A DNA stretch of 64,000 bases from an uncultured Gammaproteobacteria bacterium (GTDB lineage Bacteria; Patescibacteriota; Patescibacteriia; CAZSQN01). The stretch covers positions 11,901 to 75,900 of the forward strand of contig CAZSQN010000001.1 of the NCBI GenBank assembly GCA_964609095.1. The letters run 5' to 3'. Position 1 is the stretch's first letter. Every line of letters begins with the position of its first letter. The notes under the pieces are model-generated. The model was given only the letters and a program-made list of their open reading frames with translations. It ran no database searches and was not told the DNA's origin. Positions 1-64,000 of this stretch are shown one piece after another. Made by a program: the position numbers and the translations under genes.

Positions 1-60
1 TCTTTCGCGGGAGGATGAAAAATCCTACAAAGATTTAACGGAAAAATTAAAATTAAAATA

Positions 61-654
61 ATGAAAAACAGGAGGAGGCCCCAAAAAGGAAATATGATTA
101 AACACAAAGATCAGCGCGTCGGTGTTTTTATTGACGTGCAAAATATGTACTATTCGGCGCGCAACCTGCATGACGCTAAAGTCAACTTCAGCGCCGTGGT
201 GGAAGCGGCTGTTTCCGGAAGGAATCTTATCCGCGCCATTGCCTATGTGGTCAAAACGAAAACCGGAGAAGAAAAGCCCTTTTTTGAGGCGCTGATGAGC
301 TCCGGCATAGAAACAAAAGAAAAGGTATTAATGGAATACTTCGGCGGAGCAAAAAAAGCCGACTGGGATGTGGGCATCGCGGTGGACGCTATCCGTATCG
401 GCACGCTTCTTGATGTTGTTGTTCTGGTCTCCGGCGACGGCGACTTTCACCCTTTGGTGGAATATCTGAAAAACCAGGGCCGCCAGGTGGAAGTAATTGC
501 TTTTCGCGAAACCGCCTCAACCAAACTGGTGGAAATAGCCGATAATTTCACGGATATTTCGCAGAATCAGGATAAATTTCTGATAAAAAGCCGCGAACGT
601 TCCCGGCCAAAAGCCGCGATTATAAGAGGAGGAAGAAGGTTGCCGGTGGAATAA
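61..654 (+). CDS. NYN/LabA-like domain protein (PIN-like fold)
   Basis: 197-aa ORF; motifs VGVFIDVQNMYYSARN and VVLVSGDGDF typical of LabA/NYN (DUF88) proteins; alternative start at 94. Confidence 0.7.
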   Translation: MKNRRRPQKGNMIKHKDQRVGVFIDVQNMYYSARNLHDAKVNFSAVVEAAVSGRNLIRAIAYVVKTKTGEEKPFFEALMSSGIETKEKVLMEYFGGAKKADWDVGIAVDAIRIGTLLDVVVLVSGDGDFHPLVEYLKNQGRQVEVIAFRETASTKLVEIADNFTDISQNQDKFLIKSRERSRPKAAIIRGGRRLPVE

Positions 655-660
655 AAACAT

Positions 661-719
661 TTAGCGTATAGCGTATAGCGTTTAGAATTATCCTAAACCC
701 TAAACGCTAAACCCTAAAT
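661..719. repeat. heptamer-repeat hairpin (TAGCGTTTAG ... CTAAACGCTAAACCCTAAA), family copy 1, immediately upstream of pnp
   Basis: seen directly: ttagcgtatagcgtatagcgtttag and inverted partner ctaaaccctaaacgctaaaccctaaa; related copies at 13565-13645, 38442-38512 and partial at 28479-28505. Confidence 0.6.
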
Positions 720-841
720 AAATGTTCTGGTCTCGAGACACACAGATGTCGCAGACATCTCCAGTCTCGCGATCAGGCTCAAATCTTTCGACTTCGCTCA
801 AGCTTATCCTGGGCAGGCGTCGAAGGATAACAACTGATCGT

Positions 842-3070
842 ATGCAAACACAAAAATTTTCCCTTGAATGGGCAGGAAGGAATCTTGAAATTGAAGTCGG
901 CAAATTTGCCGGCCAGGCCAACGGCGCCTGCACCGTCCGCTACGGCGACACCGTGGTTCTGGCCACCGCCACCATGTCCGATAATATCCGCGAAGGCATT
1001 GGATTTTTTCCTTTAATGGTGGATTATGAGGAACGGCTTTACGCCGCCGGCAAAATAAAGAGCTCCCGGTTTATGAAGCGCGAAGGCCGGCCGACGGACG
1101 AAGCCATTCTTACCGGACGCCTGGTAGACCGCTCCATCCGCCCGCTTTTTGACGACCGGATGCGCAACGATATTCAGGTCGTGCTTACCGTTTTCTCCGT
1201 TGACGGAGAAAATGATTCCGATATTCCGGCCTTGGTTGCCGCTTCCGCCGCTCTCATGATTTCCGATATTCCCTGGGATGGGCCGATCGCCGGAATCAGA
1301 ATAGGAAAAGTCGGCGATGAATTGGTTCTTAACCCGACCTTTGCCGCCCGCGAAAAGAGCGAACTTGATTTGGTTGTGGCCGGAACAAAAGAAAAAGTAA
1401 TCATGCTTGAGGCCGGCGCCAAAGAGCTTCCGGAAGAAACGGTCAGAGAAGCCGTCGCTCTGGCCCAAAAGCATTTGCACGCGGTAAGCGAATTCATCAA
1501 AGAAATAAAAAACAAGGTGGGTAAAGAAAAAAGAATCGTAGACGCCCCTCCGGCAACGGAAGAAGAAGCTGCCGCCCGCGAGGAAGAAAAAGTTATTGTC
1601 CAAAAAACCGAGGAATTCCTTGTTTCCCGCTACGAGAACGCTCTTTTCGGCAACCCGCAAGCGTCTAAAAAAGAAAAGCGCACGGCCCGCGAAGAGCTTG
1701 AAGAAAAAGTTGACGAGCACTTAAAAGAATCGGGCTACGGAAAAGAAAAAAGAAAAATCGGCGTTGAGCATGCCGGCCTTTATATGGAACAAGCGGTGAG
1801 CAAGGCGATTCTGGATAAGAACCTCCGGGTTGACGGACGCTCTCTTACCGACATCAGGCCGCTTTCCGTTGAAATATCCGCCATACCGCGCACGCACGGC
1901 TCGGCCGTTTTCTCCCGCGGAGAAACGCAGGTCTTAAACGCGGTCACGCTCGGCGCTCCGGGCGACGAGCAGACGCTTGAAGGCATGGAGCTTTCCGGAA
2001 AAAAGCGCTATTTCCACCACTATAATTTTCCTTCCTACTCCGTCGGCGAAACCGGACCGAACCGCGGTCCGGGCAGGCGCGAGATAGGACACGGCGCTTT
2101 AGCCGAACGCGCCGTTGAGCCGCTGCTTCCTCCGCGCGAAGAATTCCCGTATACCATCAGGTCGGTTTCCGAAGTCCTGTCTTCAAACGGCTCGTCTTCT
2201 ATGGCCTCAACCTGCTCCTCGTCTTTGGCTCTGATGGACGCCGGAGTTCCGTTAAAGTCGCACTGCGCCGGCATTGCCATGGGCTTGGCTTCCGATGACT
2301 CCGGCCGCTGGAAGGTCCTGACCGACCTCCAGGATTTGGAAGACGGCGACGGCGGCATGGACTTTAAAATAGCCGGAACGAGAATTGGAATCACCGCCAT
2401 CCAAATGGATACAAAAACCAGCGGCTTAACGCCGGAAATAGTTGAAATTACGCTAAAGCAGGCGCACGAAGCCAGAATGAAGATACTTGATGCCATGGAA
2501 GCCGTGATTCCGGCTCCGCGCCCGGAACTTTCTCCTTATGCCCCGCGCATAATTTCCTTCCACATCAATCCCGACTCCATCCGCACCGTTATCGGCCCCG
2601 GCGGAAAAATGATCAACGAAATCATAGACAAAACCGGCGTGACTATTGACATAGAAAACGACGGCTTGGTTTTGATAACTTCAACCAATGCCGAGGCGGC
2701 GCAAAAAGCCAGCGAGTGGATTAAAAATCTGACGCGGGAAGTAAAAGTTGGAGAGATATTTGAAGGCAAGGTCACCCGCCTTATGGAATTCGGGGCTTTT
2801 GTGGAAATTCTGCCCAAACAAGAAGGGCTGGTGCATATTTCCGAACTATCCGACAAGCGGGTTGATCGCGTTTCCGATGTGGTGAATATCGGCGATACGG
2901 TTTCGGTTAAAGTTATAGAAATTGACTCCATGGGCCGCACCAATCTTTCCATGCGGCAAGCGAAAAATCCCGACGCGCCGGTTGAAGTGCGCAAAAGAGA
3001 CGAGGGCGACCGCCGCGGCCGCGAACCAAGAAGAGAGCGGAGAGGCCCGCCGCGCGGACACGGCCGCTAA
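842..3070 (+). CDS. pnp: polynucleotide phosphorylase (PNPase)
   Basis: long ORF with N-terminal RNase PH repeats (GKFAGQANGACTVRYGDTVVLATA), KH and S1 domains at C-terminus (EGKVTRLMEFGAFVEILP); start chosen at internal MQTQKF (842) rather than ORF-track start 722. Confidence 0.93.
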   Translation: MQTQKFSLEWAGRNLEIEVGKFAGQANGACTVRYGDTVVLATATMSDNIREGIGFFPLMVDYEERLYAAGKIKSSRFMKREGRPTDEAILTGRLVDRSIRPLFDDRMRNDIQVVLTVFSVDGENDSDIPALVAASAALMISDIPWDGPIAGIRIGKVGDELVLNPTFAAREKSELDLVVAGTKEKVIMLEAGAKELPEETVREAVALAQKHLHAVSEFIKEIKNKVGKEKRIVDAPPATEEEAAAREEEKVIVQKTEEFLVSRYENALFGNPQASKKEKRTAREELEEKVDEHLKESGYGKEKRKIGVEHAGLYMEQAVSKAILDKNLRVDGRSLTDIRPLSVEISAIPRTHGSAVFSRGETQVLNAVTLGAPGDEQTLEGMELSGKKRYFHHYNFPSYSVGETGPNRGPGRREIGHGALAERAVEPLLPPREEFPYTIRSVSEVLSSNGSSSMASTCSSSLALMDAGVPLKSHCAGIAMGLASDDSGRWKVLTDLQDLEDGDGGMDFKIAGTRIGITAIQMDTKTSGLTPEIVEITLKQAHEARMKILDAMEAVIPAPRPELSPYAPRIISFHINPDSIRTVIGPGGKMINEIIDKTGVTIDIENDGLVLITSTNAEAAQKASEWIKNLTREVKVGEIFEGKVTRLMEFGAFVEILPKQEGLVHISELSDKRVDRVSDVVNIGDTVSVKVIEIDSMGRTNLSMRQAKNPDAPVEVRKRDEGDRRGREPRRERRGPPRGHGR

Positions 3071-3088
3071 ATTTAAACGCAAATCTCC

Positions 3089-4009
3089 ATGAGTCCCGTT
3101 TTTGCTGAAACGGCAGTTTCGCAAATTAATAAAAAATTATCAAAGGCGCCCAAAACGGCGAAAATTCTTATCATCGGCGTCCTTTTTGCTATTGCCTCAA
3201 ATATGGTCTTTAACTCGGTTCAACGGAAAATTGAGCCGATTGACGCCTGGAGCGAGGAAACCGTTTTGGTCATCCGCCGCCGCGCCAAGACGGATGAATT
3301 CTGGATTAGCGTAAAAGAAACGTTGATTTCCCTTGACCCGGAGTTCGGCGAGGCGTTAAAAAAAGTGGAGCAGAAAACAACCGTATCCCCTTTTGATTTG
3401 GCCCGGAAGATGCTTCCGGAACCGACAGAGCTTTTGATTATTAAAAAAGCCAACGCGGAAAACAGCGGCCTTCAATACGACTTTGCGCTGGTCACAAAAG
3501 CGGTCGGTCCGGGTATTGAAAATCTTCCGGCGGTTTTGGCGGCGGCGCGCGATTTCGCTTCCTGGTATCTGCCAAAGAAGCGGCTGGCAAAACTGCAAGA
3601 CGGCGCGACAATAACCGCGAATTTCGCGGACCCGTCAGATATACAAATAAAAAACGGCTCTTACAGGGGTTATGAGATAAAGTTTATACGCGAACCTGGT
3701 CTGCCTTTTGAATTTGCTTATGCCCAAAACAGCGGCTGGCTGTTATTTGCCACCTCCAAACTGGCTTTGGAGCAGCTTCTGGGCAGAGACGAACAAAAAA
3801 TTGATTTTAACTCCTTTAAGAGAAATTGCGCTTCGCCGAATAAGGAGATAGAAGTGTTTTTTAACCCCAAGCTGTTTAAAGTGGAGCAGACCCTGAATCC
3901 TATGGCTTTGGGCGGCCCGGTGCGGGCTCTTGTTCCCCTGTTTGATTCCAAGACAACAAAAGTAGTGGCCGATGGCGTGGTCTTAAGCTGGAAGAGGTGC
4001 GGCTTCTGA
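3089..4009 (+). CDS. hypothetical protein with one N-terminal TM helix
   Basis: 306-aa ORF, hydrophobic stretch AKILIIGVLFAIASNMVF; no recognisable catalytic motif. Confidence 0.45.
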   Translation: MSPVFAETAVSQINKKLSKAPKTAKILIIGVLFAIASNMVFNSVQRKIEPIDAWSEETVLVIRRRAKTDEFWISVKETLISLDPEFGEALKKVEQKTTVSPFDLARKMLPEPTELLIIKKANAENSGLQYDFALVTKAVGPGIENLPAVLAAARDFASWYLPKKRLAKLQDGATITANFADPSDIQIKNGSYRGYEIKFIREPGLPFEFAYAQNSGWLLFATSKLALEQLLGRDEQKIDFNSFKRNCASPNKEIEVFFNPKLFKVEQTLNPMALGGPVRALVPLFDSKTTKVVADGVVLSWKRCGF

Positions 4010-4164
4010 ATAAAAGCTGTGCATAACCCTGTGGAAAAGACCGTCCATATGTGGATAATCAAACAGCTTTTAAGCAATGAGATCGTTGATATCTCTGTGC
4101 ACAAATATATTAGACGCTAGGATATCCGCCATTTTGAGCCGTTTCCCCTTCATGGCCGACCGGG

Positions 4165-4193
4165 TTGACATTGAGTTTATTTCCTGATATAAT
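4165..4193 (+). promoter_or_regulatory. consensus sigma70-type promoter (TTGACA-17 nt-TATAAT)
   Basis: ttgaca at 4165-4170, 17-nt spacer, tataat at 4188-4193; no plus-strand ORF for about 590 nt downstream. Confidence 0.55.
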
Positions 4194-4199
4194 AGAAGC

Positions 4200-4560
4200 G
4201 TACAATTGTTCATTCCCAAATAAGAGAACTGCGCCGTAAAGAGTTAAGACGCAATTCCCTCTTCTCTACTAACCTAACATTTTAGGGGTTTCGGCCCCTC
4301 AAAAACAAAAAGAAAAGAAAAACCATTTTCTTCGGGCAAACCTGCATAAATTCCGCATTTTATGCGGAAATTGGTCCCTACCCAAGGATGGTAGAGAAGA
4401 TAAGTTCCTTTGTGGATTTTCATAGGTCTGCGCATGATTGCCGCATACTGGCGTCCCTCGCGGAGAGACACCGGTACGCGGCGGTCACGCAGCGATTGAA
4501 AATCCGAGGCGCGAGATGCCTCTAAGCAACTTTGTTTTTTGAGGCGACAACTCGCGCCTT
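4200..4560 (+). ncRNA. candidate non-coding RNA of about 360 nt, unclassified, in a 620-bp ORF-free region
   Basis: begins just downstream of the consensus promoter; several hairpins (aggggtttcggcccct, ccgcattttatgcgg, ctacccaaggatggtag); ends with stem aggcgcgag...ctcgcgcct followed by tttgtattt; I could not find RNase P, tmRNA or SRP signatures. Confidence 0.3.
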
Positions 4561-4633
4561 TTGTATTTGCGCAATCTTTGCAAAATTGCCATTATTTTTA
4601 TCTTTGTGTAAGGTATAAATATCCCAATAACCA

Positions 4634-4790
4634 CCCCGCACACAACTTGATTTAGGGGCGCTTTATATACACAACAATAGAACAGAAGAGTGTTTTAAAC
4701 TAAAAATAAATATTATTAAAAAACAAACACATCTTGATAATTGAAGCGGCATATTTATATATGCTTCAATAAAACAAGTTGTGTGCGGGG
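4634..4790. mobile_element. MITE/REP-like palindromic element (termini CCCCGCACACAACTTG / CAAGTTGTGTGCGGGG), copy H, 157 bp
   Basis: perfect 16-nt terminal inverted repeat; the element ends 1 nt before the ATG of the downstream DksA-like gene. Confidence 0.6.
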
Positions 4791-4791
4791 T

Positions 4792-5172
4792 ATGGATGAA
4801 AAAACTCTTAAAGAAATAGAACAGCGCCTGCTTGAAGAAAAAGACCGGCTTCTGAGAGAACTTAATCAGTTTACTCGCAAGAATCCTCATAACCCTGATG
4901 ATTATGACGCCAAATTTACGGAATTGCCCGAAGGCGCCGGCGCCGCTTCAGAAGAAGAAAACGCTTATCAGGTGACAACCTATAGCGACAACCTGTCAAT
5001 GGAGCGCACGCTTGAATCGTTGTTAAAAGACGTAAATAAAGCTCTCGCGCGCCTCGCCAAAGGCGAGTATGGCACTTGCCGCCATTGCGGCAAGCCAATA
5101 GACCCGAAACGGCTTTTGGCCAGGCCAACTTCTTCTTCGTGCATAGAATGCAAAAAACGGCTCACGGAATAA
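4792..5172 (+). CDS. DksA/TraR-family C4 zinc-finger protein
   Basis: coiled-coil N-terminus then C-x2-C-x17-C-x2-C (CRHCGKPIDPKRLLARPTSSSCIECK); start at MDEKTLKEIEQ. Confidence 0.7.
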   Translation: MDEKTLKEIEQRLLEEKDRLLRELNQFTRKNPHNPDDYDAKFTELPEGAGAASEEENAYQVTTYSDNLSMERTLESLLKDVNKALARLAKGEYGTCRHCGKPIDPKRLLARPTSSSCIECKKRLTE

Positions 5173-5618
5173 AAACGCGCGTATCCAGCATTTTCATAGC
5201 TTGTTTTGTTTTTGGCGCGTTATTTATTTTTGAACGTTTATTAAAATTGCTTGCCGCAGCTCGGCTCTCCGAAAACCAGACGGAGGGTTTTTTTATTATT
5301 TCCTCGCTTGGCTTGCGCCTGTTTAAAAATAAAAACTTTTTTGGAATTGTCGCGCTCCCTTCTTTCTTTGGAATAGCTCTAATGATTATCTTTTTAATAT
5401 TTATTTTCACCCTCTTGCGCAAAGAACTGGCCGGGGGTAAAAAAGTAGCGGCTCTGTGGCTTTCTTTGGCGCTTATCGGGGCGCTGTCTAATACCATTGA
5501 CCGCGTCTTTTTGGGCCAGGTGATTGATTATCTGGTTATCGGTCCGTGGGCCATCAATCTGGCCGATATGTTGATTGTGTCTGGACTAATAATGTATTTA
5601 AAAGATTCCAAATTCTAA
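5148..5618 (+). CDS. lspA: lipoprotein signal peptidase II
   Basis: four TM helices and LspA motifs GALSNTIDRVFLGQVIDYL and NLADMLIVSG; overlaps dksA-like stop by 25 nt. Confidence 0.75.
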   Translation: MQKTAHGIKTRVSSIFIACFVFGALFIFERLLKLLAAARLSENQTEGFFIISSLGLRLFKNKNFFGIVALPSFFGIALMIIFLIFIFTLLRKELAGGKKVAALWLSLALIGALSNTIDRVFLGQVIDYLVIGPWAINLADMLIVSGLIMYLKDSKF

Positions 5619-5620
5619 AC

Positions 5621-5735
5621 AAATCACAAAATTTTCAATTTCTAATTTCTAATTTTCAATAAATTTTCATTGAAACAATGAAGCATTGGAAATTGACTGT
5701 AAATTGAGAATTGAAAATTGATAATTATAAATTCT
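5621..5735. repeat. AT-rich palindromic intergenic element (aattttcaatttctaat ... attgagaattgaaaattgataatt)
   Basis: inverted arms seen directly; related copy at 60018-60100 (tcaataaatttttattga core). Confidence 0.4.
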
Positions 5736-5740
5736 AACTT

Positions 5741-7261
5741 ATGCCTTCAAAAATTCTGTCGGCCGCGATTATCGGACTTGACTGCGAAAAAATTGAGGTG
5801 GAGGCGGATGTGGCCAGCGGATTGACCAATTTTGTGGTTGTCGGATTGCCCGACGCGTCTGTTCAGGAATCGCGCGAAAGAATCCGCGCCGCCATGAGAA
5901 ACTCGGGACTGCCGTTTCCGCGCACGCGGATTACCGTCAACTTGGCGCCGGCTGACTTAAAAAAAGAGGGTCCGGCTTATGACCTGCCCATTGCCATCTC
6001 CATTCTTGCCGCCGACGGACAGCTTCAGCCGACTAAAGATTTGGAAAATTCATTTTTTGTCGGGGAGCTTGCTCTTGACGGAACATTGCGTCCCGTCTCC
6101 GGCGCGCTCTCTGTCGCGCTTTTCGCCAAGGCGAGAGGAGGGAGCGCTATTTACGCACCGGAAGAAAACGCGCCTGAAGCCGCGCTTGTGGGAGGAATAA
6201 AAGTTTATCCCGTTAAATCTCTTACCGCCCTTCTAAAACATTTTTCAGGCGAAGAAAAAATATCTCCTAAACGACAAACCAAGCCGAAAATTTCTTCCAG
6301 AGGCGAGAGCGCCTATGATTTTGCTTTTATCCGCGGCCAGGAGCATGTCAAAAGGGCTATGGAGATTGCCGCGGCCGGAGCGCACAACATTTTAATGAGC
6401 GGCCCGCCCGGAGCAGGCAAAACACTTTTAGCCAGAACCATTCCCACCATTCTTCCTTCGCTTGCTTTTCCGGAACAGCTTGAGGTGACTAAAATTATGA
6501 GCGTGGCCGGAGCGCTTCCGGCCGGACTGACGCTCTTAGACGAACGGCCGTTTCGCTCTCCGCATCACACCGCGTCCGCCGTATCTCTTGTGGGCGGAGG
6601 AACTTGGCCAAAACCGGGGGAAATCAGTTTAGCGCACCGGGGAGTGCTATTCCTAGACGAATTTCCCGAATTCAGCCGTTCGGTTCTTGAAGGCCTGCGC
6701 CAGCCGCTGGAAGACGGCTTTGTCACCGTATCGCGCGCCGCCGGCACGCTCAAATTCCCGGCAAAATTTATGCTGATAGCGGCCAAAAATCCCTGTCCTT
6801 GCGGTTATAATGAAGACCCGCAGGGGAAATGCGTCTGCTCGCCGCTCCAGATTATTAAATACCAAAGAAAAATCTCCGGACCTCTTTTAGACAGAATTGA
6901 CATTCACATTGACGTGCCGCGGGTGGAGTTTGAAAAACTGACTTCGGATGAACGCGCCGAGGATTCCGCTTCGGTGCGCGAACGCGTCAGCCGCGCGAGA
7001 GATTTGCAGGCCAAACGGTTTGCCAAAAGCAGGACGCTGACCAATTCCGAAATGACAAGCCAGCAAATACGCGAATTTTGCGCCCTTGACGCAAACTCGC
7101 TCGGCCTCCTAAAGGCGGCGATTAACCAGTACCGCCTTTCCGCCCGCGCTTACAGCCGCGTTTTAAAAATCGCCCGCACTGTTGCCGATCTGGCCGGCTC
7201 GGAAAATATACTCCAAACCCATGTTGCCGAAGCGTTAAATTACCGCCCAAAGACGGATTAA
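5741..7261 (+). CDS. YifB/ComM-family Mg-chelatase-like AAA+ ATPase
   Basis: N-terminal Lon-like domain (MPSKILSAAIIGLDCEKIEVEADV), Walker A GPPGAGKT, C-terminal ComM domain. Confidence 0.9.
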   Translation: MPSKILSAAIIGLDCEKIEVEADVASGLTNFVVVGLPDASVQESRERIRAAMRNSGLPFPRTRITVNLAPADLKKEGPAYDLPIAISILAADGQLQPTKDLENSFFVGELALDGTLRPVSGALSVALFAKARGGSAIYAPEENAPEAALVGGIKVYPVKSLTALLKHFSGEEKISPKRQTKPKISSRGESAYDFAFIRGQEHVKRAMEIAAAGAHNILMSGPPGAGKTLLARTIPTILPSLAFPEQLEVTKIMSVAGALPAGLTLLDERPFRSPHHTASAVSLVGGGTWPKPGEISLAHRGVLFLDEFPEFSRSVLEGLRQPLEDGFVTVSRAAGTLKFPAKFMLIAAKNPCPCGYNEDPQGKCVCSPLQIIKYQRKISGPLLDRIDIHIDVPRVEFEKLTSDERAEDSASVRERVSRARDLQAKRFAKSRTLTNSEMTSQQIREFCALDANSLGLLKAAINQYRLSARAYSRVLKIARTVADLAGSENILQTHVAEALNYRPKTD

Positions 7262-7336
7262 GCCGGCCGATTGACTTTAAATCCAAAAAGATTTAACCTG
7301 TTGCTTACACGCAGTTCCCTCACAAGGAGGTAGTAA

Positions 7337-8002
7337 ATGGCCTGGCCAAGATGTCTGGTTTTGGTTCGCCATGCGGAATCCGAAGGAAATGTGCTTTCGG
7401 TAGATGAGCGCGCTCGATTTGATAAAGCCACGCACGCTTACCCGCTGACGGCAAGGGGGCGGGAACAAGCCAGAGTAACCGGCGAATATCTTCAAAAGAA
7501 GTATGACCGTTTTGATATTCGCTATGTTTCCTACTACCAGCGTTCGCGGGAAACAATGGAGATAATGTGCCCGGGAGAAAAGGTTTACGAGGACCCGCGA
7601 TTGGCAGAAGCCCAGCGCGGCATCTATCACGCCATGACGCGCGATCAGATTAGAGCGCAGTTTCCCAGTGAACTTGAGCGCAAAAAGCGCGAAGGATTGT
7701 ACCATTACCGCCCGCTTGGCGGTGAAAACTGGCCTGATGTGGAATTGCGCATTCACAGTTTTCTCTCCACTCTCTCGCGCGATTATGTTGGAAAAAATGT
7801 GCTGATGGTAGTGCACGGACATTGGCTTTTGCTCTTCCAGCGGCTTATCCATCATTTCTCCATAGATGAAGCCGTGCGGCGCTACAAGGCCGGCGTGTTT
7901 GAAAACGCCTCGGTCACGCGCTATTGCGGAAGGCCCGCCGACAACAAATCCCATCTGGCGCTAGTGGAAGAAAATTCTGTTCCTTGGGCTGGAAAAATTT
8001 AA
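7337..8002 (+). CDS. histidine phosphatase (phosphoglycerate mutase-like) family protein
   Basis: RHG motif LVRHAESEGN near N-terminus and catalytic H further downstream (VVHGHWL). Confidence 0.8.
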   Translation: MAWPRCLVLVRHAESEGNVLSVDERARFDKATHAYPLTARGREQARVTGEYLQKKYDRFDIRYVSYYQRSRETMEIMCPGEKVYEDPRLAEAQRGIYHAMTRDQIRAQFPSELERKKREGLYHYRPLGGENWPDVELRIHSFLSTLSRDYVGKNVLMVVHGHWLLLFQRLIHHFSIDEAVRRYKAGVFENASVTRYCGRPADNKSHLALVEENSVPWAGKI

Positions 8003-8037
8003 TCACCCTAAACGGATAACTGATATTAGGTTTCCAT

Positions 8038-8128
8038 TGTCATTCCCGCCCCCGGTCGCAGCCGAGGGCAAGCTCCAGCGGGAATCCAGAATTTGAACCC
8101 GTAGATTCCCGCTTTCGCGGGAATGACA
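8038..8128. repeat. nested palindromic structure (TGTCATTCCCGC ... GCGGGAATGACA with inner CAGCGGGAATC / GATTCCCGCTT)
   Basis: 12-bp outer and 10-bp inner inverted repeats read directly; intergenic; the motif ctttcgcggga also occurs at window positions 3-13. Confidence 0.4.
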
Positions 8129-8220
8129 GATAACTGGCAAAGTTTAAACCTAAATTTTTGGCTAAATTTATAAACAATTTTTTATAAACCTAATACCAGC
8201 TAGGATAAAGACAAGATGAA

Positions 8221-8248
8221 AAATCCCGCTTAAGCGGGATTTATTTTT
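8221..8248. terminator. bidirectional rho-independent terminator hairpin (aaaaatcccgcttaagcgggatttattttt)
   Basis: perfect 8-bp GC-containing stem with A/T runs on both sides, between convergent genes. Confidence 0.5.
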
Positions 8249-8954
8249 AACTCTTGAGACGCGTTTCAAACGCGTCCAAGACCTTAGAAAGGATATTGCG
8301 CGCCGTTTCGGCTTCTTTTTCTTTTGAAGAGTCGTGCCAGCACATCTTGGGGTTAGAGCCGCAATTAAATCGCTCCCAAACGCGCTCATGGGCTTTGAGC
8401 AAATCCGCGAGCGTCCGCGGATTCATGGTCTTGCCGTGCTTTTTGGTTAAAGCGCGCGCCAGTTCGCGGCGGATAGCCGCTTCGGGATTAGCCACCAAAC
8501 ATACGTGAGCGTCAAAAAGCTCTCTGTTCCATGGCAAGAGAAAATAATTCTGGATTGTCTGCCTCTGCTCAACGGTCAGAATTGCTTTTTCTCCGTAAAA
8601 ATCCATCCTCACCACGCCATCCATAATGGCGCGGTCAAAAATCACCAGATGAAAATTCGGGTCATAAGAACGCTCGCGCGCCATCCCCAACGCGTACTCG
8701 GTTGTCTGGAAGTTGTATTGCGGCTCATCGCGAGGCAATTCCACAATTTCCGCGCCTTCGGTCGGCGTGGAAACACTCCAACCATTCCTGCGGAAAAAGT
8801 GCTTAAGCATTTCCTTCATCGTGCTTTTGCCGGATTTGGGCGTGCCAAAGAGCTCTATCATAAAAGGACGGGGCGAACCAACGGTTCTGCGGCCTTCGGG
8901 GTCAAAACTTTTTAGAATTTCCGCCGCGCGAAATTCCAGTTCTTCCTGCCTCAT
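8247..8954 (-). CDS. P-loop NTPase / putative nucleotide or nucleoside kinase
   Basis: Walker A LFGTPKSGKST; start taken at MRQEELEF (8954); specific substrate unknown. Confidence 0.5.
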   Translation of the reverse strand: MRQEELEFRAAEILKSFDPEGRRTVGSPRPFMIELFGTPKSGKSTMKEMLKHFFRRNGWSVSTPTEGAEIVELPRDEPQYNFQTTEYALGMARERSYDPNFHLVIFDRAIMDGVVRMDFYGEKAILTVEQRQTIQNYFLLPWNRELFDAHVCLVANPEAAIRRELARALTKKHGKTMNPRTLADLLKAHERVWERFNCGSNPKMCWHDSSKEKEAETARNILSKVLDAFETRLKS

Positions 8955-9142
8955 TCTTCTCCTCCGCAATGGACTTACATCAAAGTAAGCTCTTTTTGAA
9001 AAAAAGACAATTGTGCATATCTTGGAGGAGCGCCCGCTGATGATTGACACGCCCCGTCGCAAGAGTAAAATGTACACGAATAAGTCCTTTGACAAACAAA
9101 TCCAAGCAAGCCCGCGGGCAAGCTCAGGGCTGGGAGGTAACC

Positions 9143-9730
9143 ATGATCATCACCTTAACCGGTTCTTCCGGAGCGGGAAAAACCACCTATTGCCGGGAAC
9201 TGCTGGGCCGCAAGCCCAATTGGAAACTTGTGCCCAGCTACACCTCAAGAGCGCCGCGGCAAAAAGACCTGCCGGGTGAATATGTTTACAATGTCGGTCC
9301 CGAAGAGTTCGGCCGAATGGCAACAAACAATGAAACTGTCTGGCAAATAAACGAGCACGGAAATACTTATGCCACTTTGCGGCGAGACGTGGAAGACGCC
9401 GCAAAGAGCCCCGATGTTCGCCTGATGCTCCTTGCGCCGGACGCCGTGGAAATTCTGCGAGAAACCTTTGCCCGCGAAGAGATAATGCATTTTTATCTGC
9501 TTTCTCCGCCGGAAGCGGAGCTGCGCAAGCGGCTGGCGCGCCGAAACCTCCCGGAAGAGGAGATTGAACGCAGAATATCTGATTGTAAGGATTGGGATCA
9601 CGAAATACAGTGGTTTGAGATGACGCGGTACAGATTTATCCCGGGCGACATCAAGATAAATGATGCTGTTGACCTCTTGCTTAGAGATTACGAATTACAT
9701 TGTTATTTTCAAAGAAGGGAGCCAACATGA
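9143..9730 (+). CDS. guanylate kinase-like P-loop kinase
   Basis: Walker A TGSSGAGKTT and GMP-kinase-like motif SYTSRAPRQKDLPGEYVY; start at MIITLTG. Confidence 0.65.
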   Translation: MIITLTGSSGAGKTTYCRELLGRKPNWKLVPSYTSRAPRQKDLPGEYVYNVGPEEFGRMATNNETVWQINEHGNTYATLRRDVEDAAKSPDVRLMLLAPDAVEILRETFAREEIMHFYLLSPPEAELRKRLARRNLPEEEIERRISDCKDWDHEIQWFEMTRYRFIPGDIKINDAVDLLLRDYELHCYFQRREPT

Positions 9731-10491
9731 CGCAGGAAGAGAGATTCGCGCAAGTATTCAGGATGAACATAGCGCGGCGCAGCCGCACTGCCAAAGGCAA
9801 GGATGAAGGCGCCAAGACATCTTCAAAAAAGAAGCATCTACTTCTCTCCGGAGAGGAGCTCAAAAAACAGGTTGTTGTCAATACGGAAAAACTGATTGCT
9901 GATGTAGTAGCTTTGCCCATAGAGAAAATCTCTCCGAGCAAACTTCGGGAAATGGCAAACCTTTGGTTTGACATCACAACGGAAAGGCTTTGCGACCTAT
10001 CGGCATATGAAGAAGAATTTAAAACGCTTGAAGCCGCCGCCAACCGCTTTGGCCGGTCTTTGGGGACGCCAATTCAAATCAACAGGAATTACCGTCTGTG
10101 GACGCCCAAATACACAACGGCCAACATTCCTCCGCTCTGGCTTGAAAAATTTATGGACGAATTCTATTTTGATCTTTCACTCCGTATGTGCATAATGCGC
10201 GATATTTTCCCTGCCAAGGATTCAGCGGCATCCGGCGCCGCTTCTGAACAGGCAGCGCAAATCATGGCTTATGCCGATCTGATGATGGACGGAGAAATTC
10301 ATCCCTGGATTGACGGCTGCGGCAGGGTTTCCACCGCTTTGGTTATGTATATCGCACGCTACCTTCAAGCGCCTCTTCCGCTCTTTGCTCCAACCAGAGA
10401 AGAGCACTATGCTTCCATTAACGACATAGAAAAGCATACTAATTACTTTTGGGATGCCATGATGAGGGCAAAACAAGAAGTTCCAGAATAA
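9727..10491 (+). CDS. hypothetical protein with Fic/Doc-like motif (HPWIDGCGRVST)
   Basis: motif resembles Fic HPFx[DE]GNGRxxR but with Cys for Asn and lacking the terminal Arg; start overlaps upstream stop (ATGA); RBS aaggga 8 nt upstream. Confidence 0.45.
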   Translation: MTQEERFAQVFRMNIARRSRTAKGKDEGAKTSSKKKHLLLSGEELKKQVVVNTEKLIADVVALPIEKISPSKLREMANLWFDITTERLCDLSAYEEEFKTLEAAANRFGRSLGTPIQINRNYRLWTPKYTTANIPPLWLEKFMDEFYFDLSLRMCIMRDIFPAKDSAASGAASEQAAQIMAYADLMMDGEIHPWIDGCGRVSTALVMYIARYLQAPLPLFAPTREEHYASINDIEKHTNYFWDAMMRAKQEVPE

Positions 10492-10557
10492 CTTTCAAAT
10501 CTGCCTTGCAACTGCTACAATAACGGCGTTGCAAGGTTTTTTTATCCCGTTAGAGAT

Positions 10558-11175
10558 ATGACTAACGACTACAACCAAAAAAGAGAGGACGCGCTAAATT
10601 TTATAAAAAAGATTCACACCGGACAATTCCGCGCCAACAAAACCCCGGTCTGGCATCATCTTGACCGCGTGTCCAAACTTTTGGAAATTATAATGAGCGA
10701 AACAAATGAAGGAGATGAAAAAGAACGTGAAATAATCTGTCTGGCCGGATTGGGACACGATTCGCTTGAAGACACCGAGGTGTCGGAGGAAGAGCTTAAG
10801 GCATATTTTGGCGAACAAGGATTAGAGCTTATCCTTGGGATGACCAATCGTTTTGGCGACAATCATCCGGAGCCGTATGTGAAACAAATTTGTGAAAGCA
10901 ATGAGGGCGTGCGGCTGATAAAACTTTCGGATTTACAGGAAAACTGCGCGAGCGTCATTTATACGATTAAAGAATTGGGCGCAAAATGGACTGACGAATT
11001 CTTTCTTCCCATTGTCACGCCGATGATAGGAGCGATTATAAAAACAGAATTCCAAACATATCCCCAAAGCGCGGAGCGGCTTAAAAATATGGTTAGCGCC
11101 TCTTACGCCCTGCTTCTAAATGAACGCGAAAAGTTTGAAGAAAAACAAATCCAGTTAGAAGCCCCGATTTATTAA
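10558..11175 (+). CDS. RelA/SpoT-type HD-domain (p)ppGpp hydrolase (small alarmone hydrolase-like)
   Basis: HxxxRV ... LAGLGHDSLEDT ... VRLIKLSDLQEN matches the HD hydrolase signature of RelA/SpoT (LHDvvEDT, KLADRLhN). Confidence 0.75.
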   Translation: MTNDYNQKREDALNFIKKIHTGQFRANKTPVWHHLDRVSKLLEIIMSETNEGDEKEREIICLAGLGHDSLEDTEVSEEELKAYFGEQGLELILGMTNRFGDNHPEPYVKQICESNEGVRLIKLSDLQENCASVIYTIKELGAKWTDEFFLPIVTPMIGAIIKTEFQTYPQSAERLKNMVSASYALLLNEREKFEEKQIQLEAPIY

Positions 11176-11294
11176 ATCTTATTATCTTGTTCAGTAAAAT
11201 ATTCTCGGACGCGAGCTTCTAACGGGATAAATTGACCTTAAATAATCAATTTGAGATACTAAAATCGGCTCTTTGAAAAAGAAAGGCGGTAAAG

Positions 11295-12026
11295 ATGAGC
11301 ACGAGCGCGCGCCAAGCGGCTTTGGAACTGCTTTCCGAACCATTTGCCACCGTCTATGGCTTCTGCCACGCTTGCGTGATTCAAATACAAAGATTAGAGC
11401 CCAACGAAAGGATTGGATTTCTAATCTGTATTTTGGAAAACTACGGGCTTGTTCCGCTAAAGAAGACGCTGTTTATGACCGAACATCTCTTGTCGGTTGA
11501 AAAACTTGACCAACTGGAGGCCGAACAAAATCAGAATCTGGAGATATTGTACAAAGCAACAGCAACTGTTTTTCCGCCAACAGAAGAATTTGCTAAATAT
11601 TTGCTTGGGGCCATGGATGCGCATAAGACGCCGGAGGAAAAGGCACTCGTTATCAGGCATCTGATTTTGCGCCAGCTTCTGCCTTACGCGCCGGTTCTGC
11701 CTAAGGCCTCCAAATGTCTTGCCGAAACGGAGATGGAAAAAGCTTTTGAGGAGTATCCAAAAGAAGCCGCCGCGATCAAACGGCTCTTTGCCTTTGGCAC
11801 AGAGGAGCACACTTGGTGCGAGGTGGCGGAAATTCTAATGAAGATACTGGCGAAAAAACCAGACGACGCTCAGATATTGCTTTTAGCCCTTTTCCTGACC
11901 GGATTAGCTAAAAAAGTTACCGTTGAAGCGGCCAGAATAGCGCTTGAAGAATTTCTAAAAGACAACGAGGTAATGATTGTTGCGGAAGAAGACGGTTCCA
12001 AGAATCCGCCAAAAAACGGAAATTGA
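11295..12026 (+). CDS. hypothetical protein
   Basis: 243-aa ORF followed by strong terminator; no motif recognised. Confidence 0.5.
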   Translation: MSTSARQAALELLSEPFATVYGFCHACVIQIQRLEPNERIGFLICILENYGLVPLKKTLFMTEHLLSVEKLDQLEAEQNQNLEILYKATATVFPPTEEFAKYLLGAMDAHKTPEEKALVIRHLILRQLLPYAPVLPKASKCLAETEMEKAFEEYPKEAAAIKRLFAFGTEEHTWCEVAEILMKILAKKPDDAQILLLALFLTGLAKKVTVEAARIALEEFLKDNEVMIVAEEDGSKNPPKNGN

Positions 12027-12044
12027 ACAAACTAAAATCCCTCC

Positions 12045-12080
12045 TTGTTAAAGGAGGGATTATTTTTTTTGAAATTAACC
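12045..12080. terminator. rho-independent terminator (atccctccttgttaaaggagggat + T-run)
   Basis: 10-bp stem then tttttttt; between convergent genes. Confidence 0.55.
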
Positions 12081-12103
12081 GCCGGATGCCGACCGCAAAA
12101 CTT

Positions 12104-13447
12104 TTATCTTATATAACCCAAGGGATTCACGCGCCTGCCGTTGACGAAAATCTCAAAATGCAAATGAGTGCCGGTTGAGCGGCCGGTTGTTCCGGTTATG
12201 CCCAATTGCTGGCCCTTTTCCACTCTTTGTCCATCGGTAACAAAGATTTTGGAAAGGTGGGCGTATCTGGTCTGCATGCCGTCCTCGTGGTCAACAACTA
12301 CTTGATAACCGTAGCCGGTTCTTCCATAACGAACCAGCTTAACCACGCCCCCGTCAGAGGCAAGAATCGGATTGGAATAATCGCCGTCTATGTCAACGCC
12401 CGGGTGGCGCAGGCGAAAATATTGCGTAATATACCTTCCGTTGTTTGAGGAGGTGCCCAAAATAGGCCAAAGCATTTTGCCGGTTGCCAACGCGTTTGAG
12501 GCCGCGGGAACAATCAGATTCTTAACCGGCGCCGGCCTGTTTGGCGGCGGCGGCGGCGGCGGTTTGCCGTTTGGAATAATTATGACCGCCCCCGGCGAAA
12601 GTTTCTCATTCGCTTCCAGCCGATTATACGCCGTTATTTTTTCCGTATCCGCCCGGTAGGTTTGCGCGAGCTTGGCTATGGTGTCGCCCCTTTTTACGGA
12701 ATAGACAACTCCGTCAACCGGAGGAATCTTTAATTCCTGCCCGGGCTTAATATAGGAATAAGCAGACAAATTATTGGCCCAGTAAAGAGTCGTGAGCTTA
12801 AGGCCAAAGCGCGAAGCAATTCCGCCGGGCGTATCGCCGGCTTTAACCGCATATGTCTCAATTTTCGTCCTTGGCGCCGCCGAAGGAGAGGCCGATGAAA
12901 TAACCGGCTGGACAATGGCCCCGCCGCCCAAAATCAAAGCCAAAACCTCGTCCTCCTCTTCCGGCACGTAATAATCGCTGCCAAGACCCGCGCCGGAGGC
13001 AACCGCGCCCTCGCCGGCTGGCGCGCCCTGCCCGTTCTGCAGCCCGCTTTCAGAAATCAGTTCTTCCTGCTCGCCGTCCAAAAAAGAAAAAAGGATGGAC
13101 CTTCTCCCTGGTTCCGCCTCTTGGCTTTCTGTTTTGGCATAAATGCTGGAAGCGGCCACGAGCATGGAAGTGGCTAAAAGAAAAAACGGCACGGCCTGCC
13201 TGCTCCCAAGCAAAAACAGAATTTTGCGCCTGGCCGGCAGAGACACCACCTCTGCCGAATGAAAAATGCCGCGCAACAGCCGGTAAAGCGGGAAGAGGGC
13301 GAAATAAAATAAAAATTTATCAACTCTTCCGGCAATCGGAGCAAAAATACGCAAAACAAAAAAAGCGAGTCCTTTGCCCAAAAGACGAATCAGGCGAAGA
13401 ACGCGCACAAAAACCACGATAAATGTTTTTTTGACTATATTGAGCAT
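12104..13447 (-). CDS. LysM-domain M23 family metallopeptidase
   Basis: two LysM repeats (YAVKAGDTPGGIASRFG, YSVKRGDTIAKLAQTY), proline-rich linker, C-terminal M23 motifs HPGVDIDG and TGTHLHFE. Confidence 0.85.
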   Translation of the reverse strand: MLNIVKKTFIVVFVRVLRLIRLLGKGLAFFVLRIFAPIAGRVDKFLFYFALFPLYRLLRGIFHSAEVVSLPARRKILFLLGSRQAVPFFLLATSMLVAASSIYAKTESQEAEPGRRSILFSFLDGEQEELISESGLQNGQGAPAGEGAVASGAGLGSDYYVPEEEDEVLALILGGGAIVQPVISSASPSAAPRTKIETYAVKAGDTPGGIASRFGLKLTTLYWANNLSAYSYIKPGQELKIPPVDGVVYSVKRGDTIAKLAQTYRADTEKITAYNRLEANEKLSPGAVIIIPNGKPPPPPPPNRPAPVKNLIVPAASNALATGKMLWPILGTSSNNGRYITQYFRLRHPGVDIDGDYSNPILASDGGVVKLVRYGRTGYGYQVVVDHEDGMQTRYAHLSKIFVTDGQRVEKGQQLGITGTTGRSTGTHLHFEIFVNGRRVNPLGYIR

Positions 13448-13564
13448 AGCATCCGAAGAAAATCTTCAACCGCTATCTCCACAGAGAATACCCAAAAACG
13501 CGGCGGGAGTCAATCCCCCTTGCTCTAAATAGAGATTTTTGTTAATCTTCAAATATCTTAATTA

Positions 13565-13645
13565 AAGCGTTTAGCAGTTAGCGTATAGCGTTTAGTTTTT
13601 ACACTAAACCCTGAACCCTGACCGCTAAACCCCATACCCTAAAAT
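13565..13645. repeat. heptamer-repeat hairpin family copy 2 (gcgtttagcagttagcgtatagcgtttag ... ctaaaccctgaaccctgaccgctaaaccccataccctaaaat), abutting ppa ATG
   Basis: same GCGTTTA / TAAACGC and CCCTAAA heptamers as at 661-719. Confidence 0.6.
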
Positions 13646-14182
13646 ATGAATCTTTGGCACGATTTGGCTCTTGGCGATAAGGCCCCGGAAGAATTTAATG
13701 TGGTCATTGAAATCCCGCGCGGCAGTTCTAATAAATACGAAGTGGACAAGGACTCCGGCTTGATAAAATTGGACCGGGTCTTTTACAGTCCTGTTTATTA
13801 TCCAACTGATTACGGTTTTGCCCCGCAAACCTACTGGCATGACAACGACCCGCTGGATGTGATGGTTTTAACCACGCACCCGCTTCTGCCCGGCGTTATT
13901 GTTAAAGTAAGGCCGATTGGCGTAGTGCATATGGTTGACTCCGGCGACAAAGACGAAAAAGTGGTGGCCGTGGCGGTAAAAGATCCGCGTTATGCCGATA
14001 TCAAAGATATTTCCGATCTGCCAACGCATTGGACTAAAGAAATCCAAAACTTTTTTGAACATTACAAAGACCTTGAGGGCAAAAAAGTGGAAATCAACGG
14101 TTTTGAAGGCCGCGAAGCCGCGTTAAAAACAGTCAAAGAGGGAATAGCGATGTATTCGGAAAAAATAAAAAAGGAGGCCTAA
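13646..14182 (+). CDS. ppa: inorganic pyrophosphatase
   Basis: VVIEIPRGSSNKYEVDKDSG ... DPLDVMVL family I PPase signature. Confidence 0.95.
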   Translation: MNLWHDLALGDKAPEEFNVVIEIPRGSSNKYEVDKDSGLIKLDRVFYSPVYYPTDYGFAPQTYWHDNDPLDVMVLTTHPLLPGVIVKVRPIGVVHMVDSGDKDEKVVAVAVKDPRYADIKDISDLPTHWTKEIQNFFEHYKDLEGKKVEINGFEGREAALKTVKEGIAMYSEKIKKEA

Positions 14183-14275
14183 GCCGTGCACCCATTGGCC
14201 TATGACGGTTTTCGCGTCATACGAATATCCGTAACGCTCAAAAAGAGCGCCAAAGACGGAAAAAAAGAAAAACGG

Positions 14276-14491
14276 ATGGCGAATTTCTTACAAAAACGCG
14301 TTGAGGCCATTGTCAGCGGCAAAACCAATTCTCCTTATTACGAAACTATTGAGGCCATCAGGCAATATCTGAACGGATTTATAAAACAGCTTAAAGATGA
14401 CAATGTCAGCATAGACGACATATCTGTTGTCATGAAAGGCCGGGCCGGCAGAAACGGCAACTCTATTGGCACGACCATGCTTGTGCCGTAA
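14276..14491 (+). CDS. small hypothetical protein (71 aa)
   Basis: short ORF between ppa and tig, weak RBS. Confidence 0.3.
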   Translation: MANFLQKRVEAIVSGKTNSPYYETIEAIRQYLNGFIKQLKDDNVSIDDISVVMKGRAGRNGNSIGTTMLVP

Positions 14492-14585
14492 CAGCTCATT
14501 AGAACCCTCCGATAACTATCGGGGGGTTTAAATTTAAAGTTCAGAAAGTTGACACGGACGCAAAATTCTGCTATATTCTCCAAAT

Positions 14586-15869
14586 ATGCAAACCATCTTA
14601 AAAGAATTGCCAAAATCAGAAATTGAGCTGGAAATTACGCTCCAGCCGGAAGAAATTAAAACCGACATTGAGGCGGCAGCCAAACGAATTTCCGAGTCCT
14701 CAAAGATTCCCGGTTTCCGTCCCGGCCATGTTCCCTATGAAATGGTAAAAGCGCGCGTCGGGGAGATGAAAATCTGGGAAGAGGCGCTGGAGACAGCAAT
14801 TCGCCGCACTTATCATCAGGCGCTTAAAGAACACAAGCTGGCAACGGTTGGCCAGCCGTATTTTTCTGTTTTAAGTTTGGCTCCGGGAAATCCGGTCGTC
14901 TATAAAGTTAAAACGGCAATCCTGCCAAAAATTTCAAAGCTTGCCGATTACAAATCCATAAAAATAAACAAAAAAGAAATCAAGATATCTGACGCTGATA
15001 TTGACGCGGCTCTCGGGGAGCTCTCGCGCATGCAGGTGCGGGAGAAAGAAGTTGACCGCGCCGCCGCCTCCCAAGACAAAGTGATGGTGGATATGAATAT
15101 GTTTCTGGACAAAGTCCCCCTGGAGGGCGGCCAGACAAAAAATCACGGTATTTATCTGGCGGAAAATTACTATATTCCCGGCATTCAGGAAAAACTTTTG
15201 GGCATTAAAAAAGGGGAAACCAGGGAGTTTGTTTTGCCCTTTCCCAAAGAACATTATCAAAAAAATGTGGCTGGAAAAGATGTGGAATTTAGGGTAATGG
15301 CCAATTCCGTTTTAGAGCTGGAGCGTCCGGCTTTAGACGATTCGTTCGCCCAATCTTTGGGGCAAAAAACAGTGACCGACCTGCGCCGGCTTATAGGGCA
15401 GAATTTGGAAAAAGAGGCCGCGCTTAAAGAAGTTCAAAGAGAGGAGATAGAAATCCTTGAGGAGCTTGTTAGCAGGTCGTCATTTGACGAGGTCCCGGAC
15501 ATTTTAGTTAATTCGGAAATTGAACGGATGCTCCGCGAGCTTGAAGATTCCATTGCCGCCCAGGGCCTGGAGTGGAATAAATATCTTGAGGGAATAAAAA
15601 AGACCGTCCCCGAGCTTAAACTGGATTTTACCTCCCGCGCCTTAAAACGGGTTAAAATCGCGCTGATTATCAGGGAGATATCCGACCGCGAAGGCATAGA
15701 GCCGGATGACGCTGAAGTGTCGCGGGAGATTGGCCGCGCCTTGAATCAATATAAAAACGACCCCGAGGCGCAAAAAATAATCCGCGGCGAAGAGTACGCG
15801 GAAGAAGCAAGAATCGTTTCGCGAAACCGCAAAACCATTGAGTTTCTGCGCCAAACCGCTCTTAACTAA
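14586..15869 (+). CDS. tig: trigger factor
   Basis: N-terminal ribosome-binding domain with GFRPGHVP motif, central PPIase-like domain, 427 aa. Confidence 0.92.
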   Translation: MQTILKELPKSEIELEITLQPEEIKTDIEAAAKRISESSKIPGFRPGHVPYEMVKARVGEMKIWEEALETAIRRTYHQALKEHKLATVGQPYFSVLSLAPGNPVVYKVKTAILPKISKLADYKSIKINKKEIKISDADIDAALGELSRMQVREKEVDRAAASQDKVMVDMNMFLDKVPLEGGQTKNHGIYLAENYYIPGIQEKLLGIKKGETREFVLPFPKEHYQKNVAGKDVEFRVMANSVLELERPALDDSFAQSLGQKTVTDLRRLIGQNLEKEAALKEVQREEIEILEELVSRSSFDEVPDILVNSEIERMLRELEDSIAAQGLEWNKYLEGIKKTVPELKLDFTSRALKRVKIALIIREISDREGIEPDDAEVSREIGRALNQYKNDPEAQKIIRGEEYAEEARIVSRNRKTIEFLRQTALN

Positions 15870-15880
15870 TCGGACCAAAA

Positions 15881-16453
15881 ATGATTCTGACGAAAAAAAT
15901 AGACGCTAAAACCATTGAGCGGCTCAACTGCGGCGACGAACGCGCTTTAGCAACGGTATATGATTGTTTTGCCGGCCGCCTGCTGCGCCACGCCGCGCTG
16001 CGGGCTCCGGACGAAGAGACGGCCAAAGACCTGGTCCACTCGATTTTTCTTAAACTCTGGGAACATATCCGCGGCGGGGGCAAGATTTCCCATCCTCAAG
16101 CTTTTTTGTATAAAAGCCTGCATAACGCTCTTATAGACCAATACAGAATCAAAAACAGGGAAACGGAACTTCCGGAAGATGATGCTGTTTCTACTCCATT
16201 CTCCCCAGACGAAATAACGATTGAAGTTGACCGAGCTTTGGACTCCAAAGAAATAAGAAACGCGCTTCAAAAAATTCGTCCGGAATATAAAGCGGTTCTT
16301 GTGATGCGTTATATGGATGAATTGAATATGGATGAAATCAGCGAGGCGCTTGACAAAAGCAAAAATGCCTTATATGTCCTGATTCACCGGGCGACGAAAG
16401 ATTTGGCGCGGGCGCTCGTCAAAAGCAATAACGGGGAGATATCTAAGAAATAA
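15881..16453 (+). CDS. ECF-type RNA polymerase sigma-70 family factor
   Basis: sigma region 2 (LVHSIFLKLWEHI) and region 4 HTH (MDEISEALDKSKNALYVLIHRA). Confidence 0.85.
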   Translation: MILTKKIDAKTIERLNCGDERALATVYDCFAGRLLRHAALRAPDEETAKDLVHSIFLKLWEHIRGGGKISHPQAFLYKSLHNALIDQYRIKNRETELPEDDAVSTPFSPDEITIEVDRALDSKEIRNALQKIRPEYKAVLVMRYMDELNMDEISEALDKSKNALYVLIHRATKDLARALVKSNNGEISKK

Positions 16454-16459
16454 GAGAAT

Positions 16460-17689
16460 ATGGCTAAATTTACGCTAAAAAACCTATTTAACCTGCTTCA
16501 CAAAGATACGCCGGTTGACCGTGCCTGGCTTAAAGAGCAGAAGCTCTGGCTGATTAACTATGCCCAAAAAAACCCTGTAAGAAACGCGCCCCTGACTCGT
16601 CTAACCGGACGGAAGGGATTTGTTTTTCCCTTTGTCCTAAATCTTAAACGATCGCCTATGTTTGTTTCTCTTATTCTTGCGGCATCCTTAATCCTTGGAG
16701 GCGGAGGGGTTGTCGCGGCAGCGCAAAATGACCTGCCTAACGAACCGTTTTACGGCGTTAAAATCGCCAGTGAAAAAGTCAGGGTGGCGGTAACCGCAAA
16801 TACCGAAACTCGCGCCGAACTTCGCGCCCAATTTGCCAAGCGCCGCCTGAATGAAATGGCAAAAATAAGCGCTGATATAAAAATAAGCGCGGAAGCGCGG
16901 GCCATAGCAGTGGCCAAAGCGGAAGAAAATTACCGCGCCAATATGGCAGCGGCCAGCTCTGAAATTATAAAAACAGAGCCAAGCGCGACCGTCTCGGCGG
17001 AAAATTCAGCGGCTTTAAAATTAGATAATGAAGTTTCGGCGCAGGAACAATCGCTCATTCAACTGGAGGCGGAGGCGCCAAAAGAGGCAAAACAAGCCAT
17101 CCGCCGCGCTCTAATGATCGCTAATGAAACGCGCAAAACAGTTGCCGCGCTAAAAGCAGGGCTGGCGGCGGAAGCAGAGGCCAGAGCAGAATCAATGGGA
17201 ACTGCGCAAGTTCAGGCGGAGGCCGGCGGCGAAGCGGAAGTTGGCGGACAGGAGGACGCCACAAACGCGCCCCAGAGAAAAGACATCTCGCTAATAGGCG
17301 AGCGCGCCAGGACCGAAGGAAGAATTATCGCGGCTGAACACAAGCTTAAAACCTCAACAGAGGTTGTTACAAAAATTGAAGAAAAAAACGGCGTTCAAGC
17401 CGAAGCAAAAGCAAAATTAAATCTTGCCAACGAAGCTCTTATTCGAGCCAAAGCAGAATTTAAATCGCGCGATTATAAAAATGCCTGGCTAAACGCCTCG
17501 GCCTCAATAAAACTGGCAGTGGAAGCGGCTCTTATTGCCCTTAAATCAAATACAGATGTTGATCTTGGGCTTGATATCAATCAGCCGCCGAGAGTTATCC
17601 CGTTGCCCCCAAACGACAAGGTAAATATATTACCCGTGCAGAAGGCCAATATCAATCTAAGATTAGACGGCGAAGTTCAGGTTAGATAA
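16460..17689 (+). CDS. putative membrane-anchored anti-sigma factor-like protein (DUF5667-like)
   Basis: immediately downstream of ECF sigma gene; one TM helix; Ala/Glu-rich extracytoplasmic domain with NEPFYGVKIA motif. Confidence 0.5.
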   Translation: MAKFTLKNLFNLLHKDTPVDRAWLKEQKLWLINYAQKNPVRNAPLTRLTGRKGFVFPFVLNLKRSPMFVSLILAASLILGGGGVVAAAQNDLPNEPFYGVKIASEKVRVAVTANTETRAELRAQFAKRRLNEMAKISADIKISAEARAIAVAKAEENYRANMAAASSEIIKTEPSATVSAENSAALKLDNEVSAQEQSLIQLEAEAPKEAKQAIRRALMIANETRKTVAALKAGLAAEAEARAESMGTAQVQAEAGGEAEVGGQEDATNAPQRKDISLIGERARTEGRIIAAEHKLKTSTEVVTKIEEKNGVQAEAKAKLNLANEALIRAKAEFKSRDYKNAWLNASASIKLAVEAALIALKSNTDVDLGLDINQPPRVIPLPPNDKVNILPVQKANINLRLDGEVQVR

Positions 17690-17702
17690 GTGACGGATAA
17701 AC

Positions 17703-17742
17703 CAAAAAAACCTCCCCAATCAGGAGGTTTTTTGTCTATTTT
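17703..17742. terminator. bidirectional terminator (aaaaaaacctccccaatcaggaggtttttt)
   Basis: stem cctcc...ggagg flanked by A-run and T-run. Confidence 0.55.
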
Positions 17743-18019
17743 TAGCCGATTTTATTGGGTCCATGCCGCCGGCAGAAAACGGGTTGCAGCGTAAAAGGCG
17801 CCAGACGGCCATTATCCCTCCTTTTATAAGACCGCGGGCGCTTATTGCCTCGGCTGCGTATTGGGAACACGAGGGCTGGAATTTACAATAACCATAAGGA
17901 TAGAGGAATCTAAACAAGCCGTGATCAAACGAGATTGTCTTTTGATAAAGCTTAATCAGTCCCAACGCGGTTTTTATCCCTATCTGCTTAAGATAAAACG
18001 CAATTATCATACGGGGCAT
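17720..18019 (-). CDS. yidD: membrane protein insertion efficiency factor YidD
   Basis: conserved [20 protein letters not shown] ... RCNPF motif. Confidence 0.85.
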
Positions 18020-18022
18020 ATT

Positions 18023-18373
18023 CTATTTTTCCGGCAGCAATAAATTCATTCTTTTAAGAGCTGTCCTTACTTCCGCTTTGATCTCGGGAAAATCAGCGAG
18101 GAGCGCGGCAGATCTAGCCGAAACAACAATATCAAATCCGCGTTTTATGCCGGGCAGTTCCGCTCGGAGCGCCTCTCTTAAACGGCGTTTGATTAAATTC
18201 CTTTTAGTGGCTCTTTTGTGGACTTTGGTGCCGCAAATAATAGCCAGCCGCGTCAAAGGCAGCTTATTGGGCCTAAATCTAAAAATGGCAATCGGCGTAG
18301 CCAAATATCTGCCCCGCTTAAAGACCTCTTCAATTTCGCGGGATTTCCGCAATCTGTTTGCCGTCGGGTACAT
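18023..18373 (-). CDS. rnpA: ribonuclease P protein component
   Basis: basic 116-aa protein, RLRKSREIEEVFKRG, directly downstream of rpmH. Confidence 0.9.
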   Translation of the reverse strand: MYPTANRLRKSREIEEVFKRGRYLATPIAIFRFRPNKLPLTRLAIICGTKVHKRATKRNLIKRRLREALRAELPGIKRGFDIVVSARSAALLADFPEIKAEVRTALKRMNLLLPEK

Positions 18374-18405
18374 AAACAGCTTTTGTTCAAACGGCCCTAA
18401 AATGA

Positions 18406-18540
18406 TTATTTCCTTCTTTTTGCCACAACTAACCGGTGCCTGCCCTTGGCTCTTCTTCGACGCAAAACATTTCTGCCTCCGAAAGTTTTCATTCGCGAAC
18501 GAAACCCGTGAACTTTGATATGTTTTCTCTTTTTAGGTTT
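18406..18540 (-). CDS. rpmH: 50S ribosomal protein L34
   Basis: translated by hand: [50 protein letters not shown]; too short for the ORF track. Confidence 0.9.
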
Positions 18541-18700
18541 GTATGTCCGTTTTGGCATAAATTTATGAGGCGTTAATTGTTTAGATATTAATTATACACA
18601 TATTTTCAACAGTTTATCAACATTTTGATAAATTTTACTATATCTTCTATCTCATATATGATTGTGTTATAGTGTTTTTAGAATTCTTGAACCATCTTTT
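18541..18700. promoter_or_regulatory. rpmH-dnaA divergent intergenic region; candidate oriC / dnaA promoter
   Basis: AT-rich; near-consensus DnaA box TTATCAACA at about 18613 and TGTGTTATA nearby. Confidence 0.35.
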
Positions 18701-20083
18701 ATGGAGCCATCAACTCTCTGGCAGGCGACCTTGGGCGAGCTGGAACTCCAGCTTTCAAAGGTCCACTTTCTGACCTGGTTTAAAAATACCTACATCTCTT
18801 CCATGAACGATGGACGAATAACTATTAGCGTCCCCAATACATTTACTAAAACCTGGCTTGAAAAAAGATACCATACCGCCATCCTGAAAGCGCTTCAACA
18901 TGTCCTGAATATCCCCGTGCGCGATATATCCTACGAGGTTAGAGCGGTCGCCGATACAAAAATCAGCTCCGCCCCGCCATCCGGCTTTGGGACATCCTCC
19001 GCCCCAATGGAGCGCGGACGAATCAAAGATCTACCGACCGTTGCCGAAACAGTTAACAAATACGGTCTCAGGGTAAATTATACTTTTGAGAATTATATAG
19101 TCGGGAAAGGCAATGAGCTTGCCCATGCGGCGGCGCAAGCGGTCGCCGATAATCCCGGCCAGAAATATAACCCTCTTTTTATTTATGGCGGCGTTGGTTT
19201 AGGGAAGACCCATCTTATCCAGGCGATTGGCAACAGATTGCTTCAAAAAAATCCCCACGCCAAAGTCCTTTATATTACTTCGGAACAATTTACCAATGAT
19301 TTTGTCAATGCCATGAGAAGCGGCAGTGGAAAAGAATTCAAGGAACGTTATCGCAATGTTGATATTCTTTTAATTGACGACGTCCAGTTTATATCTGGAA
19401 AAGAAGGCACCAAAGAAGAGCTTTTTCATACTTTTAACACCCTCCACCATGCCGGACGCCAGGTCGTCTTTACTTCCGACCGCCCGCCAAAGGAAATAGG
19501 GGCGGAAGAACGGTTAAAATCAAGATTTGAGTGGGGTGCCACCGTTGATATCTCCATTCCCGATCTGGAAACAAGAATCGCCATTTTAAGCCATAAGTGC
19601 GGGGAAAAACAAATAAATATTTCGACCGAGATACTTCATTTTATCGCCTCTGCCCTTCAATCAAACGTAAGAGAGCTTGAAGGTGCTTTGAATAAGATTA
19701 TTGCCAATTATCAGCTAAGAAATACCCCCATCTCGCTTGAGACGACCAAGGCGCTGCTTTCCGGGTTTGCCAATAATTCGGGCAAAAAATCCCTCACTCC
19801 CAAATTCCTGATTGAGGCGGTGACAAATTATTATGATTTATCCATTGACGATATAATCGGCAAAAGCCGCGAACAAAAGCTCGCCTTTCCCCGCCAGATT
19901 ATAATGTTCCTTTTGCGCGAAGAGCTTGAGGTTTCCTATCCCTCAATCGGCAAAGAAATCGGCGGCCGCGACCATACTACAGCCATGCACGCTTATAACA
20001 AAATAAAATTTGAAATAGAAAATGATGAGCGGGTTAAAAGAGATGTGGAAATTATTAAACAGCGCCTTTATAACAGTGCATAA
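18701..20083 (+). CDS. dnaA: chromosomal replication initiator DnaA
   Basis: Walker A GGVGLGKTHL, sensor motifs, C-terminal DNA-binding helix; start at MEPSTLWQ. Confidence 0.95.
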   Translation: MEPSTLWQATLGELELQLSKVHFLTWFKNTYISSMNDGRITISVPNTFTKTWLEKRYHTAILKALQHVLNIPVRDISYEVRAVADTKISSAPPSGFGTSSAPMERGRIKDLPTVAETVNKYGLRVNYTFENYIVGKGNELAHAAAQAVADNPGQKYNPLFIYGGVGLGKTHLIQAIGNRLLQKNPHAKVLYITSEQFTNDFVNAMRSGSGKEFKERYRNVDILLIDDVQFISGKEGTKEELFHTFNTLHHAGRQVVFTSDRPPKEIGAEERLKSRFEWGATVDISIPDLETRIAILSHKCGEKQINISTEILHFIASALQSNVRELEGALNKIIANYQLRNTPISLETTKALLSGFANNSGKKSLTPKFLIEAVTNYYDLSIDDIIGKSREQKLAFPRQIIMFLLREELEVSYPSIGKEIGGRDHTTAMHAYNKIKFEIENDERVKRDVEIIKQRLYNSA

Positions 20084-20323
20084 AATTGTTAATAATCAGT
20101 GGAGGAGTCATGACTTATAAACTGTCCGGCGGAAAAAGAGGATTATTTTAATTTTAATCCCTTTTCTTCTCACTGTTCCCTCCACAATTTATTCTTCGCG
20201 ATAAAATCTAAATTCTATTAGATAATCGCTCCACCAAGCCATCTTTTGGAGCGATTATAATTTTTTGCACTTACTAACACCTCCTACTACTATTACTATT
20301 AATAAATATAAAGAGATAATATT
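20084..20323. promoter_or_regulatory. dnaA-dnaN intergenic AT-rich region; alternative oriC candidate
   Basis: AT-rich stretch ctactactattactattaataaatataaagagataatatt and degenerate DnaA-box-like cctccacaa. Confidence 0.3.
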
Positions 20324-21466
20324 ATGAAATTTTCCTGCACACGAGAGAACTTGGCGCAAGCGCTTTCCATCGTCAGCCACATAACTTCAAAAAATATCCA
20401 ACTGCCCATCCTTAATAACGTTTTGATGAAAACCGACGGAAAGATATTGAAATTTTTCTCAACTAATTTGGAAATATCCATTTCCTGCTTAGTGCGAGGG
20501 CATGTTGAAGAGGAGGGTTCATTCACTGTTCCTTCAAAACTTTTTTCCGATTATGTCGGATTATTGCCCAATGACAGGATTGATTTAGAGCTTCGTAACG
20601 ATGACACTATTAATGTTGTCTGCCAAAGCCATGAAACCAAAATTAAGGGCGTTTCAGCCGTTGATTTTCCCCTTTTTCCAAAAGTGCAAACAGATTCAAA
20701 ATTCAGAATTAACGCCAAGGATTTAAAAGGAGCGATTGAAGGGGTTATTTTTGCCGTTTCGCCAAATGAAACAAGGCCGGAGATAAGCGGCGTTTTGTTT
20801 GATTTTAGGCCTGATGGCGTTAATGGAAAATTAATTCTTGCCGCCACAGACAGTTATCGCTTGGCGGAAGCCACAATTGGCTTGCATGGAGAAGGAAACG
20901 GCTCAAAAGTAATTATTCCGTCAAGAACAGCCGCGGAATTAATGAGAATATTATCAATAAAACGGGATGATATGTCCGAGGGCGAATCGGTTGAGGTCTC
21001 AATTGGCGAGAGCCAGATTGTCTTTGCTTATGACAGCATTGAACTCATCTCTCGCATTATTGAAGGAAGATACCCGGAATATTCGCAAGTCATCCCTGAT
21101 TCTTTTGGAACAGAAATGACCGTAGAAAAAGAAGTATTGGCCGGAGCCGTCCGCGCGGCGTCTCTTTTTTCAAAGTCGGGCCTGCACGATGTGACTATTG
21201 CCGTAGAAGACGGCGGGGAGGTGCTTATTTCTTCGGCTGATAATCAGATCGGCGAAAATAAGAGCAAAATAAAAGCTGAACTAAAAGGCAGGGAAAATAC
21301 GACCACCTTGAATTATAGATATCTTTTGGACGGGGTGGGCAGGATAACGTCAAATAAGATCTTTTTTAGAATGGTGGACGGCGTGAGCCCGTGCGTGATA
21401 ACCCCCGGCGTTGGCGCTAACGAGATTCAAAAGTATGTTTATATTGTCATGCCGATCAAACAATAA
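20324..21466 (+). CDS. dnaN: DNA polymerase III beta sliding clamp
   Basis: 380-aa three-domain clamp; MKFSCTRENLAQALSIVSHI N-terminus. Confidence 0.95.
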   Translation: MKFSCTRENLAQALSIVSHITSKNIQLPILNNVLMKTDGKILKFFSTNLEISISCLVRGHVEEEGSFTVPSKLFSDYVGLLPNDRIDLELRNDDTINVVCQSHETKIKGVSAVDFPLFPKVQTDSKFRINAKDLKGAIEGVIFAVSPNETRPEISGVLFDFRPDGVNGKLILAATDSYRLAEATIGLHGEGNGSKVIIPSRTAAELMRILSIKRDDMSEGESVEVSIGESQIVFAYDSIELISRIIEGRYPEYSQVIPDSFGTEMTVEKEVLAGAVRAASLFSKSGLHDVTIAVEDGGEVLISSADNQIGENKSKIKAELKGRENTTTLNYRYLLDGVGRITSNKIFFRMVDGVSPCVITPGVGANEIQKYVYIVMPIKQ

Positions 21467-21486
21467 AGAATAATCGGATAAAATAA

Positions 21487-21512
21487 GACCCCTCCTTAAA
21501 AGGAGGGGTCTT
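21487..21512. terminator. bidirectional terminator (agacccctccttaaaaggaggggtct)
   Basis: perfect 11-bp stem between convergent dnaN and PBP genes. Confidence 0.6.
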
Positions 21513-21524
21513 ATAGTTTCCAAC

Positions 21525-24401
21525 CTAATTGGAATTAATGGTTATTGGCATCAATGGCTCTAAAAGATAAGTATTGCCCTCTTTATATATTTTAATTTTT
21601 AAATTGAAAGAGCCGTCAGGAGGCGGAGCGCCCCAAATCCAGCGAAAAGTTCCGTTTGACTCCCTAATGGCCGCGCCTAAGGAGATATCCTCTTCCCGCC
21701 CGTCTAAAAGAAGTTCTGCCCGCCCAAAAGATGGATCGTCAACAGAAGCCATTACGGAAAAGGGAAATTCGCTTGTTCTTATGGTTCTGCTGGTTCTGGG
21801 GTTTTTCCATTTGAGAGCGGTACCTTGGAGAACCGAGGTCGCCAGGATGTCTTTTAATTTAATGGTTATTTTTTCATCTCTAAAATAACCGTTTTCATCA
21901 TAAGCTCTGGCGGAGAGAATATGGTTTTCGGCGGAAACGGAAGAATCAAGGTTTATAGCCGTAAACCATGGCTCGCCGACGAGAGTCATAAGAAGTTTTT
22001 CATCAAGCCGCAATTCAATTTTGGTTATTGGCGCGGCCGAAGACACCTCAAGCGAGGCGTTAAAGTTTTTTTCCACTTCCAGATTGCCTTCCGGCTGAAG
22101 AAATTTTATTGATATATTTTGTTTGTCATCCGGCAGAATGGGATTTTCCGTTTTAATGCCCTGTTCGGCAGCCCATCTCTGGACCGCTGCCTCCCAGCTT
22201 TCATATTGCGGGTCGTCTTTGGGATTGGCGGGCGGCGAGCCGCGCGGGTCGTCGCGCCGGATATAATGCAAGACGTTATGTACCTGCCTGTAGGTCTTTT
22301 CTTCAATCTGGTCAGAGGGGGTGTTTTCATCAGCTAAAAGACCGGTTGTTTTATTTATTTTTAGAGTGATATAAGAATACGGCTCGCCGTCCAAAATAGG
22401 TTTGCCGGTTATAACTATTTCCGGCTCGGGAAAGGCGCTGGGCGCGACATTTTCCAGTATTTTCTTCATAAACGCGTTCCATATAGGCGCTGCTATTTTG
22501 CTTCCGTCAGCTCCGAGCTTCATTTCCTTGTTATTATTATTGCCGACCCAGACGCCCGCCACCACTTCCGGCGTGTAGCCGATAGTCCAGGCGTCGCGAT
22601 AATCGTTGGTTGTGCCCGTTTTGGCCGCAACCGGGCGGTCGGGCAAAGTCAGATAATTTTGTTCCCCGAATATGTAAGCCCGGGCGTTATTGTCGGAGAG
22701 GATGCCGGTAATCTGCCTCGCGGCATCTTGCGGCACGCCCTCAACCTCCTCGTCTTTCCATTCCTCCAGAACCCGGCCGGAGGAATCTTCAACTTTAAGA
22801 ATGGGCGAGATTGTATGCTTAATGCCGTCTGCGGCGAAGACGCCAAAAGCCGCAGCGTGTTCCAATAATTTTACTTCCCCGCCGCCCAAAACCAGCGACA
22901 GTCCGAACCTGGACCGTTCTTTTAATGTCGTGTACCCGAGCTTATCAGCCAAATCCAGAACATTTTCCACGCCGGTTAAATAAATCATCTTAACCGCCGG
23001 GATATTTAGCGAGCCGGCCAGCGCCTGGCGCACGGTAACAGGCCCGCGTTCTTTAAGATCATAATTTTTCGGCTCATAATCCTTGCCGATTTCTGTTTTG
23101 AAAACAGTATTAACGTCAAACAGCACCGTGGTCGGAGTATAACCGCGCAAAAAAGACGCGGCATAAACAATGGGTTTAAATGACGAGCCCGGCTGACGCG
23201 GTCTTAAGGTGACATTAACATTGCCGTCATTTTCCATATCAAAATAATCTTTTGATCCGACCATGGCCAGCACTTGCCCTGTTTTGGGGTCAATGGCCAC
23301 CAGAGCGGCGTTTCCCGCCTGCCATTGCTTCTCGTTATTTTTAACTTGGGCGGCGATCGCTTCCTCGGCCGCGTTTTGTTTGTCCAGATCCAATGAAGTA
23401 ATCACTTTTAGTCCTCCCTGTTCAACTAATTTTTCTCCGTATTTTTCCGTTAATATTTCTTTAACGTAAAAAACAAAATGAGGCGCGGTGATTGCCTCGC
23501 GCCGCGGCAGGACGCGCAGAATAGGGTTGTCGGCCTTGGCTTCCGTGGCCTCTTCTTTGCTTATTTTCCCTATCGCGGCCATTTCGTCTATGACATGGCG
23601 GCTTCTCGCGAGCAGCTCCTCTTTGTGGTTGCCGTAGGGAGAGAAATAAGTCGGCGCTTTGGGCAGGGCCGCCAGGAGAGCGGCCTCGGAGAGAGCGAGG
23701 TCGTTTGCTTTTTTGCCGAAAAATGTTTCGGCCGAAGCGGCAATGCCGTAGGAAGTGGAACCGTAAGGAATTTCGTTTAAATACAATTCCAGAATCTGGT
23801 CTTTGCTCATCTTGCTTTCAAGCTTCCACGCGAGGATTAGTTCCTTAAATTTTCTGGTGTAGGTCTTTTCCGAAGAAAGAACCGAATTTTTAATAAGCTG
23901 CTGGGTGATGGTTGAGCCGCCCTGCACCTTGCCCCGTTTGGCGATGTTTATAAAAATGGCGCGAGCAATGCCGCGAAGGTCAAAACCCCCGTGTTCATAA
24001 AATTTTTTGTCTTCAATGGCAATGGTTGACCACTTTATAATCTCCGGAATGTCCGCTAGCTTGATTAGAGTTCTTTTTTCCGCGCCGTGTATGTCATAGA
24101 GAACTGTTTTTCCGGTACGGTCATAAATTTTTGTGGATTGAGGAATCGCGCGGGAGATCAGGTTTCCCGGGTCGGGCAGAGTCCTTTCAACCCAAATGAA
24201 AAAACCGGCCGCGCTAACGCTCCCGGCAATCATGGCGGCGGAAAGCAAAAGCAAAATGCCGCCCCGGAAACCAACGGGTTTTTTAGAACTGCCGCCCCCA
24301 AACCTGCCCAGTCCGTTGAGCCGCCGCGAATAGGTTCTTCGCCGCAGGGCTTCGCGGCGCCAGGATGGAGAATTGTGCGATCGGAGCTGTGGTATTGGCA
24401 T
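21525..24401 (-). CDS. class A penicillin-binding protein (glycosyltransferase + transpeptidase) with C-terminal extension
   Basis: GT51 motifs EDKKFYEHGG and RQGGSTITQQL; transpeptidase SSFKP and KTGT motifs; N-terminal TM anchor. Confidence 0.9.
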   Translation of the reverse strand: MPIPQLRSHNSPSWRREALRRRTYSRRLNGLGRFGGGSSKKPVGFRGGILLLLSAAMIAGSVSAAGFFIWVERTLPDPGNLISRAIPQSTKIYDRTGKTVLYDIHGAEKRTLIKLADIPEIIKWSTIAIEDKKFYEHGGFDLRGIARAIFINIAKRGKVQGGSTITQQLIKNSVLSSEKTYTRKFKELILAWKLESKMSKDQILELYLNEIPYGSTSYGIAASAETFFGKKANDLALSEAALLAALPKAPTYFSPYGNHKEELLARSRHVIDEMAAIGKISKEEATEAKADNPILRVLPRREAITAPHFVFYVKEILTEKYGEKLVEQGGLKVITSLDLDKQNAAEEAIAAQVKNNEKQWQAGNAALVAIDPKTGQVLAMVGSKDYFDMENDGNVNVTLRPRQPGSSFKPIVYAASFLRGYTPTTVLFDVNTVFKTEIGKDYEPKNYDLKERGPVTVRQALAGSLNIPAVKMIYLTGVENVLDLADKLGYTTLKERSRFGLSLVLGGGEVKLLEHAAAFGVFAADGIKHTISPILKVEDSSGRVLEEWKDEEVEGVPQDAARQITGILSDNNARAYIFGEQNYLTLPDRPVAAKTGTTNDYRDAWTIGYTPEVVAGVWVGNNNNKEMKLGADGSKIAAPIWNAFMKKILENVAPSAFPEPEIVITGKPILDGEPYSYITLKINKTTGLLADENTPSDQIEEKTYRQVHNVLHYIRRDDPRGSPPANPKDDPQYESWEAAVQRWAAEQGIKTENPILPDDKQNISIKFLQPEGNLEVEKNFNASLEVSSAAPITKIELRLDEKLLMTLVGEPWFTAINLDSSVSAENHILSARAYDENGYFRDEKITIKLKDILATSVLQGTALKWKNPRTSRTIRTSEFPFSVMASVDDPSFGRAELLLDGREEDISLGAAIRESNGTFRWIWGAPPPDGSFNLKIKIYKEGNTYLLEPLMPITINSN

Positions 24402-24487
24402 GATAGGATTGAAGAATTATTGTTTAACAACGGTCTTTTGTCAACCCCTGCTAGAAGCTACTTTATTATAACACGCGCGAAGATTGA

Positions 24488-24594
24488 CCCCGCACATAAC
24501 CTTCATAAATATCATTAGATAATTTTGTCGAAACTTCGGTTACATAAAATTACCCAAAATAAGTTAAGTTATTTGTATAGGTTTATGTGCGGGG
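24488..24594. mobile_element. MITE/REP-like element copy A (CCCCGCACATAACC ... GGTTTATGTGCGGGG), 107 bp
   Basis: terminal inverted repeat; interior is the reverse complement of the interiors of copies B and C (shared gggtaatt(a/t)tatgtaaccgaagt(c/t)(c/t)cgacaaaatt). Confidence 0.6.
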
Positions 24595-24719
24595 TGGACA
24601 AAATAGATTTTTTTTGATAATTTTAAGCCAATTGCCCCCGTATCTGCGCTTCGCTTGATTCAGGAGCTCATTCGGCGAAAATGTCTCCGACGAGTCGGAA
24701 CCGCTTTGCGCCTCATTTC

Positions 24720-24792
24720 GCCCCCGTAGTTCAATGGATAGAACGCCAGACTTCTAAGCTGGTTATGGGAGTTCGATTCTCTCCGGGGGCAC
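24720..24792 (+). tRNA. tRNA-Arg (anticodon TCT)
   Basis: hand-folded cloverleaf: acceptor GCCCCCG/CGGGGGC, D-arm GTTC..GAAC, anticodon loop CTTCTAA, T-loop TTCGATT. Confidence 0.8.
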
Positions 24793-24807
24793 CGCGTATT
24801 TTTTACG

Positions 24808-24881
24808 GTGGCCATAGCTCAATGGTAGAGCACTGCTCTGTGGCAGCAGTGACACGGGTTCGATCCCCGTTGGCCACCCCA
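24808..24881 (+). tRNA. tRNA-His (anticodon GTG) with encoded G-1 and CCA
   Basis: acceptor GTGGCCA/TGGCCAC; extra G at 24807 pairs with C73; anticodon loop CTGTGGC; 3-prime CCA encoded. Confidence 0.85.
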
Positions 24882-24937
24882 CAAAAAACGACTTCTTTGC
24901 GAAGTTGTTTTTTGTTATGATTGGTTTGAGGTGGAAA

Positions 24938-25237
24938 ATGTTCGTCTATGGAGGGCAAGGCAGAATAAACGTTCTTTTGGGAGAGAGCGAGCTTGAGATA
25001 ATCAAAGCATCGTTTTCGGGGGCGGTCTTTAAGGGCGAATTGTATGCCAAAGTTGTTGCTCTGGAGAAAACAATAAGGCGCGCCATAGAAACCAATGGCG
25101 ATATCATTGTTTCCGTTTCAGGGAAAGATAATGCCGATGCTTGCGGGAATTCGCGCGAAAAAGCGTTTTCCGTTCTTGAACTTTTATTCAAGCGCGCCGG
25201 AGCGTCCTTTGAAATAAATCGCATCAGGATAATTTAG
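24938..25237 (+). CDS. hypothetical protein
   Basis: about 100-aa ORF downstream of tRNAs; no motif recognised. Confidence 0.4.
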   Translation: MFVYGGQGRINVLLGESELEIIKASFSGAVFKGELYAKVVALEKTIRRAIETNGDIIVSVSGKDNADACGNSREKAFSVLELLFKRAGASFEINRIRII

Positions 25238-25300
25238 GATTATCATCCCCGATTGCGACCGGGGGTTTTTCTTTAAATTGATTTGTGTTAGTATTGTTTT

Positions 25301-25546
25301 ATGATTTATACTTGTACTCATTGCGGGGTTCGGAGCCAAGACCAGATTTATTTTGAATGCCCCATTTGCGGCAGATTATCGCTTAAGGAAAAAGACGGCA
25401 AGTGGTTTTGCCGTGAGCACGGCGAGGTATTGCTGGAAGACATTATTCTTATCTGCAAAACCTGCGGCAAACCAGAGGTTCAGGTCGAGAGGCCTGACGA
25501 GCCCGGCGCCGAAGGCGGCAAAGAAACCTTATCTGTGGTAGAATAA
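25301..25546 (+). CDS. small zinc-ribbon protein (three CxxC pairs)
   Basis: CTHC ... CPIC ... CKTC spaced as zinc ribbons. Confidence 0.5.
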   Translation: MIYTCTHCGVRSQDQIYFECPICGRLSLKEKDGKWFCREHGEVLLEDIILICKTCGKPEVQVERPDEPGAEGGKETLSVVE

Positions 25547-25560
25547 AAATATAACGCTAA

Positions 25561-25650
25561 TTTGCGAATTTAATGCGAATGCTGCGAATGCGCGAATACA
25601 AAATTCGCATATTTGCATGATTCGCGATCATTCGCGGATTTGCGTTATGT
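25561..25650. promoter_or_regulatory. array of four TGCGAAT direct repeats followed by three ATTCGC(A/G) inverted repeats
   Basis: ttgcgaatttaatgcgaatgctgcgaatgcgcgaatacaaaattcgcatatttgcatgattcgcgatcattcgcgg read directly; sits upstream of the redox/Fe-S gene block. Confidence 0.4.
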
Positions 25651-25653
25651 ATT

Positions 25654-25968
25654 ATGCTTATAGAACTTCTCTACACCTCTTCCTGCCACGCGTACAGGCG
25701 CGCTATGGACGAACTGGAAGCGGCTTTGAACGAAGCCGGTTTGCCGGTTAAGTTTACGATGGTCAGAATAGACAAGCCCGAACAGGCAAAAGAATTTAAA
25801 TTTGCCGGTTCGCCGGCCATTCATATTGATGGGATTGACGTTGATCCCAAAGCCAAAGAAATTAAAAATTTTGCCGTGGTTGCCTGCCGGCCGTATTATT
25901 GGGAGGGAAAATCATATGATTGGCCGCCCAAGGCCATGATTGCGGAAGTATTAAAAAAATTATTATGA
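25654..25968 (+). CDS. DUF2703-like thioredoxin-fold protein
   Basis: ELLYTSSCHAY ... FAGSPAIHIDGIDVDP ... ACRPYYWEG pattern matches DUF2703 family (remembered consensus EILY..GC ... LGSPTI.VNG.DV ... CR.Y). Confidence 0.65.
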   Translation: MLIELLYTSSCHAYRRAMDELEAALNEAGLPVKFTMVRIDKPEQAKEFKFAGSPAIHIDGIDVDPKAKEIKNFAVVACRPYYWEGKSYDWPPKAMIAEVLKKLL

Positions 25969-26432
25969 AAAAAGAGCATCTTTCTTTTGATTACGATCAA
26001 ATCACGCCCTATGTCTTTATCGGCACCAACGAATGTTGCCAGACGCACTTTAATAAACAACTTTTAGGAAAAGAAATTAAGGCCAACATAAGTTTGGAAT
26101 TTGAACGGATTGATGCTCCTTATGGAGTAAAATATTTTTTGTGGCTGCCGGTGCGCGACCACAGCGCGCCGAGAGAAACCCAACTTATGGTCGGCGCCAA
26201 CGTCCTTGCGGATTTGGTGGAAGCTAAAGTAAAAACCTTTGTTCATTGCCAAAATGGTCATGGACGGGCGCCAACCTTGGTGGCGGCCTATTTTGTCTTA
26301 AAAGGAATGGATTTAGATGAGGCCATTGAATTTGTTGAAACCAAGAGAAGGGCCGCCCATGTTGAACCATCACAAAGAAGAGCGCTTAAACAATTTGAAA
26401 AAACAATTAAAAAACAACGGCATAAACATTAA
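25965..26432 (+). CDS. dual-specificity / tyrosine protein phosphatase
   Basis: CX5R P-loop VHCQNGHGRAPT; start at MKKEHLSF. Confidence 0.7.
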   Translation: MKKEHLSFDYDQITPYVFIGTNECCQTHFNKQLLGKEIKANISLEFERIDAPYGVKYFLWLPVRDHSAPRETQLMVGANVLADLVEAKVKTFVHCQNGHGRAPTLVAAYFVLKGMDLDEAIEFVETKRRAAHVEPSQRRALKQFEKTIKKQRHKH

Positions 26433-26447
26433 AATATTCGTATTTTT

Positions 26448-26714
26448 ATGAAAGTTTTAATTTACTCAACTAAAACCTGCCCTTTTTGCAAAATGGAAAA
26501 GGAATATTTAACTCAGAAAGGCGTCGCCTTTGAAAATATTTTTGTTGATGAAGATGAAACAAAAGCGGAGGAAATGACGCGTAAAAGCGGGCAAATGGGC
26601 GTGCCGGTAACGGTTGTCACCGGCGACGACGGCAAGGAAGAGGTAGTAGTTGGTTTTGATAAAGAAAGATTAAACCAAGTTTTGGGCTTAAACCCCGCAC
26701 TTAAACCCACATAA
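26448..26714 (+). CDS. glutaredoxin-family protein (NrdH/YruB-like)
   Basis: CPFC active site, 88 aa; its stop codon lies inside MITE copy B. Confidence 0.8.
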   Translation: MKVLIYSTKTCPFCKMEKEYLTQKGVAFENIFVDEDETKAEEMTRKSGQMGVPVTVVTGDDGKEEVVVGFDKERLNQVLGLNPALKPT

Positions 26715-26798
26715 ATAACTTAACTTGTTTTGGGTAATTATATGTAACCGAAGTCCCGACAAAATTGCTTAATGATATTTATGAGGTTATGTGCGGGG
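26693..26798. mobile_element. MITE/REP-like element copy B (106 bp), followed by TTGACA-17-TATTAT promoter-like sequence
   Basis: termini CCCCGCACTTAA / TTATGTGCGGGG; interior near-identical to copy C; gtgcggggTTGACAtaaaaatcagaaaagatTATTATaatcc directly after the element. Confidence 0.65.
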
Positions 26799-26852
26799 TT
26801 GACATAAAAATCAGAAAAGATTATTATAATCCTAGTTGGTGACTAGGATTAT

Positions 26853-27275
26853 TTGTTTATAAATATGGCTTCATTTTTTAAGGTTTCGGCCCGTTGCCAC
26901 GACGGACTGGTGATTATGGAAATGTTGGCGCGCGTTTGGAAAAGAGGCGCTTCAATGCCTTTGGAGCAGATCTCCAAAGAGACGCTTTCTCCGTTTGGAT
27001 ACCTTGAGCAGATTGCCGCTTCGTTAAAACAGAGCGGCCTTATTTGCGGCGAACGGGGATTTGGGGGCGGTTATAAACTGGCGCGCGACCCGAAAAGAAT
27101 AACGGTCAAAGAAGTTATTGAATCCGTGGAGGGGCCAATCGCGCTCGTTGATTGTTTGGGGAGGCGGGATGGCTGTGAGAAGGCAACCGTTTGCAGGACG
27201 CGCGGCACCTGGAACAATCTTCAGAAAAAAATTGAGGGAGCCGTTTCAAACATAACCATTCTTGATATTTTATGA
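26853..27275 (+). CDS. Rrf2-family (IscR-like) transcriptional regulator
   Basis: N-terminal wHTH KVSARCHDGLVIMEMLA and C-terminal Cys cluster CLGRRDGCEKATVC; heads iscS-iscU. Confidence 0.8.
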   Translation: MFINMASFFKVSARCHDGLVIMEMLARVWKRGASMPLEQISKETLSPFGYLEQIAASLKQSGLICGERGFGGGYKLARDPKRITVKEVIESVEGPIALVDCLGRRDGCEKATVCRTRGTWNNLQKKIEGAVSNITILDIL

Positions 27276-28489
27276 AGGTGAAAGAAATTTATTTGGATAA
27301 TTCAGCCGCGACTTCTGTGGATCCGCGAGTGCTCTCTGCCATGCTGCCGTATTTTTCCGAAATCTGCGGCAACCCCTCAAGTTTTAATAGCGCCGGCAAG
27401 CTGGCCAAAGACGCTGTTGAAAGAGCGCGCGAAAAAGTGGCCCGGATTTTTAATTCCAAGATTGACGAGGTTATTTTTACGGCCGGCGGCACCGAAGCCA
27501 ACAATTTGGCAATTTTGGGCTATGCCCGCGCCAACAGGGAAAAAGGCAATCATCTGATAACGCAAAAAACTGAGCACCACTCGGTTCTTGAAGCTATGGA
27601 GCATTTGGAAAAGAAAGAAGGGTTTAAGGTCACCTATCTTGATGTTGACGAATATGGCCTGGTTGATTCCAAAAAATTGGAGGCGGCCATTACCAAAGAA
27701 ACAATTTTGGTCTCCATTATGTATGCCAATAACGAAATTGGCACCGTAGAGCCAATCGCGGAGATGGGAAAAATCATCGCGGCTAAGCGCCAGGAGCTGG
27801 GAAGCGCCTTGCGCTTCCACAGCGATGCCTGCCAGGCGGCCGGCAGCTTGGATTTGGATGTAAACAGATTGCATATTGATTTGCTGACCATCAACGGTTC
27901 AAAAATTTATGGGCCTAAAAATGTCGGCGTTTTGTACATCAAAACCGGCGTAAAACTTCAGCCGCTTATCTTTGGCGGGCCGCAGGAACGCGCCTTAAGG
28001 CCCGGCACGGAAAATGTTCCCGGCATAGTCGGCCTTTCTGTTGCTTTAGAGATTGCTCAAAATGAAAAAGAAAAAGAAAACAGCCGCCTTACGGCTATCC
28101 GCGACCGCCTTATAAACGGGATTCTCTCAACTATTCCAAAGTCAGTGTTAAACGGGCATCCCGCCAAACGGCTTCCAAACAACGTTAATATTTCCATTTT
28201 GGACATAGAGGGCGAAGCGCTTGTTTTGTATCTGGACGCCAAGGGCGTTTATGCCTCAACCGGCTCGGCTTGCACCTCCGCCTCCCTTGACCCATCTCAT
28301 GTTATTGTGGCCACCGGCATGCCTTATGAAGCAAGCCACGGCAGTTTGCGCCTGACGCTCGGACGCCAAACAACGGCCGAAGACGCCGAATATGTGATAA
28401 AAATTCTGCCGGAAATAGTAGAGAAATTGCGGGCGATTTCGCCGGTTAATTTAGATATGAAGCACTATAAACGAGTGCTTAGCGGTTAG
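27272..28489 (+). CDS. iscS: cysteine desulfurase
   Basis: PLP-dependent class V aminotransferase; SGSACTS active-site Cys loop; 405 aa. Confidence 0.95.
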   Translation: MKVKEIYLDNSAATSVDPRVLSAMLPYFSEICGNPSSFNSAGKLAKDAVERAREKVARIFNSKIDEVIFTAGGTEANNLAILGYARANREKGNHLITQKTEHHSVLEAMEHLEKKEGFKVTYLDVDEYGLVDSKKLEAAITKETILVSIMYANNEIGTVEPIAEMGKIIAAKRQELGSALRFHSDACQAAGSLDLDVNRLHIDLLTINGSKIYGPKNVGVLYIKTGVKLQPLIFGGPQERALRPGTENVPGIVGLSVALEIAQNEKEKENSRLTAIRDRLINGILSTIPKSVLNGHPAKRLPNNVNISILDIEGEALVLYLDAKGVYASTGSACTSASLDPSHVIVATGMPYEASHGSLRLTLGRQTTAEDAEYVIKILPEIVEKLRAISPVNLDMKHYKRVLSG

Positions 28490-28519
28490 CGTTCAGCGTT
28501 TAGAAATTAATATTTTTTT

Positions 28520-29161
28520 ATGGAAACACCCGATATTCAATCTCATAATAAGAAGGATGAGTGGTTTTACACCGAAGAGGTAAAAGACCATTTTTTCCAT
28601 CCGCGCAATTTTATGGACGCGAGCCCGGCTGATTTTAACGGCATGGGCATGGTCGGCTCGCCGGCCTGCGGGGACATGATGACCATCTGGATTAAGGTTG
28701 ATCCGGAATCCGAGCGCATTAAAGAATGCAAATGGAAAACCTTTGGCTGCGCCTCGGCCATTTCTTCAACCTCAATGATGTCGGTAATGGTGACGGGAGA
28801 CGAAGGAATGAAAATAGACGAGGCGCTGAAGCTCAAACCGCAGGATATAATCGCGCGGCTGGGAGGGTTGCCGCAAAGGAAATTCCATTGTTCGGTTTTG
28901 GGAGACAAGGCCCTGCGGGCAGCCGTTAATGATTATTTCAGGCGGACAAACCAGAAAGAAAGGATTGTGCTTGAGGGCGCGAGAGTTGTAGATAAGGTTT
29001 TAAAAATCACTGACCGTGATATTGAAGAAGCGGTGCTGGAGGGCGCCGATACTCTGGAAAAAGTTCAGGCAAAAACAAAGGCGGGTACGGGAGACCCATC
29101 CTGCATCCCAGAGGTGGAACAGCTCATAAGATTTTATAGGGAAAAATATTTTGGAATTTAA
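28520..29161 (+). CDS. iscU: Fe-S cluster assembly scaffold IscU/NifU N-domain protein with C-terminal extension
   Basis: GSPACGDMM ... FGCASAISS conserved Cys motifs. Confidence 0.85.
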   Translation: METPDIQSHNKKDEWFYTEEVKDHFFHPRNFMDASPADFNGMGMVGSPACGDMMTIWIKVDPESERIKECKWKTFGCASAISSTSMMSVMVTGDEGMKIDEALKLKPQDIIARLGGLPQRKFHCSVLGDKALRAAVNDYFRRTNQKERIVLEGARVVDKVLKITDRDIEEAVLEGADTLEKVQAKTKAGTGDPSCIPEVEQLIRFYREKYFGI

Positions 29162-29239
29162 TTGGGAATTATGAATTAAAAATTACGCATTATGAATAAT
29201 TTGAATCTTAATTCTTTATTCCTGATTTTTAATTCAAAT

Positions 29240-29494
29240 ACTATGGAGCCGGTAAATATATATTCAAATGATCAAATAGCACAAGCAGTAGAGCATATAC
29301 TAAATGAAATCAGGCCGTCATTAAATCAGCACGGCGGAGACGCGCTTTTGCGCGAAGTCAGGGATGATAAGGTTTATATAGACCTTCATGGCGCCTGCCA
29401 GGGATGTCCCATGAGCGTGATGACTTTTGGCACCGTGGTGGATGAGATGATCAAGCAGCGCTTGCCTCAGATAAAGGAAGTGGTGTATGAATAG
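29240..29494 (+). CDS. NifU C-terminal domain (Nfu-like) protein
   Basis: CQGCPMS motif; start at MEPVNIYSN (ORF-track start 29192 also possible). Confidence 0.7.
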   Translation, partial: TMEPVNIYSNDQIAQAVEHILNEIRPSLNQHGGDALLREVRDDKVYIDLHGACQGCPMSVMTFGTVVDEMIKQRLPQIKEVVYE

Positions 29495-29502
29495 ATTAAA
29501 TG

Positions 29503-29686
29503 CCCCGCACATAACTTTGCTTATTGCTTTAGCGCGATGCGGGAACTAGAGGAAGGCCGATTAAATCGGATTAAAAGAAAAGATTTTAATAGCACGACTA
29601 AACATAAAAAATAATAAATTTACCTAATTTTTAAGTCCGACATATAACATAAATTATGTTTCGGATTAAGCAAATTATGTGCGGGG
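29503..29686. mobile_element. MITE/REP-like element copy D (184 bp) ending 1 nt before ferredoxin ATG
   Basis: termini CCCCGCACATAACTT / AAATTATGTGCGGGG. Confidence 0.55.
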
Positions 29687-29687
29687 T

Positions 29688-29957
29688 ATGCCCAAACTGC
29701 GAATAAAAGTTGATCCGGATTTGTGCATCGGCGCCGCTTCCTGCGTTGCCATAGCCGAGAATTATTTTGAACTTAACGCCGACAACAAAGCGGCCGTTAA
29801 GGACCCCGAGCTTCCGATGGACCCGGATGTTTTTGAGCGGGAAATTGTCGTCACCGAAGAGCAAAAAGAGCTTATTTTAATGGGTGCGCGCTCCTGCCCG
29901 ACTCTGGCCGTTTTTGTCTACGATGAAAACGGGAAACAATTGTTTCCGGAAACATGA
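29688..29957 (+). CDS. ferredoxin (single [4Fe-4S]-type)
   Basis: MPKLRIKVDPDLCIGAASCVAIAENYFEL ... ARSCP pattern; start at ATG 29688 rather than GTG 29679. Confidence 0.75.
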   Translation: MPKLRIKVDPDLCIGAASCVAIAENYFELNADNKAAVKDPELPMDPDVFEREIVVTEEQKELILMGARSCPTLAVFVYDENGKQLFPET

Positions 29958-31132
29958 TAAAGTGCGAGTATTTAATACTTGGCGGAGGGATCGCCGGCTG
30001 GACCGCGGCTGAAACATTGCGCGCCGCCTTGCCCGAAGCGGAGATAATTTTAGTAAACGAAGAAAAGCACCCGCTTTATTCACGGGTGCTTTTACCGCTT
30101 TATGTAAAAGGAAAAATTCCTCGCGAGAAGGTCTTTTTAAGGCCGCCAGATTATTTGGCCAAAAATAATATTAAATCGTTTGCGGGCGCTCGCGCCATCG
30201 GCGTGAATCCGGCAAGCAAGACCGCGGCGCTTAATAACGGCGGGGAGATTAATTATCAAAAATTACTCATAGCCACGGGCGGCGCTCCGGCGGCGGTAGA
30301 GGAAAAGAATCTGCCCGGCGCGCATTTCTTTAGAACTTTGGATGACGCCGACGGCATCGTCTCCGGCCTTGGTTCGCTTCGGGCCGGAGCTCCTTGCGCC
30401 GCTCTTGGTTCCAGCTTCATCGCCCTTGAATTCCCGTCTATTTTTGAAAAATTCGGGATGAAGACGCTTTTGGCCATGCGCGGACCCGGGTTTTTCCACC
30501 GTCTTTTGGACCGCGACTCCATGGATTTAATTGAAGCGGAGATAATCCGGCACGGAGGGCAGGTGCTTAAAAATCAGAAAGATTTTGAAACCGTTGAGGC
30601 GGATTTTTTTGGATTGGGATTGGGGATGGAAAAAAACACGGATTTCGCGCGGGCGGCCGGCATTGGAGCGGAAACAGGCATTTTAACCAACGAGTATCTG
30701 GAAACCAACATACCCGATATCTGGGCCGCGGGCGATGTGGCGGAGTTTTATGATGTGATTGCCGGCAAACACAGAATATCAGGCAATTGGATGAACGCGG
30801 AAGCTCAAGGCAGGATGGCCGCCGCTAACATGATGGGCGAACATCTAAGATTTGAAACGGTCTCATCTTATTCTATGCCCGTTTTTAACCTCGCCATTAC
30901 CTTTGTCGGCGATGTGGCCGCGGATGAATCAACCAAAATTATTATCAGGTGCTCGCGCGAGGCAAAATCGCTGGTCAGGATTTTAATAAAAGACAATTTG
31001 GCCCGGGGGGCGACGCTTTTAGGCAGAAATTTAGATCGCGGGCCGCTGACGGCGCTTATTGGCAGGCGCGCGCCTCTTGCCGTGAGGCCGGAACTAAGCG
31101 ACCCCGATTTTGATTTGAAGCAACTTTTATAG
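29954..31132 (+). CDS. FAD-dependent pyridine nucleotide-disulfide oxidoreductase (ferredoxin/rubredoxin reductase-like)
   Basis: N-terminal GxGxxG (LILGGGIAGW), second dinucleotide fold, GDVAEF motif. Confidence 0.8.
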   Translation: MIKCEYLILGGGIAGWTAAETLRAALPEAEIILVNEEKHPLYSRVLLPLYVKGKIPREKVFLRPPDYLAKNNIKSFAGARAIGVNPASKTAALNNGGEINYQKLLIATGGAPAAVEEKNLPGAHFFRTLDDADGIVSGLGSLRAGAPCAALGSSFIALEFPSIFEKFGMKTLLAMRGPGFFHRLLDRDSMDLIEAEIIRHGGQVLKNQKDFETVEADFFGLGLGMEKNTDFARAAGIGAETGILTNEYLETNIPDIWAAGDVAEFYDVIAGKHRISGNWMNAEAQGRMAAANMMGEHLRFETVSSYSMPVFNLAITFVGDVAADESTKIIIRCSREAKSLVRILIKDNLARGATLLGRNLDRGPLTALIGRRAPLAVRPELSDPDFDLKQLL

Positions 31133-31330
31133 AAGTTAAAAAAATTTTTGGCCAGCCGGGCGGTTTTTCCGTATTTTATAAAATATGGCGGGCTGTGGAT
31201 GAAAATATTTTTTAATCGTGGTACATTAATCGCAGATGCGCGCAATTGGCGCAGCTCCGCGGTCATCGCAGCCATGCTTGGCGATGACCGCTTTTTATTT
31301 TATCGCGATGATGTGAAATATGATAAAAAA

Positions 31331-31360
31331 ATCCCTTCTCCGGCAGGAAAAGGGATTAAA
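31331..31360. terminator. bidirectional terminator (aatcccttctccggcaggaaaagggatt)
   Basis: stem with flanking A/T runs between convergent genes. Confidence 0.5.
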
Positions 31361-32582
31361 TCAGTTCGCGGATTTGTTTATTGAAGGAAGAATACGGCTT
31401 AAATTCCATCAGCCGCGCGTTTAGAGAGCCGTCAGAGAAATGCTCAACCAGAACAAACGTCAATTTGGTTTGGGAAACAAGCTTTGGCCGGCGCAACTTC
31501 CTTTTAATATTCCTGAACGGCCGTTCCAGCGAACGGAAGCTGTTCCAACTGTAAAACTCCGGTTCCTCGGCTTTGTCATAGCATCTCGTCCAGGTGCCTG
31601 AATTTATATAAGTGCCCGATTTCGGGCCGCGGGAGATGGTCACTCTCATGGCCTCGTGGTCATGTCCGCAGACGACGACTTTGATTTCCGGCCGGTTTTC
31701 AAAAATACGCCGGGCGTATTCTTTGAGGTCATAACCGGTCATTGTCCAGAGCAGGATTTTTATGGTGGTGGCAAAACTGGCCTTTTTTCTTAAATCCCAA
31801 AAAGCGAAAAATCTGTTGTGGATGAATACCCAGACGTAGAGCGCCAAAGCAAAAATGCCAAAGTACCAGTCGCGCAGGGCCGACTCAACCCAGATTAATC
31901 CGTTGGCGCGCAACCGTCCGACCAGCGGATTTTTAAGCTTGAGCCGATTGGCAAGGTCTACGGTAAGAAAGGTTCCGTATGGGTAGTTTAGGAGCGGCCG
32001 TTTGAGCTTAACGCCATAGCGCGTTGTCAGATATTTGTTTTCCGGCGTGACCGTATGCGGCTCAATATTGCCGTGGAAATAATGCACGCCTTGATGGTCT
32101 TCGCTATAAAGGAAACGCACTTTTTCCGGGCAGTTTTTGGCAATCCGCAAAACGACCATTTTCTGCACGCCGGCCCACTCAAGGAAGAAATCGTGGTTGC
32201 CGATAAATATGTCAACCGTCCTTCCGGGCGATTCCAAAAATCTGGAAAGCGAGTCAAAGACGCGGGTGTGGCCGCGGATGATTTTTTTCATTTTATAGCG
32301 GTGCACTGCTTCATAAGGCATATCATAATTTCTGCCATGGAAAAACACCGACTGCGAATCAAAAATATCTCCGCCGAGCTTGAGGCGAACCTTTGGAATA
32401 TTCTGGAATCGGCTTAAAATAGTACTTATGAAGCGGCTGAACTCGTAATCATGTTCAAATTCCTCCAGAATATCTTTACTGCCGTCGGGCAGATAAAGGC
32501 CGGATCCAAGGTGCAGGTCTGATACCCAGACAATTACCTCTTCCGGCGACTCTTTTCCCCGGTTTAACGCGTATTCCATCAT
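31356..32582 (-). CDS. calcineurin-like metallophosphoesterase with internal TM segment
   Basis: motifs WVSDLHLG, GGDIFD, GNHD, GHDH, NSGTW; start at MMEYAL (ORF-track N-terminus overlaps divergent neighbour and is not used). Confidence 0.75.
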   Translation of the reverse strand: MMEYALNRGKESPEEVIVWVSDLHLGSGLYLPDGSKDILEEFEHDYEFSRFISTILSRFQNIPKVRLKLGGDIFDSQSVFFHGRNYDMPYEAVHRYKMKKIIRGHTRVFDSLSRFLESPGRTVDIFIGNHDFFLEWAGVQKMVVLRIAKNCPEKVRFLYSEDHQGVHYFHGNIEPHTVTPENKYLTTRYGVKLKRPLLNYPYGTFLTVDLANRLKLKNPLVGRLRANGLIWVESALRDWYFGIFALALYVWVFIHNRFFAFWDLRKKASFATTIKILLWTMTGYDLKEYARRIFENRPEIKVVVCGHDHEAMRVTISRGPKSGTYINSGTWTRCYDKAEEPEFYSWNSFRSLERPFRNIKRKLRRPKLVSQTKLTFVLVEHFSDGSLNARLMEFKPYSSFNKQIRELI

Positions 32583-32661
32583 TGTCTCCTGTTTGTAAAA
32601 GATCCGGTTTGAGATTAACATAGATAAACAGCATTGACAACGACTTTTAACAGAAGGGGCT

Positions 32662-33714
32662 ATGAATATAATCTCCATTTCCGACATCCATCTTTGCCGC
32701 GGCGAAGCGGACGGTTTTTGTTTTGATAAAGAACTGTCAAGATTCTTAAGGCATGTTATCAGCCACCTTTCTCCATTTGAAATTATTCTGAACGGTGATA
32801 TTTTTGATTTAATCGCGATTGAAGACGAGGGCGATATGGCGCAGATTTTAGCCGAAATAAACAAAGAGCACGCGCTTGTTTTTGACGCTTTTCGCGAAGT
32901 TGCGAAGAAGGGGCATTTGGCGCTGGTGCCGGGAAACCATGATTATCATCTTAAAGATGAAACGATTTCCAGCATTGCCGGCGCTTTAATTCCTGGGATA
33001 GAAGTAATAACTTCGGGAATATACAGAACGGGAGACAAATCGGGAAATGTTTATCATTTTGAGCATGGAGACGCGCATGATCCGTGGTCATCCCTTGTTT
33101 CGCCGCAAAGCAACGCGCCGGCCAAAACCAATATGATTGTAAAGAATCTGATCCAGGAATTTTTGCGGCATCCGTTGAAGATTTTGACCAGCAGTCCCGG
33201 CGGAGCGGCTTCCGAGGCCTTGCAAAGAGTGATTAAAAAAATCAAGCTGGCGGAACACGAGAGAAAGCTGTTTGAGGACAGAGTCGTGCCTTTAATAAGA
33301 AGATTTAAGGTTAATCCGAAAACGCTTTGGGAATTGGCGGCGAGCTTATCGGCGCGGCGATTAAAAAAATTCGGCAAGATTTATATGGATATGGTGGGCG
33401 CCGAAATGGCCACGGGCGAGGGACCTCATTACAGAGAAGCGGCCGGTCGCATAGCCAAAAGTATGCCGGGGACAGCTTTGCGCGTTGTCGGTTTCGGCCA
33501 TACGCATAAGCCAGAAGTGGCTGATTTGGAAGGCGGAGCGATTTATGCAAATAGCGGCACCTGGGGGCGTGATATAAGCAAAGATGACGAGGGAGAGAAA
33601 TTCTATGAGATAACCAAAGGAACATATCTTCTTTTTAATCAGGACACTTTGCGTTTGAGGCAGCTAATTTTAAACTATTTTATTCCTCCCACCAGGCGGT
33701 TGGTTATGAAATAA
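32662..33714 (+). CDS. calcineurin-like metallophosphoesterase (paralog of 31356-32582)
   Basis: motifs SDIHL, NGDIFD, GNHD, GHTH, NSGTW; divergently transcribed from its paralog. Confidence 0.8.
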   Translation: MNIISISDIHLCRGEADGFCFDKELSRFLRHVISHLSPFEIILNGDIFDLIAIEDEGDMAQILAEINKEHALVFDAFREVAKKGHLALVPGNHDYHLKDETISSIAGALIPGIEVITSGIYRTGDKSGNVYHFEHGDAHDPWSSLVSPQSNAPAKTNMIVKNLIQEFLRHPLKILTSSPGGAASEALQRVIKKIKLAEHERKLFEDRVVPLIRRFKVNPKTLWELAASLSARRLKKFGKIYMDMVGAEMATGEGPHYREAAGRIAKSMPGTALRVVGFGHTHKPEVADLEGGAIYANSGTWGRDISKDDEGEKFYEITKGTYLLFNQDTLRLRQLILNYFIPPTRRLVMK

Positions 33715-33820
33715 CCCCGCACATAAACCTACATAAATGACTTAATTTATCTTGGGTAATTATATATAACCGAAGTCCCGACAAAATTATCTCATAATAT
33801 TTTTGAGGTTATGTGCGGGG
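33715..33820. mobile_element. MITE/REP-like element copy C (106 bp), begins 1 nt after MPE stop; followed by TTGACG
   Basis: termini CCCCGCACATAA / GTTATGTGCGGGG; interior near-identical to copy B. Confidence 0.65.
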
Positions 33821-33922
33821 TTGACGAGCCGGTTTTTTTATGTTAAGGTGAGCAATGCTCTTTACAATTAAAATTGGCTGAAAAAACAGCAACAAAACAA
33901 CCACCAAGAAGGAGAAAGAAAA

Positions 33923-34180
33923 ATGGCCAATGAAAACGATGACCGCGATCAAAATCGCGGCAGAGGAAAGAATCAGACGCAAGGAAGCGGCGAAATGCAA
34001 CGCCGTCTTGCCGCGCTGGAGGCGGAGATTCTCCGTTTGAAGTCGCCGGTGGTAAAATGCGCTTTTTGCGCCGGCACCGGCTCCCAGCCGGATAAAGACG
34101 GCAAACCGCTGATTGATGGAGACGACCACCCGATTCCGTGCTTGGTCTGCAGCGGTCGCGGCAAAGTCAGGATTCCGTAA
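33923..34180 (+). CDS. small zinc-ribbon protein (CxxC ... CxxC), basic N-terminus
   Basis: KCAFCAGTGS ... PCLVCSGRGK; first gene of GC-rich block. Confidence 0.5.
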   Translation: MANENDDRDQNRGRGKNQTQGSGEMQRRLAALEAEILRLKSPVVKCAFCAGTGSQPDKDGKPLIDGDDHPIPCLVCSGRGKVRIP

Positions 34181-34200
34181 GACGAGGAAAGGGAGAAAAA

Positions 34201-35013
34201 ATGGATATCGGCGAAAAGATCAAAGATGTAGTGGCCGGCGTCAAGCCGGACCATCCGCACGGTTTGCTCTCCGACGCTTGGCAGCAGGCGGTCCATCGTT
34301 TCGGGCCGAAGATTGCCAAAGCAATGTGGGAAGCGTTTCCCAACGAAGTCAGGGAGAAGCTTTCCGAGGGTTGGGTTAAAGAACTTTTTCAGGGCGTTTC
34401 TCTTCTTGTTGCGCAGGTTTTGCCTAACAAGGGCATTGCCCAGATGATTGACGCGCTTCAGGTTGAGGTGGCCGCGGAATTGCACGAGCTCGCCTCGGCC
34501 CATAAGAAAGGTGAACCAGAACAGGAAAAAGGAACTTCCGTCTCTGCCGGTTCTCCGCCAGTGGCAGCGCGGTATGGAGTTGAGGGAACGGAAAAGATTT
34601 TCCGTATTGAGTTTGAGCGCGCGGAAAAATTGATTGTTTGGTTTGCCTCTGCCGTGGCCGCCGGGATTGACGGCAAAGAACTTGCTCAGTTCCTGAATGG
34701 CCTTACTTTGGCCGAGCTGCGCGTCTTCGCCGACAGCGATGACGACGCCAAGCGCGTGTACGCGGCCGAGCGGCTAAAGGAGCCAGTTCCCAAGGTTAAT
34801 TCAGAATCATTGGCAAGGAAAATTGTCAACTGGTTTGGTAGCCGTTGGGAAGCGGCCAAGGCATGCGCGAGCGAAGTTAACTCCGGCCTTGAGGAAATCG
34901 CGTTGATTCAAGAGAGGGAAACTTTGATGCTTGAACAAGCGCTTGAGGAGAAACGCGCGGAACTGCGCAGGCCGCCCGCCTTGTGGGAGCGTCTGCAGTT
35001 CTGGAAGCTCTAA
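34201..35013 (+). CDS. hypothetical protein (271 aa)
   Basis: RBS aggaaagggagaaaaa before ATG 34201; GC-rich codon usage; no motif recognised. Confidence 0.55.
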   Translation: MDIGEKIKDVVAGVKPDHPHGLLSDAWQQAVHRFGPKIAKAMWEAFPNEVREKLSEGWVKELFQGVSLLVAQVLPNKGIAQMIDALQVEVAAELHELASAHKKGEPEQEKGTSVSAGSPPVAARYGVEGTEKIFRIEFERAEKLIVWFASAVAAGIDGKELAQFLNGLTLAELRVFADSDDDAKRVYAAERLKEPVPKVNSESLARKIVNWFGSRWEAAKACASEVNSGLEEIALIQERETLMLEQALEEKRAELRRPPALWERLQFWKL

Positions 35014-35029
35014 GAAAGGAGAAGATGAA

Positions 35030-36325
35030 ATGACCGCTATCGTCTTGGGATACCTGCGGCGTTTTGGATTGCGGGCCCAGATTTTGGGCCTTAGCGTCTG
35101 GAACAGTTTGCGGCTTTTCTTTGGACGGGCCGCAAGCGCCGTTTATATCGGAATTATTTCCCTTTTCGTGTTTCTGGTTCCCGGCGCGTTTATCGGCTGG
35201 ATTGGATACATTACCGACACCGAGTGGGCGATCGGGCTCGGCCAGTTCCTGATTTCGCTCTCCGGCGCCATTGTCACCGGAGTTCTGGCCGTCTTCTACC
35301 TCAAGATAGGCGTGATTACCACGCATGTCTTGGTGGGGATTGACGGCGTTCTGGAATTTGTTTCCCGCGGCAAGATTAAGAATTTCTTCTCCAAGGACAT
35401 GGGAGCAAACATCAGGCAGGATCTGCTAAACGCCTTCGCGTGGGTAGCTGTCTTCCTGCTGTGGTGCTCGGTTGTTCCCGTTTGGAAGCATCCGACGGCG
35501 GTGCCGTTGGGGGCCACCTTTTCCTTGTTTTTTGCCTTTGCTTCGTCAAGACTCTGGGAGCTTACCCAAAAGAGGATTGGCAAGGCCGTTGTTTTTACTC
35601 TCCTGGCGCTGGCCTTTGTTTTCCACTCTTTCAATGTCTGCATGGGCGGAGCAATGTCGCTTTGGGTTTCGGCCAAAGGCGATGTTGCCGGCGCGTCCAT
35701 TAGAACCGGAGTGGCGGCGGAATCCGGCCGCGAAGAGATTCTTGAAGAGAGGATTTCCTACGAAGAAGCTATGTCCAAAGTCAGGGTGGCGGAGTATCGC
35801 AACCTTGGCGCAAGGCAAATCTGGCTTTCTTCCGTTGGCCAAGAGAACTCTGCCGAATTTAGGCGTAACGCTCGCCGTATGCGTGAGCTTGAAAGCGGCA
35901 ATCGTCCGGTAAAAAGAAATGTTGCTCCAAATGGAGAGGGCAGCTCAAGTTTCGCGGCTGGCGTCGGCAAACTTGCCGAGCTTGCCGGCGCTAACTGGGG
36001 CTGGCTGCTCATTGGCGGCCTTTCCGTTTTCCTGTTTGCCCTGTTCATTGTCGGGTTGGTTGCCAAACGCAACTGGCTTGCGGCTATGGCGCTTGCCGGT
36101 TTGCTTCTCGCGGGATTTGCCGGAGTTGGATATTGGCTTTTGAGCATGGATTCCGGCCGGACTACGGAGTCCGCAGTAGAGGTTCCGCGCGAGCCGCCAA
36201 TTCGTGAGCCGCTAACTCATCCGGAAACGAGGAGAGCGGCGCGGCGTTCTTGCGGAGGATGTTCTAAAATTCGCGCCGAAGTTGAAGACATCGGGAGAAA
36301 TCTTGATGTCCTCGCGGCGCAATAA
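35030..36325 (+). CDS. hypothetical polytopic membrane protein (431 aa)
   Basis: RBS aaggagaag; multiple hydrophobic helices; C-terminal CGGCSK; GC-rich (sampled 60-mers 34/60 and 38/60 G+C). Confidence 0.6.
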   Translation: MTAIVLGYLRRFGLRAQILGLSVWNSLRLFFGRAASAVYIGIISLFVFLVPGAFIGWIGYITDTEWAIGLGQFLISLSGAIVTGVLAVFYLKIGVITTHVLVGIDGVLEFVSRGKIKNFFSKDMGANIRQDLLNAFAWVAVFLLWCSVVPVWKHPTAVPLGATFSLFFAFASSRLWELTQKRIGKAVVFTLLALAFVFHSFNVCMGGAMSLWVSAKGDVAGASIRTGVAAESGREEILEERISYEEAMSKVRVAEYRNLGARQIWLSSVGQENSAEFRRNARRMRELESGNRPVKRNVAPNGEGSSSFAAGVGKLAELAGANWGWLLIGGLSVFLFALFIVGLVAKRNWLAAMALAGLLLAGFAGVGYWLLSMDSGRTTESAVEVPREPPIREPLTHPETRRAARRSCGGCSKIRAEVEDIGRNLDVLAAQ

Positions 36326-36339
36326 CATACCTGTTCTTT

Positions 36340-36530
36340 AATTTAATACCCTCTGACAAATTGTCAGAGGGATTTTTTTAAAAAAATCCCGCGATACTTT
36401 TTATAGTATCGCGCGGGCTCGAATTCAGCTTTTGTCAATCGTCATTGACAAAAGAATGAATTTGTGGTAAAAGTATATATTCGCTCTTTTGATAAATCCA
36501 GCACATAATCTATGTGCTGGATAAGAAAAG
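36340..36530. promoter_or_regulatory. cluster of five near-perfect palindromes in one intergenic region
   Basis: ctctgacaaattgtcagag; gggatttttttaaaaaaatccc; cccgcgatactttttatagtatcgcgcggg; ttttgtcaatcgtcattgacaaaa; tccagcacataatctatgtgctgga, all read directly. Confidence 0.45.
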
Positions 36531-36543
36531 AAAGGAAAGAAAA

Positions 36544-36984
36544 ATGGTCGGACCGCTCCGTATCGCGTTTGTTTTTTTCATTGTTTCCGGCTGCGGATTT
36601 TCCGCAACGCGGACTGAAGTGAATTCCGCCGGACGCTATTCCACCCGCGGCTATTGCCTGGGAGTTGGTTGCGCCCCTGACTATGGCTTGGGCAATGCTT
36701 GGGTTCCCGGCATTGCGCCGCCATACCCATTCTCTCCCTCTGACGCGCGGTTCGGAGCCGTTGAGGCCTACCGGGCGCGCAATCGCTGGGTAAGAACTCC
36801 CTCTTCGACTTCGCTCGGGACAGCCCCCTCGACTTCGCTCGGGACAGGGGAAGCGAGAGACCCTCGCGTCGCGCCGCTTATCCGCGAGGTTCAGCGGCAG
36901 AACAATGTGCTACGCGAGCTGGAGCGCGAAGTGTGCGAAAATTCCGATGACGAATGCGCAACGGATGAAAGGAGTTCAAGATGA
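36544..36984 (+). CDS. lipoprotein with tandem 9-aa repeat (TPSSTSLGT APSTSLGTG)
   Basis: signal peptide with lipobox VSGC; direct nucleotide repeat at 36796-36850. Confidence 0.6.
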   Translation: MVGPLRIAFVFFIVSGCGFSATRTEVNSAGRYSTRGYCLGVGCAPDYGLGNAWVPGIAPPYPFSPSDARFGAVEAYRARNRWVRTPSSTSLGTAPSTSLGTGEARDPRVAPLIREVQRQNNVLRELEREVCENSDDECATDERSSR

Positions 36985-37457
36985 AAAACTATTGCGTTTT
37001 GGCTGCTTTTCTTTGTTCCTGCGGCTACTCCACTTATCAGTACGATACGCCACACAGCCAGTCATACGGCGATTATGGCGGCGAAGCGAGCTACGCGGCG
37101 AGTTCGGCGCAGATCGCGGTTCCGGTTTCGCCGGCTAACCAGTGGGGTTGCGCTTTGCCGCTTCAGCTGGAGATCAGAAATCCGTCGCGAGAGTATGACG
37201 TGGTGGTGCACGCGCACCGGCTGGTGGATGACGGCACCACTTTTGAGACATCCGTAAATGTGCCTCGCGCGGGAAGCAGAATCATTTGCCTGCCCGACAT
37301 AGGCGCGTATTCTTTTGAAACCGAGTATTATCTTATCTCGCACGGCGTTCCGCAGCTTATGGGCTGCGGAATTGAGCGGGCAGAGTACGGTTTCTATACC
37401 AACTACGACGGCCGGCACGGGTTCCGCGTTTACCCGCGGCCCGACCGTTCTTGCTAA
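36981..37457 (+). CDS. putative lipoprotein / secreted hypothetical protein
   Basis: N-terminal hydrophobic segment ending CSCG; overlaps upstream stop (ATGA). Confidence 0.55.
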   Translation: MKNYCVLAAFLCSCGYSTYQYDTPHSQSYGDYGGEASYAASSAQIAVPVSPANQWGCALPLQLEIRNPSREYDVVVHAHRLVDDGTTFETSVNVPRAGSRIICLPDIGAYSFETEYYLISHGVPQLMGCGIERAEYGFYTNYDGRHGFRVYPRPDRSC

Positions 37458-37470
37458 GAGCAAAGTTCAT

Positions 37471-37510
37471 TAAACCGCAACACCTCCGCATCCGCGGAGG
37501 TGTTTTTTTG
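37471..37510 (+). terminator. rho-independent terminator (cacctccgcatccgcggaggtg + tttttttg)
   Basis: perfect 9-bp GC-rich stem followed by T7. Confidence 0.7.
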
Positions 37511-37538
37511 TAAGCGTGAATTTTGTTAGGGTCCATGT

Positions 37539-37928
37539 TCAAGCCGCGGCTTGAGTGAGCGCGCGGACAACAAATTGCGCGATGCCGTAAGCCAAGACGA
37601 TAATAATCAGACCAATGACCGAGTTTTTAATAATGTCTTTTGCTTTGGTCACCTGGTCTTCGTTTCCGGCGGCTGTCATCCAGAGAAAACCCCCGTAAAG
37701 GATAAGCACAAGCAGGATGGTGCCGATGATGCCCATGGCATAACTTATGATTGTTCCCACTAGCGTGGCCAGAGAAGTTTGGCCGCCGGCGCCCGGGAGC
37801 CGCGCGCTTCTGGCGGTTTCTTCAAGCCCGAATCCTCCCTCGGCCCCGTTTTGAGCCAACGTCAGAGAAGGCGCAATCAGGCCGGCTAATGATATTGAAA
37901 GCTTGAATATCTTTTTTAATTGTTTCAT
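37539..37928 (-). CDS. VirB2/TrbC-like pilin-type small membrane protein, paralog 1
   Basis: signal peptide, then hydrophobic hairpin with conserved YGGFLWMTAAGNEDQVTKAKDII ... GLIIIVLAYGIAQFV. Confidence 0.65.
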   Translation of the reverse strand: MKQLKKIFKLSISLAGLIAPSLTLAQNGAEGGFGLEETARSARLPGAGGQTSLATLVGTIISYAMGIIGTILLVLILYGGFLWMTAAGNEDQVTKAKDIIKNSVIGLIIIVLAYGIAQFVVRALTQAAA

Positions 37929-38058
37929 AAGAATTATTCACTTTCGTGAAGCGGGTTCTATGATCTCATTTGGCGGAATCATAGGCCCCGCTCCACAAGA
38001 ATGCAGATAAAGGGCCCCTCTATAAGAGAACGGCGACGACGCGTCGTGTCGTCCTTCT

Positions 38059-38421
38059 CTACACTGCCGCGGCAGTAAGCGACCGCACGACAAAGCTGGC
38101 AATCGCGTAAGAGGTGACAACGATAATTAAGCCGATAACTCCGGCTGTGATAATCTTTTTGGCTTCCCCAACCTTTTCCTCGTTTCCTCCGGCTGTCATC
38201 CAGGTAAAGCCGCCCCAGAGAATAATCAATACGGCGACAATGCCCAAAAATCCCATAGCCACATTGATGATTCTGGTGATGACCACGCGCACATCAGCGG
38301 TTGGAAGCGCGATTTCTCTCTGCACTTCTTCCAGACCAAGATTCAATTCGGCCGCTTTGGAGACGAGCGGCATCAAAGCCGCGCCAATTCCAGCGCCGAT
38401 TTTAACAAGCATTTTTTTCAT
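38059..38421 (-). CDS. VirB2/TrbC-like pilin-type small membrane protein, paralog 2
   Basis: WGGFTWMTAGGNEEKVGEAKKII ... GLIIVVTSYAIASFV. Confidence 0.65.
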   Translation of the reverse strand: MKKMLVKIGAGIGAALMPLVSKAAELNLGLEEVQREIALPTADVRVVITRIINVAMGFLGIVAVLIILWGGFTWMTAGGNEEKVGEAKKIITAGVIGLIIVVTSYAIASFVVRSLTAAAV

Positions 38422-38441
38422 TTATATCACCTGCCTTTCTT

Positions 38442-38512
38442 GTTAGGGTTTAGCGTTTAGGGTTTAGGGTTTAGTTTTTCACTAAACGCTATACGCTATA
38501 CGCTGAACGCTT
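38442..38512. repeat. heptamer-repeat hairpin family copy 3: (GGGTTTA/GCGTTTA)x4 - loop - (TAAACGC/TATACGC)x4
   Basis: gttagggtttagcgtttagggtttagggtttagtttttcactaaacgctatacgctatacgctgaacgc read directly; between pilin paralogs 2 and 3. Confidence 0.6.
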
Positions 38513-38851
38513 TTACCCGGCCGAGCGGGTTAATGCTCCTATGACAAAGTTAAGTATAGCATAAGCGGCAAAGATTGTGGCTATGCCTAATGTTGCCCAG
38601 ACCAGAGTATCCTTGCCTTTTTTTACTTTTTCGTCATTGCCGCCGGAGGTAAGCCAGAGAAAGCCGCCGTAGATAAACATAAGCAAGGCAATTGAGCCGA
38701 CAATCCCCAGCGCGGCGCGGATAATGTTGGCAATAATAATTCTTATATCCGAAGTGCCTAAAGGGTTGGGCAATTCGCCGGCAAAGGCGGGAAGGGCTAC
38801 TAAGAGATAAGAGATAAAAACTATAAGAGATAAAATTTTTTTTAATTTCAT
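38513..38851 (-). CDS. VirB2/TrbC-like pilin-type small membrane protein, paralog 3
   Basis: YGGFLWLTSGGNDEKVKKGKDTL ... ATIFAAYAILNFV. Confidence 0.65.
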   Translation of the reverse strand: MKLKKILSLIVFISYLLVALPAFAGELPNPLGTSDIRIIIANIIRAALGIVGSIALLMFIYGGFLWLTSGGNDEKVKKGKDTLVWATLGIATIFAAYAILNFVIGALTRSAG

Positions 38852-38876
38852 AAATGTTTTCGTTTAGTGTCTCCAC

Positions 38877-40241
38877 TTATCCTCCCTCCGAAGTTGTTTT
38901 ACAGCAGATGTTAAGTCGTCCGCCCGGGCAATAACCCTGCAAACACTCCCCGCTGTCTATTTTTGACTGAAATTCCGCCTCATTAATCTCGGTGCATTCA
39001 AAGGAGGTTGTTTCCGTGCTTAGATCCTGACATCGGCTGCCCGCTATTTCTCTTGTGATAAGCGTTTGTTGGGCAAAGTTTATGATTGTCGCGGCTCCGA
39101 ATATTATGATAAGTCCGATAACCGCTCCGGTCAATATCTTTCTTCCTTCGTCAACCTGCTCCGCCACGCCGGCGGCTGTAAGCCACTTAAATCCGCCGTA
39201 GATAAACATAAACAGAGCCAGCGAGCCGGAAATGGCCAATATCAGCCGGACAATGTTAATGCCTACCTGTATAAGCTGTGGCAGGCCGCATTTACTAGTT
39301 TCGGTGGCGCCGCGGGTGCAGGCCTCCGGGATAAGACGGGGTAAAAAACTTCTGCCGCCTCCGGCTTCTTCGCTTCCGCCGGCTTGCTCCGGAGGAAGCG
39401 CGGCCCCGCCGCAAATATCAGGGTCGCTGGACACGCTTACAAAATTTCCATCGCCGCATTTGGTCGGGCACGCTTGGTTGCCGTCTTCATCCGGCAGCAG
39501 CGGCTGGGCAATTCCGTCGCGGCATAGGCAGCAGTTGGCGCCGCGGCGCCCGGCCTCTTCTTCCGCGCATTTTTTCGGCCGGCCGGAGCAAACGCCGGAG
39601 AAACATTCCGTATTTTCATTGCAGTTTTCTCCCCCGCTTTTTTTGTTCTCGCAGTTTCCCTGCGGCGCGCAGTATTGGCCAATAAGGCAATCTCTTTCCG
39701 CGGTACATCGGCAGATGCCGCCATCACATCTGCCGGAAGCGCACGTGTCTTCCGGTCTGCAGGCCTCGCCGACTCTTTTAGGCGGCGCGCCGGTCTCGCA
39801 AGCCCCGCCGGAACAACGGAAACCATCCGGGCAATCGCTGTTTAAGACGCATCTTCTGGCGCAGGTGCCTTCTACGCAGCTCCCGCTTTGGCATTGGAGA
39901 TTGCCTTGAGGGCAGGCGCCGCCGTCGCTTACTTTATTAACGCAAACATCATTGCTGCAATATTGGGACGGGTTGCCGCAATGGCTATCGTCTCCGCAAT
40001 CCTCGGCGCAGCTCCCATTATCGCAGGCGCCGCCAAGGCATTCCTGCCTGTTAAAGCAGCTTGAACCATCGGCTTTTTGATTAACGCAGCGGCCGCTGCC
40101 GCAGTATTGAAATGCTTGGCAATCAGTAATTGAGCCGCAATCCTGCGCCAAAGTTTTTTGAGGCAAAAATAAAATAACTCCAATAAAAATGGCAATAAAT
40201 ATGGTAAGCTTATGGCTTATAGCTTGCAGCTTATAGCTCAT
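38877..40241 (-). CDS. large pilin-like protein with an N-terminal cysteine-rich repeat domain, an embedded VirB2/TrbC-like hydrophobic domain and a Cys-rich C-terminal tail
   Basis: signal peptide; four ~45-aa repeats of 8 Cys each (DCxxxxDCxxxQYCxxGRCVNxxxDGxxCxxxxxCxSGxC); then YGGFKWLTAAGVAEQVDEGRKIL ... GLIIIFGAATIINFA as in paralogs 1-3; 454 aa. Confidence 0.65.
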   Translation of the reverse strand: MSYKLQAISHKLTIFIAIFIGVILFLPQKTLAQDCGSITDCQAFQYCGSGRCVNQKADGSSCFNRQECLGGACDNGSCAEDCGDDSHCGNPSQYCSNDVCVNKVSDGGACPQGNLQCQSGSCVEGTCARRCVLNSDCPDGFRCSGGACETGAPPKRVGEACRPEDTCASGRCDGGICRCTAERDCLIGQYCAPQGNCENKKSGGENCNENTECFSGVCSGRPKKCAEEEAGRRGANCCLCRDGIAQPLLPDEDGNQACPTKCGDGNFVSVSSDPDICGGAALPPEQAGGSEEAGGGRSFLPRLIPEACTRGATETSKCGLPQLIQVGINIVRLILAISGSLALFMFIYGGFKWLTAAGVAEQVDEGRKILTGAVIGLIIIFGAATIINFAQQTLITREIAGSRCQDLSTETTSFECTEINEAEFQSKIDSGECLQGYCPGGRLNICCKTTSEGG

Positions 40242-40243
40242 AA

Positions 40244-41659
40244 TTATCTTATTGTCTGATTTACTTTTTCCGCCGTAAAGCGCAGCGCCTCCCGCGCCGG
40301 CAGGGCGCCGGAGATAGTTGATTCAATCATATCAATAAACGCTTTTTCCGCCGACCCCGCGTCTTTGCCTCGGTACCAGCTCTGGGCCGTAAGGGTTTGA
40401 TTGGCAAAAGGCGCCAAGTCCTCGTCTTCCAATTGCCCGCTGATAAGCGCTCTTAATGCGGTTGGCCGGCGGGCCTTGTCCAGATATTTTTTAACCTGTT
40501 CGGCGCCGGCTAAAAATTGCACAAAGTCCCAGGCCTCGTTTGGGTTTTTGGTTTTGCGCGACACCGACTCAATCCAATAGTTGGCGAAATTTATTTCCGG
40601 GTTGCCTTCTATCTGCGGGGCCGGAGCAATGCCCAAATTCAGCTTTGGCGCGCGGGCGCGGATTAGCGGAAGATGATAAGAGTAGCCGAGGAACATCGCG
40701 GATTTGCCGGCGACAAATGCTTCAAATGAAGACGGCATCAGGCCGTTCCAGGTATAAACATCTTTGCCCGGATTGGCAAAATCGGTATAGAAAATGAGCG
40801 CTCCCTCGCCCGGAAGGTCCGGGCGACCAGCCAGCTCGCGGGGCAGCGTATGAAAAGCGGCAAATCCGCTCTCGTCCGTCATTTTGGCTCCGTTTTGCAT
40901 CATTAAGAGCGAGAGAATGTCAAAAGCCCGCTCCACATTTCTGCCCGAACCAATGGCGGCTCCGGCTTGGAGAATGGCGCCGCGGTTATCAAGCCGGGTG
41001 AGCCGCTTTACCGCCTGCTGGAATTCGCTCCAGGTTTGCGGCGGTTGGGGTATTTTGGCCGCGTTTAGAAGGTCGCGGTTATAATAGAGCACCAAAGAAT
41101 CAACAAAAAGAGGCAAGCCGTAGACGCGGTCGGTGACTTCTTCAGGTTTTTTTTCGTCCGGGGTCGGGATAACCGCATCGGCGTAAACCGTGTCTACAAA
41201 GTCGTTGCGCAGCTGGCGCAAAGTGAGCGACGGTTTGGTGCGCAATACCGTCACTTCTTCTTTTTTTATAGCGCCTTGTATCTCGCGGGTGGCGACGGTT
41301 GTTTGCGGCGGCAGAGGAAGCAATTTTGATTGATAGCCGCGCATCCATGTGTTGTGAACGGAAAATATGTCCGGTCCGCGGTCTTCCGCCAAAGCGTTTA
41401 AGAGCTCGCGCTCATATTCTTCCGGCCGCAGTTTTCTGTATTCAACCTGCACGTGAGGATGAAGCGCGCGGTAAGCGGCTATGACATCGTCAAAACTGTC
41501 GGAATCGTCAAAGACGCGCCAATATTTTAACGTAAGCGGTTTGGAAGCTCGCTGGGCCTCTTGCGGCGCGATGCGGCAGGCGCCTCCGAAAAAAATTAAA
41601 AAAGCCAGCAATCCGGTTAAGGCCACTCGCGGTTTTTTAGAAAGTTTTCCTCCGAACAT
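40244..41659 (-). CDS. ABC transporter extracellular solute-binding lipoprotein (family 1, sugar-type)
   Basis: signal peptide with lipobox FGGAC; MalE-like fold by length and composition; start at MFGGKLSK. Confidence 0.8.
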   Translation of the reverse strand: MFGGKLSKKPRVALTGLLAFLIFFGGACRIAPQEAQRASKPLTLKYWRVFDDSDSFDDVIAAYRALHPHVQVEYRKLRPEEYERELLNALAEDRGPDIFSVHNTWMRGYQSKLLPLPPQTTVATREIQGAIKKEEVTVLRTKPSLTLRQLRNDFVDTVYADAVIPTPDEKKPEEVTDRVYGLPLFVDSLVLYYNRDLLNAAKIPQPPQTWSEFQQAVKRLTRLDNRGAILQAGAAIGSGRNVERAFDILSLLMMQNGAKMTDESGFAAFHTLPRELAGRPDLPGEGALIFYTDFANPGKDVYTWNGLMPSSFEAFVAGKSAMFLGYSYHLPLIRARAPKLNLGIAPAPQIEGNPEINFANYWIESVSRKTKNPNEAWDFVQFLAGAEQVKKYLDKARRPTALRALISGQLEDEDLAPFANQTLTAQSWYRGKDAGSAEKAFIDMIESTISGALPAREALRFTAEKVNQTIR

Positions 41660-41660
41660 A

Positions 41661-41756
41661 CCCCGCACATAATTAATAATTAAATAAATTGTAATTTTAA
41701 CCATTGTTCTCCTATTTCCCCGCAACATATATTAACCATATAAGTTATGTGCGGGG
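41661..41756. mobile_element. MITE/REP-like element copy E (96 bp) between SBP start and galU stop
   Basis: termini CCCCGCACATAATT / AAGTTATGTGCGGGG; interior contains a second ccccgcaacat half-site. Confidence 0.55.
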
Positions 41757-42680
41757 CATATTTTTAAGGTATTCCCCAAATTGTTCTCCCACATCAGGAT
41801 GTTTGATGCCTAATTCCACTTGCGCGATTAAAAATCCAAGCTTGGTGCCGCAATCATAGCGCTTGCCTTCGTGAAGTTTGGCATAGATGGGCCGCCCACC
41901 TTTAAGATATGTTTCAAAAGCGTTGGCCAGGCGAATCTCGCCGTCGCGTCCCGGCTTTTGCGCCAAAAGAACCTTCATCATCTCCGGCGTGATAATGGCC
42001 CGGCCGACGAAAATAAGATTGGACGGAGCTTCTTTTGGAGACGGTTTTTCCACAAAATCGCTTATTTCCCAAAGATTGGAAGCTATTTTTTTGCCGTCAA
42101 TTACTCCATAGTGACTTACTTCTTTTTTAGGCACTTCGGAAACGGTAATGACGGGGTCGTTATAACGATGATAGGTTTCCATTAGTTCTTTTAAGGCCGG
42201 TTTTTTACTGGTGATAATGTCGTCGCCAAACATTACGGCTACCGGTTCGTGCTCGTCTACAAAAGGCAGAGCGGAGAGTACCGCGTGGCCGTCGCCCAAG
42301 GGCGCGCCTTGCCGCACAAAGGAAAAATTGGCCAGCTTGCTTATTTTGGCCACTTCTTCCAGCTCTTTTTTCTTTTTCTTTTCGCGCAGCCGGTATTCCA
42401 GTTCAAAATTTCTGTCAAAATGGTCCTCAATGGCGCGTTTGCCCATGGAAGTGACGAAGATGATTTCTTCTATGCCCGAGGCAACAGCTTCTTCCACTAT
42501 ATATTGAATAACCGGCTTGTCCACGACCGGCAGCATTTCTTTGGGCTGGGCTTTGGTCGCCGGCAGGAATCTGGTGCCCAGTCCGGCAACGGGAATAATG
42601 GCTTTTTTTACCCCGTTAGAGACCGCGAGAGCTCGCAGCGCGCTTATGTCCCTAACTGGGTTCACTGATTTTTGCGTCAT
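41745..42680 (-). CDS. galU: UTP-glucose-1-phosphate uridylyltransferase
   Basis: KKAIIPVAGLGTRFLPATKAQPKEMLPVVDKP signature; start at MTQKSVNP. Confidence 0.85.
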   Translation of the reverse strand: MTQKSVNPVRDISALRALAVSNGVKKAIIPVAGLGTRFLPATKAQPKEMLPVVDKPVIQYIVEEAVASGIEEIIFVTSMGKRAIEDHFDRNFELEYRLREKKKKKELEEVAKISKLANFSFVRQGAPLGDGHAVLSALPFVDEHEPVAVMFGDDIITSKKPALKELMETYHRYNDPVITVSEVPKKEVSHYGVIDGKKIASNLWEISDFVEKPSPKEAPSNLIFVGRAIITPEMMKVLLAQKPGRDGEIRLANAFETYLKGGRPIYAKLHEGKRYDCGTKLGFLIAQVELGIKHPDVGEQFGEYLKNMPRT

Positions 42681-43173
42681 AGAATTGATTCTTCCTAACT
42701 TTATCATTATATCCTGTTAGAAGTTTAAGTTCAATTTTTTGTGTTATGGGTGCGTCGGTTAAGTCGGCTTCGGAACTGCCCGCAGGCAAAGGTAAGTCAA
42801 AAAAATAATAGAGGCCTTCGGGCCTCTTTTTATATATAAAGAAAAAGATCAGCCGAGGCTGATCTGTGGGAAAGAGCGGGTGGTGATAAAGGAGCTAAAG
42901 AGCGAGGGTAGTTGGTGAGTGAAAGTTCACTCGGATTTTTTTGAGTTGGCCCTCGTAAGAGCTATCTTTATGATAGCATAGTAAAAAACCAGGTCAAACG
43001 CCTATCTGTGGATAAGTTTTAAGTCGGATTCCGAGACAAAAGAGGGGAAGAAATAACAATTTCTCATTCTATCATTTCCGCCAATTCGGCGGACAAGCGC
43101 GCGAATGAGAGAATGTTAAAATTGGAGGAAATAAAAAAGCCGGCAGCGCGTTAAGCGTAGCCGGTTATTGATG

Positions 43174-43455
43174 CTACTGGAGCTTTTCCAGGGAGTCCAC
43201 AAATCCGATTTTGACCGACACGCCGTCGGCATTCTTTTGGTATCTGTAGAATCCTTGCCTGCCGGAAAGCCGCAGTCCGCAATGGACAGCGACAAGCGCG
43301 GCAAGGCAGAGCATGGCCTTGGTCCCGCCCAGAAGAAAGGTGGGAAAGACGATGAAAAGTCCGAAGACGAAAATGCCAGAAAGGGCGAGAGCCAGCGCTT
43401 TGAGCACCGGATGCTTGATCTTCAAGCCGAAGAAATTCATATCCAGTTTGGCCAT
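43174..43455 (-). CDS. small hypothetical membrane protein
   Basis: 93 aa from MAKLDMNFF; two hydrophobic helices. Confidence 0.4.
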   Translation of the reverse strand: MAKLDMNFFGLKIKHPVLKALALALSGIFVFGLFIVFPTFLLGGTKAMLCLAALVAVHCGLRLSGRQGFYRYQKNADGVSVKIGFVDSLEKLQ

Positions 43456-43689
43456 TGTGGGCCTCCTTTGGAAGGAACTTCGTATTGCTTCGGCCTCATT
43501 GCCAAAGCGATACCAGATTATCATTTTGGGGCTCAAAAGTCAAGGGCCGTGTCTTTCAATTATAATAATTCCTTATTCTACCATTCCCAGAAGTAAGTAA
43601 ATTATCACCAGTGCGGAAGCGGGAGGATTCCCAGCCAAAGGCTGGTGGCGCCTCGGGCGCAGAACATACGCGTGGCGGTGGGGGTGAGA

Positions 43690-43785
43690 TTCGAACTCAC
43701 GATACCTTTTGGGTATATCGGTTTTTCCGCGACATCTCCGCTTCGCGGAGTGCGCGGACCCGCTCACCTCGCTTTGCGAGGATGA
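43690..43785 (-). tRNA. tRNA-like sequence: intact type-II variable arm, T-arm and acceptor 3-prime strand (CCCCACC-G-CCA, Tyr-like) but aberrant 5-prime half; possible pseudogene or non-canonical tRNA
   Basis: minus-strand RNA GGTGAGCGGG-[33-nt hairpin TCCGCG..CTCCGCGAAGCGGAG..CGCGGA]-AAAACCGATATACCCAAAAGGTATCGTGAGTTCGAATCTCACCCCCACCGCCA; no GGTGGGG 5-prime acceptor strand and no standard anticodon arm found by hand. Confidence 0.35.
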
Positions 43786-43828
43786 AGCGGGCGAGACCTA
43801 CCTAACTTCCTTGGCGGAGAGGGTGAGA

Positions 43829-43918
43829 TTTGAACTCACGATACCCTTGCGGGTATACCGGTTTTCGAGACCGGCTCTTTCAGCCGCTCAGACACCTCTC
43901 CGCCAAGTTTGTTAGGTT
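43829..43918 (-). tRNA. tRNA-Ser (anticodon CGA), type II with long variable arm, CCA encoded
   Basis: revcomp GGAGAGGTGTCTGAGCGGCTGAAAGAGCCGGTCTCGAAAACCGGTATACCCGCAAGGGTATCGTGAGTTCAAATCTCACCCTCTCCGCCA folds as a canonical cloverleaf. Confidence 0.85.
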
Positions 43919-43934
43919 AAATCCAATTTTTTCT

Positions 43935-44156
43935 TCAGTTGTCGTCTTCCTTGGCTGGATTTGTAAAATAATTCCGTTTTTCTCGCCAATGTTTTGTTTC
44001 TGTGCGCCTCGTAATAAATAAGTACCAAGGCTTATGTGCTTTTGTTGATGTTACCTCGCCGGCATTATGGGCGGTAAATCTAGCCTTTAAATCATCCGTT
44101 ATACCTATATATAAATTCTTTTTGACAATGCTCTGTAATATATAAGTGTAATGCAT
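43935..44156 (-). CDS. GIY-YIG nuclease-domain protein (YhbQ/UPF0213-like)
   Basis: YTYILQSIVKKNLYIGITDDLKARFTAHNAG matches GIY-YIG core; 73 aa from MHYTYIL. Confidence 0.75.
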   Translation of the reverse strand: MHYTYILQSIVKKNLYIGITDDLKARFTAHNAGEVTSTKAHKPWYLFITRRTETKHWREKRNYFTNPAKEDDN

Positions 44157-44198
44157 ACTCTCGTATTTCCGCACCGGAGACAATTACACCAAAGAGTA

Positions 44199-45434
44199 CT
44201 ACTTTTTTGCCTCTCGGTCAATGTTTTGCGCGATTGCCGGAATCGCGAGCATCAGCCAAAACAGCATTGAGAGGTCATTTTTAAAATAGGGGACATCAAC
44301 AAGACCGTGGATGAGCATCACCGCCATTGCTCCGCCCGAGGCCAGAGCGAACGTCCGCAAGCGCTCGTCTTTTGCCATCTTTTTAATCCGTACGAAGAAA
44401 ACGGAGACAAGGGCGCCAAAAGCAAAAAGCCCCAAGAGCCCCAGCTCGCTCCAAAAGTTTAAGAAAATATTATGCGGATAGAGAAAGGTTTCAATTGCCG
44501 TTGCCTTGTGATATGGAAGCATTGTTTTTTGATATCCGGCCAATCCCGCGCCAAAGACCGGCCGGTCTTTTAGCATTTTCCAAGTTTCATTCCAGGTAAT
44601 TTTTCTTACAATTCCGGACCAATCGCGGAGAAGAAGTTTGTCAGTGACCGGTTTTAAGACCGGCGGCTGGGACACCAAAACAAACGCAATCGTAAAAGCG
44701 ATAATAAAGGCCGCTATTTTTTTTGTCTTGTTTTTTTGCGCTCTGATAATTAAAGATGCCATCACAACTGTGATGGCCACCAGTCCGGATTCTGTTTTGG
44801 CCAAAATTATTGCCGTAAGCATTAAAGGGAGAGAGAGAATAACAATTTTTTTCCAAACCTCGCCCATATATTGCTTCATATATATAAAGAAGATTATAAG
44901 CGGGGCGAGAAAGAGTCCCACGGCATTGGGGTAAGGGTATGGCCCGGTTACGCGGCGCTCCAGGAGCCACGGCTGCGGAATACCGGCGCCGGTAAACTTC
45001 TGCGCAATCGCCCAGAGGGAAATAACCAGCGCCGAAACGAGCAGAGCGCGAAGCATCAAGCGCAAATATTTTTTGTTTTTAAGGTTTTGCGAGACGAGAA
45101 AAAAGAAAATTATCGGTTCCACAAAATACGCTTTCCAAATTCCCAGAGCGGAGACCTTGTCAGGAGAAACGATAACCCCGATAGTAGAGGCAAATAAAAA
45201 TAAAACAATAGGAATTTGGAATTTGGAATTTGGAATTTGGAATTTTCTTTTTGCAACGGCAATGGTAAGAAGAGCGATGGACAGAAGTTCAAGAAGCGTG
45301 GTAGGAAGCGGGCCGAGGGAAGTTCGGATCAAGTATAAAGGAAGAAGTGCCGGGAATATGGAAAGAGCCGAGGAGAAGTTTTTCCAAGCAATGACTCCGT
45401 AAGCAGCGGCGATGGCGATTAAAATTATGGTCAT
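44199..45434 (-). CDS. O-antigen ligase / Wzy-like polytopic membrane protein
   Basis: about 10 TM helices with a large periplasmic loop; operon-coupled (4-nt overlap) with the flippase gene; contains the in-frame repeat KFQIPNSKFQIP. Confidence 0.55.
   Translation of the reverse strand: MTIILIAIAAAYGVIAWKNFSSALSIFPALLPLYLIRTSLGPLPTTLLELLSIALLTIAVAKRKFQIPNSKFQIPIVLFLFASTIGVIVSPDKVSALGIWKAYFVEPIIFFFLVSQNLKNKKYLRLMLRALLVSALVISLWAIAQKFTGAGIPQPWLLERRVTGPYPYPNAVGLFLAPLIIFFIYMKQYMGEVWKKIVILSLPLMLTAIILAKTESGLVAITVVMASLIIRAQKNKTKKIAAFIIAFTIAFVLVSQPPVLKPVTDKLLLRDWSGIVRKITWNETWKMLKDRPVFGAGLAGYQKTMLPYHKATAIETFLYPHNIFLNFWSELGLLGLFAFGALVSVFFVRIKKMAKDERLRTFALASGGAMAVMLIHGLVDVPYFKNDLSMLFWLMLAIPAIAQNIDREAKK
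45212..45246. repeat. heptanucleotide tandem repeat (GAATTTG)x4 + GAATTTT inside the O-antigen-ligase-like CDS
   Basis: ggaatttggaatttggaatttggaatttggaatttt read directly; unit length 7 is not a multiple of 3. Confidence 0.8.
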
Positions 45435-46870
45435 GGATTTATGGGCTTCTTAGCGCGGAGCTTTAAAAGTTCAGTTAGGGTATTTGGCGTGACGGCTCCG
45501 GTCGCGAGTAACAGAGCGAAATAGATAAGCGCGGATAGCGTCACGGCCGCAATCGCGTGCAGGTCGCGCATAAAATATCCGGCCGCGCCCATAATAATTG
45601 CGGAAAGTGCCGCGCGCCAGGCGGATATGATGCCAAAGCCGACCCCGGTTTCTTTTTTTACCAGTATTCCGGCAGAGACAGCGACAAAGGCCTCGGAAAA
45701 AAGAGTGATGCCGGCGGCGGCGAAAACTCCGTAGCGCGGAATAAGCAGGGCATAGAGGGCAAGGGAAAGCACGGCGCTTGCGGCAAAGGCCCAGAGGATT
45801 CTTTTTTGTTTTTCTATGGCTACCACCGTGTGCAAAGGCAGCGCTCCTATAAATAGGAAGAAGACGGCCAGGATGAGTACGCGCAAGATACTGCCGGAAG
45901 AGGCAAACTCTTCTCCGGCCAGAATGGACATTACTTTGTCGCCAAGGGCGAGCGTTCCGGCAACCAGGGGCAGAGCCAGAATAACCAGGGCGTAAAAGCT
46001 TTTTTGGTACAGCCGGGCGAATTTTTCCTTGTCTCCGGTTGCCCAGGCGCCGGATAAGAGCGGCAGAATCAGGCCCATAAAGAGCACGGGGAAGGCGGTT
46101 AAGACATCAACTACTCTGTAGGCGGCGCCGTAAAGTCCGACTTCTTCAACCGTGCGCGAAAGCGAAAGAACGAGCACGTCCGCGCGCAGGTAAACGAGGT
46201 TTAAGGCAATGGAAACAGCGACCGGCCAGGAACGGCGCAAAAGCTCCATCCACTCGCGCGTGTCAAAAGAAAATCTGACGGGAGTAAAAGAGTTGGCAAA
46301 GAGGAGCGCCAGAAGCGCATTAAGGACATTGGCGGCCACCAGCGCGATAAAAATTCCTAAAAGCCCGCCGTGAAGATAGGCGGAAATAATCACTCCGAGG
46401 AGAAGAGCGGCGCGGCTGGCAATTTCGGCAATGGCGATTTTGTCCATGCGGAGGTTGGCCTGGAAAAGCGCCGAGAGCATCTGCGTAAAAGCAGTGGCCA
46501 AGAAGGCGAGCGCGGCAATGGCAATGCCGATTTTAATTTCTCCTGAATACGGAAAGAAAAGCGCGACTATGGGCGCGGCGCCGAAAAATAAAAGTCCGGA
46601 GACAAGGCGGAAGCCGAGCGCGGTTCCTAAAATCTTTTTTCTGTCAGTGTTTGGATTTCCAAAAAGCGAGGCGAGGGTGATAGTTAAACCCAAATCAACG
46701 GCAATGCCGAAGAACTGCAAAAATGCCGTGACGGTGGTAAAAGCTCCGAAGCCGGCCGTGCCGATACTGCGGGTAATAAAACCGATAGTAATAAGGCCCA
46801 GAACAATGGACCCGGCTTTGCCAATGGCCTGGACCCCGGTGTTATAAGCGATTTTTCTAGCGACAGACAT
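45431..46870 (-). CDS. Wzx/MOP-superfamily polysaccharide flippase
   Basis: 479 aa, 12-14 TM helices, typical polysaccharide biosynthesis protein N-terminus MSVARKIAYNTGVQAIGKAG. Confidence 0.8.
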   Translation of the reverse strand: MSVARKIAYNTGVQAIGKAGSIVLGLITIGFITRSIGTAGFGAFTTVTAFLQFFGIAVDLGLTITLASLFGNPNTDRKKILGTALGFRLVSGLLFFGAAPIVALFFPYSGEIKIGIAIAALAFLATAFTQMLSALFQANLRMDKIAIAEIASRAALLLGVIISAYLHGGLLGIFIALVAANVLNALLALLFANSFTPVRFSFDTREWMELLRRSWPVAVSIALNLVYLRADVLVLSLSRTVEEVGLYGAAYRVVDVLTAFPVLFMGLILPLLSGAWATGDKEKFARLYQKSFYALVILALPLVAGTLALGDKVMSILAGEEFASSGSILRVLILAVFFLFIGALPLHTVVAIEKQKRILWAFAASAVLSLALYALLIPRYGVFAAAGITLFSEAFVAVSAGILVKKETGVGFGIISAWRAALSAIIMGAAGYFMRDLHAIAAVTLSALIYFALLLATGAVTPNTLTELLKLRAKKPINP

Positions 46871-46876
46871 AAAATT

Positions 46877-46907
46877 AGCTTATAGCTTATAGCTTATAGC
46901 TTATAGC
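46877..46907. repeat. heptanucleotide tandem repeat (TAGCTTA / GCTTATA)x4 starting 7 nt upstream of the flippase start codon
   Basis: tagcttatagcttatagcttatagcttatagc read directly; degenerate copy agcttatggcttatagcttgcagcttatagctcat forms the first codons of the Cys-rich pilin gene (40203-40241). Confidence 0.8.
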
Positions 46908-46992
46908 CCGATTATTCCAGTTAAACTATTGCTTTTATTTAGTTTTAGGTTAATATCCCTAAAGGTCTTTCCCAATACAACGGAGGTGATGA

Positions 46993-48006
46993 ATGGGCCT
47001 TAATCTGCGTCCCCGAAGGTGGTTTGGCAACAAAAAGAAGGTCGCGCTTATTTCCAATAAGAATTCCGGGCTGGGCACGCCCCGGGCCGGACTGGGTAAG
47101 GTCATCGGCTCCATTTTGACCACGCCCTACTGGCACTATGACACGGCCACGCTCTCCGAGCTGGACGAATCGGTAAAGCGCATTGCTTCGGAACAGCCGG
47201 ATATTTTTGCCTTTACCGGCGGAGACGGCTCGGTCCACCAGATTATTTCCAGGATTCTCCGGGAGTATTCCGAACGCGGAATTCCTTTGCCAAAGTTCCT
47301 TTACATCGGCACGGGCACGATGATGGTCATCGCGCGCTCCCTTAAATTGGACAAAATGTCCGCGGTTGATTTTACCAAAAAGATCACCGCCAAAATTGAG
47401 GCCCAGCAAAAAGGCTTGATCGCGCCCTTTGACACCACGCACGTGAACCCCTTGATGATTAACGGCGAAGGCGGGTTTCTCTACGGCGCCGGACTGCCCG
47501 TAAACCTCCTTCACGAATATTACAAAGGCGGAGACAAGCTTGGCCCCAGCCGCGCCATGAGGGTGGGGCTCGCAACTTTCTGGGATGAGCTCAAAGCTCT
47601 GCTCACATTTAGGAAATCAAAAAAGATGCTGACCAAGCCGGTGCACGCTAGGGTAATCTTGCCCGGGCTTGATCCGCCGGTGGCTCCCTACATGACCCAC
47701 ACCGTGCTCCTGGTCTCGTCGGTTGATCAGCTGGGTATGGGCTGCCGGGGCATGCCGCTCGCGATGAGCAAGCCTAATCACTTTATGCTGCGCTCCAGCC
47801 GGCTGGAGTTCTGGGGACTCGCAGCCAATCTACCGGCCATTTGGGCCGGGTGGTCGCCTCTGCCTTCAACTTTTGATGTTGTTCTTTCCGAATTAGTGAT
47901 TGAGTATGAGAGTCCAACCGAAACAATGGTTGACGGAGAAATGAAGCCGCCGACCTTCCGCGACGTCATCATCTCGGGCCCCCCGCTCGAGTTCATTACG
48001 GGATAA
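46993..48006 (+). CDS. diacylglycerol-kinase catalytic-domain family lipid kinase
   Basis: FTGGDGSVHQII (GGDG motif) and NAD-kinase-like fold; RBS ggaggtga. Confidence 0.7.
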   Translation: MGLNLRPRRWFGNKKKVALISNKNSGLGTPRAGLGKVIGSILTTPYWHYDTATLSELDESVKRIASEQPDIFAFTGGDGSVHQIISRILREYSERGIPLPKFLYIGTGTMMVIARSLKLDKMSAVDFTKKITAKIEAQQKGLIAPFDTTHVNPLMINGEGGFLYGAGLPVNLLHEYYKGGDKLGPSRAMRVGLATFWDELKALLTFRKSKKMLTKPVHARVILPGLDPPVAPYMTHTVLLVSSVDQLGMGCRGMPLAMSKPNHFMLRSSRLEFWGLAANLPAIWAGWSPLPSTFDVVLSELVIEYESPTETMVDGEMKPPTFRDVIISGPPLEFITG

Positions 48007-48019
48007 GTTTCGATTTTTA

Positions 48020-48073
48020 AGCACTCCGTCTGGAGTGCTTTTTAAAAAAACTCCGCGATGGCGGAGTTTTGAG
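48020..48073. terminator. two tandem terminator hairpins (gcactccgtctggagtgc + T-run; aactccgcgatggcggagtt + ttgag)
   Basis: read directly between convergent genes. Confidence 0.6.
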
Positions 48074-48081
48074 ATTTGTAA

Positions 48082-48696
48082 TTAACGAGCAGAAGAACGC
48101 AATTCGTAGAATTCTACATACCTGAATATGTCTCTTTGTAGGCGTAAGGCAGAATCTTGTTTATCCTCGGGCGTGATGGCAAGAAGACGTTCTAGAATGG
48201 GGAAATATTTTTCACGCGTTTCCTCAACCTGCTTGCGCTGGAAATCTCGTTTGCAGCCGTCCAGATGTCGCAGATTGTCCAGACGGTCAGCCACCTTGAC
48301 CATAAGCGCGCGCCAATCGTCGCAGTTTAGAAGCCGTTCAATGTATCCTTCTTTTGGAACTTTGGAGAGCAGCATTACAAGATGCGCCACATTCTGACCG
48401 AAGAGTTCATTAAGAAACTCATAGTCAATATCATGCGTGTCCTCAATACAATCATGCAGGAGCGCGGTGATAATCATAATCGGATTAAAGCATTGAAGTT
48501 CGTCTATCAGGATGAGAGCTACGCGCCGCGGATGCTCAAAATAACGCATTGATTGGCCGGCCGCATCTAATTCCATGCGGATTTGCCAGCGATGGCCGTA
48601 TTTTGCGAGGATATAGGCAAGTTTTACTTTCAAAAAAATTTTACGGTCTAAAACTGGCGCAAGCCGATCAAAGAAGGTGTCGCGATTTTCTTTCAC
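48082..48696 (-). CDS. RelA/SpoT-type HD-domain (p)ppGpp hydrolase paralog
   Basis: HPRRVALIL ... ALLHDCIEDT ... KVADRLDNLRHL. Confidence 0.7.
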   Translation of the reverse strand: MKENRDTFFDRLAPVLDRKIFLKVKLAYILAKYGHRWQIRMELDAAGQSMRYFEHPRRVALILIDELQCFNPIMIITALLHDCIEDTHDIDYEFLNELFGQNVAHLVMLLSKVPKEGYIERLLNCDDWRALMVKVADRLDNLRHLDGCKRDFQRKQVEETREKYFPILERLLAITPEDKQDSALRLQRDIFRYVEFYELRSSAR

Positions 48697-49042
48697 GCCT
48701 ATCTCCTTTTGTGAGGAACCGATTATTCTTTAGCATTATATTGGGTATAAGTCAACTTGATTTTTTCTCAAAAATATGCTATTATATATGTAGTAAAAAA
48801 TAGAAATTGGTGAGAGTAGAAGTAATCCGCCTCTCGATCCGCCGCCAAAACCTCCGTCCCGCTACGCGGGACTGCGGCAATGCGGCACCGGAAAGCTCGG
48901 CGGATTGTAACTGCTTGCGAAAATTTGTTCGTCTCACGACTACAAATTTTCGAGCCAGTTACAAAAACAAAAATAAAAAGCAAAAATGCCTTTTTTAGAA
49001 TTACAAACACAGACGCCGGTTCGCGAGAACCAGGTGTTTGTC

Positions 49043-51085
49043 ATGGCACTCCCGCTAAAATCAGAGCAAACTCGGGCCGCAGCCGCCGCGACGCTTGTCG
49101 CGAGCGTGGCTGTGGCTTTTTTGATTGTCATTTCCGCCGCCTTCGCTTTGCGCGTATTAGAGGCGCGCATCAATGCCGGACGGAGCATTTTTTTACAAAA
49201 ACAATTGCTTAAATCAAAATCAGACGCGACTTCTTTTTGGGAGGCGGGTACGGCAAGACAAAGGCCGCGGCTGGGAAACGGTTATCGCCGTTTGGCTCAA
49301 GCCGTCCGCGCTTATATTCTTATTCCCACGGCCTCGGCGCGCGAGGCCGCGCCTGTTTCCAAGAAAAGATACGAGGCGAAATTTTTTATAGAATCGGATA
49401 AGGAAATCACGATGCGTTCGGGCGAAGTCGCCACCTACACGGTCGGTTTTAAAAATATCGGTTCCAAAGAGTGGAGAAATGACGGAAAAAATTATATTTC
49501 CGTTTACGCGGCCAAGCCATACTATCGCAAAAGCCGGTTTTTCTCTGAACATTGGGAAAAAGACATAAAGCCGGCGCGTTTGCGCGACGCGGTTGTTGCT
49601 CCCGGCGCGGTGGGTTATTTTGAAATAACTCTTAAGGCCCCGGAGAAGCCGGGAAATTATATTGAGAGATTTAATTTAGCCGTTGAGAATTCGGCTTGGA
49701 TGCCGGGCGGATATTTTTATGTGCCGGTAAAAGTTGAAGAAAAACCGGCGTATTCGGCCGCGCTTTTGCTAAAGAGTTCTAATGGGCTTGCCCTGCGCCA
49801 GGGCGAGGAGAAGAAAGTGACTGTCGGCTGGAAGAATAACGGCCGGGCCGCCTGGAAGGAGCGGGCGGTAGTGGTAAAAAGTTTGGAAATCGGGAATGAT
49901 GACGCCGCTTCGCCGGTAATTTTTGCCGCCTCCGGCTGGGGTCCGGAAGGACAGGCCGTGAAAGTCGGCGGAGAGCCGGTGGCGCCGGGCAGAGTTGATT
50001 TTATTGATTTTAATCTGCGCGCGCCGTCGCGTACGGGAGAATTTTCCATCAAATTCGCGCTTGTGGTTGACGGCGAGGAAATAGAAGGCGGCGATGTTGA
50101 TTTTACGGGCAATGTCACAGACGAATCGCGTTCTCTGGGGCTGCCGGCCATTGAACCGCTGGGATTTACAACCGAACCGAACATAAGAATAGGATTATGT
50201 TTTATTCCTTATGATGTTTCTGACAAAGGACAGACAGGCATTGACCCTTGCGTTGCGGACAAAAATCAAATTCTGCGCGTTTCTTCCAGCGCGTTGCTTT
50301 CGCTCCAAAATGAAGCGGGAACGGTTGTGGCGCAAAATATCGGCGCGAATGTTTCCATAAACTTTGATCCGGTAAGCAGATTTACGGTCGCTGCCAATGG
50401 AGTAAGCTATTCATTTATGAATGCCGTCAAAGTCGTGCCGAACGACCTTAATGCGGTTCTTGTTTTTGAAAATTGGAAAAATATAATCAGGAGCGGAGAA
50501 AACGATAACAGACAGCGCGGCATTCTTGAATTCCGGTATTTAGACGACAGAAAGCGGCTTTGGGCGATTAACGAGCTTCCTCTGGAGCGCTATGTTAAGG
50601 GCATTGCGGAGATACCGGCAGGTTGGCCGTTAGAAGTACAAAAAGCCCAGGCCATTGCCGCCCGCACTTACGCGGCTTATTACCTTCTGGCCGGAGGCAA
50701 GCACGCGAGTCAGCAGCATATTTTAAACGCCGGAGAAGGCGACCAAGTGTACCACGGAGTTGGCGCCGAGTTGCGCCGTCCTCTGCTTTCCGCAGCTGTT
50801 GATGAAACGGCCGGCATACTGGTTACCTATGGCGGCGGAGTTGTTTCCACTCCTTATTTCGGACAAAGCGACGGACGCACTAAGAGCTGGGCTGAGGTTT
50901 ACGGTTCAACTAACAGGCCGTGGCTGCAGTCGGTGGAAGCGCCGTATGATTTGGGAAAGACATTGCGCGGACACGGCATTGGCATGAGCCAGATGGACGC
51001 ATATGGGATGGCCAAATCCGGAGCGACTTATGAGCAGATTTTGAAGCATTATTATACGGGCATTGAGCTTAAACGAGCGTATTAA
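49043..51085 (+). CDS. SpoIID/LytB-domain protein with N-terminal TM anchor and repeated beta-rich domains
   Basis: C-terminal SpoIID signature (AQAIAARTYAAYYL ... GEGDQVYHGVGAE ... VSTPYFGQSDGRTKSW); start at MALPLKSEQ. Confidence 0.8.
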   Translation: MALPLKSEQTRAAAAATLVASVAVAFLIVISAAFALRVLEARINAGRSIFLQKQLLKSKSDATSFWEAGTARQRPRLGNGYRRLAQAVRAYILIPTASAREAAPVSKKRYEAKFFIESDKEITMRSGEVATYTVGFKNIGSKEWRNDGKNYISVYAAKPYYRKSRFFSEHWEKDIKPARLRDAVVAPGAVGYFEITLKAPEKPGNYIERFNLAVENSAWMPGGYFYVPVKVEEKPAYSAALLLKSSNGLALRQGEEKKVTVGWKNNGRAAWKERAVVVKSLEIGNDDAASPVIFAASGWGPEGQAVKVGGEPVAPGRVDFIDFNLRAPSRTGEFSIKFALVVDGEEIEGGDVDFTGNVTDESRSLGLPAIEPLGFTTEPNIRIGLCFIPYDVSDKGQTGIDPCVADKNQILRVSSSALLSLQNEAGTVVAQNIGANVSINFDPVSRFTVAANGVSYSFMNAVKVVPNDLNAVLVFENWKNIIRSGENDNRQRGILEFRYLDDRKRLWAINELPLERYVKGIAEIPAGWPLEVQKAQAIAARTYAAYYLLAGGKHASQQHILNAGEGDQVYHGVGAELRRPLLSAAVDETAGILVTYGGGVVSTPYFGQSDGRTKSWAEVYGSTNRPWLQSVEAPYDLGKTLRGHGIGMSQMDAYGMAKSGATYEQILKHYYTGIELKRAY

Positions 51086-51200
51086 ATGTCTAATATCTAA
51101 TTCCTAATTTCTAATCAATGACTAATGATTTAATGTCTAAAAAGATTTAGTTATTAGACATTAAAATATTGATTTGACATTAGAAATTAGTCATTGGTTA
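51086..51200. repeat. ~115-bp AT-rich palindromic element (atgtctaat ... taatttctaatcaatgactaatga ... ttagaaattagtcattgg), copy 1
   Basis: direct-orientation partner at 53950-54060 sharing both ends. Confidence 0.5.
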
Positions 51201-51689
51201 TTTCGTGTTTATTCCTCTTGTCTTATGAGATGGTCGGATTCATGAGACAGGACTGTGAACATTAAAGGCGGCGCCATTTGGAAAGCCGGACAGGTTTTTC
51301 TTCGGAGTTTCTAGATGGCGCTACCAGTATGTCCTTTGAAGAAATTAGAGATGAGAGAGGCAGTGCGGCCGTGGCAGAAAAGAATTCTTTTTTCGTAGCG
51401 CCGCCCATGCAAGCCGGAGCCGAAGGGGAAGTAACACATGTGTTCCTCTTCCCATGCTCGGACTATTCTCTTATCCGCTCAAATGTCTCCAGATTCGTGG
51501 AGAATACTTTTGGTCTTCCGGCGCCGGCGCAGGAATTTGAAACTTTTCCTGACGCGCTTGAAATCAAACAACTGGAGCCCGCATAATGCTCCGCTCAAAT
51601 ACCCCTCGTTCTGCGGACCGAGGGGTTTTATTTTTTATCTGTTTCTGTTAAGCTAATCCCGGTCCTTTTCACAATCAAGGAGGCGCGTC

Positions 51690-52985
51690 ATGCCCATTAC
51701 GGTAGTTGTCGGTGCGCAGAATGGCGATGAAGGCAAAGGCAAAGTAGTTGATATCTATTCGCCTAGTGCCGATTACGTTTCTCGCTATTACGGCGGAGCA
51801 AACGCCGGCCACACCATCATTAATCATTCGGGCGAGTATAAACTTCATCTCATCCCCGGCGGTATTTTGCGCGGCAAGCCGTCCGTTTTAGCAAACGGCA
51901 TGGTAATTGAACCGAATACGTTTGTTGAGGAAGTCAGATATCTGCTGAACAAAGGAATCGCTGTTAGGCCGGGGCTCTTGATGGTTTCCGATCGCGCGCA
52001 CTTTGTCATGCCTTGGCACCTGTTGGAAGACGAAGCAGTTGAGAATTCTTCCGGCAGAGGCGGAGTTGGCTCCACCAAGCGCGGTATTGCTTATGCTTAT
52101 GCCGATAAGATGCGCAGGCGCGGGTTCAGGCCGGCAGATTTTTTGGCACGGCGTGAGCAGATGACCGCAAGAGTTTGCGATCGTATGGTCCAGGAACGCG
52201 AAAGAATTCGCTTTATGTACGGCGCAAATCTTGACTACGCTGGCGGGTTGAATAAGACGCTGGTTCAGTGCGTAGATGCCATCTGCCAGCTTCTTCCTTA
52301 TGTGACCCGTACGGAAGAAGTTTTGCGCCATGCCCTTAAGGACGGCGCTCACCTTCTTTTTGAGGGAGCGCAGGGTTATTACCTGGACATTGATTTTGGT
52401 CGCTATCCTTATGTGACTTCTTCTTCTCCATGCGCCGGAGGTATTTATCAGGGAGCGGGCATTCCTCCAACCGAGGTTCCCAGAGTCATTGGCGTGGCCA
52501 AGGTCTATGAAACCTATGTCGGCAGCGGGCCGTTCCCAACCGAGTTTGATGAAGATTTGGGCGGCTTTGTTCGCTCACGAGGCAAGGAATTCGGCACGAC
52601 CACGGGGAGGCCGCGGCGAGTCGGCTGGCTTGATATCCCTATGTTGCGGACGTCGGTAGAGGCCAACGGCTGCGAAGAAATCATTTTGGTCAAGACCGAT
52701 ATTTTGAGCGGGCTATCATCGCTTAAGATTGCGGTCGGATATAATCTTAACGGCGAGCGCTGCGATTACGTGCCTTCTACGGCAGAAGAACACGCCTTGT
52801 GCGCCCCTGTTTACAGGGAGGTTCCGGGCTGGGACTATCCGCTGGAACAGGCAAAATCGCTTGGCGAAATCGAACAGAATGCTCCGCAGCTGCTTGAGTA
52901 CGCCAGAATGATTGAGTCGCGGGTTGGCGCCAGAGTGATTGCGCTTTCCACCGGACCGCATCACGACCAGACGTTCTTTTTTTAG
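51690..52985 (+). CDS. purA: adenylosuccinate synthetase
   Basis: MPITVVVGAQNGDEGKGKVVD P-loop and conserved GTTxRGIGPAY-like region. Confidence 0.95.
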   Translation: MPITVVVGAQNGDEGKGKVVDIYSPSADYVSRYYGGANAGHTIINHSGEYKLHLIPGGILRGKPSVLANGMVIEPNTFVEEVRYLLNKGIAVRPGLLMVSDRAHFVMPWHLLEDEAVENSSGRGGVGSTKRGIAYAYADKMRRRGFRPADFLARREQMTARVCDRMVQERERIRFMYGANLDYAGGLNKTLVQCVDAICQLLPYVTRTEEVLRHALKDGAHLLFEGAQGYYLDIDFGRYPYVTSSSPCAGGIYQGAGIPPTEVPRVIGVAKVYETYVGSGPFPTEFDEDLGGFVRSRGKEFGTTTGRPRRVGWLDIPMLRTSVEANGCEEIILVKTDILSGLSSLKIAVGYNLNGERCDYVPSTAEEHALCAPVYREVPGWDYPLEQAKSLGEIEQNAPQLLEYARMIESRVGARVIALSTGPHHDQTFFF

Positions 52986-52996
52986 AAAACAAAATA

Positions 52997-53024
52997 CCCC
53001 GCACATAAATGCTTATGCGCGGGG
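52997..53024. terminator. minimal copy of the CCCCGCACATAA...TTATGCGCGGGG palindrome acting as bidirectional terminator (followed by T8)
   Basis: ccccgcacataaatgcttatgcgcgggg then tttttttat. Confidence 0.6.
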
Positions 53025-53029
53025 TTTTT

Positions 53030-53593
53030 TTATGAAGGCCTTATTTCTTCAATTATTTCCGCCGCTTGCCGTTTTCTGTCTTCCTCCATTAAATCCAAAA
53101 TACCCTTTCTTATTTCATGCGGATTGGGCACTTGCTCAAAAACAAATCTTTTTTCTTCTCCGGCTGTTTGGATGTGCACTTCGCCGTAATTGAAGAGGGT
53201 GGCGACAATGCCTTTTATCTCCGAAGTGACATCCTGGATTTTGGTTAAATCAAGTTCGGATATTGTCCGGCCGAAAAGCCCGTGCTGTTCTATGTTCATA
53301 ATGCGGTCGTTGGTGACAATCCAAAGGTCAAGATAATAATCCAAAAACGCGGAAAAAATAAACAGCCAGACGGAGAGTAGGTAAATGCTGGTTCCCAATA
53401 TTATAATCACGCGCAAAACCGGCTGGGAAAGATACAAAGGAAGAGACGAGCTGAAAAAGAAAAATGCCAAAATGGGCACGGCGGCTAAGACGATAAACAC
53501 AAACACGCTCCGCAAAAGAATCAGCGGATGGCGGCGCAAAAGATAAACAATTCGTTCGTATCCTTTTTGCTGGATGAGGTGGCCAAGATGCAT
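53030..53593 (-). CDS. bacterial PH-domain (YdbT/DUF304-like) membrane protein
   Basis: two N-terminal TM helices then beta-rich domain; start at MHLGHL; ORF-track start lies inside MITE copy G. Confidence 0.55.
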   Translation of the reverse strand: MHLGHLIQQKGYERIVYLLRRHPLILLRSVFVFIVLAAVPILAFFFFSSSLPLYLSQPVLRVIIILGTSIYLLSVWLFIFSAFLDYYLDLWIVTNDRIMNIEQHGLFGRTISELDLTKIQDVTSEIKGIVATLFNYGEVHIQTAGEEKRFVFEQVPNPHEIRKGILDLMEEDRKRQAAEIIEEIRPS

Positions 53594-53594
53594 A

Positions 53595-53692
53595 CCCCGC
53601 ACATAACTTATTTAATAAATTAACAACTTATATTTAAATCTTTTTAATTTTATCGCACACATAAGCATTATGAACAAATTTATGTGCGGGGT
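53595..53692. mobile_element. MITE/REP-like element copy G (98 bp)
   Basis: termini CCCCGCACATAACTT / AAATTTATGTGCGGGG. Confidence 0.55.
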
Positions 53693-53949
53693 TAAAATCC
53701 CAATCCCGGCTGCGCGGCCAAAGGGTTGAAAAGCATAAACGGCTCATTCCAATTTATGCCCGCGAGAAAATACCAAGTGGCGTAAAGCAGCAAAACGGAG
53801 CCGGCAAGGTAGCCGAAAGTAACGGCAAAAGAGGTAAAATCGGATGAACGGTATTTAACCAGGTGGGCTATGTCCACAAGCGAAAAGACGCCGAATATAA
53901 GAAGATAGATGCCGTAAGGAATGAGGAAAATTGAAAGAGGAAGCTGCAT
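53692..53949 (-). CDS. small hypothetical membrane protein (85 aa)
   Basis: three hydrophobic helices; no motif. Confidence 0.4.
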   Translation of the reverse strand: MQLPLSIFLIPYGIYLLIFGVFSLVDIAHLVKYRSSDFTSFAVTFGYLAGSVLLLYATWYFLAGINWNEPFMLFNPLAAQPGLGF

Positions 53950-54060
53950 AATAAATGTCTAATGTCTAATCACTCTAATTTCTAATCAACGACCAATGAC
54001 AAAATATCTAAAAATTTTAATTATTAGATATTAGAAATTAGTCATTAGAAATTAATTCGT
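53950..54060. repeat. ~110-bp AT-rich palindromic element, copy 2 (direct partner of 51086-51200)
   Basis: taaatgtctaatgtctaat ... taatttctaatcaacgaccaatga ... ttagaaattagtcattag. Confidence 0.5.
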
Positions 54061-54073
54061 GATTTTGGACTGT

Positions 54074-55087
54074 TTACACTAATGGTGTCTGTTTTGTTGC
54101 CGGCGGATTTAGACCCAAGTGCTTATACGCCAGCTCTGTAGCCATTCTACCGCGCGGCGTTCTGGAGAGAAAGCCCATCTGGATAAGAAACGGCTCATAG
54201 ATTTCTTCAATGGTGGAGACCTCCTCCGAAGTGGCCGCGGCAAGAGTTCCTAATCCCACCGGTCCGCCGGAAAATTTATTGACAATCACATTTAGGATTT
54301 GCCTGTCGGTGGCATCCAATCCATATTCATCTACATCTAAAAGCGCGAGGGCTTCTTTGGCCACCTGTCCATCCGGTTCCATTCCTTTTACCTGGCTGTA
54401 ATCGCGCACCCGTTTTAAGAGGCGATTGGCTACGCGCGGGGTGCGGCGGGCGCGGGAAGCGATTTCCGCAATGCCGTCGGGGCTGATGTTAACGGCTAAA
54501 ATCCTGGCGCTGCGGCTGACAATGGCCTCAATTTCCTTTGGCTCATAAAAGGAAAAATTGTAAGTCGCGCCGAAGCGGTCGCGCAAAGGCGAGGAAAGCA
54601 GGGAGAGCTTGGTAGTAGCGCCGATAAGCGTGAATCTGTTTAATGCGAGGCGCACGGTTCGCGCTGACGGGCCTTTGCCCAAAATTATGTCCAAAGAAAA
54701 GTCCTCAAGCGCCGGATAAAGCACTTCTTCAATGGTGCGATTCATGCGGTGAATTTCGTCCACAAAAAGGATGTCGCCTGTTTCCAGGGAGGAAAGAATG
54801 GCGGCAATATCCCCGACTTTTTCCATAGCCGGGCCGGAAGTGACTTTGATGTTGGCGCCAGTTTCAGCGGCAATTAAATGGGCCAGGGTTGTTTTGCCCA
54901 GCCCGGGATTGCCGTAGAGGAGCACGTGCTCTATTGGTTCTTTTCTTTTTTTTGCCGCGTCAATCAGGATGCTCAAATTTGCCTTGATTTTTTCCTGGCC
55001 CACAAACTCCGAAAGAGACCTCGGCCGGAGCGAGGTATCTAATACTTCTTCCTCCTGATTTATTTTCGGGTCGGTCAGCCGTTCCAT
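54074..55087 (-). CDS. ruvB: Holliday junction branch-migration helicase RuvB
   Basis: [14 protein letters not shown] ... [14 protein letters not shown] ... RuvB C-terminal winged helix. Confidence 0.95.
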
Positions 55088-55146
55088 GCGAAAAGTGTAC
55101 CGCCATTAATACATAAAGTAAATCCCGCCATTTAGCGGGAGTTTGT

Positions 55147-55392
55147 TTAAAATTTGTTATAAGTTGTATCTGATCTCCGTTCAATCGCAATAATCATGAT
55201 TTCATCGTTAAAGATCCGATAAATAATCCGCATGTCCCCCTTTTTTAATCTGTAGACGTCTTTTATTCCTTTAAGTTTTTGTATATCTAAACCCGCTGTT
55301 TCTCTGCTCATGATTTTCTCAATCAGATATTCAATCTGTTTCCGTTGCCGCTCCGGAATCTTTCGCAGGAACTTCTGGATGTGATCCGGCAT
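55147..55392 (-). CDS. RelE/ParE-family type II toxin
   Basis: LKGIKDVYRLKKGDMRIIYRIFNDEIMIIAIERRSD matches RelE/ParE core; start at MPDHIQKF. Confidence 0.7.
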   Translation of the reverse strand: MPDHIQKFLRKIPERQRKQIEYLIEKIMSRETAGLDIQKLKGIKDVYRLKKGDMRIIYRIFNDEIMIIAIERRSDTTYNKF

Positions 55393-55396
55393 AAAT

Positions 55397-55624
55397 TTAG
55401 AGCTTTTTAAGGCGCGCGAGAAGCTCTTTGGCGGAAATGCCGTTTTTTCTAAATTTTGTAAAGTCAATAACTTCCTCCCACCCTTCATCAGCATTAGTTA
55501 GGGGAGTTATTTTGAATAACGGCTTGGATTGTTTGACCACGATAAAAGATTTGCCTCGCTGAACTTCTTTAGCATAGGAGGCAACGTTGTTTCTTAATTG
55601 TTTTAATCCTATGATTTTATTCAT
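55397..55624 (-). CDS. Phd/YefM-type antitoxin
   Basis: 75 aa, immediately upstream of toxin with 4-nt gap; N-terminal GLKQLRNNVASYAKEVQRGKSFIVV. Confidence 0.65.
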   Translation of the reverse strand: MNKIIGLKQLRNNVASYAKEVQRGKSFIVVKQSKPLFKITPLTNADEGWEEVIDFTKFRKNGISAKELLARLKKL

Positions 55625-55642
55625 ATTTTTTTAGTTATTGGG

Positions 55643-55733
55643 TTCACCCCGTTAGAAGCCCTATTCTATGAAGGTTTGACTATCTTGTTTGGTGATAATT
55701 TTTTTAGGAAGGAGCTTCTAACGGGGTTCATCT
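55643..55733. promoter_or_regulatory. inverted repeat CACCCCGTTAGAAGC ... GCTTCTAACGGGGTT flanking a 54-bp spacer, upstream of the TA operon
   Basis: 15-nt arms read directly; the 14-mer CTTCTAACGGGGTT recurs at 60657-60670. Confidence 0.45.
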
Positions 55734-55890
55734 TTAGTTTAACAAAGGATTATCTGGAAGTCAAACTAATCATCCCGCCGTTTGCTTTTGAATTACGCAA
55801 AGTTGGCGGGATGCCCGGATAGCGATCGGGACAAAATAAAAACCCTTAACTTTGTTAAGTTAAGGGCGACGAACCATTTAGGTTTATTTT

Positions 55891-56250
55891 TTATGAATTT
55901 GCGGTTTCCTCGTCCATCGGACGCAAGTTATCGCGATTGCTCCAGGGCAGTTCGCCGTCAAGCCATTCGCGCTTGCCAGTGCGCGGATTTACTCGGCAAA
56001 CATCGGCGAAACACCTTTCGCATGCGCCAACAAGTGTGCCAAGTTCAAATGAACTAATTATGTCCTTGTTACAGCACGATGACAGATATTTGGGGCTAAA
56101 GGCACAAGTACAGGCCCCGACATTGATTGTCCGACCCTCCAGTACACCATGACATTTTTCGCAAAATACCCGTTTGCACCGATTGCAGCGGTGATTATCA
56201 ACTTCTCCAAGTCGGCATTCCGGGCACGATCCTTCGCATCCGCAGGCCAT
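55891..56250 (-). CDS. cysteine-rich hypothetical protein (119 aa, 17 Cys)
   Basis: MACGCEGSCPECRLG ... CNRCKRVFCEKCHG ... multiple CxxC pairs. Confidence 0.45.
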   Translation of the reverse strand: MACGCEGSCPECRLGEVDNHRCNRCKRVFCEKCHGVLEGRTINVGACTCAFSPKYLSSCCNKDIISSFELGTLVGACERCFADVCRVNPRTGKREWLDGELPWSNRDNLRPMDEETANS

Positions 56251-56253
56251 CTT

Positions 56254-56643
56254 TTAGCTTTCCTTTCTTGAAATTCTATAACGATATGGCAATTCATGAC
56301 GAGGATCATCTCTCTCAGGATCCTCTTTAACCGCAAAATCGCGTTTTTTTAATTTGCGAATAGCAATATGGGCAAAAGAATGACTCCAATTGTTAACTCT
56401 CGCCTGTAAATCTTGAAATTCTTGCCGCAGATCAATCAAAACACCGGCTTCTGCTTCCGTTACAAGTTGGGCCAAGGCATCAGATTGAATTAAACCAAAC
56501 TCCGCCTCCCACTTATCCGCTAAGTATTCAGCTAAAGCGTCAGCAAGCCTACCTTCCCGTTCCATCGTCCGAGATCGAAAATCTTCGGAAATTCTTGCCT
56601 TTGCTTCATGAATCAGTTCATGAAGAGATTTTTTGTTGCTCAT
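56254..56643 (-). CDS. hypothetical acidic protein
   Basis: start at MSNKKSLHEL; no motif recognised. Confidence 0.45.
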   Translation of the reverse strand: MSNKKSLHELIHEAKARISEDFRSRTMEREGRLADALAEYLADKWEAEFGLIQSDALAQLVTEAEAGVLIDLRQEFQDLQARVNNWSHSFAHIAIRKLKKRDFAVKEDPERDDPRHELPYRYRISRKES

Positions 56644-57026
56644 TTTGTCTCCTTTGAGTTGATTGTAAAGGTGCAAATTACAGCTTAATCTAAGCTATAA
56701 CAAAGTTAGCAAAAGGTTAAGCAAAAGTCAATGGTTTAAATATTTTTTTAACCGCACTACGATACTATGTAGTATCGTAGTGGGATGGTAAAATGGATGA
56801 ATCATTTTTTATCCAAATACTTTATACTTTTATCAAATGTGTTTTTCTTCAATAATGTGCTATCGCGCGCAATTGAGGCAAGCAAAGCGCGTTAAAAAAA
56901 GCGAATTAAACAAAAACAAAATGGTCCGATCGGACCATAATGTTATTTTATAAATTTTAGTCGGCCCAGTAGGATTCTCCGCCAAAGGCGGATGCGCCGT
57001 AGGCGCAGAACCCATGACAACAAATA

Positions 57027-57098
57027 TGCGCGTGCTAGGATTCGAACCTAGAACCAGTCGTGTATAAGACGACGGCTCTACCATTGAGCTACACGCGC
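57027..57098 (-). tRNA. tRNA-Ile (anticodon TAT / UAU)
   Basis: revcomp GCGCGTGTAGCTCAATGGTAGAGCCGTCGTCTTATACACGACTGGTTCTAGGTTCGAATCCTAGCACGCGCA; anticodon stem GTCGT/ACGAC, loop CTTATAC; flanked by 15-nt inverted repeat atgacaacaaatat / atatttgttgtcat. Confidence 0.75.
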
Positions 57099-57221
57099 GC
57101 ATATTTGTTGTCATCAACGATTGTTATTCTATCCCAAAAGCGCAGTTGTTTCAAGAGGCGCGATGGTCTATTCTTAATAAGAGAACTTAAATTCAGAACA
57201 ATTAAGAAAGGGGGTGGATTT

Positions 57222-57521
57222 ATGCAATGTTGCCAAGAAGAAGGCAAAATAGAGGGCGCCTCTCAATGCAAAGAAGGCGCGTGTTCTCCGCACGGAGAGG
57301 GGCGGTGGCATAATCGGTGGTGCGTTCTCGGCTGCCTGCTGGCAAAGAAATTGTTGTTGCTCGCGGGCCTTGTCGCGCTTGTCGCGGCTTGGGTGACAGA
57401 GAGAACCGGAGAACTGTTTTTGGGATTGGACAGCAACCATCTTTTCCATGACGCGCTGGCGCTGCTTCTTTTGTTCTTGCTTTGCGCCAAATGCGGCCAC
57501 AGACACCACCATTCATGCTAA
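57222..57521 (+). CDS. small Cys/His-rich membrane protein, possible metal-binding
   Basis: strong RBS aagaaagggggtgg; MQCCQEEGKIEGASQCKEGACSPHGEG ... TM helix ... CAKCGHRHHHSC. Confidence 0.45.
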   Translation: MQCCQEEGKIEGASQCKEGACSPHGEGRWHNRWCVLGCLLAKKLLLLAGLVALVAAWVTERTGELFLGLDSNHLFHDALALLLLFLLCAKCGHRHHHSC

Positions 57522-57601
57522 TGAATTTTGGATTATAAAGGCCCCCGGCTTTTGTCAGGCGGGCTTTTATTTTACGGCTCCTCGGGTTAGGATAAGAATA
57601 T

Positions 57602-59131
57602 ATGCCCCGCGTTACAACTTTGAAGAAAAAACAAAACGAGATTATCGGAGAAATGAGCCATAAGGATTTTTCTTTTATCGGCAGAATGAAAAAAAAGTTT
57701 CCGCAGTGTGAAATTTATCTTGTCGGCGGCGCCGTCAGGGATTTGATTTTAAGCCGGCCGACCAAGGATTTTGATTTTGTGGTGCGTGGAGTAGGCGCCA
57801 AGAATCTGGAAAAGTTTCTTGATGGCGAAGGCGATACCGACCTTGTCGGCCGCCATTTTGGCGTGTTTAAATTCCTGCCCAAAGGCAGGAGCGTCGAGCC
57901 GTTTGACATAGCCCTGCCGCGCACGGAACATTCCCTAGACGAAGGAGGTTATCGCGATTTTGACGTGCAGTCGGACCCGTCGCTTAAAATAGAAGATGAT
58001 CTTAGCCGCCGCGATTTTACCGTTAATGCTATTGCTTATCGTCTGATTGCGTTGGGCAGGAATATTGCCATTCGGGAGGTCGTTGACCCTTGGAACGGAA
58101 AAGATGACATAAAGAAAAAAATAATCCGCACGGTCGGCGATTCTGATGAAAGATTCAGGGAAGATTATTCCCGCCTGCTTCGCGGACTCCGTTTCGCAAT
58201 TCAGCTTGGTTTTGAAATAGAACCAGGCGCCTTCGCGGCTATCGGCGCTTTAATTCCAAAAATCAATGATGTTAAAAATAACATCAGGATTGTGCCGACC
58301 GAGATTATTGCCCGCGAATTTTTAAAATCGTTTGCCGCCGACCCCGTCCGCGCTTTAGACCTTTGGGACAAAGCCGGAGCGATTGGCGCTCTGATGCCGG
58401 AGCTGCTGGAAATGAAGGGTTGCGTTCAGCCGTCCAATTTCCACAGTGAAGGAGATGTGTGGACGCATACGCGGCTGGCATTGTCTTTGCTAAAGTCAAA
58501 AGAATATAAAAGACAATTTGGAAGCGAGTCGCCTTCCGCTGAAACGATTTTGGGCGTTTTGTTTCACGATATCGGCAAGCCGCGCACCAAACAAACTCCG
58601 CAAGAACATGGCACAGACAGGATAAGGTTTAACAACCATGATGTTGTCGGCAGTGTTATGGCCGACGGTATTTGCGAACGGCTGACGCTCTCCGCGCCGG
58701 CGGAATTTTCTATTGACGCGGAAAGAATTGCCAACTTGGCGCGGCATCATCTTATCACCGTGCATGGACAAGTGAAAAACATTAGAAACAATACGATTGA
58801 AAAATATTTTTTCAGCCCGTCTTTTCCCGGCGAGGCCTTGCAGAGAGTTATTTTTTGCGATTCCAGTGCCACGATTCCGGAGGTGGGCAAGCCCGACCTG
58901 AAACATTATTTTGACTTGCGCAAAAGAATAGCCAAGCTTAAAAAATTATCCGCCGAACGCCCGATTTTGCCGCCGCCGGTTGTTAACGGCGATGAGATTA
59001 TGAAATGGCTAAAATTAAAACCGGGACCCGAAGTCGGGCGGCTGATTCGGGATTTGCGCGAGGAACAGCTTTCCGGAAAAATTAAAACAAAAGCGCAGGC
59101 GCGGAGTTTTTTAAAAAAACATAAAATATGA
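57602..59131 (+). CDS. cca: CCA-adding tRNA nucleotidyltransferase with HD domain
   Basis: YLVGGAVRDLIL ... DFDF polymerase-beta head, HD motif FHDIGKP. Confidence 0.85.
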   Translation: MPRVTTLKKKQNEIIGEMSHKDFSFIGRMKKKFPQCEIYLVGGAVRDLILSRPTKDFDFVVRGVGAKNLEKFLDGEGDTDLVGRHFGVFKFLPKGRSVEPFDIALPRTEHSLDEGGYRDFDVQSDPSLKIEDDLSRRDFTVNAIAYRLIALGRNIAIREVVDPWNGKDDIKKKIIRTVGDSDERFREDYSRLLRGLRFAIQLGFEIEPGAFAAIGALIPKINDVKNNIRIVPTEIIAREFLKSFAADPVRALDLWDKAGAIGALMPELLEMKGCVQPSNFHSEGDVWTHTRLALSLLKSKEYKRQFGSESPSAETILGVLFHDIGKPRTKQTPQEHGTDRIRFNNHDVVGSVMADGICERLTLSAPAEFSIDAERIANLARHHLITVHGQVKNIRNNTIEKYFFSPSFPGEALQRVIFCDSSATIPEVGKPDLKHYFDLRKRIAKLKKLSAERPILPPPVVNGDEIMKWLKLKPGPEVGRLIRDLREEQLSGKIKTKAQARSFLKKHKI

Positions 59132-59223
59132 TGCCGGCCGTGATTTATGCTCGGCCGCGATTGCCTCATCGAAACGGCGTCGCTCGCTTCCTGCGGCTCG
59201 CGCGCCTCGCGCTCGGCCTTGCG

Positions 59224-59240
59224 CCCCGCAGTATGCGGGG
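59224..59240. repeat. minimal CCCCGCA-GTA-TGCGGGG hairpin (core of the MITE/REP family) in a GC-rich intergenic region
   Basis: read directly. Confidence 0.4.
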
Positions 59241-59309
59241 ACCGAGCCGCAAGGCCTGCGCGATGTTCTCTGAGGCAATAGCGCCTCGCTTATTTTAATT
59301 CGTAAAGTT

Positions 59310-60017
59310 ATGAAAATTGTTTACGAAGACCATGATGTGATTGTGGTAGAAAAACCGGCCGGGTTAATCGTTCATGGCGGGCCGGGAATTAAAGAAAAGA
59401 CGCTGGCGGATGAGCTTTTAATCCTTTATCCTGAAATTAAAGATGTCGGCGAGAGCCCGGAGCGGCCCGGGATTGTGCACCGCTTGGACAAAGAGACATC
59501 GGGGCTGATGCTTATTGCCAAAAATCAGAAATCGTTTGATAATCTAAAAAAGCAATTTGCTGAGCGCGGCATAGAAAAAGAGTACCTCGCCCTGCTCTAT
59601 GGAAAACTGCGCGATGAGGCCGGCCGTATTACATTTAAAATAGGAAGATCGCGAAAAGGCGGACGCATGGCCGCCCGGCCGGAGAGCCAGGAGGGCCGGG
59701 ATGCGGTGACAGAATACGAAGTCATCAAACTATTTGTTAACGCTACTTTGGTTAAAGTAAAAATTTTAACCGGCCGCACGCATCAAGTCCGCGCCCATTT
59801 CCACGCCTTTGGCCATCCGGTTGTCGGCGATCCTCTTTATAAAATCAAAAGGATGAAAATCAGGCACGCGCCGCCGAGATTATTTTTGCACGCGGCCAAG
59901 ATTGGTTTCACGGATCTGGGAGGAAATTATCGGGAATTTGCGTCGCCGCTGCCCAAAGAACTGGAAGATTACCTGGGAAAATTAAAATTTGAAGCTCCCA
60001 GTCCCAAAAAAAGTTAA
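59310..60017 (+). CDS. RluA-family 23S rRNA pseudouridine synthase
   Basis: HRLDKETSGLMLIAKN catalytic Asp motif. Confidence 0.9.
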   Translation: MKIVYEDHDVIVVEKPAGLIVHGGPGIKEKTLADELLILYPEIKDVGESPERPGIVHRLDKETSGLMLIAKNQKSFDNLKKQFAERGIEKEYLALLYGKLRDEAGRITFKIGRSRKGGRMAARPESQEGRDAVTEYEVIKLFVNATLVKVKILTGRTHQVRAHFHAFGHPVVGDPLYKIKRMKIRHAPPRLFLHAAKIGFTDLGGNYREFASPLPKELEDYLGKLKFEAPSPKKS

Positions 60018-60100
60018 TTATCAATTTTTAATTTTCAATAAATTTTTATTGAGAGATGAAAAATTCAATGAAAATTGTTAATTGAAAATTGGAAATTTTA
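60018..60100. repeat. AT-rich palindromic intergenic element related to 5621-5735
   Basis: aattttcaataaatttttattgaga ... gaaaattgttaattgaaaattgg. Confidence 0.4.
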
Positions 60101-60678
60101 TGATTATCACCATTTCCGGCCTGCCCGGAGCGGGAAAAACAACCACCGCCAGACTTTTAGCCGAACGGCTCGGCTACAGGTATTATTCCATGGGCGATTT
60201 GCGCGGGAAGATGGCCACGGAGCGAGGATTGACCATAGACGAGCTTAACGAAAAGGCAAAAAGCGACCCGACGAGCCATACGGCCGTGGATGAATATCAG
60301 AAAAAACTCGGAGAAACAGAAGTCAATTTTATAATTGACGGCTGGATGAGCTGGCGCTTTATCCCCGATTCTTTTAAGGTCTTTATGACCATTGATCCGG
60401 ATGAGGCGGCCTTAAGAATCTTTGAGGCGAAAAAGAAAGACCCCAGCCGGAGCGATGAACCTGATTATACAAGCGTTGAAGATGCCAAAGAGACGATAAC
60501 GCGCAGAGTGGAAGTGACCAGAAAACAATTTAAGGATTTATACGGAGTGGATTTTACGGACCCGGCAAATTATGATGCCGTAATTGATACCACCGGTCAG
60601 GCATCGGCCAATGAGACGGTGGAGAAGATACTAAAGGCAATGAAAGAACAAGGACTTCTAACGGGGTTGACAGTTTAG
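60100..60678 (+). CDS. cytidylate kinase-like P-loop kinase
   Basis: Walker A ISGLPGAGKTT; start at MIITISG. Confidence 0.7.
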   Translation: MIITISGLPGAGKTTTARLLAERLGYRYYSMGDLRGKMATERGLTIDELNEKAKSDPTSHTAVDEYQKKLGETEVNFIIDGWMSWRFIPDSFKVFMTIDPDEAALRIFEAKKKDPSRSDEPDYTSVEDAKETITRRVEVTRKQFKDLYGVDFTDPANYDAVIDTTGQASANETVEKILKAMKEQGLLTGLTV

Positions 60679-60735
60679 GTCGGATATAGTAAAAATAGAA
60701 TCATTATCAGCTCTAAACTGTAAATTTACAAAAGT

Positions 60736-61080
60736 ATGGCAGAAACAGCCCAAAAAACAGTAAATTTGCTTGAGGTCTTGCCCGAAAGGCCGGAAGTGAG
60801 GCCGGGCATGACAATCAAGGTTCATCAGAAGATAACAGAAACAACGGAAAAGGGAGAGCGGGAGCGCGTTCAGATTTTTGAAGGCGTTGTTATAGCTACC
60901 CGCGGCAGCGGAGTTGGCCGCACTTTTACCGTCAGGAAGATTTCTAACGGCATCGGGGTTGAGCGGATTTATCCGCTTTATTCGCCGGTGCTGGATAGAA
61001 TTGAAATAGTTAAACAAAGCAAAGTCCGTAGGGCAAAACTAAACTACCTTCGCGGATATAAGAAAAAGCTGAAAGATTAA
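60736..61080 (+). CDS. rplS: 50S ribosomal protein L19
   Basis: [16 protein letters not shown] ... [23 protein letters not shown]. Confidence 0.9.
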
Positions 61081-61221
61081 AGCGTTGCCTCCGGCTGAAG
61101 TCGGGGGCGATTTCTTCTCAACCTGATTTTCTTAGATTGAGAGGAGATCTTTCACAAGGCCCTTTGACAAGCTCTCCTCGATTCTGAGCTCGGAGCCGAA
61201 GACAAGGCAAGGAGGAAACAA

Positions 61222-62232
61222 GTGGACGAAAAACGAATTGAAAAGTTTCGTGAGATGGTTGGGTCGTGTTCCGACGTCATTGCCATTCTTGTGGCGCAAG
61301 TTGACCCGGACGCTTTGGGGACCGCCGCGCAGATGCGCAAAGCGTTTGAGGCCTTGGATAAAAGAGTGGAGATTTATTACGCCGGCAAAATCAGCCAGCT
61401 CAATCGTTCTCTCTTCTCATTATTTGATTTGGATAAAATCTTTCACCCGCTTCCTAACGCGCTTCCGTCGCACCTGACGCTGGCGCTGGTTGATTCTTCC
61501 ATGAGCGAAGACGCGAGATTTGGCGCGTTGGGCAAAATCAATCCCAAGTTTGTCATTGACCACCACAAGGGTGACATTAGGGACGATGCCGAGCATTGGG
61601 TGGAAATCCAAGGCGTGGGTTCCGCTTCAGCTCTAGCCGCGGATTTGTGCTTTTCTTTGGGGCTTTCTTTTGCCGATGATAGTGATACGGCGATTCTTGG
61701 CGCTATGGGTATTGCCAATGATACCGATGAGTTGGCTGCTCTGGAAACCAGGGCCTTGGACCGGCACATGCATGCCCGACTTATGGATTTTGCCGACCAG
61801 GACACCTATCACCGCGCGCGAAAGTATCAGCTTCCGGAGAGATATTACGACATCCTGAAAAACGTGCTTGATTCGCGCCGAAGCGCGCACTCAACGCTCA
61901 TTGCCTCCGGCGGATTTATTGCCGAAGACGAGAAGGATTTTCTTGCCAGGATTGCCAATAATTTGATGCGCAGTCAGGGCATGACCTGCGTTTATGTTTG
62001 GGCGGTCGTGGACGAAATCAATCTAGTGGTTAAGGCGCGCACCATCGACGCCTCAACCGATTTGAACCAAGAGCTTAAGCGCCAGTTCGGCGAAAAGTTT
62101 GCCGGAGCCAAAACCTGGCAAGGCGGAGCCGAGATTCCGCTGGGCGTTTTGGCGCCATCAGGAGAAGCTTCCAAAGCGCTGCTTCTACAATATCTGGATA
62201 TGGAGATGCGGGCCAAGTTCCGCATCGGCTAA
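61222..62232 (+). CDS. DHH-family phosphoesterase (NrnA-like)
   Basis: DHHKGD motif and DHHA1-like C-terminus. Confidence 0.8.
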   Translation: MDEKRIEKFREMVGSCSDVIAILVAQVDPDALGTAAQMRKAFEALDKRVEIYYAGKISQLNRSLFSLFDLDKIFHPLPNALPSHLTLALVDSSMSEDARFGALGKINPKFVIDHHKGDIRDDAEHWVEIQGVGSASALAADLCFSLGLSFADDSDTAILGAMGIANDTDELAALETRALDRHMHARLMDFADQDTYHRARKYQLPERYYDILKNVLDSRRSAHSTLIASGGFIAEDEKDFLARIANNLMRSQGMTCVYVWAVVDEINLVVKARTIDASTDLNQELKRQFGEKFAGAKTWQGGAEIPLGVLAPSGEASKALLLQYLDMEMRAKFRIG

Positions 62233-62279
62233 TAATCAAAACCCTCGATTTTCATCGAGGGTTTTACATTAATTACTTT

Positions 62280-64000
62280 TTATAGAGTATCATCAATCGT
62301 CGGCGCATTGGTTGTTTCCGTTGCCGGGCCATAATCCGCAGAAGAGGTAATGGTTGTTTCTTCCATATAATCGGTAAAAAGCGCGTCGGAAACATCATCT
62401 ATCTTTTTATTCCAGTCGGCGCCGTAGAGAGCGCGGGCGACTTCCTCTGTCTGCACCCAACGCAGTTTCGCGCCTTTGGCCACAGCGTAGACCTTGGGAA
62501 CGGTCTGGAGTTTAATCATTTTAACTCCGGGACGATAGGTGACGTTTTTTCCAAGCGCGATTGAGGCCAGGTCTTCCGCGCTGATAGTTTTAACAGAACT
62601 AAAATCGGCATACCAGCTTTTATACACCCGTTCGTTGGGGAAAGCATGGCGTTTTTCATCGGCCCCGTAATAATACACGGCCGCGTTATCGGCGGATTTT
62701 AGCAGATCTCCGGCGCCATAGCGGCCGGCCGGTGAAAAAGTAATCACCGCCATTTCATTTAATCTTACATTTTCAGCGTCAACCGTAATCACGGAGGTCC
62801 CGGCCGTTTTTGACTTTACGCCGAAAGATATCTTTCCTTCCGCGTTGGCGACTCCCGAAGTCGGTGAGAACGAATCCGCTTCGGGCCTGGAAGAAGACAA
62901 GGTTACCCGTTTTCCGGACAGCGCCACGCCGCCGGCATTTTTAACGGTAACGGTTACGGTTGCCTCGCCATTGCTTTTTACCGGCGAGATTGACGCCTCA
63001 ACTTTTGATTCTGTCGCGGACGGAACTTGGGAGGCAAGCGTTGCCGCGGAGATGGTCCAATTTACCTTGGGAAAAGTTGACAAAGTGGTGGAATCAATCC
63101 GCACGGTATAGACGGATTCGCCGTGTTTGGCAGAGCTGATGTTAAAAGTAATATAACCACTGTTGTTGGTGGCGCCGCTCTCGGGCGAAATGGCATCCGC
63201 TGATTTGGTTGAAATAACGGTTACGGTTCTTCTGCCAAGGGCGTTGTTATCACCGTCAACGACTTTAACTGTCAGTACGGCGGTAGATGTTCCGTCCGCC
63301 ACAACGGTATCCGGCGAGACGGTCACTTGAGAACGGCTGGGGGAAATAATATTGGCTCCCGAGAGCGGCAACACGATTGACTCTGTTTTAGACACATTGC
63401 CGGGCACGTCCAAAACCGTATTGACGTCATTGTATCCGAATCGTTCCACGCGGACATAATATCTTCCTCCGGTAACGGCAAAAGAAGCGCGGCCAAGGCC
63501 GTCTGTGTCTTTTTGCGCGTCGTTCGCGCCGACTTTTAAGTAGTCATTGGCCAAGACAGAGCGGCCTAAATCGGTGTAAAGGCGCACCACCGCCTCGTTT
63601 AAGAAATTACCTGTCGGGCCTTTGACCTCAGCTGTAAAAGTGGGCGAGGCAACGGCGCAAGTTACAGACGTTCCGGCGGCGACCGAATTTCCGGAAGCGC
63701 AAAAATTGGTTCCCCGCAATTCCACTGTCGTTACCTGCGAAGAGGTTCCGGGAGCGATATTTTGAAGTTGGGTGTTTTGCGCTCCGTTCTCCGTGACAAA
63801 GCCGGTTTTTTCAACAATCAGCGCGCCGCTGGCCGAAGTGGCAAAATAATAAATGCCGCCGGAAGCCCTTTGCGGAGAAAAACCGGCATGATGAACGACC
63901 GCGTCGCTCACAGAAGAGCCGGCGCTGTCTTTAACCAAAACGCGGAGGCGGTAATAAAGAGTGATTGGAGAACCGGTTTTATCCTGCAGTCCGGCTCCGA
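62280..64000 (-). CDS. large secreted beta-rich (Ig-like repeat) surface protein, N-terminus beyond window
   Basis: reading frame remains open upstream of the ORF-track TTG start to the window edge; Thr/Ser/Val-rich repeats. Confidence 0.5.
   Translation of the reverse strand, partial: GAGLQDKTGSPITLYYRLRVLVKDSAGSSVSDAVVHHAGFSPQRASGGIYYFATSASGALIVEKTGFVTENGAQNTQLQNIAPGTSSQVTTVELRGTNFCASGNSVAAGTSVTCAVASPTFTAEVKGPTGNFLNEAVVRLYTDLGRSVLANDYLKVGANDAQKDTDGLGRASFAVTGGRYYVRVERFGYNDVNTVLDVPGNVSKTESIVLPLSGANIISPSRSQVTVSPDTVVADGTSTAVLTVKVVDGDNNALGRRTVTVISTKSADAISPESGATNNSGYITFNISSAKHGESVYTVRIDSTTLSTFPKVNWTISAATLASQVPSATESKVEASISPVKSNGEATVTVTVKNAGGVALSGKRVTLSSSRPEADSFSPTSGVANAEGKISFGVKSKTAGTSVITVDAENVRLNEMAVITFSPAGRYGAGDLLKSADNAAVYYYGADEKRHAFPNERVYKSWYADFSSVKTISAEDLASIALGKNVTYRPGVKMIKLQTVPKVYAVAKGAKLRWVQTEEVARALYGADWNKKIDDVSDALFTDYMEETTITSSADYGPATETTNAPTIDDTL

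What the first reader, a model, noticed from the sequence alone, without database searches (positions are those of the whole stretch)
57027..57098. tRNA-Ile with genomically encoded UAU anticodon, embedded in a 15-nt inverted repeat
The hand-folded cloverleaf is canonical, and the anticodon loop reads CTTATAC, i.e. anticodon UAU. Most bacteria decode AUA with a CAU-anticodon tRNA modified to lysidine by TilS. A UAU tRNA-Ile implies an alternative AUA-decoding strategy and would predict absence of tilS.

The gene is flanked by atgacaacaaatat / atatttgttgtcat, forming an extended precursor stem.
Basis: partly seen in the sequence, partly recalled or inferred. Interest (0 to 1): 0.5.

Follow-up and report, generated by a model that had tools for sequence, protein, structure and literature searches.

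The report
Nested tRNA-Ile(UAU) gene with clamp helix
A genuine isoleucine tRNA that reads the AUA codon directly sits, clamped by a conserved 14-base-pair helix, inside the wreck of an older copy of the same tRNA gene, an arrangement that recurs across candidate-phyla-radiation (CPR) bacteria and suggests that tRNA genes there are replaced by small invading tRNA cassettes.

Summary
ARAGORN and Rfam both call a 72-nt tRNA-Ile(UAU) at 57027-57098, on the minus strand and without an encoded CCA. It is flanked by a perfect 14-nt inverted repeat.

The window comes from a Candidatus Uhrbacteria (CPR) chromosome. AUA makes up 23% of its Ile codons.

This tRNA type is not unique to this genome. It is syntenic, next to the cca gene, in all four relatives examined.

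The leader-trailer helix is present in all five orthologs. Four base pairs change on both sides, and some orthologs use G·U pairs, so it behaves as a selected RNA helix.

The unexpected part is the surroundings. The gene lies among the remains of an older tRNA(UAU) gene. Downstream is a T-arm/acceptor remnant that carries a conserved two-hairpin insert. Orthologs still show the interrupted outer halves.

Roughly one in six related loci are nested tRNA-within-tRNA. Two of these carry a small GIY-YIG nuclease gene inside the insert.

The most likely reading is a replacement tRNA cassette inserted into the resident gene. The mechanism is inferred. Whether tilS is absent could not be tested.

The parts
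57027..57098 (-). tRNA-Ile(UAU), 72 nt, discriminator A73, no encoded CCA, anticodon loop CUUAUAC. This is the 'inner', functional gene.
   Evidence: ARAGORN. Rfam RF00005, 72.8 bits. Syntenic orthologs are identical except for one D-loop base and the acceptor-stem base pair 2-71 (G2-C71 in L211/L213).
57101..57114 (-). 5' arm of the leader-trailer helix (AUGACAACAAAUAU).
   Evidence: Covariation with orthologs.
57099..57100 (-). G-2 and C-1, a 2-nt bulge between the helix and the acceptor stem. The RNase P cleavage site lies 3' of C-1.
   Evidence: Read from the sequence. The same 2 unpaired nt occur in L209 and L210; L211 and L213 have none.
57014..57027 (-). 3' arm of the helix (AUAUUUGUUGUCAU). 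Its first base is the discriminator A73.
57126..57154 (-). Sigma-70-like promoter, TTGAAA-17 nt-TAGAAT (10 of 12 matches). It would start transcription a few nt upstream of the 5' arm. It overlaps sequence alignable by eye (about 60% identity; no tool alignment was run) to the degenerate outer-tRNA remnant of L210.
   Evidence: A CTTGAA(A/G)C -35 region is shared with L210, L211 and L213.
56961..57013 (-). 3' remnant of an older ('outer') tRNA(UAU) gene: GGGUUC-[hairpin 1]-[hairpin 2]-GAAUCC-UAC-UGGGCCG-A. This is a T-arm with a two-hairpin insert in its T-loop, followed by a 3' acceptor strand and a discriminator.
   Evidence: Alignment A3. The last 17 nt, GAATCCTACTGGGCCGA, are identical to the 3' end of the intact outer half in ortholog L211. 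The same module sits inside an outer tRNA ending CCTAG-CGCGCGC-A-CCA in L139.
56993..57007 (-). Hairpin 1 of the T-loop insert (UGCGCC-UAC-GGCGCA).
   Evidence: 100% paired in 5 homologs, with 2 pairs changed on both sides.
56978..56992 (-). Hairpin 2 of the T-loop insert (UCCGCC-UUU-GGCGGA).
   Evidence: 100% paired in 5 homologs, with 2 pairs changed on both sides.
56908..56938 (-). Intrinsic terminator (AUGGUCCGAUCGGACCAU followed by a U-run) that closes the roughly 210-nt transcription unit.
57602..59131 (+). Divergently oriented CCA-adding enzyme gene. This neighbour is conserved next to the CCA-less tRNA.
   Evidence: Pfam PolyA_pol + HD. NCBI name 'CCA tRNA nucleotidyltransferase [Candidatus Uhrbacteria bacterium]'. 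The same adjacency holds in L209, L210, L211 and L213.
43612..44156 (-). Second nested tRNA locus in the same window. In order: a GIY-YIG ORF (43935-44156); tRNA-Ser(CGA) (43812-43901) with leader/trailer pairing; two hairpins; a 3' half of another tRNA-Ser (43673-43723); and a second copy of the two-hairpin T-loop module (43612-43665).

Best explanation
**What it is.** This is the working AUA-decoding tRNA-Ile(UAU) gene of a Candidatus Uhrbacteria (CPR) bacterium.

**Transcription and processing.**
- It is transcribed on the minus strand from its own sigma-70-like promoter to an intrinsic terminator, giving a precursor of about 210 nt. This is inferred from motifs.
- In that precursor a 14-bp leader-trailer helix pairs the bases just outside the acceptor stem, including A73. 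The helix is conserved by compensatory substitutions, so it is shown to be selected.
- The helix most likely acts as a clamp or processing stalk. It would let the tRNA fold as an independent domain next to homologous tRNA debris, and present it for 5' cleavage by RNase P at the 2-nt bulge and for 3' cleavage by RNase Z. The CCA-adding enzyme encoded next door would then add CCA. All of these steps are inferred.
- U34 then reads AUA. This follows from the anticodon. Any modification of U34, and how AUG is avoided, are unknown.

**Why the gene looks the way it does.** It is the inner copy of a nested locus. A small cassette (arm, tRNA, arm) was inserted into a loop or stem of the resident tRNA(UAU) gene. 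That destroyed the resident gene and replaced its function at once.

The resident gene has since decayed. Its 3' end survives downstream, with a two-hairpin T-loop insert. Its 5' part has been overwritten by the promoter region.

**How it may spread.** The same architecture recurs in many CPR lineages, with insertion points in the D-, anticodon- and T-loops, and is sometimes several layers deep. In two loci a small GIY-YIG nuclease gene lies inside the insert. Spread by a homing-like route therefore seems plausible: cutting of uninterrupted alleles followed by copying-in of the cassette. This step is hypothesis.
For: **The tRNA and its use.**
- The tRNA is real.
- AUA accounts for 249 of 1,092 Ile codons.
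- A promoter-like site and a terminator bracket the unit.
- By the E. coli IleRS identity set (my own knowledge, Nureki 1994), A73, A37, C4-G69, U12-A23 and C29-G41 are present and A38 is not (it is C38). Across 145 distinct relatives these occur in 145, 121, 145 and 77 sequences for A73, C4-G69, U12-A23 and C29-G41 respectively.

**Distribution.**
- 57 metagenome contigs carry it as well.

**Synteny.** All four relatives whose CCA enzyme is 66-72% identical carry tRNA-Ile(UAU) in the same place and orientation.

**Helix.**
- It is 13-15 bp in all five orthologs.
- Window versus L210: same register, four pairs changed on both sides, none broken. 93.7% of cells are paired, against 13-60% when the partners are slid.
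- L211 and L213 use three G·U pairs, which points to RNA of the sense strand.

**Nesting in orthologs.**
- L209 keeps an outer 5' half, GGATGCG...CTTA | 72-nt insert | TACACGACTGGTTCTA | arm-inner-arm | GGTTC-hairpin-hairpin-GAATC...ACCA.
- L211 keeps an intact outer 3' half whose end equals the window remnant.
- The insertion points differ (T-stem in L209/L210, anticodon loop in L211). This implies at least two events at one locus.

**Nesting elsewhere.**
- A profile search of the flanks finds partial 5' and/or 3' halves in 43 loci listed by the search. After setting aside adjacent full tRNAs and duplicate contigs by eye, I count about 25 of about 150 distinct loci as nested.
- A self-similarity test gives 23/173 for tRNA(UAU) against 10/213 for other tRNAs.
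- After deleting the insert in silico, ARAGORN recognises an outer tRNA(UAU) in L042/L178, L062, L135, L138, L190, L051 and L090.
- Outer acceptor halves match each other in L138, L062, L178, and L113 (one mismatch).

**GIY-YIG link.**
- Pfam confirms GIY-YIG ORFs inside the insert in L113 and L119, and next to the nested tRNA-Ser of this window.
- All four distinct homologs of the window's GIY-YIG protein examined lie 95-190 nt from a tRNA gene on the same strand.

**Two-hairpin module.** It is conserved, with compensatory changes.
Against: - No expression or processing data exist. The promoter, the terminator, and the roles of RNase P, RNase Z and any RNase III are inferred.
- A long leader-trailer helix is, from general knowledge, expected to hinder RNase P and RNase Z rather than help them.
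- At this particular locus there is no GIY-YIG gene, no target-site duplication and no recognisable outer 5' acceptor. The window itself shows only a relic.
- The helix arms are not repeated elsewhere in the window.
- Arm sequences differ between lineages. That fits an RNA role but gives no conserved protein-recognition end.
- Only 2 of about 25 nested loci carry the nuclease inside the insert.
- Long perfect leader/trailer complementarity is rare overall: 5/114 tRNA(UAU) loci and 2/164 other tRNAs.
- The 3-sequence covariation test is small. Inverted repeats created by a DNA-level process would also look 'compensatory'.
- Some outer genes (L178, L153, L164) keep perfect acceptor and T stems. 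That could mean they are still functional rather than dead.
- The loci were ascertained through tRNA(UAU), which biases the enrichment estimate.
Confidence: 0.6

Rival explanations
1. This is an ordinary, vertically inherited tRNA gene. The flanking inverted repeat is simply a pre-tRNA processing or stability stem (for example an RNase III stalk, as around rRNAs). The downstream hairpins are unrelated structured spacer or terminator-like elements, and nothing was inserted into anything.
For: - The locus is syntenic in five genomes.
- The helix covaries like a functional RNA element.
- This locus has no nuclease gene and no target duplication.
- The arms are unique within the window.
Against: - The 17 nt after the hairpins are identical to the 3' end (T-loop, T-stem, acceptor strand, A73) of an interrupted tRNA(UAU) in L211.
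- The hairpin pair sits exactly between GGTTC and GAATCC of a T-arm.
- Ortholog L209 still has the matching outer 5' half upstream.
- The same module follows a second nested tRNA (Ser) in this window.
Confidence: 0.15
2. The outer tRNA is the functional gene and the insert is a new kind of tRNA intron. The embedded tRNA would be cut out by RNase P and RNase Z, and the outer halves, held together by the arm helix, would be ligated or would work as a split tRNA. Two tRNAs would be made from one transcript.
For: - Several outer genes keep perfect acceptor and T stems and an encoded CCA (L178/L042, L153, L164, L062).
- The arms lie next to the junctions, as in archaeal split-tRNA leader/trailer helices (own knowledge).
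Against: - In this window and in L210, L211 and L213 the outer 5' acceptor is gone. In L209 and L190 the two outer halves do not match. No outer tRNA can form there, yet the helix is kept.
- Many outer halves are degenerate (L135 D-arm; L138 lacks the 5' strand of the anticodon stem).
- Insertions in the anticodon loop would leave a helix in the loop.
- No bulge-helix-bulge geometry is evident, and no group I ribozyme was detected.
Confidence: 0.08
3. The tRNA fragments are att-site debris. Integrase-driven elements (prophages or integrative elements) repeatedly integrated into the tRNA gene and were later lost, leaving duplicated 3' ends.
For: - From general knowledge, tRNA genes are classic integration sites and integration duplicates the 3' part.
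- 3' halves downstream are slightly more common than 5' halves upstream (15 versus 13).
- The stretch between ruvB and the tRNA varies among relatives (restriction-modification or toxin-antitoxin genes).
Against: - Matching 5' halves lie upstream, with break points that abut those of the 3' halves. Whole tRNAs sit inside D-, anticodon- and T-loops within 100-250 nt, and no element lies between them.
- No integrase was found among the neighbours scanned.
- This model does not explain the arm helix.
Confidence: 0.08
4. The UAU tRNA is a redundant or silent copy. AUA would actually be read by a lysidine-modified tRNA-Ile2(CAU), with tilS encoded elsewhere in the genome.
For: - tilS and tRNA-Ile2 could not be searched genome-wide.
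- From my own knowledge, some bacteria such as certain lactobacilli carry both systems.
Against: - The 72-nt gene is almost invariant among genomes whose neighbouring CCA enzyme is only 66-72% identical.
- It has its own promoter-like site and terminator.
- AUA is a frequent codon.
- The tRNA type is retained across CPR.
- No SGGxDS PP-loop ORF occurs in about 0.9 Mb of fetched, mostly CPR DNA. This is weak evidence.
Confidence: 0.08

Closest known systems
tRNA-Ile2(UAU) AUA decoding in Mycoplasma mobile (Taniguchi et al. 2013, PMC3575796)
   Same: A bacterial tRNA-Ile with a genomically encoded UAU anticodon takes the place of the CAU/lysidine tRNA. It occurs in a small-genome organism.
   Different: - In M. 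mobile, loss of tilS, an unmodified U34 and an adapted IleRS were shown experimentally. None of these is known here.
- Here the tRNA type is spread over a whole superphylum.
- 99 of 145 variants have C38.
- Here the gene is embedded in a conserved precursor helix and in nested gene debris.
Bifidobacterium / Neorickettsia type: tilS-less bacteria with a eukaryote-type IleRS (discussed in PMC3575796)
   Same: tRNA-Ile(UAU) is used in place of the lysidine system.
   Different: The IleRS type of this organism was not available. Membership cannot be judged.
Free-standing GIY-YIG homing endonucleases in phage tRNA gene clusters (T4 SegB; T5 tRNA region, Pfam T5orf172)
   Same: Small GIY-YIG genes are physically tied to tRNA genes. 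Some of the CPR ORFs also match T5orf172. Homing would explain preferential inheritance of the linked tRNA.
   Different: - SegB promotes co-conversion of flanking markers (own knowledge; the SegB abstract appears). It does not place a complete tRNA inside another tRNA gene.
- No cleavage data exist for the CPR proteins.
- The tRNA-Ile locus in this window has no such ORF.
Group I introns in Patescibacteria tRNA genes (Nakagawa et al. 2026, PMC13011429)
   Same: Same phylum. Insertions interrupt tRNA genes in the anticodon loop, including position 35/36, where the CTTA|CCCGCCTG...CGGGCAGG|TAC inserts sit.
   Different: - The inserts here are 70-250 nt and give no group I (or any other) Rfam match at gathering score.
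- They also occur in D- and T-loops.
- They carry a whole tRNA rather than a ribozyme. Function is restored by replacement, not splicing.
- That paper does not mention tRNA-Ile(UAU).
Archaeal split and multi-intron tRNA genes (Nanoarchaeum split tRNAs; Thermoproteales non-canonical introns), from my own knowledge
   Same: Interruptions occur at D-, anticodon- and T-loop positions. A leader/trailer-type helix adjoins the break points.
   Different: - These are bacteria.
- No bulge-helix-bulge motif is evident.
- The insert contains a complete second tRNA.
- The outer genes are often non-reconstitutable.
Integrative elements that insert into tRNA genes and restore the 3' end (own knowledge)
   Same: The tRNA gene is the target, and the disruption is compensated by sequence the element brings with it.
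   Different: Those elements are kilobases long, encode integrases, and bring only the displaced 3' part. Here the whole insert is about 100-350 nt and brings a full tRNA.

Membership tests
tRNA (Rfam RF00005) | Cloverleaf covariance-model score above the gathering threshold | tested here: met
   72.8 bits against 29, model positions 1-71. ARAGORN agrees.
tRNA-Ile(UAU) AUA decoder (M. mobile type) | Genomically encoded UAU anticodon in a 7-nt loop with U33 and A37 | tested here: met
   Loop CUUAUAC.
tRNA-Ile(UAU) AUA decoder (M. mobile type) | Isoleucine identity of the tRNA body | tested here: inconclusive
   - Five of six E. coli IleRS determinants are present: A73, A37, C4-G69, U12-A23, C29-G41. 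A38 is C38 (determinant set from my own knowledge).
- The acceptor stem GGGCGTG/CACGCCC of orthologs equals that of a CPR tRNA-Ile(GAU) in L145.
- No tRNAscan-SE isotype model was available.
tRNA-Ile(UAU) AUA decoder (M. mobile type) | No tilS gene in the genome | not testable with these tools
   - Only the window plus about 5 kb was readable.
- No TilS domain was found among the ORFs scanned.
- No SGGxDS ORF occurs in 0.9 Mb of related loci. This is weak evidence.
tRNA-Ile(UAU) AUA decoder (M. mobile type) | No lysidine-type tRNA-Ile2(CAU) in the genome | not testable with these tools
   The window has four tRNAs (Arg-UCU, His, Ser-CGA, Ile-UAU). The rest of the genome was not available.
tRNA-Ile(UAU) AUA decoder (M. 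mobile type) | IleRS adapted to U34, or of eukaryote type | not tested
   ileS is not in the window.
Group I intron in a tRNA gene | Ribozyme core detectable (RF00028) and an insert of at least about 200 nt that is spliced | tested here: not met
   No Rfam family other than tRNA was found in the window or in 19 nested loci. The inserts are too short.
Homing-endonuclease-driven mobile element | Endonuclease gene inside or next to the inserted segment | tested here: not met
   - This feature is not met at this tRNA-Ile locus. Neighbouring ORFs have no Pfam match.
- It is met in relatives: a GIY-YIG ORF lies within the insert in L113 and L119 and next to the window's tRNA-Ser.
Homing-endonuclease-driven mobile element | The enzyme cleaves the uninterrupted target allele, and filled and empty sites exist in a population | not testable with these tools
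   Indirect evidence only: different insertion points at the same syntenic locus in sister lineages.
MITE / palindromic repeat element | Terminal inverted repeats | tested here: met
   14-nt perfect arms.
MITE / palindromic repeat element | Target-site duplication and many copies sharing the same termini in the genome | tested here: not met
   - There is no duplication at the window junctions.
- The arms have no other copy in 64 kb beyond near-chance 1-2 mismatch hits.
- Short TATA/ATAA junction duplications are seen only in other loci (L062, L090, L057, L101).
Integrase att-site duplication at a tRNA gene | Integrase-bearing element between the tRNA and a displaced 3' fragment | tested here: not met
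   The remnant starts 14 nt after the tRNA. No integrase was found among the neighbours.
Archaeal-type (bulge-helix-bulge) tRNA intron / split tRNA | A 3-nt bulge, 4-bp helix, 3-nt bulge at the exon-intron junctions, and a splicing endonuclease | tested here: inconclusive
   The junction helices abut the break points without evident bulges (inspection). No search for the endonuclease gene was possible.

The most novel reading that the evidence does not exclude
CPR bacteria may harbour an undescribed class of very small mobile elements. Each would be a hairpin-flanked, complete tRNA gene, sometimes accompanied by a roughly 80-aa GIY-YIG nuclease. It would home into a loop of the resident copy of the same tRNA gene.

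The element would neutralise the damage not by splicing, as introns and inteins do, but by delivering a replacement tRNA. Repeated rounds would leave Russian-doll nests of dead tRNA halves. The conserved leader-trailer helix would be the element's structural signature.

The tRNA-Ile(UAU) in this window would be a domesticated survivor of such an invasion.
Probability: 0.4. Interest if true: 0.85.

Novelty: new variant of a known kind. Interest (0 to 1): 0.68.

Why it matters
**1. How CPR bacteria read AUA.** Lysidine-independent AUA decoding has been treated as a curiosity of a few bacteria such as Mycoplasma mobile and Bifidobacterium. Here the UAU tRNA appears across the candidate phyla radiation, a large share of bacterial diversity. 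That makes several questions directly testable:
- how these minimal cells read AUA without reading AUG;
- whether they have dispensed with the otherwise near-universal, essential TilS;
- how their IleRS recognises U34.

**2. A third way for selfish insertions to be tolerated.** The nested tRNA-within-tRNA loci suggest a route beside self-splicing introns and inteins: bring a spare copy of the gene you break. If confirmed, this would:
- explain tRNA gene turnover and horizontal spread in reduced genomes;
- give the widespread small tRNA-linked GIY-YIG proteins a role;
- warn annotators that tRNA 'fragments' and odd hairpins near CPR tRNA genes are structured history, not noise.

Tried and rejected
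- **Miscounted pattern.** The first genome and viral pattern scans used 16 N where 14 were needed and found nothing. I corrected this.
- **Over-specific metagenome pattern.** An exact-core pattern found nothing in metagenomes. A relaxed pattern found 57 loci.
- **Extended stems as a general feature.** I tested whether CPR tRNA(UAU) precursors generally have extended stems. They do not. Duplex energies are the same as in controls, and only 5/114 have 9 or more perfect nt.
- **ARAGORN intron mode.** It does not report the nested genes. I therefore deleted the inserts in silico.
- **Group I intron or other known RNA.** Rejected in the window and in the nested loci.
- **Repeated element (MITE).** Rejected for this window, because the arms are not repeated.
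- **Phage origin of the tRNA.**
  - Viral contigs hold at least 120 tRNA(UAU) genes, but the best is only 56/72 identical and most have A38.
  - A viral scan with the exact AATGGTA D-loop and either C or T at position 34 found 27 CAT tRNAs and no TAT.
  - The single viral hit to the hairpin module is a coding-sequence coincidence.
- **Assembly artefact.** Rejected: the sequence is identical in an independent assembly, and several nested loci recur in independent contigs (L042=L178; L190=L201; L160=L195=L196=L202).
- **tilS.**
  - There is no route to the rest of the genome.
  - Literature searches combining CPR, Patescibacteria or Saccharibacteria with lysidine or tilS returned nothing relevant.
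  - The supplement of the Patescibacteria intron paper lists tRNAs by amino acid only.
- **Literature on nested tRNAs.** Searches for nested or interrupted tRNA genes, and for GIY-YIG with tRNA genes in Patescibacteria, found nothing describing this arrangement.
Full report

ARAGORN finds four tRNA genes in the window. One is tRNA-Ile with anticodon tat at 57027-57098 on the minus strand. The Rfam tRNA model matches the same 72 nt end to end at 72.8 bits, against a gathering score of 29.

Read on the minus strand, the gene is GCGCGUG-UA-GCUC-AAUGGUA-GAGC-C-GUCGU-CUUAUAC-ACGAC-UGGUU-CUAGG-UUCGAAU-CCUAG-CACGCGC-A. No CCA is encoded.

The flanking repeat is real.
- With the cloverleaf intact, the leader ATGACAACAAATAT (57101-57114) pairs with ATATTTGTTGTCAT (57014-57027).
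- The first base of the 3' arm is the discriminator A73. G-2 and C-1 form a 2-nt bulge.
- The repeat finder reports a 19-nt perfect repeat in a register slipped by 2 nt through the GCGCGCG run (coordinates verified).
- Control leader/trailer pairings almost never reach this length.
- The region folds far better than shuffles, z = -7.2.
- An independent assembly has the identical 261 nt.

**2. Where does it come from, and is it used?**

The window is part of contig JACOZF010000010.1 of assembly GCA_016181485.1. NCBI names its proteins as Candidatus Uhrbacteria bacterium. The gene content is chromosomal: dnaA-dnaN, pnp, tig, purA, ruvB, rplS.

In 45 long ORFs, AUA occurs 249 times, which is 15.8 per 1000 codons and 23% of Ile codons. 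That falls in the 'high' class of PMC12514573.

A sigma-70-like promoter (TTGAAA-17-TAGAAT, 57154-57126) lies just upstream of the 5' arm. An intrinsic terminator (56938-56908) lies 90 nt downstream of the tRNA.

The next gene, divergently oriented, is the CCA-adding enzyme. This fits a CCA-less tRNA.

**3. How common is this tRNA?**

Most are Patescibacteria lineages: Saccharibacteria, Levyi-, Davies-, Pacei-, Uhr-, Magasanik-, Berkel-, Doudna-, Jorgensenbacteria and others. A minority are Planctomycetota, Chloroflexota or Acidobacteriota, and a few are labelled archaea.

A narrower pattern found 57 metagenome contigs.

Among 145 distinct sequences:
- A73 and U12-A23 are invariant;
- C4-G69 occurs in 121;
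- C29-G41 occurs in 77;
- C38 occurs in 99.

Phage contigs also carry many tRNA(UAU) genes, but these are unrelated ones.

The open literature I could search describes UAU-type tRNA-Ile for Mycoplasma mobile, Bifidobacterium and Neorickettsia. It says nothing for CPR.

**4. Orthologous loci.**

I examined four relatives whose CCA enzyme is 66-72% identical (L209, L210, L211, L213). All have tRNA-Ile(UAU) in the same position and orientation. The 72-nt gene is nearly invariant. The flanks have diverged.

Every ortholog keeps a leader-trailer helix of 13-15 bp.
- Window, L210 and L209 share the register, with 2 unpaired nt.
- Window and L210 differ at four pairs, all changed on both sides. None is broken.
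- L211 and L213 have a different helix that is continuous with the acceptor stem. It contains three G·U pairs, which only work in RNA of the tRNA strand.

**5. The surprise: a gene inside a gene.**

In the related loci, the complete tRNA with its arms often lies inside another, interrupted tRNA(UAU)-like gene. A profile of the tRNA finds partial 5' halves upstream and/or 3' halves downstream in 43 loci listed by the search. After setting aside adjacent full tRNAs and duplicate contigs by eye, I count about 25 of about 150 distinct loci as nested. The break points cluster in the anticodon loop, T-loop and D-loop.

Deleting the insert in silico restores an ARAGORN-recognisable outer tRNA(UAU) in L042/L178, L062, L135, L138, L190, L051 and L090.

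The outer acceptor strands match each other in L138, L062, L178, and L113 (one mismatch). In L190 and L090 they are chimeric, and L090 is nested several layers deep.

A stricter self-similarity test gives 23/173 for tRNA(UAU) against 10/213 for neighbouring tRNAs.

No group I intron or any other Rfam family is present.

**6. The window locus is such a nest, in decay.**

Ortholog L209 shows the full layout:
- outer 5' half GGATGCG...CTTA;
- a 72-nt insert;
- TACACGACTGGTTCTA;
- arm, inner tRNA, arm;
- GGTTC-[hairpin]-[hairpin]-GAATC...ACCA.

L211 has the inner cassette in the outer anticodon loop instead. It keeps an intact outer 3' half, TATAC-ACGAT-TGGTT-GTAGG-TTCGAAT-CCTAC-TGGGCCG-A.

In the window, the 53 nt after the 3' arm (56961-57013) read GGGTTC-[TGCGCCTACGGCGCA]-[TCCGCCTTTGGCGGA]-GAATCC-TAC-TGGGCCG-A. 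The last 17 nt are identical to the end of L211's outer gene. The two hairpins sit exactly in the T-loop.

The hairpin pair is conserved, with compensatory changes, in L209, L210, L139 and a second copy in the window.

Upstream of the 5' arm, the window sequence appears alignable by eye (about 60% identity; no tool alignment was run) to L210's degenerate outer fragment. That stretch now carries the promoter.

The insertion point differs between sister lineages (T-stem versus anticodon loop). The resident gene at this locus was therefore invaded at least twice.

**7. A possible driver.**

In L113 and L119 the insert also contains an 82-96-aa ORF with a GIY-YIG catalytic domain, directly upstream of the inner tRNA.

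The window itself has such an ORF (43935-44156) 33 nt upstream of tRNA-Ser(CGA). That tRNA likewise has leader/trailer pairing, a displaced tRNA-Ser 3' half, and a second two-hairpin module downstream.

As an independent check, I fetched the loci of four distinct homologs of this protein. All four lie 95-190 nt from a tRNA gene on the same strand. The link to tRNA genes is therefore general. Cleavage activity and homing are inferred, by analogy with phage SegB-type enzymes (own knowledge).

**8. Best reading and its limits.**

- **Shown:** a canonical tRNA-Ile(UAU); heavy AUA use; wide CPR distribution; synteny; a covarying precursor helix; homology of the downstream segment to a tRNA 3' end; recurrent nested architecture; and association with GIY-YIG ORFs in some loci.
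- **Inferred:** expression and processing; the clamp or processing role of the helix; replacement by insertion; and homing.
- **Unknown:** presence of tilS and tRNA-Ile2(CAU); IleRS type; the U34 modification; and whether some outer genes still function.

The rivals are each less consistent with the ortholog comparison. They are: a plain processing stem with unrelated spacers, a tRNA-as-intron, integrase debris, and a silent copy.

**9. Novelty.**

The tRNA alone is a new member of a known kind, in a lineage for which I found no literature. The conserved helix and the nested gene-in-gene arrangement have no description that I could find. Taken together with the known pieces, I rate the whole as a new variant of a known kind. 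There is a substantial chance that the cassette is a new class of mobile element.

Noticed in passing
window 43612-44156 (-): A second nested tRNA locus. In order it holds: a 73-aa GIY-YIG ORF (43935-44156); tRNA-Ser(CGA) (43812-43901) with leader/trailer pairing; two GC-rich hairpins; a displaced 3' half of another tRNA-Ser ending in CCA (43673-43723); and a second copy of the two-hairpin T-loop module (43612-43665).
   Followed up: partly
window 56961-57013 and 43612-43665; L139 1233-1296; L209 3146-3206; L210 100-163: A conserved module, GGTTC-[6-bp hairpin]-[6-bp hairpin]-GAATCC, inserted at T-loop position 56/57 of dead tRNA genes of two different isotypes and in distant CPR lineages. Both hairpins covary. 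Its function, or whether it is mobile, is unknown.
   Followed up: partly
L335-L339 (loci of homologs of the window's GIY-YIG protein): In bacteria whose gene neighbourhoods differ from the window's (taxonomy not checked), the small GIY-YIG gene always follows a tRNA gene (Ala-GGC, Pro-CGG, Tyr-GUA) by 95-190 nt. The spacer begins right after CCA with a conserved palindrome, GCCTTCGC...GCGAAGGC.
   Followed up: partly
L209 (72-nt insert in the outer anticodon loop), L139, L087, possibly L091: A family of inserts at position 35/36 of tRNA(UAU) anticodon loops with conserved ends, CTTA|CCCGCCTG...CGGGCAGG|TAC. Some contain an inner tRNA and some do not. This is the same unusual position as the Patescibacteria group I introns, but the inserts are far too short to be ribozymes.
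   Followed up: no
L042/L178, L153, L164, L190: A distinct tRNA(UAU)-like gene family (GGGCCRG-UA-GCUU-RGYGGYUA-AAGC...) was seen only in interrupted form, at different positions. It nevertheless keeps perfect acceptor and T stems and CCA. It may be recently invaded, or it may still be functional.
   Followed up: partly
L085, L119, L160/L195 (D-loops); L153, L164, L101 (T-loops): Long GC-rich perfect hairpins with no cargo are inserted in loops of outer tRNA genes. They look like 'empty' versions of the arm-tRNA-arm cassettes.
   Followed up: no
window 24720-24881 (+): tRNA-Arg(UCU) and tRNA-His(GUG) lie 14 nt apart. In this genome His and Ser encode CCA, whereas Arg and Ile do not.
   Followed up: no
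window 18662-21466 (+): dnaA and dnaN lie here, so the window probably spans the chromosomal replication origin region.
   Followed up: no
window 55147-56676 versus L209 1196-3110 and L211 998-3658: The stretch between ruvB and the tRNA is a variable island. It holds a ParE-like toxin and unknown ORFs here, a restriction-modification pair (N6_N4_Mtase + RE_MjaI) in L209, and antitoxin-like plus YibE_F genes in L211.
   Followed up: no
L003, L004 (Logan contigs): Two short-read contigs of the same organism end inside the tRNA / inverted repeat (at window 57017 and 57101). The repeat appears to break assemblies.
   Followed up: no
L214-L333 (viral contigs): tRNA(UAU) genes are very common in viral contigs: at least 120 hits, many from a single metagenome sample (IMG id 3300045988). 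They are mostly of the A38 type and unrelated to the CPR type.
   Followed up: partly
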